64,000 nucleotides of DNA from Eledone cirrhosa (taxonomy: Eukaryota), in NCBI GenBank assembly GCA_964016885.1, contig OZ024753.1:40424001-40488000 (forward strand). The letters run 5' to 3'. Positions 1-64,000 of this stretch are shown here, in pieces (positions within the stretch are counted from its first letter, which is position 1; every line of letters begins with the position of its first letter). Position numbers and translations under genes: made by a program. The notes beneath the pieces are model-generated. The model was given only the letters and a program-made list of their open reading frames with translations. It was not told the DNA's origin and ran no database searches.

Positions 1-2039
1 AAAGGGTTTTCACTTCATAATTGTGATTGCCTGATATTCAATGAGAATATGCCCGCGTGTAAGAGATGTCTGTTTATGAGGATGTCAGCAAATAATGTTG
101 GTTTGACTCGGCAGAACGATCTCTTCTCTCCTGACATACAGGAACAAAATCCTATAACAACCATCTTTTTTTTCCTCGTGCTTACTTCCACACACGTTCT
201 TGGTGTGTTTAATAATATCGAACTTTAAAACAAAATTTATTCTATTTCCTCTATCTCAAAGCTTTGAAAGACGACGTGATAAATAGGGCAGCCACATACA
301 TGATGGGGATTATTAAGACAATGAAGTATTAGATTATTGGTTTCATGAACCAAATAATATACCAGTATTTGATGCAAATGAAAATGTATTTTTCTTCTTC
401 TCATCTCATAATAAGGACAGTGGATTGGTAAAATCGATGGAGCGGTGGTCATGTTATGTGTATCTCATATTTTGGGATAAAACAGAAAACCCACACGCTG
501 GTCAGCCCCTACCAGTCAAGTACGAAAGTTGGTATAAAATCCGCTAACTTCGTCACCATCACCACCATATTTCTAGTCCTGTGGCCTATATGAGAAGCAT
601 TTATTGAATGTCTTATTCACTATTTAATTGATACACACTAAATCAATTAAATTTATGAGTGGAGAGAAAATACAATAGTTTCAGAAATGCTCTTTTTTTT
701 TTAATAAGTATATAAACTTTTGTAAAGTATATATATTTTATTTCTAGGTTCTAAGTCATTTTTAATCAACACATCTTTCAATGCACGATTTAAAGATAAA
801 CGTTTGATGATAAAAGGAACAAATTAAAAAAAAAAAAAAGCATAAATTGCCGCCTGCTTTGTTCAGCTTTTACCTGTTAAAATTTTGGGGTGTTATAAAA
901 CAATACCAGTAATACATTGGGGTCAAATTATTCGACTCCTCCCGCCGAACTTGCTTCAAAATTTTAGGGTATATGTCAATGCTAGGAACAATATTTTCAG
1001 AGATAATCGTATTCTTTTTCTCTCCCGTAAACACACACCATTTTACATGGTGGTCTGTTCAAAATTTGGTCAGATGAGGCAATATTTCTTGTAGAGGTAT
1101 TATCAAATCATACAAGTGCATAGTCTATGCAGCAGTTCAAACCCTCGAGAAAGCGGTACCGAAAGGTGCGGCTTGTCCTGTGTTGTGTGTTTGGTATTTA
1201 CGATTCATACAACTCCTCCATGTAATTTGGATCATTTTCTTTTTTAAACTGCACAAATGCAACATTCAATGTTCATCGTTATTTATGTTAAGTCTTAAAC
1301 GGTTAATAAATAAATAACTATTCTTACATCACCTGATGGTGATTCCTAAAAACTTATTGTCGTATATTAACTTATGGCAGGCAGCGTTTATAGGATTTGG
1401 TTTAAAAAAATAATCTCTAGGCATGACAATAAAACATCACTTTGGTGGTAACTATATCAAGTAATAAAAGAGAAACAATACTGAATTACATAAATAAATC
1501 TACAAATCTACAACAAAAACTGAAATTACAAAAAATTAAAAACAAATCAAATCAACTGTCAATCTCCACAAATACAATAAAAACATGCAAAAATTTAATT
1601 TATTGGAAAAAATATATATATATAAACAAAAAGACTAAAAAAAAATGAAAGGAAATGTATATATAAATACATATATCCATTGCATATATACATATATATA
1701 TGTATAATACATTATATAATCCATATATATATATTATATATCTATGCATTTATATTATATATATGCATAGATATATATTATATGGCAGCAAAGGCATGCT
1801 GAGGTTTCATCTGATCTGAATAGAAGGTTATATAGTATATGGAGTTATATATAAATATATGTATACATATGTATACAAATTCTTTTTCACTTGTACATTT
1901 TGTAAATTTTTCACAAATGAAATGAAAAAAATCATACAAATATTGAAAAAAAATTGTAAATAGTGTACATCGATATTAAAAATTACTTGAAAAATGCATC
2001 TTGTTTTTGTTATTATTTTTGTTTTATTTTCAACCCGTA

Positions 2040-2480
2040 ACTATGGTCATGAATTTTGGGTAGTGACCGAAAGAATATGATCGTGAATACAAGCGGCCGA
2101 AATGGGATTCCTCTGAAGGGTCTTTGGAGTAATGTTACTCGATATAAAGTTCTTAGCTCGGAGATCATAGAGTGACTCCAGGTAGAGCCGTTATTTTTCA
2201 GAAAGTGGAGATCACGGCTCCGATATTATGGGCATGTGGTTAGAATGTCTCAGTAAAGAATTGCTGGACAGATTTTATGGGCAAATCAAACCGGAAAGAA
2301 ACCCAGGTGTATACCCTGAGCAAGATGGTTGGATAACATGAGCTTGGCTGCTCCCGTTTGGGGATCCAGTCGGATCAGTTGGAGGCGGTTGCCTCTAACA
2401 GGACCCATTGAAAGGAGTGTTTAGGGACTCTGCCACTCACGACTCTCTCAGGATTAAATGGGAGAAGAAGAAAAAGAAGG
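2040..2480 (+). pseudogene. Degenerate RTE-clade LINE, ORF C-terminus and 3' end
   Basis: Broken translation YGHEFWVVTERI..IQAAEMGFL.RVFG...LRYYGHVVRM...RWLD matches post-RT motifs of RTE/Expander LINEs. It contains stops and frameshifts and ends in a GAA-rich tail. Confidence 0.8.
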
Positions 2481-2558
2481 GAATACCACATGGAATATTA
2501 TAAACAAATTTTTTTTAATTTACTATTAAAATTGCTTGCACAAATGTTTCATATATTT

Positions 2559-2740
2559 CATCATCATCATCATTTAACGCCCATTTTCCATAGGAACATG
2601 TGTAGGATGAACTGTCCCTTTGTGAGAGATCCAGGTTGAAGGACCGTATTTTGCTCATACAGAACTGATTGTCGCTTGGTTTCTCCGTCAGGATGCCCTA
2701 CACAACGCCAACCACATTTACAGTGCGTGTTGGGTGCTTG
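2559..2740 (-). mobile_element. RTE-related non-autonomous element fragment with (GAT)n tail
   Basis: Reads catcatcat-ttaacgcccattttcca...ggatgccctacacaacgccaaccac and is homologous to 3546-3760. Confidence 0.6.
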
Positions 2741-2824
2741 TTACAACTGGATATATATATATATATCCAGTTGTATATATATATATCTATATATATATAT
2801 ATCCAGTTGTATATATATATCTAT

Positions 2825-3042
2825 ATAGATGGGTAAACGGTGCTGATGATAGCTAACAAGCTTGAAACTAGTACATCGTTCCTGTGTCAGTGTTGAACAA
2901 AAAGGTGACGTGGTTGCCTTAACACCGTATGGCATAAATTCAGGCTGTTCGCTTTGTTGACAAACAAACGAACAAAGCGGCCGGCGTTATAATAAACGTC
3001 GACTAAACTGATGCGTGCATATATGTATGTGTACCTGTATGC

Positions 3043-3076
<34 letters not shown>

Positions 3077-3129
3077 GCATGCTACTGTACGTCTGTATAC
3101 ATATATGTATGTACGTATACATACATACT

Positions 3130-3130
<1 letters not shown>
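2825..3130 (+). mobile_element. TA-embedded HHR-bearing element, family A (Penelope-like remnant)
   Basis: Reverse-complement homolog of 6683-7000, flanked by (TA)n and starting with an HHR. Confidence 0.7.
2836..2880 (+). ncRNA. Type I minimal hammerhead ribozyme
   Basis: AACGGTG-CTGATGA-tAGCTaacaAGCTt-GAAAC-ta-GTA-CATCGTT: helix I, intact core, helix II, palindromic helix III (ACTAGT) and a GUA site. Confidence 0.85.
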
Positions 3131-3171
<41 letters not shown>

Positions 3172-3237
3172 AATGGAAGTTTAGTAAAATCGAAGTTTTG
3201 GCTGTGGCCAAGCTAAAGGCCATGTCACCTTAGAGTA

Positions 3238-3427
3238 ATAACTGTTTCTACGTTAGGCACAAGGCCAGCAATTACCCAGTGCATTACTGGTATTTTATTT
3301 TATCGACCCCGTAAAGATGAAAGGCAAAGTTAACCTCGGCGGGATTTAAACTCAGTAGTATGGCAAGGGCCGTAACACTATGCGTCAAAGCATGGCGTCC
3401 GACCCTTTACCAATACTGCCAATCCAC
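3238..3427 (-). mobile_element. tRNA-headed SINE, major family
   Basis: A-box TGGCAGTATTGG, B-box GAGTTTAAATCC and central GCCTTTCATC..GGGGTCGATAAAAT domain, with more than 20 homologs in the window. Confidence 0.9.
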
Positions 3428-3545
3428 ATTAGAGTAATAACATACGTTAGATAGCTTGACAAATTGAAAACTGCGACAGGTGAGCACAGCCACATGGAAG
3501 CAAAGCAGCGAAAAAACCAATCAGGTCTGGATGAAGAAACATATA

Positions 3546-3760
3546 TCATCATCATCATCATCATCATCGTTTAACGTCCATATTCCACGCTTGCATGGGT
3601 TTGGACGGGAGTTTTCCCACTTGAGGCAAGAGTGGTTGTCTTACTCGCATAGGACTGTCTGGCGGGTTTTCCACGGCTGGATGCCCTTCCTCAACACCAA
3701 CCACATTTACAGTGTGGAACTGGGAGGTTTTTACCGTGTTACCTACACGGCCAAATTACA
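3546..3760 (-). mobile_element. RTE-related non-autonomous element
   Basis: (CAT)n tail, then gtttaacgtccatattccacgcttgcatgggtttggacgg...ggctggatgcccttcc. An opposite-orientation copy lies at 3865-4020. Confidence 0.65.
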
Positions 3761-3798
3761 GCGTGGACTGTGTGTTTTTATATATAGCGATATAGATA

Positions 3799-3860
3799 TA
3801 GGAACAAGTAAGACACCGACGGCTGAGCTCAAGCCGTTTCGACGGCTAATTCTGGACTGA
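3799..3860. mobile_element. Family B palindromic element, single arm
   Basis: taggaacaagtaagacaccgacggctgagctcaagccgtttcgacggctaattctggactga, nearly identical to the arm at 27028. Confidence 0.85.
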
Positions 3861-3864
3861 ATGA

Positions 3865-4020
3865 AAAATATATCCAGCTGTAAAAATTACAGCCAAATTA
3901 CAGTCCGTCTGAGCAAGATACGGCGCAGCCAACTGGCTAGACTTGGAGACCCGTCCAACCCATGCAAGAATGGAAAAATAGACATTAAGCTGTGGTGATG
4001 ATGATGATGATGATGATGAT
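3865..4020 (+). mobile_element. RTE-related non-autonomous element with (GAT)n tail
   Basis: ccagctgtaaaa...cccgtccaacccatgcaagaatggaaaaatagacattaa followed by (gat)n. Confidence 0.6.
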
Positions 4021-4358
4021 ATATGTATAGGCGCTCATCGTTTCTGTTATGCATCAGTCAGGTTTGGCAATGGTGACATTTATTTGAGATGTTTACTACT
4101 GAAACTAGACATGTGAGTGCAGGGGTGATCTAATTGTGTCTAATTACAGTCTTTACACTTCCCGACCTTAAACGTCACTAGTAAATGGCATGCTCTCGCA
4201 CCCCCACCACCAACATATACATACAAATACTTAAAGTGACTGACCATATGTACTGTATGTGTACGTGTACATGTGTGTGTGTGTGTGGCTGTGCGGCTGC
4301 AACTGTGTGAGATTGTAATTCTGTCTTCGTGAAAGTAAGGTATTATGCATGCATGCAA

Positions 4359-4412
<54 letters not shown>

Positions 4413-4499
4413 ATATGTATATATATATACACATGCACATATATGAGAAGTTAAGGCTTTATGTACGTATGTATATGTAAGCAAGTATAAATATATATA

Positions 4500-4575
4500 T
4501 ATATGTATATAATGTGTCTGAGAGTGTATTTGTGTGTGTGTGTGACGTTAAGGCGTTATGTACGTTTACAAGTAT

Positions 4576-4619
<44 letters not shown>

Positions 4620-4656
4620 ATATATATGTATATATATGTGTATATATATATGTATA

Positions 4657-4687
<31 letters not shown>

Positions 4688-4756
4688 GTGTATATATATA
4701 TATATGTGTGTGTGTGTATATATATATATATGTGTGTGTATATATATATATAGGTG

Positions 4757-4839
<83 letters not shown>

Positions 4840-4970
4840 GTGTATATATATATGTGTGTATATATATAGGTGTGTGTATATATATATATATGTGTATATA
4901 TATATATGTGTGTATATATATATATATGTGTATATATATATACATGTGTATATATATATATATATATATA
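4500..4970. repeat. (TA)n/(TG)n compound microsatellite
   Basis: Direct reading. Confidence 0.95.
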
Positions 4971-5899
4971 TTTGACTATTTATATTTATATGTTTGACTA
5001 TTAATATTTATATATACGTATGTATGTTTTGAGTTATAATCAGATTCATCTTTTCGGAATTGAAACTCGTATGAAGCAAAATGACGACGTTTTTCTTTGA
5101 TTGAAGATAGTTGGCGGAATGTGCAGATATGCGAGTGAGACTGTCTGTGTTTATACTAATGTAATTGTAGGTACAGGCATTGATATTAGTAGAAATATCT
5201 CTTTAGTACACGTGAATTTAGAATACCTAGATATTTTTTCTTGTTTTTAGAAATAACTTGTATTTCTTTGAGCATCTTTTAATCATCTTGAATAAAGTAA
5301 GGGCACGTGAAATAATGTAATCCTAGATACACTATGTCTAGGGAACCAAGAGGAGATGTTTAAGGGTTGAATGAGTTTGAATATAGTTCTTTTCAATCAT
5401 TGCTGAACTGGGTTAAGCAACAAGAACAAAAGCAACATTATCTACAGCATTATGATTCACAAATGGGGTCTCAGATCTTGTCCAACGATTCAAATCAAGA
5501 CTGAGTTGTAATTAAACAGCAGCTATAAATACATGAATTATATAAAACTTCATGAATTCTGAATGGTAATAGTGCTGCTATTGAAGGTGTATCTATCAAA
5601 TAAATTCTGTGGTTAATATATTCTGTAGAGAAGAGAAAAATGTCCAAATTTATAGATGATGATTGGGGTTTGACATTTCCCAGTAGACAATAGAAGCAAC
5701 GATAAGTTTAATAATGATATATCGTTCAGTGTCTCTCAGGAGAAATCAGGTTCCGTGCGAATAACCTATTCAGCAGAGAACTATCTTCATCCTTCAGCCA
5801 TCGATCATAACTGAAGGAACATTGGTTAAAATCTGAAACAGAGAATCTAATTCAATGAGTTCTCCCTGGATATAGAATGTAATGGACTGAGATAAAAAG

Positions 5900-6435
5900 A
5901 ATAGTGGGTTGAAAGAAGGATAGTTCATTGGCAGGAAGAAGGTAGTGTATTGGCAGAAAGACGGCGGCAGTGTATTGGTAAAAAGTGGTTGTGCAGTGAC
6001 TTGGCAGAATGAAGGTAGAGTATTAACATAAAGTGGCCAGTGTATTAATAGAAAGAAGGCTGTGGGTGAAAAGGAGAGCTGTTAATTGGCAGCGATTGGG
6101 CAGTGTATTGGTAAAAAGGGGGCAGTGGATTCATAGAAAGTGGATTGTGGATTGTCAGAGAGAGGATAGGGGTTAATTGGTAGAAAGAGTGCCGGGAATT
6201 CGTTAAAAAATATGGGCGGTGGGTTAGCAGAAAGAGGGTGTGGATTGGCCGAAAGTGGCATAGCTTATTGTAAGAAAGGGAAACAGATTGAAAAATGTCG
6301 CAGAGTTGGCAGAATTAATAAATCATCAGAAAAAATGTCTTGCTTTATTTCTTCTAGTTATTTACATTTTGAGTTCAAATCTTGTTGAGGTCAACCTTTT
6401 CCTTTACGGCTTGATAAAATATTGTACCAGTAAAA
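5900..6435 (+). repeat. Degenerate ~22-bp minisatellite of the SINE head followed by an old SINE body
   Basis: Repeated variants of GGCAGTGGATTGGCAGAAAG, then gagttcaaatcttgttgaggtcaacc...gataaaatattgtaccag. Confidence 0.6.
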
Positions 6436-6584
6436 TAGTGAGGTTGATATAATCGACCTTTCCATCTTCCACCCAATTTCTAGCTTTAAAAATGTTAATC
6501 ATACGCTTTCGTTGTCTTACCTCCTTGGCAATATGTTTAAAGATTTTTCTTTCTGTTATAATAGAGTAGAGATCAGTTATGAAA

Positions 6585-6654
<70 letters not shown>

Positions 6655-6682
6655 TATACATATATATATATACATATATATA

Positions 6683-7000
6683 TAAATGGAAAAAATGAAA
6701 CGAAATTTCACTTATCACTCTTAGTACGGCTGTTACTTAAATATAAGTATGTATACATACATATACATATATGTATACAGACGTACAGTAGTATGTATAT
6801 ATATACATACATGCACACACATATATATGTACGTATGGATTTACCGAACATTTATTATAATGCTCGGTTTTTTTGTAAACAAACAGCCCGAATTAAGCCG
6901 TACAGTGTTTAGCAACCATCGTTGCCTTTTTGTTCAACACTGACAAAAGAACGATGTACTAGTTTCAAGCTTATTAGCTATCGTCAGCACCGTATACCTT
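6683..7000 (-). mobile_element. Family A HHR element
   Basis: Homolog of 2825-3130 and 42750-42900, with (TA)n on both sides. Confidence 0.75.
6950..6993 (-). ncRNA. Type I minimal hammerhead ribozyme
   Basis: Reverse complement reads ACGGTG-CTGACGA-tAGCTaataAGCTt-GAAAC-ta-GTA-CATCGT. Confidence 0.85.
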
Positions 7001-7027
7001 CCTGCCAGATTGTTGAACGTATACATG

Positions 7028-7088
<61 letters not shown>

Positions 7089-7374
7089 GTGTTATATGCA
7101 GTGATGCAAATTACAATCTAGTTATTTACCCACGACAGTCTGTAGAGAAATATTGCTATGATTCATCCAAGAATTAGTTAATCACATTTAATTAAGGTGC
7201 TATAATTAAATAATATGATTTCTACCATATGACATCAGGGAATCTTTAGCATGTCTCGGGAAAAAGTGAAACAGCTTCGAATATTTCTCCGTATCATCCA
7301 CATTACATATGCACATACCACCTACTTCTTCATCTCGCTCTGTATTTCTATATATCTGTATATACACATATACG

Positions 7375-7427
<53 letters not shown>

Positions 7428-7431
7428 CAAC

Positions 7432-7464
<33 letters not shown>

Positions 7465-7596
7465 TATACATATATATATATATGTGTATATATATATATA
7501 TACATACATAAATATTTATACATACATACATAAATATATATAAATATATATATACATACATAAATATTTATACATACATACATAAATATATATACA

Positions 7597-7692
<96 letters not shown>

Positions 7693-8092
7693 GAATATGA
7701 ATCTGTGGATACAATCAAACATCCCCCAAAAGAACAGAAACAAACTTTCCACTAAATAAGTGCCAAATTGTGAGCAAGATCTTTGAACTTATGTACACAC
7801 ATTCATTTTAAAAGATTAACAAGATCCTTTTGATTCGTATCTCTGTAATTTAATGTGCTAATGGATAGATTGTGTAATCGAACAAAATTGAAACGATGCA
7901 AGTCATATATTCTTCTCTATTAATGTTAATATCCCTAGAAAATTGTAAAAAAAAAGGGGCCATTTTTAATATATAATATATTCTCCATATTTTTAAGTTT
8001 AATTATTTTCTTCATTTAAATCTTTATAGGTTTACGCGGATTATCATGACGACTGAAATAGAAACAGTGGAATCATTTCTCTCTCTCTCTCG

Positions 8093-8216
<124 letters not shown>

Positions 8217-8544
8217 GGATGTAAATATATGAGTATGTATATATATATATATTAGTACATACATACTCATATGTTTACATTTCCTCCCATATATATATAT
8301 TTATATATATATATATTTATCTAATCACACACGCACACACACAGACACAGACACAAACACACACACATATATATGTATATATATACGTGTGTCGACGTAT
8401 GTATGTAAATCAATAGAGGAAGGGAGGAGTGGGATTTGAGAAAGCAAGTCCTTAGCTTTATCTTCATAATCGGATTAACATTAAATCTCACGGTGACTTT
8501 TTGCAACACAGATGAATAATATCCTTAACCAACGAAACACTGAA

Positions 8545-9545
8545 ATGGCGACCCCCACCATCCCCAGCGACAGCACTGCCATACTAGCAGCGACACCACC
8601 ATCGCCACACCACTATCGACAGCACTACCACATTAGCAGTGACACTACCACACACACCACTAACGACAGCACTACAACATTAGCAGCGACACCACCATCG
8701 CCACACCATTAACGACAGCACTACCACACTAGCAGTGACACCACCATCGCCACACCACTATCGACAGCACTACCACATTAGCAGTGACACTACCACACAC
8801 ACCACTAACGACAGCACTACAACATTAGCAGCGACACCACCATCGCCACACCACTAACGACAGCACTACCACACTAGCAGTGGCACCACCATCGCCACAC
8901 CACCACCGACACCACCATCGCCACATCACCATCGACAGCACTACCACACTAGCAGCGAAACCCCCCATCGACACCACCACCAGCACTACCAGCACAGCAC
9001 AGCCCCAACGACAGCAGTACCACACCACCGCCTACACCACCACCCACACCATCGTCGATATTACCACCGTCACTACCACCCACACCACTAACACACTACT
9101 AGCAAGGCCAGCACCTACACCACCACCGTCGCCCCCACCATCACCACCACCACCTACACCACCACACCATCAACGACAGAACTACAACACTACCACCCAC
9201 ACCACTACCACACTAACAACAAGGCCACCACCGTCGCCCCCACCATCACCACCACCACCTACACCACCACACCATCAATAACAGAACTACAACATTACCA
9301 CCCACACCCCTACCACACTAACAGCAAGGCCACCACCTACGCCACCACCAACACCACCTACACCACCACACCATCAACGACAGAACTACAACACTACCAC
9401 CCACACCACTACCACACTAACAGCAAGGCCACCACCTACGCCACCACCAACACCACCTACACCACCACACCATCAACGACAGAACTACAACACTACCATC
9501 GACACCACGCCACCCGTCAGCACCACCACCTCACCATCACCGATA
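8545..9545. repeat. CAC-rich minisatellites with higher-order units
   Basis: Recurrent cgacagcactaccacactagcagtgacaccaccatcgccacaccac units, then ~100-150-bp units containing acagaactacaacactaccacc. Confidence 0.9.
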
Positions 9546-9877
9546 CCAATACACAACAATACAGCTATTATCAGTTTGACCAACACAAACCGATGAACGA
9601 ACCGCTACAGAGTTATACGACCTGTTAGATATAGCAGCTAAATCTCCCCTCTAACGTTTTGAATAACCAAGGAAGGATTCAATGCATAATATAGGTCTGG
9701 ATACGATACATCTGAATAATAGTCGTTATGGATGCAGTCGTGTTGCCTTTGACCATAAGATCTCTCAGATCTGACCATAAATTTGACCATGGGCTAAACA
9801 AACACACCAACAAAGACAACATAAATTATTGGCATTCCCAGCTCCATCTCTATCACCGTTATTATCAACTCCATCGG

Positions 9878-10040
9878 CTCGGACGCCATGCTTTGACGCA
9901 TAGAGTTACGGCCCTTGCCATTCTGAGTTCAAATCCCGCCGAGGTTAACTTTGCCTTTCATCCTTATGGGGTCGATAAAATAAAATACCAGTAATACACT
10001 GGGTAATTGCTGGCCTTGTGCCTAACGTAGAAACAATTAT
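9878..10040 (+). mobile_element. Major SINE, 5'-truncated
   Basis: tcggacgccatgctttgacgc...gtagaaacaattat. Confidence 0.9.
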
Positions 10041-10662
10041 TATCAACTCCATCATCACTACGTCTGTCAGCATCACAACCACCACACACATCACAACCAC
10101 CACCACAACCAACACCACCATTACCACCACCACCACCACCACAACCATCATCACCACCAGTAATGTCATCAGAACCACAAACCACCACCACCAGCATCAT
10201 TATCACCAACAACTTCGTCACAACAACCACCAACCACCACCACCACCACCGCCGCCACCACCACCATCATCACCACCAACAACTTCATCAGCACTACCAT
10301 CAACACCACCACCAACACCAGCATCACCACCAACAACGTCATCACCACCACCACCACCATCATCACCAACAACAACACCACCACCACCACCATCATTACC
10401 ACCACTAACACCACCACCATCATAACCAGAACTACAACAACAACAACAACAACCACATATGAAACTAGTCAAACTAGAATTACTAGTAATATAGATATAA
10501 AAGATAAAATCTAGACAATAGAAAATATATAAAACAATATGGTAAGATAAAGATTATAATTAAAATAATTAAAATGTACAATTGATTGAACAAAGACGGA
10601 AATTATAAGAAAAAATTGATCCTATTATACTAAGGCCAACACGTGCAAAGTATCTATATAGC

Positions 10663-10970
10663 GAGGGTGGTGGATTGGCAGGATCGGTTAAGGGTCGGAC
10701 GCCATGCTTTGCAGCATAGAGCTATGGCCCTTTACGCTCTGAGTTCAAATCCAGCTAAAGTTGACTTTGTTTCTTCTTTGTTGTTTTTCTTATTGTGGGT
10801 TTGCAGTATCGGTAGAGCGTCAGACACCATGCTTTGCAGCATATAGTTATGGCTCTTTACGCTCTGAGTTAACGGGGTTAACTTTGCCTTTCATTCTTAC
10901 GGGGTCGATAAAATAAAGTACCAGTAATTCACTGGAGTAGTTGCTTGTGCCAAATGTAGAAACAGTTATC
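10663..10970 (+). mobile_element. Two tandem partial major SINEs
   Basis: Heads at ~10663 and ~10796. Only the second copy has the tail. Confidence 0.85.
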
Positions 10971-11128
10971 TATATAGTCGTATATATGTAACTCTCTATC
11001 TATCTTCCTCTAGCTCCCTATATCACTTTCTCTGTCTCTCTCTCTTTCTCTCTCTTACGAGCTCTCTCTCTCTGAGTATGGAAGCATCTTCGTATTGGTA
11101 CGAGGGTTGACTGGAAAGCTCATAGACT

Positions 11129-11162
<34 letters not shown>

Positions 11163-11168
<6 letters not shown>

Positions 11169-11220
11169 AAGTATGACCCCGACGGCAGAGTTCTAGCCGT
11201 TTCGACCACAATTCCTTTGT

Positions 11221-11222
<2 letters not shown>
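11163..11222 (+). mobile_element. Family B element, internally deleted
   Basis: Arm start fused at gtttcg-accac to the terminus accacaattcctttgtta, with (TA)n on both sides. Confidence 0.7.
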
Positions 11223-11314
<92 letters not shown>

Positions 11315-12282
11315 CAGTGGCGGACTGGGTCAAAAATATTGGTTGCCAGGAGATGAAGGGGGCCCACCTACATATAGAATGATATCATTTAATTTTTAGG
11401 ATGAATAAATTACATTTTCGAAAAATACATAACTGGAAACAAAACAGTGCAATCAAATTTTTGCGGGAAAATATCTTACCTTCTCCAATAAAAATATTAT
11501 GTATTTTGCGAAATCTAGAGACTTTGTATAATGACCAGAAGTCGACCCTAAATATAACTAATAACTCTAGGAAAGTCATGAACGACACCACATCTTTTTA
11601 ACTTTGATTTTGAAAGTAGGTTTATAATTATCAATTTTCGCTAGACATTTGTAGCTGCCTCGGTGGCCAAGTTGATAGAATCATGGACGATGATGAACCT
11701 AGTCTGAAGTTCGATCCTAGTCGGGAGTAGGGTTCCCAGTAAACCTTTTCAGTATTTTTCAATTGATTGTAAAATAAAAAAAGGTTACATGTACCTCTTA
11801 ACCAGGATTGACCCCAGGGCCAGGATCTCCACCGTCTCTAGTTCCTACCGCTAGGCCACAGAGACAACTACGAATATCTTATGAAAATTCATACTTATAA
11901 ACCTACTTTCAAAACAAGGTGTGTGGTGTCGTTCATGTCTTTCTTGATCTTATTGCTCCTACTTAAGGTCGACTTCTAAATCATTTGGGTGTTCCATAAA
12001 CTGCATCCTCGTTTTGTTTCACATCTATCTAGACAATATTTTAACCTGCAGTCCATGTTTCATTTCTGTTCCACCCCATTTCTCCCCCTCCTTGGTTAAT
12101 CAAATGCTTTGCTTAATTGTTATTTAATTAAAAAAAAATATATATTTTTTCCCTTATATTTCAGGTAATTTTTGAAAGCAAAGCTTTGGCCCCTAAAATA
12201 CTACAGTGAGCCCTGCAATGCTACTGTGGGCTCTTGCAATGCTACTGTGGGCCTCCTGGGCAACCTGGCCAGTCCACGACTG
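11315..12282. mobile_element. Non-autonomous hAT-like DNA transposon inserted in (TA)n
   Basis: Imperfect TIRs CAGTGGCGGACTGG / CCAGTCCACGACTG and subterminal ggcccac / gtgggcc motifs. Confidence 0.7.
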
Positions 12283-12537
12283 TATATATATATATATATA
12301 TATAGTATTGCTTGTTTTGATGTTTCCGTTTACCCCCCTCCACATATATGTCTGTGTGTGTGTGTAAATGGCTTCATCTTTGTGCCTAAATCTAAAATCG
12401 ATCAGATTGTGTATTATCGATCAGTGAATCACAATGAAAGAATAAGAATCCTGTAACCCTCCACAATAAAATTACAATAAAATTTAATAATAGAACAAAA
12501 AAAAAAATGAAAATACCATACAACAACAACAACAAGA

Positions 12538-12732
12538 ATAATTGTTTCTACTTTTGGCACAAGGCCAGCAATTATCCCAGTGCATTACTGGTACTTCATT
12601 TTTTCGACACCGTAAGGATGAAAGTCAAAGTTTAACCTCGGCGGGATTTGAACTCAGAATGACAAGGGCCGTAACTCTATGCGTCAAAGCATGGCGCCCG
12701 ACCCTCTACCAATACTGCCAATCCACCGCCCT
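12538..12732 (-). mobile_element. Major SINE, full length
   Basis: A and B boxes, central domain and tail are all present. Confidence 0.92.
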
Positions 12733-12932
12733 TTGATGATAATAATGGTGATGATGTGGAGGGGGAGGAGGAGGAGGAGGATGTTCAGTTAAAGAGCTCC
12801 AGGTGTAAAGACTTTAGAGAAACGAAGTCTAATGAATGTAAAAAAATAGGAGGAAAATCCTCTTGACATTTTCTTGTATATTTAATTAGGTAGAGATAAT
12901 CATTAAAATACAAGCATTCATTAAAAGGATTT

Positions 12933-12981
<49 letters not shown>

Positions 12982-13159
12982 ATACCTACTCCATATATAT
13001 ATATATATATATATATGTACTTGTATATATGATTTTATATATATATATGTATATATATATATGTATGTATGTAAAGGTAAACAGAAATAACAACACAATC
13101 ATATATATATATATATATAATATACATACATATATTATATATATATATATATATATATG

Positions 13160-13368
13160 TAACGAAGGAAATGTGGTAAGGAATCAGGTGGACCATAACG
13201 CACCAAAGTACTCAATACTTAGGGTAGTAGAGTGGGTAATAGGAACGAGTAGGACCCCGACGGCTGAGCTCAAGCCGTTTCGACGGCTAATTCTGGACTC
13301 AGAATTAGCCGTCGAATTAGCCGTCGAAACGGCTTGAGCTCAGCCGTCGGGGTCCTACTCGTTCCTAT
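13160..13368 (-). mobile_element. Family B palindromic HHR-derived element, full length
   Basis: ~80-bp unique tail plus a ~130-bp palindrome (13238-13368), with (TA)n on both sides. Confidence 0.9.
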
Positions 13369-13390
13369 ATATATGTATATAAACATATAT

Positions 13391-13465
13391 AAAGGGTGAC
13401 CCCAAAAATGCATGCACAATTTTACAGCATTCAAATATATGTGTATACAGTTTTTGGGACACACT
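13391..13465. mobile_element. Degenerate Tc1/mariner-type MITE
   Basis: agggtgacccc..aaaaatg / cagtttttgggacac, a homolog of 25244-25321. Confidence 0.55.
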
Positions 13466-13488
13466 CTCTCTCTCTCTCTCCCTCTCTC

Positions 13489-13530
<42 letters not shown>

Positions 13531-13677
13531 TATACCCTCTTCTACTATATCAAGCGTTAAACTAATATAATTTGTCATTGTTCTGTGTCGTTGGTTTACT
13601 GTATATATATATATATATATATACATTCAATGTTGTGCAGTGCCTATCAAAAATGACGGGTTTTATAGTGAAATATC

Positions 13678-13860
13678 ATTGTTTCTACTTTAGGCACAAA
13701 GCCAGCAATTACCCAGTGCATTACTGGTACTTTATTTTATCGACCCCGTAAGGATGAAAGGCAAAGTCAACCTCGGCGGGATTTGAACTCAGTTCATAAA
13801 GGGACGTAACTGTGCTGCAAAGCATGGCGTCTGACCCTCTACCGATACTGCCAATCCACC
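13678..13860 (-). mobile_element. Major SINE
   Basis: Full consensus match. Confidence 0.9.
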
Positions 13861-13934
13861 AGTGAAATATAATATTCATGGTTTCTTGAGTGCTACATGC
13901 TATGTAGAGGTGCATGACATCTCCACTTACTTCT

Positions 13935-14174
13935 TGCTACCACAACCGCCACAACCACCACACAAAAAACTACCACCACCACCACCTCCATCATAATCAC
14001 TAATACTACCACCACCACCACCACCACCATCATGATCACTAATACTACTACCACAACCGCCACAACCACCACAGAAAAACTACCACCACCACCATCACGA
14101 TCTCTACTACTACTACCACAACCGCCACAACCACCACAGAAAAACTACCACCACCAGCACCAACATTACGATCC

Positions 14175-14211
<37 letters not shown>

Positions 14212-14230
14212 CAGCACCACCAGCACCACT

Positions 14231-14261
<31 letters not shown>

Positions 14262-14266
14262 CCACC

Positions 14267-14340
<74 letters not shown>

Positions 14341-14420
14341 CACGATCACCATCATGATCCCTACTACTACCACCACCATCACGATCACCACCACCACCAC
14401 CACCTTCGCAACCACCAACA
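13935..14420. repeat. (CAC)n/(TAC)n compound repeat
   Basis: Direct reading. Confidence 0.9.
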
Positions 14421-14884
14421 TCATCTCTACACTCGCCCCATCTCCATAACCATTCACTCTTCATTCTTCAGCATTTTTTTCATCCCTCAACTGTTGTATT
14501 ATCTTGATTTAATACCAACGAATTGTATACATCATATTACATATACATCATATTACATATACATTATATTATATATACATTATATTATATATACATTATA
14601 TTATATATACATTATGTTTTCCATAGATTATATATTCTATATATTTCTGTTTCAAACTATAAAATCCATCCCACCTGTTGTTTGTATTCTTTTATTATTC
14701 GTCATTGTAAATAACTCGGTCAGCTTTCCTTTGATGTTCTCATTTCCATACATCCGCGTGCACACATACACATATAACAGTCATAAAACATGACACACAC
14801 ACACACACACTCACACATAACACTCATAAAACATGACACACACTCCACTCACACACACACAAACACACACACACACACTCTACT

Positions 14885-14916
<32 letters not shown>

Positions 14917-15449
14917 ACAGTCATAAAACATGTCACACACACACACTCTACTACCACACACACAAACACACACACACACACTCTACTCACACACACTCAC
15001 ACATAACACTCATAAAACATGAAACACACACACTCCACTCTCACACACACAAACACACACTCCACTAGCAGACACTGACACACACATATCATAGATATGC
15101 ACACACATATACACACGCATACACACCCAACACACATATGCATACACATGCATACACACATAACACACATAACATACGTATACACATGCATACACGCACA
15201 ACACTCATATACAAACACAGAAACACATGCATACACACACAACACACATAAAACATAACACGTACACACATACTCCACTCGCACACACAGACACACAAAA
15301 CACACATATGCATACACATATACACACGCATACACACACAACACAAATATGGACACACACATATACAACACTCTTTGAAATTCTTTTCACTTTTCTATCG
15401 CCATGCAGGCTGAGGGGTTAGTACACCACTAGTGTTATATTTTACTGAT

Positions 15450-15803
15450 CTCGAAGTATACAACGTAAATTTGAACCCGGAATGTTTGGGGATCAGAATT
15501 AAAAGATCCTGAAAAGATAGTGCAAGGCATTTTCTACGAGGCTCAACAAATAGAGGCGAATTGGTAGCTCGAAGTATACAACGTAAATTTGAACCCGGAA
15601 TATTTGGGGATCAGAATTAAAAGATCCTGAAAAGATAGTGCAAGGCATTTTCTACGAGGCTCAACAAATAGAGGCGAATTGGTAGCTCGAAGTATACAAC
15701 GTAAATTTGAACCCGGAATGTTTGGGGATCAGAATGAAAAAATCCTGAAAAGATAGTGCAAGGCATTTTCTACGAGGCTCAACAAATAGAGGCGAATTGG
15801 TAG
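15450..15803. repeat. 3 x 118-bp tandem repeat
   Basis: Near-identical units start at 15450, 15568 and 15686 (ctcgaagtatacaacg...ggcgaattggtag). Confidence 0.95.
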
Positions 15804-15945
15804 AGTCTTTAGAACGACAGATAGAATGATTTATGGATTTTGTTCCGGCTCTCTGCTCTCTGAGTTCGAATCCCACCGAGGTCAACTTTGCATTCCATCC
15901 TTTCAAAGGTCGATAGAAAAGTACGAGTCTAATACTGGAGTCGAT
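15790..15945 (+). mobile_element. Older-subfamily SINE
   Basis: ggcgaattggtagag...gagttcgaatcccaccgaggtcaactttgcattccatcc...gtcgatag. Confidence 0.75.
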
Positions 15946-16279
15946 TCTTCCACTCTCAAGAAGAAATCTTATGTACTCAGGACTGGAGAAGGATAGGCTC
16001 AGTCTGGCTTAAATGTGCCAAAGAAACGCCGTATCTGGAGATACGAGACCAGACATATATACAAACAATTGAGCCTTTCCACAACACAGTTTGACAGTGG
16101 GAGGTGCCAGCTTAGTACTGGGGTCGATTCTTCCTCTCTAAAAAAGAAATCTTATGTACTCAGGACTGGTGAAGGATGGCTCAGTCTGGCTTAATGTGCC
16201 AAAGAAACGCCGTATCTGGAGATACGAGACCAGACATAGACACAAACAATTGAGCCTTTCCACAACACAGTTTGACAGT
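15932..16279. repeat. 2 x ~183-bp tandem duplication, related to 29615-29810
   Basis: tactggrgtcgattcttcc...cacagtttgacagt occurs twice. Confidence 0.85.
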
Positions 16280-16874
16280 TGGAGTTCGGCACTTCCACGT
16301 TCGGACCATATCATTGTGATTGTGTTCATTATCTATAAAGTTCTGTCACAAGTTATGAATCTCGATGAGCTCGGTTTGTTTCGCTTGGGTATTCAGCTGG
16401 AAGGAGTGTTTCAGGACTCTTCTTCCACGACTCTCATGCGAATAAGTGAGTTTAAGGAAAGAAACAAAGAGAACTATATTGCAATTGGAACTACTGAACG
16501 TATCATCCATTTCTCTGAACTGACTCACTCACTGACTGACAATCACTGCCATAATCCAAACATCTAGAAGTGTGATATTACCGAGAAAAATCAATATCCT
16601 AAGAAATAGATGGATTGAATGTTTCATCTGTCGATAGAAAAACCGTATATAGAGATAAATATTTTTACCAGGAATAGGGGTACGAAGGAAAAAAAAAAAG
16701 CAATTTTTCTTTGAAAACCGAGAGAAGGAGGTTTGATATTGACAGATCTGAGAATATTTTCCCGAACACTGTGGAGAGTAACTATATATTCTCACACTAA
16801 AATACATATAATCCGCGAAAGTATTTTTGTGAGGTCTAAATCCCATGTTGTTTAGATGGATCCTAATATAATAC

Positions 16875-17825
<951 letters not shown>

Positions 17826-18190
17826 TTCCGAAATCTTCTTACTGGCCAGAGAATTGATGTACAAAGGTTTCCATAGAATGACGTGAGGAAGACACTCGAG
17901 AGATACTAGAATTTACTACAACACTAACACCAACATAATCAATAATAATAGCCAAAAAAATAAATAAAAAAGAAACGAGAAACAAAATCCTTCAAAAAAT
18001 CGAATAAGTCAGAAATGATTGATGATTGAATCGAATATAAGCCAGTAGGGGATAATATTTGGGGTGGGGGGCATTAAGGTCATGTTTGATAGTAGGATTA
18101 GGTTTTATACTCAATGTGAATTTAGTTTCTAAATATCAACAATATATTTGTTTGTATATATATATATAAATTTATACTCTGTCGATATAT

Positions 18191-18347
18191 ACGCCATGCT
18201 TTGCAGCATAGTTACGTCCCTTTACGGACTGAGTTCAAATCCCGCCGAGATTAACTTTGCCGTTCATCCTTTCGGGTTCGATAAAATAAAGTACCAGTAA
18301 TGTACTGGGTAATTTGCTGGCCTTGTGCCAAAAGCAGAAACAATTAT
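18191..18347 (+). mobile_element. Major SINE, 5'-truncated
   Basis: acgccatgctttgcagc...gcagaaacaattat. Confidence 0.9.
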
Positions 18348-18377
18348 GTTATATTATATCATATATATATATATATG

Positions 18378-18409
<32 letters not shown>

Positions 18410-18429
18410 TATGTGTATATATATATATG

Positions 18430-18532
<103 letters not shown>

Positions 18533-18563
18533 GTATATATATATATGTATATATATATATATG

Positions 18564-18626
<63 letters not shown>

Positions 18627-18630
<4 letters not shown>

Positions 18631-18769
18631 TAGTTGGGTAGTAGAGTGGGTAATATGAAAAGATTCAGGACGCCGAGGGATGAGCCGTTTCGAGAGCTAG
18701 ATTCAAACAGTTTGGATCTAGCTGTCAAAAGGGCCGGAGCTCAGCCGTCGGGACCCTGAATCTTTTCAT
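18627..18769 (-). mobile_element. Family B element, divergent subfamily
   Basis: Shared gggtagtagagtgggtaata plus a palindrome with different arm sequence (tatgaaaagattcagg / cctgaatcttttcata). Confidence 0.75.
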
Positions 18770-18882
18770 ATATATATATACACAGTTCTAGAGTAACCAA
18801 TCTTAAAGAGAGAGATGGAGATAGGAGAGGAGATATGAGAGGAGAGATTGGTGAAATTTGTGGTCTTGCTTTGCTTAACTAA

Positions 18883-18942
<60 letters not shown>

Positions 18943-18976
18943 TTACAATAATCAAAGTTCAGTTTAAATCATTTAT

Positions 18977-19024
18977 TTGCTTACAATTGTTTCCTCCAAA
19001 CCGAGGTTTGGATTCTTCGGAGCA
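18977..19024 (-). ncRNA. Hammerhead-like ribozyme, CCGAAGA core variant
   Basis: Reverse complement reads TGCT-CCGAAGA-aTCCAAACCtcGGTTTGGAg-GAAAC-aatt-GTA-AGCA. Confidence 0.7.
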
Positions 19025-19283
19025 TTTTTATTTTTATTTTTATTTTTATTTTTATTTTTATTTTTATTTTTATTTTTATTTTTATTTTTATTTTTATTTT
19101 TATTTTTATTTTTATTTTTATTTTTATTTTTATTTTTATTTTTATCCTTTAACCTTTATATGTAAATTGCCATGCTATATCATTATGATGGATGTCATCC
19201 CACTGTGGGTCAATATATGCATATGTTTTTATATGTCTCTTGTGTTGAAAAGGAGGTCAAGTATGTTATAGATCACTAAATAG

Positions 19284-19332
19284 TTGCTCCGAAGAATCCA
19301 AACCTCGGTTTGGAGGAAAGAATTGTAAGCAA
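19284..19332 (+). ncRNA. Hammerhead-like ribozyme, CCGAAGA core variant
   Basis: TTGCT-CCGAAGA-helix II-GAAAG-aatt-GTA-AGCAA with one helix III mismatch, followed by AATAAA. Confidence 0.6.
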
Positions 19333-19540
19333 ATAAATGATTTAAACTGAACTTTGATTATTTTAATCTCTATATAACTGCTCTGTAAAACAACCGATGT
19401 TATTACATTGAGCTATTTATCTTACTGGTAATAAGATAGTAATGAACGACTATCTTTCACTATTTGGGGTTTGTATAAAAAAGATATATAACCATAAAAG
19501 GTTTTATTATATACATAACCATAAATAGTATCCTTAATAC

Positions 19541-19571
<31 letters not shown>

Positions 19572-19855
19572 GTGTATATAAATATATATGTATATTTTCC
19601 GATGAATATCAGGAGTTGAGCACATATAAAAAGTTTCACAATACGTTAGTAGAGTATATACTTCCATCTTTACCTTAGATAGAATTTAAAACTACAGGAC
19701 ACCAATGGGTTTATCTATTAACACTCAGTATGATTTCGAAGACAAATTTTCATGGTTTTCCCAACATCTTTGGTTCATAAAATGAATAATAATATTATCT
19801 AGGATGAGGGGGTATACATTTATTTGGTCCTATTTTTAACACCTTTTACTTGTCT

Positions 19856-20056
19856 GAAGCATGGCGTCCAACCCTCTACCGATACTGCCAATTCGGACGC
19901 CATGCTTTGCAGTACAGTGTTACGACCCTTTATGATCTGAGTTCAAATCCCACCGAGGTTAACTTTACCTTTCATCCTTACGGGGGTCGATAAAATAAAG
20001 TACCAGTAATACATTGCGGTAATTGCTGGCCTTGTGCCAAAAGTAGAAACAATTAT
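19856..20056 (+). mobile_element. Major SINE with an inverted head fragment
   Basis: A minus-strand head (19856-19892) is fused to a plus-strand body starting tcggacgcc. Confidence 0.8.
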
Positions 20057-20074
20057 TTATTATTGTGTGTGTGG

Positions 20075-20245
20075 TTTTAGCCCGAGGTCAGACAAGACAA
20101 AGTAGGTATGAGATCGAAGATCAAAGACGTTCCAGGAGTGACCACATTGTTATTTTTTTAGAGTTATGTGTGACAACGTCATTCAAAATGTCCTTCCCAT
20201 ATTTATGGTGAGTGAGATGAGGAAGATTTGGTTGCTATTTCCATC
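20075..20245 (+). mobile_element. Old dispersed repeat (also ~9595-9810, ~40540-40930, ~57596-57770)
   Basis: Shared motifs ttttagcc..ggtca, gatcaaag..ccag..gtga and gatttg..tgctatttc. Confidence 0.5.
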
Positions 20246-20566
20246 ATGTCCACCGTATAAGCTCGTTGGGTGTAGTGAGGTTTTCAGCCATTCTATATTT
20301 ACGTATGTTTTTGTACATTCACATAACTTAAAGTTTTTAATTGAATGTTAGTACCTACGGTTGTATATATGTAAACATGTATGTATGTAAGTATGCATTT
20401 ATGTACGTATATAACTATGCAAATATGTATGCATGTAAGTATGTATGTATGTATGTACGTACATATGTATGCATGTATGTATAAAGTTATGTTTGTGTGT
20501 ATGTATTATGTATGTATGAACAAATGTGTCTGTGTGAGTGCGTTATATGAGCAACCAGACATCTGA

Positions 20567-20667
<101 letters not shown>

Positions 20668-20744
20668 TGTTCTAATCCCGAACGTTTACAAATATATATA
20701 AATCAAATGTAGACATTCATTATATATATATATGTCTATATACG

Positions 20745-20838
<94 letters not shown>

Positions 20839-20913
20839 TGCAAGTATGTTTATGTATGTGTTCCATACAAATTTTTCTACGTCGTAACCTTATGCAAATT
20901 TACCCCCACACAA

Positions 20914-20980
<67 letters not shown>

Positions 20981-21054
20981 TTATAGACACAAACACACAC
21001 ACATATATATATATACATTATACACAAATATAAACACACACACATACACCCACC

Positions 21055-21130
<76 letters not shown>

Positions 21131-21485
21131 TTCAGAAATATTTACTTGTATGTATTTGTTTACATGCGTGTGTCATTATAGAGGAATGTGTGTGTATGTG
21201 TGTCTGTGAACGTACACACGTGTGTGTGTGTGTGTGTATGTACACGTGTGTGTGTGTGTGTGTGTGTTTACGTACACACATGTGTGTCTGTGTATCTACA
21301 CACGTGTGTGTGTGTATGTACACGTGTGTGTGTGTGTGTGTGTGTGTGTTTACGTACACACATGTGTGTATGTGTATCTACACACGTGTGTGTGTTTATG
21401 ACGACTAAATATTTGATGTTACATCTCCTGGAATCTTTGACATCCATACCTTGAATCATTTGTCAAATATGAAACCGGATAACAC

Positions 21486-21486
21486 G

Positions 21487-21518
<32 letters not shown>

Positions 21519-21989
21519 GCTGTTGCTATTGTTGTTGTTGTTGTACCTATTGTTGCTGCTATTGTCATTGTTGTTGTTGTACCTATTATTGCAGTTGTTG
21601 TTGTTGTTGTTGTACCTATTGTTGCTGTTGTTGTTGTTGTTGTACCTATTGTTGCTGTTGTTGTTGTTGTTGCTATTGCCATTGTTGCTCTGTTGTTGTT
21701 GTTGTTGTTGTACCTATTGTTGCTGCTGTTGCTGTTGTTGCTATTCTTATTGTTGCTCTTGTTGTTGTTGTTGTTGTTGCTGCTATTGTTATTGTTGCTA
21801 TTGTTATTGTTGTTGTTGTACCTATTGTTGCTATTGTTGTTGTTGTACCTATTGTTGCTGTTGTTGTTGTTGCTATTGTTATTGTTGCTATTGTTATTGT
21901 TGTTGTTGTACCTATTGTTGCTGCTGTTGCTGTTGTTGCTATTCTTATTGTTGCTCTTGTTGTTGTTGTTGTTGTTGTTGTACCTATCG

Positions 21990-22020
<31 letters not shown>

Positions 22021-22550
22021 ACCTATTGTTGCTGCTGTTGTTGTTGTTATTGTCATTGTTGCTTTCGTTGTTGTCGTTGTTGTTGCTGTTGTTGCTGCTG
22101 TTGCTGTTGTTGTTGTCGTTGTTGTTGCTGTTGTTGCTGCTGTTGCTGTTGTTGTTGTCGTTGTTGTTGCTGTTGTTGTCGTTGTTGCTGCTGTTGCTGT
22201 TGTTGTGGTCGTTGTTGCTGCTGCTGTTGTTTTTATAATTGTTGCTCTCATTGTTGGTGTTATTGTCATTGCTGTTCCTATAGTTGTTGTTGCTATTGTT
22301 GCCATAGTTGTTGTTGTTGTTGTTTTTACTGTTGTTGTTATTTCTACTGTCAGCGCCACTGTTGTTGTTATTGCTGTTGTTCCTACTGTGAATGTCACTG
22401 CTGTTGTTGTTGTTGTTGTTGTTGTTCCTACTGTCAATGTCACTGTTGTTGTTGTTGTTGTTGTTGTTCCTACTGTCAGTGTCACTGTTGTTGTTGTTGT
22501 TGTTGTTGTTGTTCCTACTATCAATGTCACTGTTGTTGTTGTTGTTGTCT
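21486..22550. repeat. (TTG)n-based compound minisatellite
   Basis: TTG/CTG runs punctuated by gtacctatt and cctactgtcaatgtcac units. Confidence 0.95.
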
Positions 22551-22813
22551 TTAAAAACATATTTACTCCCCAGATAGTTTGACGTTGTTTGACTTTCCTA
22601 TGTCAACGTAAATCTACCATAATCCGTCAGTTTGATGACAGTCCTACCCCTACCTCCCCCACCTCACACTACTGTCTTTCTTTACCTCTCTACCTCTATA
22701 TCTCTATACCATCCATCACCCATTCTCTCACACGCCACCCTCGCTTTTTCTCTATATCTCTCCATCTACCTCTCTCACACCTCCCTCTCTTTATCTCTAC
22801 CTCAATATCTCTA

Positions 22814-22937
<124 letters not shown>

Positions 22938-22999
22938 ATATATGTATATATATATATTTATATATTTATATATATATTTATATATATATATATATATAA

Positions 23000-23119
<120 letters not shown>

Positions 23120-23169
23120 ATATGTGTGTATATGTATATGTATGTATATATATTTATATATATATACAT

Positions 23170-23229
<60 letters not shown>

Positions 23230-23240
23230 ATATATCTATA

Positions 23241-23732
<492 letters not shown>

Positions 23733-23734
23733 AT

Positions 23735-23800
<66 letters not shown>

Positions 23801-23803
<3 letters not shown>

Positions 23804-23952
23804 ACAACGATGATTTGTTAAGCCTTCATTACGTTTATTGATTGGTGACGGGCGTTTCGCTATTGATGAGACCATGGTTCCATCTGTATCAATTTGGCCC
23901 GACTCTGGAGTCAAACTCTCGTTGTACTTCTAGGGTAGTAATGACAGAATGG

Positions 23953-23957
<5 letters not shown>
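23801..23957 (-). mobile_element. Family D TA-embedded element
   Basis: Homolog of 25372-25511. Reverse complement contains CGAAACgcccGTC. Confidence 0.7.
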
Positions 23958-24026
<69 letters not shown>

Positions 24027-24044
24027 TAGATATAGATATCCATA

Positions 24045-24097
<53 letters not shown>

Positions 24098-24114
24098 ATA
24101 CATATATATGTATA

Positions 24115-24205
<91 letters not shown>

Positions 24206-24312
24206 ATACATATATATGTATATATATATATGTATATATATATATATACATATATATGTATATATATATATATATATATACATATATATGTATATATATA
24301 TATATATAAATA

Positions 24313-24484
<172 letters not shown>

Positions 24485-24991
24485 TATGGTTATACATATA
24501 TATGGGACGGTAAGTTCGAATAAAATTGCGGTGGTAATGGTACTGGGGTTGATGATGATGATGCCGATGAAGATGATGACGTCAATCATGATGAAGATGA
24601 TAACGATGATGATGATGGCGATGATGATGGACGCCATTGATGTCATATTCTGTGATACATCACTTGGTGAGATCTCTTGAGTCACCAGCTGAAGAGATTT
24701 ACTTGAGTAGTGTGTGTTAATTCAGAGGCAGTCGTGAGAGATTTAGAAGTTGGGTGAGGTCCAGGTGTTTCCGACCATCATACAGATAGCATGCAGCTGC
24801 CAGACAACAAAGGATAATATGACTATTCAAAAACCTTTACTGGAAAACGATAATCGATACTAAAAAAAAAAAAAAACCAATAGAAAAAAATAACAAAAAA
24901 AAACAAGTAGATAGGAAATCGAAACTGAATATATACTAAAACAAAGGAAAAAGAAATATATATGCAAATACATACCTAGTGCATAACGAAT

Positions 24992-25059
<68 letters not shown>

Positions 25060-25073
25060 CTTCCACGCCCACA

Positions 25074-25184
<111 letters not shown>

Positions 25185-25243
25185 TGATGGAATTAATAAG
25201 ATGATTTGAAGTGTAATCTTTAGTTCTTCATCTCTATCATATA

Positions 25244-25318
25244 CAGGGTGTCCCAAAAAATGTATACACACTTTGATAATAATGGTCTTGAAGTGTGTAT
25301 ACATTTTTTTGAGACACC

Positions 25319-25321
<3 letters not shown>
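25244..25321. mobile_element. Tc1/mariner-type MITE
   Basis: TA-CAGGGTGTCCCAAAAAATGTATACACACTT...AAGTGTGTATACATTTTTTTGAGACACCCTG-TA. Confidence 0.85.
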
Positions 25322-25371
<50 letters not shown>

Positions 25372-25376
<5 letters not shown>

Positions 25377-25508
25377 CAAGGACGATTTATTAAGCCTTCA
25401 TTACGTTTACTGATTGGTGACACGCGTTTCGTTCAAGGTTCGATCTGCATCGATCTGGCCCGACTCTGGAATCAAAAGCTCGTCGGACTTCTGCTGTTGT
25501 AATGACAG

Positions 25509-25511
<3 letters not shown>
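25372..25511 (-). mobile_element. Family D TA-embedded element with HHR-like core
   Basis: Reverse complement reads CCGACGAG...CGAAAC-gcgt-GTC, with (TA)n on both sides. Confidence 0.7.
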
Positions 25512-25547
<36 letters not shown>

Positions 25548-25572
25548 AGCAAATGAATGAATGAAGGAGTAC

Positions 25573-25685
25573 AAGCCGTTAAAACAAGTTCTTTATATAG
25601 CTCTTACACATGTTTCGCCCACACGGGGACTGTATGTGCACGAAACATGTGTAAGAGCTATCTAAAGAATTTGTTTTAACGGCTT
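25573..25685. repeat. Palindrome of an HHR 3' half (family E)
   Basis: 45-bp arms ending in GTTTCG / CGAAAC-atgt-GTA-agagc around a 23-nt loop. Confidence 0.8.
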
Positions 25686-25689
25686 CATT

Positions 25690-26030
25690 CTCAATACTAC
25701 ATGAGGCCTTAAAATAGGGTATAAACTCAGATCTTCATCTTGACTAAGTTATGAAAGCATAACAACACATTGTAAGTGGGGCTTCTATATTCAGCTCCAG
25801 TACATATTCTAAATATTGGTTTCTTATATAGGCACAAGGTCAGCAATTTTGGGGGAGGGGAAAGGCGATTAATTTGACCCCAATGCGTGACTGGTACTTT
25901 GTTTTATCGACCCCGTAAGGATAAAAGGCGAAGCTAACATCGGCAAGATTTGAACTGAGAGTGCAGCAGTGATTTGGAATAAATACCGAAGCATTTTTAT
26001 CCGATGCCATTATGACTATGCCAGTCCACA
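25690..26030 (-). mobile_element. SINE with a ~130-bp 3' extension
   Basis: The extension at 25690-25818 is the reverse complement of 51965-52093. Confidence 0.8.
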
Positions 26031-26315
26031 TAATAACTACAATTAACAAGTCCCCTAACTGATTTATTCTTAATACGAAGGTGTCAGGTTCCCACATTTA
26101 TGTGATGAGAGATTAAAAAAAATTCACCTCTATTGAACCCTAGAGAATAATTTGAAGGGTGCATAGCTCAACTTTGCATAGTTTACATAACTTCATAGGA
26201 AAGGATATATGCAGATATATGTTTACATACACACATGCAAAAACACAAACTCGTATACATATAAACATTATATACACACACATACATATATATCTACACA
26301 TACATGTATATATAT

Positions 26316-26383
<68 letters not shown>

Positions 26384-26407
26384 TTCGTTGACCCTACCAA
26401 GGTATAA

Positions 26408-26444
<37 letters not shown>

Positions 26445-26569
26445 AACCTAATATATCCCTTCTCTACCGATTGTGTTGTTATTTCTGTTTACCTTTTATA
26501 TACATACATATATATATATATAAATGTCCAATTTTCACTATATATATATATATACACACACACACATAC

Positions 26570-26622
<53 letters not shown>

Positions 26623-26905
26623 TACATATATATAGGTACATAGACATATAAGTATACATTATATATATGTGTATATATATATATATGTTGCACTTCAATG
26701 CATGATTTTTGAAATTCTTCGAATTTTCCATGCTATGTATGTGGGTGCGGATGATTGACATGTAAGCTACAGTTTGTTTAAATCACACTTATGCCATTTC
26801 GTCATTAATTCTAGCGAATGGAAAACGTATCAAGGCATCAGCACGTATATATATACACATGCACACAGAGACACTCACAATCACACACTCACACACATTT
26901 GTATA

Positions 26906-26950
<45 letters not shown>

Positions 26951-26961
26951 ATATACATATA

Positions 26962-27027
<66 letters not shown>

Positions 27028-27030
<3 letters not shown>

Positions 27031-27219
27031 GGAACAAGTAAGACCCCGACGGCTGAGCTCAAGCCGTTTCGACGGCTAATTCTGGACTGAATTAGCCGTC
27101 GAAACGGCTTGAGCTCAGCCGTCGGGGTCTTACTTGTTCCTATTACACACTCTACTACCCTAAGTATTGAGTACTTTGGTGCGTTATGGTCCACCTGGTT
27201 CCTTACCACATTTCCTTCG

Positions 27220-27222
<3 letters not shown>
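27028..27222 (+). mobile_element. Family B palindromic element, full length
   Basis: Perfect arms around ctggact, then a tail ending cttcgtta(TA)n. Confidence 0.92.
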
Positions 27223-27259
<37 letters not shown>

Positions 27260-27465
27260 ATAATAATAAATTTGAAGACTAAAATCCAAAGAGGGCTCGA
27301 TAAGGATAAATATATATCAAATATATAAGAAACCTAGAGCAAATATTTATTAAAATAACAGATTAAAGTTAAAGCAAAGAATCGCTGCTTTCACCCTTAA
27401 CGGGATCTTCTGAAACTCATATATATATTTGTATATATATATATATTTGTATATATATATATATT

Positions 27466-27523
<58 letters not shown>

Positions 27524-27623
27524 CAAATATATATATGCACATACTCATAGAGATAGAGAGAAAGTAAGAGAAACAATAATATATATATATATATGTATGT
27601 ATATATATATATATATATATATA

Positions 27624-27683
<60 letters not shown>

Positions 27684-28401
27684 GAAAGAGAGAGTGAGAG
27701 AGAGAGAGAGAGACAGAAACTTAGGTAGATATAAACCTACATAACTACCTACATACATATTTACATACATACACACACACACTCACACACACATATAGAT
27801 AATTACATACCTACCTACATACATATATATATAACATGTAAATGTTATATATATAATGGAAAAATTTGAACAGGAACAAAACAGAGAGGCAGTACAACGA
27901 ATATAGACAGATGAGCAGTCAGACAGTCAAACATAGATAAAGATAGATAGATGAAAATCTATCGTAATAACAGAGCGCATGCGAATCTTACTACAAGCAT
28001 CATTTACCAATCCCAGAAGAATACAGACATCTCTAATTTGATGCAATCTGAGTTGACAATCTGTCGTGATTTTTGGAACATGTCAGACTTCCCATCCTAT
28101 AGGGCTTCAACAGTGAAACCCTATAAACCATCAAATATATTTAGGCTAAGATATTTCGAAGGGTCAAAATTTTGCCTAGTAAATTAATTCTATGTGTGCA
28201 AGCCAGTCTGGTATTGTAGAATTATATTTGTAGAATTTGCTGCTTTCGTGTGTGTCTTTGTATCTGGATAGATCAACCGGCACAAGCCCACACACATCAC
28301 ACTTACATAAAGAGGCACACAGACACCAGACACAGACACACACACACACACACAACACATATGTTTTTGTTTTTTCTAGCATAAAACCCACCTATCATTA
28401 A

Positions 28402-28621
28402 CCCTTTCACATTCACATTACTCTATATATACTATTATATTTTCATGGTAAAAGCTTTACATCGCATACTTATCTCACATAATATCGAATCTATGAGATT
28501 TTCAAAGTATTTATTTTGAGAACAATTCCTTAACATTAGTTTGAGTGACCAGTTACAGCCAGTTTCAAAAGAAAGAGGTAGAGAATTCTGGCCGGTTTTG
28601 GCCTGTTTGAACATTAAAGGG
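28402..28621. mobile_element. piggyBac-type MITE
   Basis: TTAA-CCCTTT...AAAGGG-TTAA, with a homolog at 51029-51249. Confidence 0.85.
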
Positions 28622-29291
28622 TTAAAGTTTTCTGTTATATCTTTTGAAATAGGGCATAACAGCATAGAGACATACACAGACATACATAGAGTAGACGCTG
28701 TTTATGGCAGTGTATCGTTATTATGTTTGATCTCATATGCTTTAATCAAAGGTGTTGCATTCATTACCATCTCATCGATATTTCAGATGTAACGTATCTA
28801 GCATAGATATTATCTATTTCGTTTATTTTTTATTTTTTTTCTATAATGAAAGTAATGTGTAATTAAAGGATGATTTCGTTGCTATTTCTAGCAAGCCAAT
28901 AAATTACCTCGAAGCCCTCTCGTTGACTTAGTAATCTTGATGCTGATGGTTGACATTCCTACATAGCTTTAGAAAATATTTCACCACATACCAAAGATTT
29001 CCCCTGTGTGTATTATACTTATGCCATTTTGCCGTCTCTTTCCTCTCTCACTTCAATTTTATTTAGATGGTTTCAAAATAAAATGGCAGGCTCTTTCTTT
29101 AACTCTCAAGTGAATATATTGTCTGACAAACGGAAAACTACTGAGTTTCTTGATTAGAATTTAATACATCACCCACCCGCACACACACATATATGTTAAC
29201 TCGCAAATTAATCAGGGCAACAGTCATGCATAAATGTAAAGTGAATATACATATATTCACACACACATATATATATATTATGTGTGAATAA

Positions 29292-29326
<35 letters not shown>

Positions 29327-29368
29327 CGTGTATGTATATACATAGATATGTATATATATATATATATA

Positions 29369-29451
29369 GTAAAAAATTGAACGGGAACAAAACAGAGAGG
29401 CAGTACGAACAAAGGTTTATTAGTTTCACGCTCTTGAGAGTGGGGTGGTGG
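29369..29451 (-). mobile_element. TA-embedded element with an HHR-like 3' half (also 27860-27897)
   Basis: Shared aaaaattgaac.ggaacaaaacagagaggcagtac. Reverse complement has hairpin actc-tcaa-gagc followed by GAAACTAATA. Confidence 0.5.
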
Positions 29452-29477
29452 ATATATATATATATATATAGAAAAGG

Positions 29478-29545
29478 TTTCTTCAGGACTAGAACTGTTT
29501 CATTCAGGAGAAGTCATCAGGGCTTCCTGATGATTTCTCCCGAAT
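29478..29545 (-). ncRNA. Family F HHR core with a mirrored 5' half
   Basis: Reverse complement reads CTGATGA-cttctcctgaat-GAAACAG-ttctagtc-CTGAA. An inverted second CTGATGAtttctcccgaat lies on the + strand. Confidence 0.7.
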
Positions 29546-30809
29546 CATACTAACGGTAAATATTGATGCAATTCAAATCAAGGACTCAACGTACTTCTTC
29601 CAAAGAGTATCAGTCTAGTACTGGTTTGGATTCTTCCTCTATATCTTTTTCTTATTTCCTCTCTCTCACTTTCTATCTTTCTCAGGAAGACCTCTGCTCT
29701 TTTCATGCCTGGAGATGTATGGACTCTGCCAGGCTTAAAATGCCCAAGAAATGCAGTACGTCAATACGGCGCCCCTACGAATCTATCAGGAGTTACGAGA
29801 CCATACATATATGTTGAGTATAAATAGGATTGGAAACAGGAACTAGCAAACGCTATATCTAAATTATGGGCATGAAATGCTCTTGTTCACTAGACCACTG
29901 GCTCATGTTTGATGCTAAATCATTACATGAATTATTAATAGGGTTAGTTCTTTAACATGGCTACTGAAACCAATCTCTCTCGTGGTGGATGACAGAAACA
30001 CGTGTTTCAATGTTTTTATAAAAGTAACTTTTAAAAGGAAAATAACATTTCAAAAGGAAAATATACTTTCAAATGGAAAAAAAGAAATATTAACGGAAGT
30101 AACACCGCTGTAATGCTCATAGCTAGAAATTTAATCACTGGATAGAGGATTTTTTCTTCGAGCGACAAATATGTCATGAATGGCGTTTAAAATTCTGTAT
30201 GTTACGGCTTTGAGTTCGATTAAATTCGGGTGCTAACTGCTTTGCATATTGTCTCTGAGCTGTTGCAAAGAAGAAAGAAAATCGCTTGAAAATTATTGAT
30301 AACAGTCTTCTATCGCCGAGGAAAAAATAAACTTAAGGAAAGAGTAAATTCCTAATATAGTAAAGACTATGATAGTGTTTCTATTCTGGGTGAATTATTT
30401 TTTTCCATTAAGGACTTGTGTCAAAACTTGTTTTTACTAAAGGCATTAGAAAAAGTATAAATATATTAATAGTTCTATTTTGGTTTCCCCTAAATTATAG
30501 TTTTGCCCCAAACCAACACAACAACAACAATAACAACATGAAAAGTAAAGACAAGAAAATAATTAATACATGCCAATCACACAGCCATCACCATACCAAT
30601 ATCTAAACCAGTCATGGGCAATCTGCGGCCCACGAAGCTTTCTGAATGGCTCGCCTAAGTCACCTAAGTGAAATCTTTCTGGGGTTTTTTTTACTCCAAC
30701 TTTTCAGTTGTAATTTATCTTTCTATCATTTTTACGATCGTGGAAAACATCGTGTACGAATTCTGAAGAAACAACTCAAAACAACCTGAGTTTCCGCTCT
30801 TTTTTTAAT

Positions 30810-31553
<744 letters not shown>

Positions 31554-31594
31554 CTCCTTTAGTGTATTTATTTATCATTATGTATTTGGTGGAA

Positions 31595-31983
31595 AGGGCG
31601 GTGGATTGGCAGTATCGGTAGAGGGTCGGACGCCATGCTTTGACGCATTGAGTTACGGCCCTTGCCATTCTGAGTTCAAATCCCGCCGAGGTTAACTTTG
31701 CCTTTCATCCTTACGGGGTCGATCAAATAAAGTACCAGTAATACACTGGATAATTGCTGGCCTTGTGCCAAAAAGTAGAAATAATTATATCTTTGGTGGA
31801 TTGGCAGTATTGGTAGAGGGTCGGACGCCATGTTTTGACGCATTGAGTTACGGCCCTTGCCATTCTGAGTTCAAATCCCGCTGAGGTTAACTTTGCCTTT
31901 CATCCTTACGGAGTCGATCAAATAAAGTACCAGTAATGCACTGGGGTAATTGCTGGCCTTGTGCCAAAAGTAGAAACAATTAT
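31595..31983 (+). mobile_element. Two head-to-tail full-length major SINEs
   Basis: 31595-31788 and 31794-31983 are near identical. Confidence 0.93.
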
Positions 31984-32021
31984 GTCTTGTTAAGATTAAT
32001 GTTATCATTATTATTATTTCA

Positions 32022-32056
<35 letters not shown>

Positions 32057-32219
32057 TTGTTGTTGTTGCTGTTGTTGTTGTTGTTGTTGCTCTCATTGTT
32101 GTTGTTGCTCTCATTGTTGTTGTTTTTGTTGTTGTTTTTGTTGCTGCTGTTTTTATTGACGTTGAAAATCTTGTTTAAGAGTGATTGATGCTTTTGTTGA
32201 TTTTTGCCAATATTCCCTC

Positions 32220-32513
32220 CCTCTCCTCCTCCTCCTCCTCATCCTCCTACTCATCATCATCATCATCATCATCATCATTATCTTCATTATTTTCATTATT
32301 TTCATCCACATCACCACCATCGCCCTCCATCACCATCACCATCATCACCATCACCATCATCAACACCACCATCATCATCAGCATCATCATCATCACCATC
32401 ATCAACACCGCCATCATCATCAGCATCATCATCATCACCATCATCAACACCGCCATCATCATCAGCATCTCCATTCTCCTCCTCCACATCATCCTCACCA
32501 TCTTCATTATTCC

Positions 32514-32564
<51 letters not shown>

Positions 32565-33135
32565 CCTCCTCGCCATCTCCATTCTCCTCCTCCACATCAT
32601 CACGGCCATCATCATCATCATCATCATCATCATCCTCCTCCTCGCCATCTCCATTCTCCTCCTCCACATCATCACGGCCATCATCATCATCATCATCATC
32701 ATCACCATCATCACCATCATCATCATCATCATCACCATCATCACCATCATCATCATCATCACCACCATCACCATCATCATCATCATCATCATCACCATCA
32801 TCACCATCATCATCATCTCCATTGTTACCATCACCATCATCACCATCATCATCATCTCCATTGTTACCATCACCATCATCATCATCTCCATTGTTACCAT
32901 CACCATCATCACCATCATCATCATCACCATCACCATAAACATCATCTCCATTATAACCATCACCATCATCACCATCACCATCATCATCATCTCCATTGTT
33001 ACCATGACCATCATCACCATCACCATCATCACCATCATCACCATCACGAACATCTCCATTATAACCATCACCATCATCACCATCATCACCATCACCATCA
33101 TCACCATCACCATCATCATCATCTCCATTATTATT
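32220..33135. repeat. (CAT/CAC)n compound repeat
   Basis: Direct reading. Confidence 0.95.
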
Positions 33136-33276
33136 ATAACATTTTTATGTTATCTCGTATTTACTTATCTTTATACAACCATTCTTCCATTTTTTGTTTC
33201 TTGCCCATTCAATAGTATCTGAGAAATATGCCACATTTCATTGTTGTTTCTGAAATTGGTTGAACAGAACTTTTAA

Positions 33277-34370
33277 ACACACACCTACACATATAGACAC
33301 ACAGACACAAACACACCTACACTCAGACACACAGATACAAAAACACACATACACACGTAGAGACACAGACACACAAACAGATAAACACACGTAGACACAC
33401 AGACACAAACACACCTACACACAGACACAAAGACACACAAACACACATACACACGTAGAGACACAGACACACAAACAGACAAACACATATAGACACACAG
33501 ACACAAACACACCTACACACAGACACACAGATACACAGACACACAGACACACATACACAAACACACATACACACAGACACAAACACACAGACACACAGAC
33601 ACAAACACACATGCACAGATACACACAGACACAAACACACATGCACACATACACAAACACACATACACACAGACACAAACACGTAGACACCGACACAAAG
33701 ACACAAACACACATGCACACATACACACAGACACAAACACACATACAGACGCAGACACACACATACAAACACACAGACACACAGACACAAACTCACATAC
33801 ACACGTAGACACATATACACAAACACATACACACGTAGACACACATAATACAAACACACATACACACATACACACAGACACAAACACACATACACACATA
33901 CACACAGACACAAACACACATACACACGCAGACACACACATACAAACACACATACACACAAACACAGATACACACGTAGACACATATACACAAACACACA
34001 TACACACGTAGACACACATAATACAAACACACATACACACATACACACAGACACAAACACACAAACACACATACACACATACACACAGACAGAGATACAC
34101 ACGTAGACACATATACACAAACACACATACACACGTAGACACATAATACAAACACACATACACACATACACACAGACACAAACACACATACACACGTAGA
34201 CACACATAATACAAACACACATACACACATACACACAGACACACAGACACAAACACACATACACACGTAGGCACACAGACACAAACAGACATACACACGT
34301 AGACACACAGACACAAACAGACACACAAACACAAACACAGACACAAACACACAGACGCAGGCACGAACAT
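33277..34370. repeat. Degenerate (CA)n minisatellite
   Basis: Recurrent acacacgtagacac and acagacacaaacac units. Confidence 0.9.
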
Positions 34371-34487
34371 AAGTGTGCAGACATACGCATATAATGTATA
34401 ATATATATATGCATTGCATAAACACACACACACATACACATACACATATATATATGCATTGCATAAACACACACACATATACATGTG

Positions 34488-34522
<35 letters not shown>

Positions 34523-34932
34523 ATACACTTTCTAATCCACATCCTCAAATCACAAATGCAATCACATCTTCCCACATGTTTGTACACATGCATATAAATG
34601 TGTATGTATATATGTATGTATATATATGTATGTATGTACGTATGTATGTATATATATATACATATATAAACATACACATATGGATATATATATATATATG
34701 TATCTATATATATGCATATATATTTATATATAAATGTATGAATACACACACACACACGCGCGCGCGCGCACACACACACGCAGACACACACGCACACACA
34801 CACATACCCACACACATACACACACACATACACACACACACACATATATATATATACATATATATATATATATTATATAATGTCTCTCTCTTCATGTGTG
34901 TGTATATATATGTATATATGTATGTGTACATG

Positions 34933-35032
<100 letters not shown>

Positions 35033-35271
35033 TACTAATATATACATACATAAAAGCGTTGTGTTAGTGCTAAAGCTATAAGTATTGGGAAAACTGGAAT
35101 GTTGGAATATAAGCAAACAATAAATGAATACAATAATAAATCAAGAAATAAGAATGTATTGAAAATGGATATGAGTTGACTTGAAGAGACACGACTGGTT
35201 GATCGGGGAATAGAAGAGGATTGAAGTAGAAATATGAGTATGAAGAGGAACGAAAGAAAAGTGAATGAGAT

Positions 35272-35334
<63 letters not shown>

Positions 35335-35660
35335 TGTATATATATATATATATATATATTTATATTTCGTTTCTGAATTTGTTTAGCAAGATTCTTTATC
35401 TGAAATCGTGTGTTGAAACCGATATTGTTATACTTTGGGAGGGTCATGTTGCCAATAAGAGACATTTATATAAGATACATTTATATATATATATATATAC
35501 ATTTATACATTTATATATATATATATACATTTATATATATATATACATTTATATATATATTTATATATATATTTATATATATATTTATATATATATATTT
35601 AGGAGCGATTCTTTGCTTAAACTTTAATCTGATATTTTAATAAACATATATTTTTTATGT

Positions 35661-35845
35661 ATAGGAAAAGGTATGACCCCGACGGCAGAGCTCAAGCCGT
35701 TTCGACGGCTATTTCTGGACGCTATTTCTGGCTTGAGCTCTGCCGTAGGGGTCATATTTTTTCCTATTTCGCACTCTACTACCCTAAGTATTGAGTACTC
35801 TGGTGCGTTATGGTCCATCTGGTTCCTTACCACATTTCCTTTGTT
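35661..35845 (+). mobile_element. Family B element
   Basis: Arms taggaaaaggtatgacccc / ggggtcatattttttccta plus tail. Confidence 0.88.
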
Positions 35846-35934
35846 ATATATATATATATATATATGAAGAGAACCGAAAGAAGAGAGAATAAGGAGATAT
35901 AAATATATATATATATATATGTGTAAATATATAA

Positions 35935-35977
<43 letters not shown>

Positions 35978-36183
35978 TTATATATATATATATATATATA
36001 TATATGTTACACCTCTATTCTTTTAAATATATATATATATATATATATATGTAGATAAATCTACCAAGAGTTTACGGTAGTGTCCATTCTAACACATATA
36101 TATCCTAGAAACGATCGTTAAATAATGAACTTTTTTTGTTTAATATAAGGAACTGTTTCATTGTTTTATTCATTATTTTTTAA

Positions 36184-36253
<70 letters not shown>

Positions 36254-36350
36254 AAAGCACCATAGCTACCTTTAAACACACGTATATATATATATATACT
36301 GACAGAAGAAGAAACTCTAGAACCCCCCTACCAAAAAAAAAAAAAAATAA

Positions 36351-37318
36351 TGGTTTCTTATATAGGCACAAGGCCAGCAATTTGAGGGGAGGGGAAAGTC
36401 GAAAAAATCAACGCCAGTACATTACTGGTACTTTATTTTATCGACCTCGTAAGGATGAAAGGCAAAGTTAACCTCGGCGAGAATTGAACTCAGAAGGTAA
36501 AGGGTCGTAACTATTTGCCATAAAACAGGATCGATAAAATAGAGTACCAGTAACACAATGGGGTTGATTTAATCGGCTCAAAATGGTTGGCCTTTTGCCC
36601 AAATTAGAAACCTCGGCGAGATTTGAACTCAGAACGTAAAGGGCCGTAACTCCATGCTGCAAAGCATGGTGTCCGACCCTCTACCAATACTGCCAATCCA
36701 CCGCCCTCTGATTTAGGCATAAGGCCAAAAATTGTGGAGAAGGGCAAAGTCGATTAAATCTTCACTCAGTGTATTACTGGTACTGAAAGGACGAAAGACA
36801 AATTTAACATCGTTGGGATGTGAACTCAGAAGGTTAGAGTCGTAACTATAGGCCATAAAAGCATGTTGTCCGACGCTCTACAGATTCTGCTGCCAATCCA
36901 TCACCCTTCTCTTGTGTGCTCATATAATTGTTTCTACTTTTGGCACAAGGCCAGCAATTATCTCAGTACATTACTGGTACTTTATTTTATCGACGCCTTA
37001 AGCATGAAAGGCAAAGTTAACCTCGGCGGGATTTGAACTCAGAACGTAAGAGGCCGTAACTCTGTACTTCAAAGCATGGCGTCCGATCCTCTACCGATAC
37101 TGCCAATCTACTACCCTGTTTGTTCATATAATTGTTTCTACTTTTGGCACAAGGCCAGCAATTAGCCAGTACATTACTTGTACTTTATTTTATCGACCCC
37201 GTAAGGATGAAAGGCAAAGTCAAACTTGGCGGGATTTGAACTCAGATCGTAAAGGGACGTAACTATGCTGGAAAGCATGGCGTCCGACCCTCTACTGATA
37301 CTGCCAATCCACCGCCCT
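36351..37318 (-). mobile_element. Cluster of about five SINE copies plus one inverted fragment
   Basis: Minus-strand copies at ~36351, 36609, 36712, 36923 and 37128, and a plus-strand fragment at 36529-36610. Confidence 0.88.
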
Positions 37319-38420
37319 TTCATATAATAACGTGTGCAGGGAACAGGTGCTGAAACTAGCAGAGCTAAAGTGTCAGTGACAATTGAACAAAATCTGATTG
37401 AAAAGATTTTAGTTGTACAATTCAATTGATAGAAAAATTCCAATGTTTTTGTAATTAAAGACTGTATTCACAATTGTGTTAAAGAGATAATTGCAATTCC
37501 ATTAACTTACAAAAACACACAAACACAAAACACAAAGACACAGACACGATCACACACAGAAACACACATACACATTCATACACACATTAATACATACACA
37601 CATTAATACACACAAACACACTGACAGTCACACAAAGCTTTTAGTTATAATAATTCTATAAATGAATTTAATTTTTCAATAGAATGCTGGCTAATCCCTT
37701 TTTCAGAGAAGGACGAGATTCATTGACAGCTGGTATGGCCATTTGTTACCCTCTGGCATCAACACAATTAGCAAAAGATCAACTACGCCAGTTAATGGAA
37801 CACCCTCTACGTGATATCTCATCCTGCAAGAAATAGTAGCTAAATTTTCTGGAAATTACTTCCTATCTCAGTTAAAAACAAATACCCCCCACCCCCCCCA
37901 CACACACACAAAAACACACATATATATATATATATAACACATGAGAAGAAACAAGAATACTGCGTGGTTGCACATGGGTTACATATGATAAAAATAGTCC
38001 TTCGTCAGTGATTTTCCAACCATCATTGGTATTTCATCGCATTAAAAATCATGTACCTCAGGTTGGTGCGAGCAATAACTAAAAAAAGTTATTGGGACCA
38101 GTAAATCGCGTAAAGCGAGGGGGACAAGTGAACAACATAGGAGGATAAAAGCAAACCAAAGATAGGAAAACAAACAAGCGACATGGTTGTCCGGTCAGCA
38201 TAATCTGGGTGGATTTTATGAGCCAGAGAGGTACAGACGGCCGACGTGAGTGAGATGTAAGCAAGAAGAGACCCACTGTAAGCCAAACGGGAGAGGAAGT
38301 GAGAAGGGGAGAAACAGAGAGTGAGCGAGTGGAAGTGCGAGGAAGAGGTGAGTCTAGAGAAAGTGTAACTGACAGAGGGGGCGAAAGAAGGTGAGAGCAA
38401 CAGAGAGAACGGGGAAGCAG

Positions 38421-38451
<31 letters not shown>

Positions 38452-38581
38452 TCGTCTGACATGGCTATAAAATTGAGACTTGTTTGCAAAACTGCAAACG
38501 AATCGAATGTTATTATTAATATTCGAAAAACTCAGATTACATTTATTGTATTCAGCCATGTAGAGCGAAATTTTCTTTTAT

Positions 38582-38670
<89 letters not shown>

Positions 38671-38672
<2 letters not shown>

Positions 38673-38753
38673 TTTTAATATAGATGAGATTCTACAGGAC
38701 TAGAACTGTTTCATTCTTTAGAAATCATGAGGAATCTCATCTATATTAAAACT
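38671..38753 (-). ncRNA. Family F type I hammerhead with a 22-bp helix I
   Basis: Reverse complement reads AGTTTTAATATAGATGAGATTC-CTCATGA-tTTCtaaaGAAt-GAAACAG-ttctagtc-CTGTA-GAATCTCATCTATATTAAAACT. The core carries a G>C change. Confidence 0.75.
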
Positions 38754-38769
38754 TTTATACTCTGCAATG

Positions 38770-38819
38770 TATTGAGAACCTTACTTACTGTGGTTACCTC
38801 CGATTCAACCCGGAATAAC

Positions 38820-38869
<50 letters not shown>

Positions 38870-38939
38870 ATATGTATATATATACATATATATGTTTATC
38901 TCGGGTTCAATCGGGGGTGACCACAGTAAGTAAGGTACT

Positions 38940-38944
<5 letters not shown>
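38770..38944. repeat. Inverted repeat mirrored across (TA)n, adjoining the HHR
   Basis: tattgagaaccttacttactgtggttacc..cccg / cggg..ggtgaccacagtaagtaaggtactcaata. Confidence 0.8.
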
Positions 38945-39012
<68 letters not shown>

Positions 39013-39175
39013 ACACGATGAATAGATTCGCGCAATAAATTCTCAGATACTATATATACAAAAAAGGGATCGGAAAGTCAAAGGGTTCAATGCTTATAAT
39101 CACATATATTGATCGAAGATAAACAACATCAGCAACAATAACATCAATGTAAACACATGCTATCATTACTACATA

Positions 39176-39333
39176 TACGCCATGCTTTCCAGCATAGTTA
39201 CGTCCCTTTACGATCTGAGTTCAAATCCCGCCGAGGTTGACTTTGCCTTTCATCCTTTCGGGGTCGATAAAATAAAGTACCAGTAATGCACTGGGTAATT
39301 GCTGGCCTTGTGCCTAAAGTAGAAACAATTATT
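39176..39333 (+). mobile_element. Major SINE, 5'-truncated
   Basis: Consensus match. Confidence 0.9.
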
Positions 39334-39396
39334 ACTACATATACTCAGAGTATTGAAGTATTTAAGACTATTCAACAGAATTCTTAATATAATTGA

Positions 39397-39558
39397 AAGC
39401 TCAACTAAAGCAGACACGAATTGAATAAAAACCTGGATTTATGGAGGATGAGGGCCGCTTAAAACCACGGCCTCCAACTGCAATTTTCAGCTAGAATTTA
39501 AGGACTGGCCATCTCACAATTATCCGTTTCACCACATCACCCAAGTTGTTAAAGGACA
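39397..39558 (+). mobile_element. Unclassified repeat with an inverted copy at 43330-43499
   Basis: aagctcaactaaagca...ccaagttgttaaaggaca is reverse-complement homologous to the second copy. Confidence 0.75.
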
Positions 39559-40295
39559 TACCCGGCGGACAGAATAGAGAAGGCGTTTCCCCGGAAGACG
39601 GCAAGGGAGACACAACCATAAGCAACAACCATCATACTCTTCTAAAGTTATGAGTTCAAATCCTGCTAAGTATCTCCCTTACCATCCTCCGGGGAAACGC
39701 TTTCTCCATTCTGTTCGCCGGGGCTGTTGGGAGGCCACCACGTGGAACCCTATTTGCTCACCATACATAGTTTAACTGTAGTAGAAAATAGCTTCAATCC
39801 CCACTACTTCTGCTTTGTCTTACAGTGTCGATAAAATAAAGTACCAGTAATACACTGGTGTTGATTTAATCGATTAAAAAAAAAAAGATTGGCTTCCTGA
39901 TTAAATCAGAAACCATTAGAATTACTAGGTTCGATAAAATATTTTTCCAGTTGAATTCCAGGGTGGGGTCAACATCTGATTATATTCGACTGATGTTATA
40001 AATAAGATTTTCGTATTAGGCTGATTACACTTACATACGTTCCTAATTACTTATCCCTCTTGTATGTCACGGTTAAGGGAAGTAACCCCACATAAGGAAG
40101 GGATTGTTTGTAGCCAGGATAAGTGTGGTGGCAATTGTGGTGTTGGTGAGGATAATGGTATATAACGGTGGTGGAGCCAATGACAGCTACATTCTTCCTG
40201 TTTGTGACTTTTAACTATTCTCTCTCATTATATTGATTTGATTTACTGAATAATAAAGAAGTTATGGTTTCTTCTCATATATCTATACATATAGT

Positions 40296-40445
40296 CGATC
40301 GGACCGAGGAAACAATTTTTCCGTTGGTCTTTCCAATTGTTAATACTTTCTATCGGTCTCAATGTGAAATAAAGTGTCTTGCCTGGAATGGAACCAACAA
40401 CCTCTCGATTGTGAATCCAATTCTCTAACCACTCAACCACACGCC
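40296..40445 (-). mobile_element. Second tRNA-headed (CORE-like) SINE
   Basis: Reverse complement has tggttgagtggttagag (A box), ggttccattcc (B-like), caagacactttatttcac and a tail shared with 61341-61525. Confidence 0.7.
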
Positions 40446-40449
40446 TTTA

Positions 40450-40815
40450 TATATCTATGAGCTTAATTAATTATTACTATTTTTGTTAATCAAACATGTT
40501 GCTAACTACAAAACAATATAAGTAAGGTAACAACTGCATGGGCAATTCAGCCAGCTAGAGGCAGCAGTCAATTACATCTCAAATTACACGTTAACCTACA
40601 AAAAAGTAAAGGAAAATGAAAAAAGGGATATATCTATAAGCTTAAATAATTGTTACTCTTTTTGTTAGTCAAACTACAAAACGAGATAACTAAGGTAACA
40701 ACTGCATGAGCAATTCACCCAGCTAGATGCAGCAGTTAATTATACCCCAAATTACACCCTAACTCACAAAATAAAAAGAAAGCAAAATAAAAACAACAAA
40801 AAAAAAAGGGATATA
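40450..40815. repeat. 2 x ~180-bp tandem duplication
   Basis: atatatctat.agctta...taaggtaa(c)aactgcatg...aaaaagggatata occurs twice. Confidence 0.75.
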
Positions 40816-41413
40816 TTCGATCATTTTATTCAAGGGTTTATGAAAAATACACGATGCTCAAAGTTGACACATCTTTGTGATCACAGTTCTGCTCGACCTG
40901 AGTTAACTTCAATACTAAACTCCCCAAACAACATTAACGATAACAACTACAACATGAGTAACTAATTATAAAAGTGCTGTCATGCAAAAAAACTACCAGT
41001 CAAGATTTAAATTATAATCTAGTATTATCTCCCCTTTTTCTTTTGTTTCCATTTTCTCAATATTTATTCTTATAGTTGTTCTTAACACCAGCTGTCGCAT
41101 TTCGTCCATCTGCACATTTCTTGTGATAAGGCGATGCATCATTGCAGTTATTTTCTTGTTGACCTTGTACTTGGTCATGCTTTCTCCCCCCCCCCCCCTC
41201 TCACTGCTTTCCCACCTTTTATAATGCTTCATTTTGCAATGGGTCACCTCATGGCAGGGAGTTGTGGAGGTTTTAGTTTTTGTTTTATTCACCTTGCTGT
41301 TGTTGTTCTTGTTGTTGTCTTTACAACATCTATGTTGTATTGTTTCTGTTGTAAAACAGATTAACAGATTGGATGTCATACGCCAACAGAAGCATATACA
41401 CAGTATATATATA

Positions 41414-41478
<65 letters not shown>

Positions 41479-41493
41479 ACACTGACTGTCACA

Positions 41494-41589
<96 letters not shown>

Positions 41590-42038
41590 TTTGAGGCGTG
41601 TTAGTGCGTGCTAGCGTATAAAATGCTGGTTTCGGTCACTGCCTCATTGCACTGTTAAAATGCTGAGGTATGGCCATCATATAAAGTACTTTGCAGTACA
41701 TCTAACCTTATTTTCCGTGTTTTAATGACAAAGGAATCATTAAAAAAAAACAAAGTGAACGTGGGTGGGATTTGAACTCAAAACGTAGATAAAAGAATAA
41801 CTATGTACCACAGAGTATTTTGTTCGTCCTTCAAACAACCCTACTATTCCGAGGAATATTCCATTTTACAAAGTTATATCCACATAGCGTTGTCTTTGTA
41901 TTTATAATATGTTTATCTCGTGGTCGTTTCCTAGGAGATTCTTTGTGCATTAAGCACCAGATGGAAGACAGAAAGGACAGATTGAAGTAAAAAATAATAT
42001 AAACTACTAAGCTATTACTGATGTTATTAAAGTAGATA

Positions 42039-42599
42039 TATTTCTTTATTAGCCACAGGGGCACAAAAGAAGGGGACAAATACAAAGGGGGAAGTTTACA
42101 TACAATAAAAACGTGTAAAATGTTATCACAGATGGAATTTAAAAGTTAGTCGATTTTCCCCAATAGAGGGAGACAGTTTATATGGGTAACACAGACCCCC
42201 GAAAAAAATGTGCAACCCTCATCTCCAGGAGTACGAAGAGCTTGTACTCCTTTCCTCTCCTCCTCCTTTTCCTCAACCTACAGGCTGATATAGAGAGAAG
42301 GCCCATTCACTCGGGCCATTCTCGCCACTTTCACCCACCTTTCATAAAACTTGCTGGGGTACAGCACCTCTCTCTCCATCCTGATTCTTCTTCCAAAGTG
42401 GTATTTGAAAAAAAGAATCAGTTGTTGGCCGGAGAGAAAGGTGTCTGACCTCAGCCCTTTCAACCTTGTCCACCATACAACCTCTTTCGCCATAGCTATC
42501 ACACAAAGGAAAACCGCCTCTCCTTCGTTTTTGAAGGAGGGTGGCGGTTTGATCATGACAATGGACTCGGTGGTCAACTGGATTGGTCCCACCCGCGAC
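42039..42599 (-). mobile_element. 5'-truncated Tx1/L1-clade LINE with an 18-bp TSD
   Basis: Open ORF2-like C-terminus (..VIAMAKEVVWWTRLK..FYERW..), 3' UTR with AATAAA, and direct repeat ATGTTATTAAAGTAGATA at 42021-42038 and 42600-42617. Confidence 0.8.
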
Positions 42600-42749
42600 A
42601 TGTTATTAAAGTAGATAGTTTGGCAAACAGTACGGTATATAGAAATACACACATCTGCACTCGCACGTGGTTGTATATATAGTGCGTGTGTATATGCGTG
42701 TATGTGTGTATGTATATTGTATATATATATATATCTGTATATATATATA

Positions 42750-42900
42750 AACGGAAAAAATGAAACGAAATTTCATTTCCCACTCTTAGTACGGCTGTTA
42801 CTTAAATATAAGTATGTACACGTACATACATATATGTATACAGACGTACAGTAGTATGTATATATATATACATACATGTACACATATATATATGTACGTC
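42750..42900 (-). mobile_element. Family A element, distal part
   Basis: Matches 6683-6835. Confidence 0.75.
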
Positions 42901-42902
42901 TG

Positions 42903-42935
<33 letters not shown>

Positions 42936-43172
42936 GTGTAGGTAGTACGTTGATATACTGGTGTTGGTACCAAATCAAGCACTCTATGCACAGGCAAAGT
43001 GTATATAATATATATTTTATCGCATCACCAGTCTGTAGAGCAGAGCGATGCTGGGGTCGGGTCCTTAGCTCCTATGGTTCACCTTGAGCAAGTCTCTGCG
43101 AGACGTGCGTAGCTGCTCTATACGCACTGAATATGTTTCATATGTAAACGAAAGTCCTTCGTTTTTTTCTAC

Positions 43173-43252
<80 letters not shown>

Positions 43253-43283
43253 CTTTATACATTGTAACGAAGTATATATATAA

Positions 43284-43316
<33 letters not shown>

Positions 43317-44492
43317 AAGGGAGGGTTATTGTCCTTTAACAACTTGGGTGATGTGGTGAAACGGATAATTGTGAGATGTTCAGTCCTTAAATTCTAGCCG
43401 AAAATTGCAGTTGGACGTAGGGGGGCCGTGGTTTTAAGCGGCCCTCATCCTCCATAAATCCAGGTTTTTATTCAATTCGTGTGTGCTTTAGTTGAGCTTC
43501 TAAATTGAATGGTTATAGTCTGCCATTTCTAGCGGTTTCTTGATCCATTCAAGCCACTATGTACTGTCTGGCGTGCATATTTTCGTATCCCTCTCCACGT
43601 GCAATTTTTTAGTTGTCTAAAGTCTCTTTAGACTCGTTGACCGTATCTTCTTTACACCTACCGATGAGAACTTATGGCACCAACACTGTTTATGGTGAAA
43701 TATTCTCTTCTTTGAGAGTGTCTGGGTGTTTTATAGTTACACAGGTTAGTCTATACAGTTTAATTTACCTTTTACTTATTAAGTATTAACCACACTTTTC
43801 GTAGACTTTATGTTCTTCACTCTAGTAATTCCCTACCCCTCGTAATTTAAAACGTACCCTTATTGTGTTTTCTTCTCTGTATACTGTATTATATTTTTAA
43901 CTATGTTTTTATTGTGGTATTAACAGTTGTTCCTCAATCTGTATTCAATAAGTACACCCCCCCCCCCAACATATTTTAAATCATTTTGTATAAAGCATTT
44001 TGTATTTTACGTGGTGTGGACTTCTGTCACCGATAAAGAAAGGATTATTACTAGTATTTGTAGCACTAATAGTAGTTCCCACGTACATGTATTTATGCGT
44101 GTGTATATGTATGTGTGTGTATGTGTGTTAGTGTTTGTGTGTATATATATATATATATACATCCATACACATATATATATATATATATACATATATATAT
44201 ACATATATATATATACACATATACATATATATATGCATATATATATGTATGTATGTATGTGTGCGTGTGTATGTGTGTATTTATGCGTATGTGTGCGCGT
44301 GTATTTGTGCGTATGTGTGTGTGCGTGTATTTGTGCGCGTGTATTTGTGCGTACATACGCACAAATACACGCGCACACACACACATACATATACACATAC
44401 GCATAAATACACACATACACACGCACACATACATACATACATATATATATGTATATATATGTATATATATATATGTGTATATATATATATGG

Positions 44493-44523
<31 letters not shown>

Positions 44524-44566
44524 TGTGTATGGATGTATATATATATACACACAAACACTAACACAT

Positions 44567-44620
<54 letters not shown>

Positions 44621-44702
44621 ATGTTTTCGTATGTGTGTATATATAAGTATGTGTGTACATGCATGTATGCACGTGTATATATTCGTGTGTATGTGTTTGT
44701 GA

Positions 44703-44754
<52 letters not shown>

Positions 44755-45006
44755 TTGCGTATATGTGTATTTATGTGATTATATTCAAGTTGGTCCATAT
44801 GTCCTATTTTACAACAGTTGGTCTTCTGCCGAGTCAAGATAAATCTGTTTGTTGTGAAGAATTATTAATATTAATAATAATGTTTTGTTGGAGTTATTTT
44901 CTTTATTGTTGTAGCTGTTGTTAACACTGTCACTGTAACTGCTGCTTGTGTTCTTGTCATTCTTGTTGTTGTTGTTGTTGTTGTTGTGAAGAATTATTAA
45001 TATTAA

Positions 45007-45191
45007 TAATTGTTTCTACTTTGGGCACAAGGCCAGCAATTATCCCAGTGTATTACTGGTACTTTATTGTATCGACCGCGTAAGGATGAAAGGCAAAGTT
45101 AACCTCGGTGGGATTTGAACTCAGAAGGTAAAGGGCCGTAACTCTGTACTGCAAAGCATGGTGTCTGACCCTTTACCGATACTGCCAATCA
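45007..45191 (-). mobile_element. Major SINE inserted in a local ~130-bp duplication
   Basis: Consensus match. The flanks repeat 44851-44965. Confidence 0.88.
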
Positions 45192-45489
45192 ATGTTTTGT
45201 TGGTGTTATTTTATTTATTGTTGTTGCTGTTATTAATGTTGTTAATACTGTCACTGTAACTGCTGTTTGTGTTCTTGTCATTCACGTTATTGCTGTTGTT
45301 GTTGTTGGCTGCAATTTTCCCTCAACAACAACAACAACAGCAGCAGCAGCAGCAACTGAAAAATAAAAAAAATTCATTGACCACGAAACATAGGATTAAC
45401 GTTTTTAACGGTTTGGTACATATACATATAAAGGAAGATGACTGAGGCGAACAATAGAGGAAAAAAGAATGATTTGAGTGTGTGTGCTG

Positions 45490-45539
<50 letters not shown>

Positions 45540-45778
45540 CAGTGAGATGGGGTGAAGGAGAGATAGAGATATATAGAGAGATTGATAGATAGATAGAGAG
45601 AAATTGATAGATAGATAGAGAGAGAGAGGGAGATTAATAGATATATAGATTGATAGATAGAGAGATTGATTGATAGATATAGAGAGAGATTCATAGGAAG
45701 ATAGCTGAAGAGAGTGTGAGAGGGAGAGCGTAAAGAGAGAGAGATTGTGTGGTGTGTGTGTGTGTGTGTTAGAGAGAT

Positions 45779-45846
<68 letters not shown>

Positions 45847-46496
45847 CGTTGCAGTAGATAAATAGTCGGATTATTTTCCGGGCACTACCCGAGTTTACAG
45901 GAGTTTGAATAATGGATAAAACGGATTAAAAATAAGTAAAGAAATAAAGTATAATAAATAATTTAATATAGAAGTAAGTAAATAAGTAAATAAATACATA
46001 ACAAATATATATAAACTAGTAAATAAAAAGAAAAGCAGATTCAATGATTGAACGATCGAATTTCCTGCTCTAGCGTTAATCGTATGTTGTGTTTTGTATG
46101 GCTGCTTTCATGCATGTTTTAATCTGCCAGAAAGGTCTACTTTGTATGTAAAAATGCTTTCGTTACTGTTAATTCAGATGATAGTCCACTATATGTCATA
46201 TTATATTATGATATATATTATATTCTATTATAATATACCATAATATAAAAACGCGGATTTGAGAGCGCAGATGGTGTCGATAGGGGTTCCTGACAACTAC
46301 CTAAAGAAGCGTAATCGCATTTGTAGGTTTTTTACTACCCCTATCACTATCACGGCGGTGTGTTCGTTACCCACATGTGGCGGGTTGAATTAACAAAGGA
46401 ACCTCTGTATTGTGTCTCGATCTGAAAGAAACTGCAGCCATATCACCTGAAAACCCTACCTCAACGTCTTAACATTTTTAAGTTACACAGACACGT

Positions 46497-46672
46497 GTAC
46501 CCTTTACATAGTTCTCAGGGAGATTCAGTGTGATACTGTTTGTGACAAGGCTGGTCCCTCAAATTACAGGTACAACTTATTTTTGCCAGCTGAGTGGATT
46601 GGAGCAAGGTGAAATAAAGTGTCTTGCTCAAGGACACAATGCGTCGCCGAGAATCGAACTCACGGCCTTACG
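46497..46672 (-). mobile_element. CORE-like SINE
   Basis: Reverse complement reads gagttcgattctc...gtgtccttgagcaagacactttatttcac. Confidence 0.75.
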
Positions 46673-46699
46673 TGGGTGGGTGGGTAGGTGGGTGTCATT

Positions 46700-47110
46700 T
46701 ATGTATACATATAAAATCAGGGAAAGAGAGGGAGAAAATTAGTGAGAGAAAAAGAGACCGAGAAAGATGAAATTAGAAGAAGAAAAATTAGAATATTGAG
46801 CATTAAGGCTGTCGTAGCAGAAGTTAGCGTGAAATACAAATTGGGGTTTAAAAGGTCAAAATATGTGGTACTGACCTTGGATTGTAGAGAGCTGAAGACA
46901 TGATTTTCAGCTCTCTACAATCCAAGGTCAGCACCACATATTTTGACCTTTTAAACCCCAGTTTGTATGTTTGTATTTCACGCTAACTTCTGCTACGATA
47001 GCCTTAATGCCCAATATTCTAATATTTCTACTTCTAATTTCATCTTTCTCAGTCTCTTTTTCTCTCTCTAATTTTCTCCCTCTCTTTCCCTGATTTTATA
47101 TGTATACATA
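46700..47110. repeat. ~410-bp near-perfect palindrome pivoting on CTGAAGA
   Basis: ~200-bp arms with a few mismatches and one small indel, around a 9-nt loop gacatgatt. Confidence 0.92.
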
Positions 47111-47509
47111 TAAAATATGTGGGCAGTCAATCCCAGGTGACTCAAGCTTAGCTGCCCCACGTTCTCGCTCAGCCAAGGTCTGTCTTTTAAGCGGATTAAC
47201 AGCCAGATGAGGGAGAGATAGATACAATGTGGGCCAAAATTGCTGACTCACTTGATTATTTATAGATCTAGTAACACACAATGTTATAAAACAAGTTAAG
47301 GAATATATTAAAAATATAGATTAAGAAACCTGCTAAACATATTAAGAAATAAAATAAATTAAAACAATACAATAACAATAAAATAAGCATGTTAAGAAAT
47401 ATAACAAGCGAGTCATGAATTCTGGCCCACACTATAGTTAGATAGATAGAAAGAGAGTGAGCGCGCGCAGAGAGAGGGAGAGGGAGAGAGAGGGAGAGGG
47501 AGAGAGAGG

Positions 47510-47576
<67 letters not shown>

Positions 47577-48026
47577 AGGGTAGAGAGATAGAGATTAAGG
47601 AGAAGAGAGCCTGAAAGACAGAAGATTAGAGAGAGAGAGAGAGAGAGAGATGGGAGAGAGAGAGAGAGAGATGGGAGAGAGAGAGAGAGAGAGAGTGTGA
47701 GTGAGAGAGAGAGAGAGGTTAAAGGGTTTGTTATACAACCGTGTAAGAAATCTTTGTCGAGAAGATTTCATGCCTAATCTTTCTCCATAGCTGGCAGATC
47801 TTGTCACCATATGTCTTTTAGAATGGCACCCATGACTTGTTTCAATAAGTCTCTTTCAATATTTAATATGTTGTGACTCTCACTCCCCTCTCTTTTTTCT
47901 CTTTTCCTCTTTATCTCTCTTCTTCTTCTCTCCTCTCTATCTGTCTCTCTGCAGTATATCTATCTATCTATCTATCTATCTATCTAAACATATCTATCTA
48001 TCTAAACATATCTATCTATCTAAACA

Positions 48027-48093
<67 letters not shown>

Positions 48094-48094
48094 T

Positions 48095-48189
48095 TGTTTT
48101 TATATTTTTTACACGACTGTATGTAAAATCCCCGGCATGTCTTTGTATTGTCCCCTTTCTTGTTGCGCCCTTGTGGCTAATAAAGAAAT
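48095..48189 (+). mobile_element. Tx1-like LINE 3' end within (TATC)n
   Basis: Homolog of the 42039 3' UTR (gtggctaataaagaaat). Confidence 0.7.
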
Positions 48190-49039
48190 CTATCTATCTA
48201 TCTATCTATCTATTCTCGTAATCTTCACTCCTGCTTCTGTCACTTCGCTTTATGTCACATCTCCACCCTCCTTCTGTTATTATCTCTTTCTTTCTATCTC
48301 GGTTTATCACTTTCATCACTGTACCTCCCCAAATCACCATCATCGAAACCCGCTCCCCTCTCATACTTTCCATCTACAACTATAACGCTACATCAGACAA
48401 GCAGTCACTACCCTTCTATCCACCTGAGCCTATAACACACACAACGAGGTTGCCTCTATATATTAATTCAACCTCACAATACATAAGTGTTACGTTTGAG
48501 ATGTACCCTCTTTAACGCAACCATCTGGTCCCTAGCTGCTTTTACTAGAGTCCACTTTTCCGGAAAGCTTTCTGGCTAGGTCTGTGGTTTGAGGATGATC
48601 TGAAATAATTAGTATAAAATGGTTTTCGTGAAGCATTAGAGAGAACGCTTGCCGATGGGTGACGGACGTGAATTATATGGATATTTCAGGTGTTATGCAA
48701 CTAAATATTCCATAGTCGCAGATACCAGTGGTATAATAGGCAGTGAGATAAGGCGACACATGTATTATTTTGTCTGTAATTCAGGATCACTCTTAGATAT
48801 ATGTTTTACTTGGAAATTGCAATGAGACAGGAAGAATTCAAAGACAACGAATTTACTGGCACTAAAGAATTTAGCTAGTTTTTATGATGCAAATTCTTGT
48901 GTGTTGAGGTGTTCATATTCGTACATTCAAACACACACACACACGCACAAACACACACACACATACACACATCGTCCTCTCTCTTTCCATATATATACAT
49001 ACATACATACCTATATATTTATACACACACACACACACT

Positions 49040-49079
<40 letters not shown>

Positions 49080-49084
<5 letters not shown>

Positions 49085-49247
49085 AAGGAGTTGTGGTAAG
49101 GAACCAGATGGACCATAACACACCAGAGTACTCAATACTAAGGTAGTAGAGTGGGTAATAGGAAAAAGTTTAACCCCGACGGCAGAGCTCAAGAAATAGC
49201 CGTCGAAATGGCTTGAGCTCTGCCATCGGGGTTAAACGTTTTCCTAT
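49080..49247 (-). mobile_element. Family B element
   Basis: Tail plus arms taggaaaaagtttaacccc / ggggttaaacgttttccta. Confidence 0.88.
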
Positions 49248-49651
49248 ATGTATATATATATATATGTATATATAAGGAGATGAAAATAAAATTATAAAAA
49301 AAGTATTTACACACGTATATACACTCGCAGAATATGGACTATACTATATACATACATCCAGAATTTGGCAAGGATGACAGAGCGAGAAAGAACCTCCCCA
49401 TCATATACCACAGCAAAGCTTACGTGCAGCCAAATGAATGTTGTGTCACTTTTTACCTCCCTCTTTATCTAACCTATTCTCCTGTCAGTCTTTTCATGGT
49501 CATTCTTTCGGCTTGATATTTTCCCATCTGCCGCTATCTCACTAATAACACCCACTGCAAATCTTCTACCAGATGGTCTCAACACTATCACACACACAGC
49601 TTTCTTGAGGTTTTCCTCGCCATTACATTCTCCTCCCTCTCTCTCTCTCTG

Positions 49652-49696
<45 letters not shown>

Positions 49697-49815
49697 TTCC
49701 TACACAACAACACCTTCCCCTGTCACCGTATCTTTCTCTCTCTATCCCCCTCTCTCTCTCTCTCTCGCTTTCTCTCTCACTTTCCTACACCACAACACCT
49801 TCCTCTGTCACCGTA

Positions 49816-49856
<41 letters not shown>

Positions 49857-50230
49857 TTCTCACTCTCACTTTCCTACACTACAACACCTTCCTCTGTCAC
49901 CCTATCTTTCTCTCTCTACCCCCCTCTCTCTCTCTCGCTTTCCTACACCGCAACACCTTCATATGTCACCCCCCTCTCTCTCTCTCTCTTTCTCTCTCCT
50001 ACACCACAACACCTTCATATGTCACCTTCTCTCTCTCTCTCTCTCTCTCCCTCTACCTCTTCTCTCTCTGCTACCTATCACATTCACCATGCATACACTT
50101 ATATATGTTTATGTTTGTATGCATACGTGTGTGTGCGTGCTTGTCTATATATGCATCCACACACACACATATATATATATGCAGAAGACAGCCAGGCACA
50201 CAGGCACCCACACGCCTACATACACACTCA

Positions 50231-50383
<153 letters not shown>

Positions 50384-50698
50384 AAAGATAGATAAATAGA
50401 TAGATAGATAGGGAGAGAGAGAGAAAAAAACCAGAGAGAGAGTGACAGAGCAAGATAGATAGATAGAGAGAGAGAGAGATCTTGCCCTCTTCACCCTCTT
50501 CTCTATATGGACAAGATTATGTGTTTTTTTTGTTGGATAGTAGTCCCAAAGGCGTGAGAGCGGATATCTATAAGCAACGGTGTTTCGGCTCTGGTAGTCC
50601 CCTACTTTTTGATATCTCGGACTATATCTTCTACTGTGTCCCTTCTCAATTCCTTAATATGGAAGAGTGTTTGTGTTTATGCACACACACACACCGAC

Positions 50699-50747
<49 letters not shown>

Positions 50748-51028
50748 TACGCACACACAGATGCAACATTATTCGGAAGCTCACAAATGGATGTCTGCAA
50801 AAGCGCACTCTTTTATATATGCAGAAGCTTTCGCCCCCCCCCCCCTCTCTATCTCTTTATCTATCTATCTCTCGCTCTCTTTTTTAAGACATTGTGTATC
50901 TAAGACTATCTTATATAGTGTATCTATATTTTATAAATGAGTGGCATTTAGTTACTATTTCCTTCAAATCGAACGGCTTTGTTACGGCTTTGTCCAAAGT
51001 TGTTCCCGATTGAGCATCTTACCATTAA

Positions 51029-51249
51029 CCCTTTACCATTTACATTACTCTATACTTACTATTATATTTTTATGGTAAAGGCTTCACTTTACATAGTTAT
51101 CACACATAATATCAAATCTATGCGATTCTGATATTATTTATTTTAAGAACAATATCTTAACATAAATATGAGCAGCCGGTTATGGCCAGATTAAACAGAA
51201 AGAGGTGAGAGAATTCTGGCCGGATATGGCCGGTTTAAATGCTAAAGGG
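51029..51249. mobile_element. piggyBac-type MITE
   Basis: TTAA-CCCTTTACCATTTA...TAAATGCTAAAGGG-TTAA. Confidence 0.88.
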
Positions 51250-51747
51250 TTAAAGGCATTAACAGGGAGACCATCCCATCATTTCACATATATCGAACTA
51301 AGTTTCCATCTGCCTTTCATTTTTATGTAAGTAAAGTATAATTAGCGAAGTATTTGTATGATTTTTCTAGCTTCTAGTTTAACCACAGCGAATCTTCCTC
51401 GTTACATCTTCGTTATCTTTGCCGTTTCATATAATGAAACATTCTTTAATTTTTTTATTAATTATTCTTGTATGTTTCATCGCAGGATTCCTCTTTCTTT
51501 TTTTTTTCAACGTTTCGCCACCCAACATAACCTCGCATTATAAAAAAACCCTACAGCGTGACCATATGTTTATAAGATTGTGTAAGATGAGTAAGTGTGT
51601 ATGTTTCTATGTTTGGAGAGTTTATGTATGTGCTTCAATAATTATGTGCATACGTTGGTACACGAATGTAAATAGCATTGTAAAGGCACCACCTTGCACC
51701 AATGACTAGCATATATGATTTGGTATTAATATTTGGAATATGTTTAC

Positions 51748-52093
51748 GGTGGTGGATTGGCAGTATCAGTAGAGGATCGGACGCCATGTTTTGCAGCATA
51801 GAGTTACAACCCTTTATGATCTGAGTTCAAATCCCACCGAGGTTAACTTTGCCTTTCATCCTTACGGGGTCGATAAAATAAAGTACCAGTCGCGTTCTGG
51901 CGTCGATTTAATCGACTTTCCCCGCCCCCAAAATTTCTGGCCTTCTGCCTGTATAAGAAACCCTTAATATTTAGAATATATACTGGAGCTGAATATAGAA
52001 GCTCCACTTACAATATGAGGTTATGCTTTCATAACTTAGTCAAGATGAAGCTCAGAGTTAATACCCTATTTTAAGGCCTCATGTAGTATTGAG
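51748..52093 (+). mobile_element. Major SINE with a ~130-bp 3' extension
   Basis: Full SINE followed by the extension shared with 25690-25818. Confidence 0.85.
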
Positions 52094-52316
52094 GTGTAAA
52101 CAAAATAAGACCAGAAAGAAGAGGAGACACAGAAGAAGAACAAATAGTATGTCATATAAACATTGAGTATGTCATATAATGGATGACGAAAGAACTTTGA
52201 TGAAATAACCAATGACCAATAACTAATAATAATAAACTTGAAGTGAAAAGCAAATAACGATGTGTTTTTATTGGTAAAATTAGCAACATGACCATCACCA
52301 AAGATAACAATTAAAT

Positions 52317-52457
52317 AATTGTTTCTAATTTTAACACAAGGCCAGCAATTACCCAGTACATTACTGGTACTTTATTGTATCGACCACGTATCACTGGTAC
52401 TTTATTTTATTGACCATAAAGGGCCGTAACTCTTTGCTGCAACCATGGCGTCCGGAC
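52317..52457 (-). mobile_element. Rearranged, deleted major SINE
   Basis: Tail and partial head present, with a duplicated ctggtactttatt segment. Confidence 0.75.
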
Positions 52458-52714
52458 AATTGTTGTCCCACCCTCTCATTTTACTCTCTTTCTTATACCC
52501 TCTCTCTCTCTCTCTCTCTCTCTCTATCACCTCTCACTCTCCCCCCTCTCTCTATAATTCTTTCTTTTTTCGTTTCTTTCAAAGTTATGCATAACTTTCC
52601 CCCCCCCCCCCCCCGTCTGATTTCCGTTCAGCTGTCTGACTATCTATAACTCTGCATTTCTGCCTCTCTGACATGAGACTGTCTGTCTCTCTGTTTGTCT
52701 GTCAGTCTGTCTGT

Positions 52715-53790
52715 CTATATATATGAATGTATGTGTGTCTGTATGTATGTATGTATGTATGTATGTATGTATGTATGTATGTATGTATGAATGTATGTAT
52801 GTATGTATGTATGTATGTATGTATGAATGTATGTGTATGTATGAATTTTTGTATGTATGTCTATATATATATGAATGTATGTGTGTCTGTACGTATGTAT
52901 GTATGAATGTATGTATGTCTATATATATATATATGAATGTATGTGTGTCTGTACGTATGTATGTATGTATGAATGTATGTATGTGTATGAATGTATGTAT
53001 GTATTTATTAATATATTTTTTTTTCTCCTCGTGCAATGGCCATACTCGATAACGAGGGGGCAGCCATCATCATTTATGTATATATGTATGTCTGTGTCTC
53101 TCTGTCTATATATATGAATGTATGTGTGTCTGTACGTACGTATGTATGTATGTATTAATGTGTGTGTATGAATGTATGTATGTATATATATATATGTATT
53201 TATGTATGTATATATGTATGTCTGTCTGTGTCTGTCTGTCTATATATATGAATGTATGTGTGTCTGTACATATGTATGTATATATATATGTATTTATGTA
53301 TGTATATATATATGTATTTATGTATGTATATATATATATGTGTTTATGTATATATGTATGTAGGTCTGTCTGTCTGTCTCTCTGTCTATATATATGAATG
53401 TATGTGTGTCTGTACGTACGTACGTATGTATCTATGTATGAATGTATGTATGTATATATATATGTATTTATGTATGTATATATGTATGTATATCTGTCTA
53501 TCTGTCTGTCTATATATATGAATGTATGTATATGTGTATGAATATATATATGTATATATATATATATATGTATTTATGTATGTATATATGTATTAGGTCT
53601 GTCTGTCTCTCTGTCTGTATATATGTATGTATGTATATATGTATATATGTATGAATGTATGTATGTATATACGTATGTATGTATGTATATATGTATATAT
53701 GTATGAATGTATGTATGTATATACGTATGTATGTATGTATATACGCATGTATGTGTGTATATATGTATATATGTATTTATATATGCATGA
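52715..53790. repeat. (TATG)n-based minisatellite
   Basis: Direct reading. Confidence 0.93.
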
Positions 53791-53875
53791 GCCCAAGTCT
53801 GCATCTAACACTTCTCATATCTTATGTCTGCTAATATCTATCCCTCACGCCATGACATTGAGCCAACATCCCCCC

Positions 53876-53916
<41 letters not shown>

Positions 53917-55951
53917 CACATATATATGTGTGTGTGTGCACGCGTGTGTACGTATGCATATCTAAGTTTGTGTGTGCGTGTGTACATGAGTGTGTGTGTG
54001 TGGATATTTTTGGTTATTTGTATATCTCTCTAATTCTCTGTCACTATCTAACTAATTGTAAGATATATACAAACACACACACGCACACACTGACACACAC
54101 ACACACATACACACACACACTTAACACCAAACACATTACTACACATATATACACACACATATATACTTACTTTTTGTGCATTTTCCTCTCGAACTCTTGC
54201 TACTCCAGGACTCACACACACACACACATTCACACACATACACACACATTCACATACGTTGACACACATACACAAACATTCACACACATACACACACACA
54301 TATACACACATACACACACATTCACACACACACACACACACACACAAACCCCCATCTCACCTATACATATTTTACGCTTCCACTTTATCTTACACTATAT
54401 ATAATCCACACATTCGTTCCTTACATTACAACATCTCACCATAAAAACAAACACAAAACAACAACAAAAACAAAGCAAAAAGAAAGAAAAAGTAGCCATA
54501 TTGTTAGGAAGAGCTCTAACCTGATAGGAATCTGCAATCTTTATAGGAGAAATCTCCGGAGGAAGAAATATATCTCTAGATCTTACGAACGACCATCTTC
54601 AAATTTAGATGACTCCTTGCCAAAGACGCTACGAGGCACCAAGTAGAATGACCAGTGTATTTCAGTAGAGGTTCTTACTGTTGTGCAATGTCTGTGTGTT
54701 TGTGTGTGCTTGCTGTATGAATGTGTTTGTGTGTGCTTGCTGTATGAATGTGTTTGTGTGTGCTTGCTGTATCAATGTGTTTGTGATTATGTTATGTGTG
54801 GATATTTATCAGCAAGATAGAAAAACTAAATTTCTGTCCTTTCCTAAATCTCCTTATTTGAACGTGTATATAAAGCACTAAATAATGAATACCCGATAAA
54901 ATATACCCATTTCTTCTCCCCCCCCCCTCTCTCTCTCTCTCCCACACCCTAAACAATATACTTTTGAAATGTACATAACATGTGTGATGTAAGGACAATA
55001 TACGGAAGGTGAATATATCAAATGGACTTTCTTCTTTATATATATACATAACACCATTCTTTGTTTTTCAGTTTGTCTATCTTTATGTATTCGTTAATTC
55101 TGAGATTCCCAATATTCCTATCCTTGTTTGTTTTTAGTTTATTTATGTTCTTGTACTTATCAAGGCACTATCTTTCTTCAAACCACATCCAGCACACACT
55201 CAACCACATGTATTTTCTATGGTTATTCTTGAACATCTCTCTTCGACGTTATCATCCGAAGTAAGATGCATTTATCAAAATGATAAAATGTATGCATGAA
55301 TATATGTATGAATGTACGTATATATGTATCTATGTTTGTAAATATATATGTATATATGCATGTATATATGAATGTGTGTATGTACTATGTATGTTTATAT
55401 ATAAGTACTCAGGTAGGTAGGTAGGTAGGTAGGTAGGTAGGTAGGTTAGTATAGATATATAGATAGACAGATAGATAGATAGGAATTTTTAAATACATAG
55501 GCGCTTACAATATATCAATTCTATGATATTTTTGAGAAATACCAGCTCACGAATCACCATATTATTGATTCATGTAAACGAAAAAGAAGAAAAAATCGAA
55601 AAGCAAAAAGACAAAACAAACACTCTAGTTAGCCATGACAGTTTTTCAGAGTGTGAAATTTCACACAAGACTCTGCGTGGTAGCAAACCAATGACGTATT
55701 AAGGATCGAGTTTCGTGAAAAATTCTTTGACACGTTCATAGAGAAATCAATGTGCTCTTGAAGCGTACCAGCTACCAAAGATGAAGAATCACAGCGTCTT
55801 TACACAAAGATTCTATTCACTGTGAAATTGTTTGTATATGTATTTTTCTATCTGTATTCATTCTTATCAAATAAATATTTTATACATGCTGTGATCATAA
55901 AACAAGATTTAGAGTTCTTACAAGCGAGTTATGGGCACTGTTCTAACTGAT

Positions 55952-55982
<31 letters not shown>

Positions 55983-56675
55983 GTTTGTGTGTGTGTGGGT
56001 GGGTGGGTTTGTATGAGTTATTGTGTGTGTGTATGTGTTTGCTTGTGTGTTTGTGTATGATTGTGTGTTTGTATGCGTGTGATTATATGTGTATGTCTGT
56101 GTTTGTGCGTCTGTTTCTGTGCGCACGTGTGTGTATATATGTGTGTTTCTGTGTGTGGGGGAGGGGGAAGGGGGGGAAGCATTGTTGGAGTTTTTCGCTG
56201 AGAACCATGCATATGTGCAGTAGTTCGATTAAATAACATATCTACTACATTACCGCGTAAAATGAATGAGTTTTGCACAGACACGTGTAACGTTAAAAGA
56301 ATTCTCAAGCAGAATGAACATAACGCCTTGTGACATGGCTGCAGACTTTCATACAGTATCTGTCTACCAATTTTACTCCCAGGTGTTGAATCAACGCGAG
56401 GAAATTGTTAAAAATATTTCTCCAAAATGGCACTTGTTAAGATGAGCCACACTACCCTGGGGGTAAGAAGTTGATGGTTAAGGTTTATAGGGGTAACGTG
56501 TGAAGTCTTGTTCTATTCTCGGAAGTGCGTTGTGTTTTTGAACAAGGTACTTTATTCCACATTCGTCCATGTTAGTAATTTCTCAATATAACAAGATCTG
56601 CTAACAGCACCATTACCACCACCACCACCACCACCACCACCACCACCACCACCACCACCACCATCACCAACACCA

Positions 56676-56713
<38 letters not shown>

Positions 56714-57785
56714 GTTTCGTAATAAGTTTCCCACTTGCCACTGCTGTCGTTGTAAAACTCTATATTGTTGTTGTTGTTGTTGTTATTGTTATTGTTGTTG
56801 TTTTAGTTATGGCTCTTAATTTTGTTATTCCTCTTGTTGTTGCTGTGATTTCTGTCATCAACGTTGTTGACGTTATCTTTGCTGTTGTTGTTGTTGCTGC
56901 TGTTTGTTGTTGCTCTTGTTGTTGTGTTTGTTGTTGTTGTTGCTGTTAGTGTTGCTCTTTTTGTTGTTGTTGCTGCTGTTTAGTGTTTCTCTTGTTGTTG
57001 TTGTTGATGTTGTTGCTGCTGTTTAGTGCTTCTCTTGTTGTTTTTGTTGTAATGCGCTGGTCCTGTGTAAGGGAAGATCACAGTTCGAGGAGAAGACGGA
57101 ATGGTGTGATATTAAACATGCCTCAGCTATCCCCATGATATAGAGTCATCTGTATTTTTACGATATCAATATGCATTTCGCCTGATATGGCCGATATAGT
57201 TAAAAAATAAGAAAAGAAGAGAAACGCATGCAGCCCTTTCTAAAAAAAAAAAAGAATTTGCCCAAAAAAATCTATAAAAAATAGTATCCCAAATTCATCT
57301 CATGAACACATACACAAAACAATAAGGAAAAAAAATCAACAACAAAAATCTAATTCTGTGTTATCATGATTGAATATATGGAAGGAATTGGTGGGTGGAT
57401 GGAGGCAGGAACTGTTGAGTTCCGAGCGAAGAAAATGGCTGGCAGAGTGTTGTTCCATTGCGTGATGAATTCAAACCTGAAACCAAAGTCGACTTTTCTT
57501 TTCATTCCTATTGGGTGTCGATAAAAATGTGTTTATCAATTGTTCTCGATGCTCTGGTTGTGATTGTTGTTATTGTTCTTATTGTTAAAGATGTTGTTTT
57601 AGCCATAGGTCAACCCTAGCCAAGCAACACTATGATCAAAGCCATACCAGCAGTGATCATTCTATATATATTTTATCGACTATATCGAAGAATGCCGTGT
57701 TCAAAGTGTTTTACTTAAGATGACAACGTGTAATTTCAAAGAAATTTGACTGCTATTTCTAACCAGATAGCCTGACTGTATCTTC

Positions 57786-57787
<2 letters not shown>

Positions 57788-57822
<35 letters not shown>

Positions 57823-58571
57823 GGCGGCCTCACCCGACATCGACTCAACAAGTGATCTCACGTGGGTCTGTCGTTCATTGCCGTTGCCAAGTCTTGGATT
57901 TCAATACCAGAATCTCTGGAGATGACATCGGAGAAGGAGAGCTTGCGCCCCCTGTTATTAGTGACTGCTTGTGGTTTCCAAAGCACTAATGGGGACACAG
58001 CCTCGTAGGTGGCACGATGGCAGTGGCCAGCAAATCAGGATAGGAGAGCTTGCGCCCCCTGTTATTAGTGACTGCTTGTGGTTTCTAGAGCACTAATGGG
58101 GACACAGCCTCGTAGGTGGCACGATGGCAGTGGCCAGCAAATCGGGATAGGAGAGCTTGCGCCCCCTGTTATTAGTGACTGCTTGTGGTTTCTAGAGCAC
58201 TAATGGGGACACAGCTTCATAGATGGCACGATGGCAGTGGCCAGCAAATCGGGATAGGAGAGCTTGCGCCCCCTGTTATTAGTGACTGCTTGTGGCTTCT
58301 AGAGCACTAATGGACAAACAGCCTCATAGATGGCACGATGGCAGTGGCCAGCAAATCGGGATAGGAGAGCTTGCGCCCCCTGTTATTAGTGACTGCTTGT
58401 GGCTTCTAGAGCACTAATGGGGACACAGCCTCATAGATGGCACGATGGCAGTGGCCAGCAAATCGGGATAGGAGAGCTTGCGCCTCCTGTTATTAGTGAC
58501 TGCTTGTGGCTTCTAGAGCACTAATGGGGACACAGCCTCATAGATGTCACGATGGCAGTGGCCAGCAAATC
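57788..58571 (-). mobile_element. RTE-clade LINE 3' fragment containing ~6 x 107-bp tandem units
   Basis: Reverse complement translates FAGHCHRA..WKP..RGRK..DSG..DLATAMNDRPT and ends in a (GAT)n tail. Units start at 57936, 58043, 58150, 58257, 58364 and 58471. Confidence 0.85.
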
Positions 58572-58999
58572 TTACTCTCCTTTTACGTACTGACAGTATA
58601 CAAACTATATTGTCGCTTCGTAATCTTTCGTAGGTATATTTTATTGTTGATGTGGTCAACTGGGAAATTCATAAAACCGTCCAATACGTTATTCCTGACA
58701 GGTATAGAATTTCACTATTCTGGCAAACGACAAAAATAAAAATTAAGTCTACATTACCCACGTCAATAACATTTTTTTATGGTCTAATAAAAACGGATGC
58801 AGATAGCCACTCTATATCAAATTGTCTATATATACATGTATATATACATGTATATATACATGTATATATACATGTATATATACATGTATATATACATACG
58901 TACATAGATGCACAGAAGCATACATGATGGCAACTTATATTTCCATTTCTTACATGTCTTCGTCTCCATCCTAATTTATGGGCTATATTGAGCACATTA

Positions 59000-59040
59000 T
59001 TGATGATTTCATTCGAATGAAACAGTTCTAGTCCTGTAGA
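59000..59040 (+). ncRNA. Family F HHR core remnant
   Basis: tTGATGA-tTTCattcGAAt-GAAACAG-ttctagtc-CTGTA followed by (GA)n. Helix I is absent. Confidence 0.6.
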
Positions 59041-59300
59041 GAGAGAGAGCGTGAGAAAGAGGGCAAGATAGATAGATAGAGAGATGGAGAGAGAGACAGA
59101 GATGGATAAAGAGAGAGAGAGAGACAGAGATGGATAAAGAGAGAGAGAGAGACAGAGATAGATAGAGAGAGAGAGATGGAGAGAGAAACAGAGATAGATA
59201 GATCGAGAGATGCAGAGAGATAGAGATAGAGAGAGAGAGCGCGTGAGAAAGAGGGCAAGATAGAGAGATGGAGAGATGGAGAGAGAGACAGAGATAGATA

Positions 59301-59564
59301 TGTTTCTTTATTAGCCACAGAGGCACAAAAGAAGGGGACAAATACAAAGGGGGAAGTTTACATAGAATAAAAACGTGTAAAATATTATCACAAATGTAAT
59401 TTAAAAATTAGTCGATTTTCCCCAATAGGGGAAGACATTACATATGGGTAACACATACCCCCGAAAAAAAAATGTGCAACCCTCATCTCCAGGAGTACGA
59501 AGAGTTTGTACTCCTTTCCTCTCCTCCTCTTTTTCCTCAACCTACAGGCTGATATAGAGAGAAG
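59301..59564 (-). mobile_element. Tx1-like LINE 3' end within (GATA)n/(GA)n
   Basis: Highly similar to 42039-42300, with agatagata on both sides. Confidence 0.85.
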
Positions 59565-59715
59565 ATAGATAGATAGATAGAGAGAGTGGGAAAGATAATA
59601 GATAGATAGGTGGGGAGAGAGAGAGAGATAGAGAGAGAGATTGTTAAAGATAGATAGATAGATAGATAGATAGAGAGAGAGAGTGGGAAAGATAAAAGAT
59701 AGATAGATAGATGGG

Positions 59716-59749
<34 letters not shown>

Positions 59750-59914
59750 GATATTGTTAAAGATAGATAGATAGAGAGAGTGGGAAAGATAATAGATAGA
59801 TAGATGGGGAGAGAGAGATAGATAGAGAGAGAGAGAGAGAGATTGTTAAAGATAGATAGATAGGAAAGAGACAGAGAGAGAGATAGAGAGAGAGAGAGAT
59901 TGTTAAAGATAGAT

Positions 59915-59960
<46 letters not shown>

Positions 59961-61110
59961 TAAAGATATATAACGATCTACAAGTATTCAGTTACGTAAA
60001 TGTGATTAAATGTTGAAAGATATAATCACGAGTAAAACCAAGAGAATAAAAGTAAATGTAATAATGTAGAGAGTTTCAACGTCAGAGCGGAACAGTCTAG
60101 AAATCAATTAGATATCGTATTGTAATAGATATTGTTATTTTGTGCAGTGGAGCGTCTATAACGGATTATCTCTATAGAGGATAGATACCTGATACAGAGT
60201 AGCTAGGCTTGGACTTCCTCTATTGCTGAAACATACACACACACACAGAGACACAGGCACATACACACAGAGACACAGGCACACACACACACAGACACAG
60301 GCACAGACACAGAGACACAGGCACACACACACAGAGACACAGGCACAGACATACACATACATACACAGAGACACAGGCACACACACACAGAGACACAGGC
60401 ACAGACACAGAGACACAGGCACACACACAGAGACACAGGCACACACTCTCACACACATAAACACGGAGACAGACACACACTCTCTCTCACACACACACAC
60501 ACACATGCACAGACGCAGACGCACACGTACACAGGCACACACTCTCACACATATACACACACACACAGACGCAGACACACACGGAGACAGACACAGGCAC
60601 ACACTCTCACACACATACACACACACACCTGCACAGACGCAGACACACACGGAGACACACAGAGACACAGGCACACACTCTTACACACACATGCACAGAC
60701 GCAGACACACACGTACACAGACACACACGGAGACACACAGAGACACAGGCACACACTCTCACACACATACACACACACACACACATGTACAGACGTAGAC
60801 ACACACGTACACAGACACACACTCTCTCACACACACATGCGCAGACACAGACACACACGTACACAGACACACACGGAGACACACACTCTCACACACACAC
60901 ACATGCGCAGACACAGACACACACGTACACAGACACACACTCTCACACACACACACATGCATACACATATATAGGCACGTATACACACACAGGAGTTGAG
61001 ACTGATAGATAGTATTAGCAACTAGAAAGACCAATGGCAACATCGTTTCCTCGGTCCGATTTGACGAAAGTCGATCGACTGTCGATCTATATATATATAT
61101 ATATATATAT

Positions 61111-61320
61111 ATAGGAACGAGTAGGACCCCGACGGCTGAGCTCAAGCCGTTTCGACGGCTAATTCTGGACGCTAATTCTGAGTCCAGACTTAGCCGTCGA
61201 AACGGGTTGAGCTCAGCCGTCGGGGTCCTACTCGTTCCTATTACCCACTCTACTACCCTAAGTATTGAGTACTTTGGTGCGTTATGGTCCATCTGGTTCC
61301 TTACCACATTTCCTTCGTTA
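61111..61320 (+). mobile_element. Family B element, full length
   Basis: Palindrome plus a tail ending cttcgtta(TA)n. Confidence 0.92.
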
Positions 61321-61340
61321 TATATATATATATTTCCTTA

Positions 61341-61525
61341 TGGATTCGCAATCGTGAGGTTGTGAGTTCGATTTCCGGACCGGGCGATGCGTTATGTCCT
61401 TGAACAAGACACTTTATTTCACGTTGCTCCTTCTACCTGGAGTTGCGACCGATAGATAGTATTAGAAATTGGAAAGACCAACGGAAACATTGTTTCCTCG
61501 GTCCGATTTGACGAAAGTCGATCGT
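61341..61525 (+). mobile_element. CORE-like SINE (tail also at 61003-61080)
   Basis: gagttcgatttcc B box, tccttgaacaagacactttatttcac and tail gtttcctcggtccgatttgacgaaagtcgatcg. Confidence 0.75.
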
Positions 61526-61905
61526 TCCTTTGTATATGTTTTATTACATCTATTAAAATGTAACTCTGTACTGCATATCTATGTCAGATCATACATTTTT
61601 TTCTTTTCTCTTTATGCTTTGATTTTCCTTTCCGTCTATAGAAAGTAACTTTACTGAACAAATACGTTGCAACAGTTTGCATTCTCCGCTGCATAATAAT
61701 GCACACCTTTCCTTTTATTCATTTATTTGTATTTCCAGTTTTGTTGTTTTCTTTCGTCTCCTCCTTTATTTATATATTTATATATTGTATACTTTACTAT
61801 TGACTTTTGTATTGTACAAGTTGTCACTCCTTTTCAGGTTGAGGTGACCAGAAAACTACTACTACTACTACTACTACAACTATTACTACTACTACTACTA
61901 CTACA

Positions 61906-61936
<31 letters not shown>

Positions 61937-61967
61937 ATACTACTACTACTACTGCGAGTATTTTTTC

Positions 61968-62105
61968 AAGGCGATGAGTTGGCAAAGTCGAGAGAAGAAC
62001 GGAAAGATGCTTTGCAGTATATGTTCCGGCTCTTTGACTACTAAGTTCAAATGAAACCGATAAAACATATTCTTTCCAGCCCTTCTGTGTCGATAAAATA
62101 CCTGT
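61968..62105 (+). mobile_element. Older-subfamily SINE
   Basis: ggcgatgagttggcaaag...aagttcaaatg...gtcgataaaata. Confidence 0.55.
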
Positions 62106-62751
62106 CACCTACTAACGGTTGTTTCCCTTCACTCTGTTGGAAACAACTACGTCATGAGCTGCAACGTGAATGCTCTACTAACCCTTATAGAACCCTTTTG
62201 TGGACGGGACGAGAATAAACCTGATTTTGTTTCGTTACTGTTAGGTTTATAACTTGTTTTCATTAGACATCCAAGGTCTTGCTTATATTTTGTGTATTAA
62301 TTGTATTTCTACGTAATATGTGTGCAATACCTAATAGAGTATTATATAGACAAGATCCCAGACTTCCTTTGCTTACAGAATGAGGTCGAGTTTATATCAT
62401 ATTGGAACAAGGAAAGTCTTTTAAGGAAGCGCTACCTGAAACCTATTATTAATAATAGACACGCAGATATGTGGGGTGTACTAACTTGACTTAACTATTG
62501 TGTTCCAATCTCTGTTTGTGCATGGGTTAATTTTCTTGATTTTTATATCATATCTTGTGTTAATTATTTTGTGATTCATAAAAATGCTATACTTATTTCA
62601 TGTTTTGCCAAATTAATCTATCCATTGTGTAACGTCCTTGACCTTACCAGCTGTGAAATAAAGTGAAATTTAATCAACCTTACCCAACCCACACATTTTA
62701 TAGCCATTTGTATGTTTTAAGAATCCATAGCTTGCTGTTTATTCAATATTT

Positions 62752-63108
62752 CTGACGCCATGCTTTGCAGCAAAGAGTTACGGCCCTTTATAGCCTAATT
62801 TCAAATCCCGCCGAGGTTAACTTTGTCTTTCCTCCTTACAGGTTCGATAAAATGAAGTACCAGTAATACACTGGGATAATTGCTGGCCTTGTGCCAAAAG
62901 TAGAAACAATTATTATGGTGGTGGATTGGCGGTATCGGTAGAGGGTCGGACGCAATGCTTTGCAGCAAAGAGTTACGGTCCTTTACGGTCTGAGTTCAAA
63001 TCCCGCCGAGGTTAACTTTGCTTTTCATCCTTACGGGGGCGATAAATCAAAGTACCAGTAATACACTGGAATAATTGCTGGCCTTCTGTCTATAATAGAA
63101 ATCATTAA
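62752..63108 (+). mobile_element. Two tandem major SINEs
   Basis: 62752-62914 (truncated) and 62917-63108 (full length). Confidence 0.9.
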
Positions 63109-63152
63109 TATGGTGCATTGGCAGAACCTCTAAAGCACTGGATACTCTAGAT

Positions 63153-63854
63153 CACAGGTTCTCAACCCATTTAGGCCAAACGTCCCGTTTTGTCCTTCGA
63201 AAGCACGACCCCCCCTCCCCCTATTTTTCCATTTTTCAATATACTACTGATTTTTATATCAGTAGATTACTAAAAAATTGATTAACAATATTCCAAAGAT
63301 GTGTGTATTACCTGCTTATATGTTGTATGTGGTCCTAGATGTGTGCGCTACTCGCTTCTGCTTTTCTTTTCTTTTTTTTATTTGTAATATTATTTATACA
63401 ATAGGGAATAAAATAGATCTACATAGTGTTAACTCGTTGCGGCTGAGTCAATAATTTCAGACATGAAATACATTGTTATCGGTGAAGGAAAGATAAGATT
63501 CTAACTGGCTGCACTCAAAGTGTCTTTGACCCAGTTGACTGTGGGTTTTTCCATTTTTAGGATCTCAGTTACCGGTTAACGTCTCAATTACCGGACATGC
63601 CTTCACACCTGCTCACAGCTGCGGTTAGACTATAGTTATGCTGTCTGCAAGCTCATTCAAATGCATTCACACTGGCTGTCTCAAAGACATACAAATATGG
63701 CTTATAAAACTTACCAAAATAAAGAGCCTTCCAGCGTCCCCTAGCCCCCCTCCCCCAGCTCCAAACGCCCCCCTTACGCGACCTTGCTCCGAAACGCCCC
63801 CTGGAGTTCCGAAACGCCCCCGGGGGTGCATATGACCCCCGTTGAGAACCTTTG
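63153..63854. mobile_element. Non-autonomous hAT (Charlie-like) transposon with an 8-bp TSD
   Basis: TIRs CACAGGTTCTCAAC / GTTGAGAACCTTTG and TSD CTCTAGAT at 63145-63152 and 63855-63862. It appears nested in a degenerate SINE. Confidence 0.9.
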
Positions 63855-64000
63855 CTCTAGATCCCAGTGAAACTCCTGTTTTTCTGTGTTCTGAGATTTA
63901 ATCCAACCGAGGTTGATTTTACTTTAGGAATATTCAAGTTTGATAATATAAAGTAGTAGTAATAACCCAGAATCCATACAATATACCAAATTCAAAACAC

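Follow-up and report, generated by a model that had tools for sequence, protein, structure and literature searches.

What kind of element two hammerhead motifs on opposite strands of this stretch of Eledone cirrhosa DNA belong to, and whether they cleave, are the questions that this locus raises. An earlier note, made from the letters alone, had taken them for intact, minimal hammerheads from Penelope-like elements (PLEs). A motif descriptor finds exactly two matches in the window (the whole stretch analysed, 64,000 nucleotides), at the positions that the note had claimed; 300 local shuffles gave one match in two cases and two matches in none. The two motifs are laid out as follows:

2837-2879, plus strand: hammerhead 1, type I; helix I 2837-2842/2874-2879; core 2843-2849 (CUGAUGA) and 2864-2867 (GAAA); U·U 2850/2863; loop 2 at 2854-2859; palindrome ACUAGU 2867-2872; predicted cut 2873/2874
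6993-6951, minus strand: hammerhead 2, type I; CUGACGA from 6987; U·U 6980/6967; palindrome 6963-6958; predicted cut 6957/6956; distal extension of helix I kept

Every core box is intact in both copies, which differ only at N7 and in loop 2 (41/43 identical), and the flank has diverged more than the motif (in the aligned 3' flank 96/139 columns are identical, each gap being taken as a difference; Fisher p=2e-4), all as the note had described. Its assignment to type I also holds, since both copies have the core C3-A9, G12-A15.1, U16.1, H17, helices I-III and an open helix I. The word intact goes too far: the Watson-Crick pair at 10.1-11.1, usually G-C, is replaced in both copies by a U·U mismatch that the note overlooked. 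This position is flagged in the alignment to Rfam HH9, whose score of only 18.7 bits compares with a gathering score of 52; U·U at 10.1/11.1 is a known tolerated variant (PMC3088659; available text of PMC7229834). Nor are the motifs minimal. Their layout is that of the canonical type I hammerhead of the amphibian kind, in which helix I consists of 6 bp, an internal loop and a distal stem, helix II of four positions with a 6-nt loop (in a register fixed by a sister family, see below) and helix III of 1 bp with a palindromic tetraloop. Minimal PLE hammerheads, as characterised in the available sections of PMC4209133, likewise are of type I, have a palindromic 15.2-16.2 region, presumably act as dimers and are associated with PLEs; however, their helix II of 7-8 bp, helix I of 4-5 bp, extra base between 9 and 10.1, G10.1-C11.1 pair and location in a pLTR all fail to appear here. 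An Rfam scan of the whole window has no hammerhead among the 150 of 389 matches listed, nearly all of which are miRNA families below their gathering score on microsatellites or hairpins. Microsatellites also dominate the output of a repeat finder for the window.

Both motifs lie within longer copies of one repeat family, of which the window holds a third fragment:

2827..3133, plus strand: copy 1, 5'-truncated, about 307-311 bp of a unit of about 490 bp, young subfamily A1, ending at fixed point E1 beside (TA)n
3134..3170, no strand assigned: (TA)n tract adjoining the 3' end of copy 1, likely the target site
6687..7020, minus strand: copy 2, 5'-truncated, 334 bp of a unit of about 430 bp, older subfamily A2, ending at fixed point E2, with (TA)n on both sides
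42755..42935, minus strand: third family fragment, 3' part only, lacking the hammerhead, ending at E2 beside (TA)n

The 5' flank of copy 1 (2751-2826) is TA-rich as well, and its segment 2830-2999 is matched exactly in 30 of 30 loci (L001-L030). The copy breaks off 16 nt upstream of CUGA, with part of the distal helix I strand lost. Copies 1 and 2 are solitary sub-unit fragments on opposite strands, with no dimer partner in cis and no U6-like box. That they are two arms of a single inverted insertion can be ruled out, since they lie tail-to-tail, 3.5 kb apart, and belong to different subfamilies.

Family A, to which they belong, accounts for 13,000 exact matches to the motif in which 10.1 is U, plus 751 variants in which it is not, mostly C·A (control, 0), and a homologous sister family with the usual G-C pair at 10.1/11.1 accounts for another 9,587. 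The family A unit is an apparently non-coding tandem repeat of 430-500 bp, spaced at 472-530 bp in A1 arrays, which reach 11 units per arm, and at 427-434 bp in A2 arrays. No PLE protein match falls within the units, and 2827-3133 has no ORF of at least 110 aa. Retrozymes are marked by tandemly repeated units a few hundred bp long, every one of which has a type I hammerhead; at the level of the family this arrangement is present, the window copies themselves being sub-unit solos. We consider it likely, with a probability of roughly 0.8, that the two motifs are canonical type I hammerheads in solitary, 5'-truncated copies of this family of more than 13,000 motif copies, which would have spread as a retrozyme inserted into (TA)n by the reverse transcriptase/endonuclease of a Penelope-like element, and whose cleavage is predicted to take place mainly in dimers. 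The family is a new case of a known class, the non-LTR retrozyme; published work already covers animal retrozymes with type I hammerheads, dependence on dimers and the U·U variant. It has in common with the metazoan non-LTR retrozymes of PMC7229834, as far as the accessible text describes them, tandem non-coding units that each have a single canonical type I hammerhead, low GC, co-existing PLEs and a highly self-paired predicted circle. The unit length of 430-500 bp compares with 170-400 nt in the same text and up to 972 bp in the accessible part of the preprint 10.64898/2026.07.22.740005. A literature search for cephalopod retrozymes found PMC8557442 alone.

Does the family bear the marks of a working ribozyme? 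The note had proposed core conservation across genomic copies as a test, which is a weak one because old copies decay after insertion; conservation between subfamily lineages, not across all copies, is informative. Between lineages the core is conserved: A1, A2, A3 (C·A) and G (the sister family) all have identical core boxes, palindrome, loop 2 and U1.7 while the helices covary, with compensatory two-sided changes relative to the sister family in 8 of 16 pairs, a covariation that rests on about four lineages, each change being one or two events. The note's view of the palindromic helix III as a sign of dimer-assisted cleavage is supported by computed energies and by the available parts of PMC4209133 and PMC7229834. 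Closing helix III in a monomer is predicted to cost about 5 kcal/mol, and an active-like dimer is predicted at -16.2 versus +0.6 for two monomers; the best two-strand fold, at a predicted -20.9, is another, inactive pairing that is more stable than the active-like dimer. In the accessible part of preprint 10.64898/2026.07.22.740005, only 1 of 9 predicted retrozyme dimers cleaved in vitro. One copy from an A2 array has a one-base deletion in GAAA and was left out of these energies. Whole units are predicted to fold as similar branched circles (z -11.8, -7.1 and -8.5 against 30 shuffles, the A1 score being inflated by an internal (TA)n tract), which agrees with the highly self-paired circular RNA of retrozymes. 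The predicted fold of copy 1 is no more stable than those of shuffles (z 0.26), compared with z -3.7 for copy 2 and -3.4 for an array copy. The nearest parallels come from the axolotl, where, in the available text of PMC7229834, HHR_Amex1 has the same 1-pair helix III with a palindromic tetraloop, HHR_Amex2 has the same U·U at the base of helix II, and both show dimer-enhanced cleavage. Here, in contrast, both weak features are combined in one motif, and C·A replaces U·U in one subfamily; a literature search for C10.1/A11.1 hammerheads found no report.

The ends of the insertions point to a PLE as the copying machinery. In a position-based sample of 61 loci (85 arrays, ends classed by position), at least two same-strand hammerheads occur in 20 of the 61 loci and an inverted piece abuts a 5' end, head-to-head, in 36; 3' ends fall at the two fixed points E1 and E2 in 60 of 85 arrays, and (TA)4+ lies within 30 nt in 67 of the 85 against a background of 16%. 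The 5' truncation, partial tandems, inverted 5' arm and microsatellite target of PLE-mobilised sequences are thus all present, and the same end features are described for PLE insertions in the accessible text of PMC8557442. The available sections of PMC7229834 describe neither fixed 3' end points at (TA)n nor head-to-head arms. Non-autonomous PLE derivatives (10.64898/2026.07.22.740005 and PMC8557442, both in their available portions) share partial tandems, 5' truncation, an inverted 5' copy, microsatellite targets and many solo monomers with family A, whose sequence showed no link to any specific pLTR. The genome contains long-ORF elements with RT and GIY-YIG whose copies are about 98% identical and end in (AT)n, and A1 copies sit inside the (AT)n tails of PLE copies at two loci (L005 and L036). 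An autonomous partner with shared 3' sequence was sought in 45 GIY-YIG loci, with no match except inserted retrozyme copies. One sister-family locus (L128) lies head-to-head with a PLE endonuclease fragment; this fragment, however, shows only 82% similarity to the PLEs sampled and may date from an earlier insertion.

We propose the following cycle. Transcription of a tandem array would yield RNA of several units, in which adjacent hammerheads would pair through their ACUAGU palindromes, forming a 6-bp helix III, and would be cut after GUA; ligation would close the unit-length RNA into a structured circle. A (TA)n target would be nicked by a PLE protein, which would start reverse transcription at either fixed point, about 275 or about 330 nt downstream of the cut, and continue round the circle or along an uncut multimer. 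Sub-unit fragments, long arrays and everything between could result, in many cases carrying an inverted 5' arm, and the window copies would be short products of this kind. Cut linear monomers were rejected as the reverse-transcription template, as 5' ends are not enriched at the cut site: a pattern search gave 105 matches there versus 64 at a control position, and internal variants made up 15 of 30 and 9 of 30 inspected matches, respectively, leaving about 52 versus 45 true ends. The genome therefore shows no sign of cleavage in vivo, and uncut multimers fit equally well.

The PLE-type ends and (TA)n targets would also be expected if the motifs were minimal PLE hammerheads, as the note had it, lying in solo pLTR pieces left by an autonomous element. 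Some PLE hammerheads have a palindromic helix III too (available text of PMC4209133), and retrozymes may derive from pLTRs (accessible part of preprint 10.64898/2026.07.22.740005). We nevertheless regard this origin as very unlikely, given the canonical architecture, arrays made purely of non-coding units and the other hammerhead-like motifs carried by the sampled PLE loci. Moreover, only 8 of 209 sequences have a PLE protein match and in none does the unit directly continue a PLE ORF, nor does the unit serve as pLTR of a PLE ORF at any of 208 loci, small samples of the more than 13,000 copies. The link to PLEs is probably right for mobilisation, but not for the kind of hammerhead. Somewhat less remote, though still unlikely, is that family A's U·U hammerhead has effectively lost its activity and that the family spreads through uncut read-through or self-promoted multimeric RNA, the motif being kept by descent or as a structural signal. 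The missing 5'-end excess fits such a history, two weakening features are combined (1-bp helix III and U·U), one subfamily has C·A with a competing hairpin, and the lowest-energy predicted folds sequester core bases. Against it stand the boxes, palindrome, loop 2 and U1.7 that stay fixed between lineages while the helices covary, and U10.1-U11.1 hammerheads are reported to cleave (PMC3088659; in the available text of PMC7229834, 22% as a monomer and more as a dimer).

The note had ranked the two motifs as the best active candidates in the window; they are the sole two, and poor ones: each stands alone, they lie on opposite strands and come from different subfamilies, and neither has the promoter-like box that the unit carries 89 nt upstream of CUGA. 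It is conceivable, if rather doubtful, that both are active when transcribed by read-through, either as monomers aided by loop 1-loop 2 contacts or as trans dimers: their cores are intact, copy 2 keeps the extended helix I, and newt type I motifs with such extensions can cleave as monomers (review PMC6155905). However, each copy has one ribozyme, copy 1 is without part of the helix I extension, and in axolotl monomers either weakness by itself goes with cleavage of only 6% or 22% per hour (PMC7229834, available text). Because they are short products with one ribozyme each, the window copies probably cut little or not at all, and the tandem arrays elsewhere in the genome are the better substrates for a cleavage test.

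The box in the unit resembles a promoter by its sequence and matches U6/U6atac rather than U1 promoters; local alignments of U6 against the units are mostly not significant. Copy 1 begins 30 nt downstream of the TATA-like box, as a transcription start might, but only 2 of 85 other 5' ends lie 13-19 nt upstream of CUGA and we take the position as chance. Newt satellite 2 (Coats et al. 1994, as cited in the available text of PMC2220036) is likewise a hammerhead repeat with an internal snRNA-promoter-like block; its promoter is reported there as Pol II, whereas the box here is U6/U6atac-like. A promoter literature search found no report of retrozyme U6 promoters. We tentatively suggest, as a possibility short of an even chance, that a captured U6-type block in each unit lets these retrozymes transcribe themselves, and that a PLE directed to (TA)n copies them, starting from two fixed points of the circle. 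In this view family A, whose ribozyme would be tuned down by its 1-bp helix III together with U·U (C·A in one subfamily), has amplified past 13,000 copies alongside the G-C sister.

The two motifs matter little by themselves, as their main features are already published. The family is of some use as a test system for animal retrozymes, whose transcription and copying enzyme are open questions (available parts of PMC7229834 and preprint 10.64898/2026.07.22.740005). Fixed priming points, (TA)n targets and inverted arms can all be read from its very young copies. How much cleavage an element of this kind requires could be measured along the natural series that the homologous families provide, with U·U, C·A or G-C at 10.1/11.1. 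If U6-type self-transcription and PLE copying prove true, a single genome would allow the promoter, template and ribozyme strength of an animal retrozyme cycle to be tested.

The two hammerheads that the earlier note reported lie where it placed them, with every core box present in both, and a structural descriptor matches the window at these two sites only; on 300 local shuffles, the same descriptor gave one match in 2 and two matches in none. Each hammerhead sits in its own insertion:

2837-2879, plus strand: hammerhead of copy 1, predicted cut 2873/2874
6993-6951, minus strand: hammerhead of copy 2, predicted cut 6957/6956
2827-3133, plus strand: copy 1 insertion, shorter than one unit, one ribozyme
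7020-6687, minus strand: copy 2 insertion, shorter than one unit, one ribozyme

As also claimed, the flanks are more diverged than the motif: the copies agree at 41 of 43 motif positions but, across the 3' flank, at 96 of 139 alignment columns (p=2e-4). The description 'intact' is not confirmed: in both copies helix II starts from a U·U instead of G10.1-C11.1, and alignment to Rfam HH9 yields 18.7 bits against a gathering score of 52, the 10.1/11.1 pair being flagged.

Both copies belong to family A, a non-coding tandem-repeat family that we traced through 3.0 Gb of genome. The best 40 of 507 candidates for copy 1 are all 100% identical over 170-171 bp, whereas identity is 94-96% for the closest relatives of copy 2; this makes copy 1 a young member (subfamily A1) and copy 2 an older one (A2). 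Searching with a 35-letter pattern that carries U at 10.1 gives 13,000 exact matches (control 0), and 99 of the first 100 listed read as U·U; without U at 10.1 there are 751 (control 0), and of the first 100 of these listed about 87 carry C·A and none G-C, defining subfamily A3. Tandem arrays have spacings of 472-530 bp in A1, including a head-to-head array of 8 plus 5 units (locus L031), and 427-434 bp in A2. The homologous sister family G (9,587 pattern matches, control 2; units of 466-469 bp, one array of about 30) shares loop 2 and ACUAGU with family A and has G10.1-C11.1; it is a better candidate for an active ribozyme. Its homology to family A runs along the entire unit (e.g. L124-L133; array at C1:5738327-5752335). 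Subfamily A3 (L069-L078) has GUU at the cut, and its predicted helix II pairing drops to about 0.37 because a competing hairpin spans the GAAA box. A 6-nt deletion of helix III and the cut site recurs at L249 and three other places (4 of 100 listed).

Comparison with family G fixed the helix II register at four positions with a 6-nt loop. Across 11 rows from A1, A2, A3 and G, 95.5% of cells are paired and 8 of 16 pairs show two-sided changes (three each in helices I and II, two in the distal extension), against at most 1 in slid controls, although the rows represent about four lineages and the count thus reflects few events. With 6 bp in helix I, 4 in helix II and 1-2 bp plus a palindromic loop in helix III, family A matches the canonical hammerhead dimensions given in PMC4209133, where minimal PLE (Penelope-like element) motifs have G10.1-C11.1, a helix II of 7-8 bp and one more base following A9. 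The label 'minimal PLE hammerhead' therefore does not fit a motif of canonical dimensions with U·U and only four helix II positions. By the features tested, family A instead belongs among the animal non-LTR retrozymes (as excerpted from PMC7229834) and resembles them in its workings, its ribozyme function being predicted; such retrozymes have been proposed to be non-autonomous PLE derivatives (2026 preprint, 10.64898/2026.07.22.740005, in part). Searches of titles and listings found no paper on family A itself.

The closest described motifs, axolotl HHR_Amex1 (1-bp helix III, palindromic tetraloop) and HHR_Amex2 (U·U), cleave as monomers at 6% and 22% per hour, but much better as dimers (same excerpts of PMC7229834); a U10.1-U11.1 variant is also on record (PMC3088659, in part). 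The computed energies are consistent with dimer use: helix III in the monomer would close at a cost of about 5 kcal/mol, and two strands score -16.2 in the dimer form vs +0.6 as two monomers. Against dimer use, the best fold predicted for two strands, at -20.9, pairs them differently and would be inactive.

Our sample for the study of insertion, the loci around the first 100 pattern matches listed (60 stretches) plus L033, comprises 85 arrays in 61 loci, with a single hammerhead per strand in 41 loci and two or more in 20. The 5' ends are scattered across the unit, and an inverted piece adjoins a 5' end in 36 of 61 loci. The 3' ends fall at two fixed points in 60 of 85 arrays (E1 31, E2 29), 17 are hidden within the TA-rich tract that the unit itself contains and 8 are at other positions; family G copies end at the two homologous points. 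(TA)4+ lies within 30 nt in 67 of 85 arrays, vs 16% of window positions. Because pattern hits show no enrichment of 5' ends at the cut site over a control position, the genome copies give no support for cleavage in vivo; the result is compatible with a template that is circular or an uncut multimer.

PLE insertions are described as having partial tandems, a bias towards microsatellites and inverted 5' copies (PMC8557442, in part), and family A copies show the tandems, the inverted copies and a (TA)n bias. The genome holds many GIY-YIG domains (150 scored among 10,596 candidates), including one in a 938-aa RT + GIY-YIG frame, copies of which are about 98% identical with (AT)n ends. On these grounds mobilisation by PLEs is likely, and to that extent the earlier PLE link is probably right, but the unit was never seen as a PLE terminal repeat in 208 retrozyme loci plus the window. 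A PLE protein match lies near retrozyme copies in 8 of these loci, all viewed: in seven a (TA)n tract separates retrozyme and PLE, an A1 copy lying twice in a PLE (AT)n tail, and in the eighth a family G copy adjoins a PLE fragment head-to-head. No PLE partner for family A was found in the loci searched.

Other motifs were seen along the way. At L104, a young PLE family carries, some 135 nt from the 3' terminus of the element, a hammerhead that by reading has U3 and A8 for C3 and G8, a variant described in PMC4209133 (in part), with helix II closed by G-C and an ACCGGU palindrome. L105 holds another tandem repeat (459 bp, at 8200 and 8659) with a hammerhead-like core. Window 29480-29530 (minus strand) has a different, poorly formed hammerhead-like motif resembling those in PLE-rich loci L109, L113 and L116, and 46843-46959 is a near-perfect inverted repeat (arms about 48 bp), possibly a small DNA-transposon derivative.

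The unit may also promote its own transcription. A 12-nt box containing an octamer, with a TATA-like word after it, is found upstream of the core CUGA, at 89 nt in family A and 101 nt in family G. With 0-1 mismatch it recurs in three unrelated U6 promoters (L134, L135, L136 cluster), where it sits at -77 to -79; of 12 such loci, 9 were examined, and in 4 of these box and gene are separated by an insertion. Among 10 U6atac loci, the best has the box at -78. By chance, it would be expected at a rate of at most 0.0011 per promoter. It is missing from the remaining 9 U6atac loci, from 14/14 U1 loci and from 14/14 U6 copies of lower score. Hammerhead repeats of newt and schistosome are known to have internal promoters (as cited in parts of PMC2220036 and PMC6765202). 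Against a working Pol III promoter, box-to-TATA spacing is 43 nt in the unit vs 48-49 in U6, the box letters form RNA hairpins in predicted circles, and T-runs of 5-7 in each unit should stop Pol III ahead of the next ribozyme. A ~190-bp repeat lies between box and start in several tandem U6 cluster copies (L140, L141, L144, L145) and also at window about 3241-3400, just downstream of copy 1. A further reading, less likely than not (probability roughly 0.3), is that the retrozyme is a circle that promotes its own transcription, is copied by a PLE and carries a tuned-down ribozyme.

The window copies both lack the promoter-like box. They lie tail-to-tail on opposite strands, so that no transcript would hold both in sense. 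Copy 1 starts 16 nt upstream of CUGA, lacks part of the distal strand of helix I, and its predicted fold is no more stable than those of shuffles (-13.9, z 0.26); copy 2 starts 32 nt upstream, keeps that strand and has a predicted fold (-28.8, z -3.7) similar to that of an array copy (-28.9, z -3.4). Since the distal extension is required for monomer cleavage in newt-type motifs (review PMC6155905, in part), copy 2 is by prediction the better of two poor candidates. They are the window's best candidates, as had been proposed, only as its sole descriptor matches; both are poor, being solitary, shorter than a unit and on opposite strands. The right substrate for cleavage is the arrays, and the window pair, real but ordinary, are hammerheads stranded in dead-end pieces of an element whose kind is already known.
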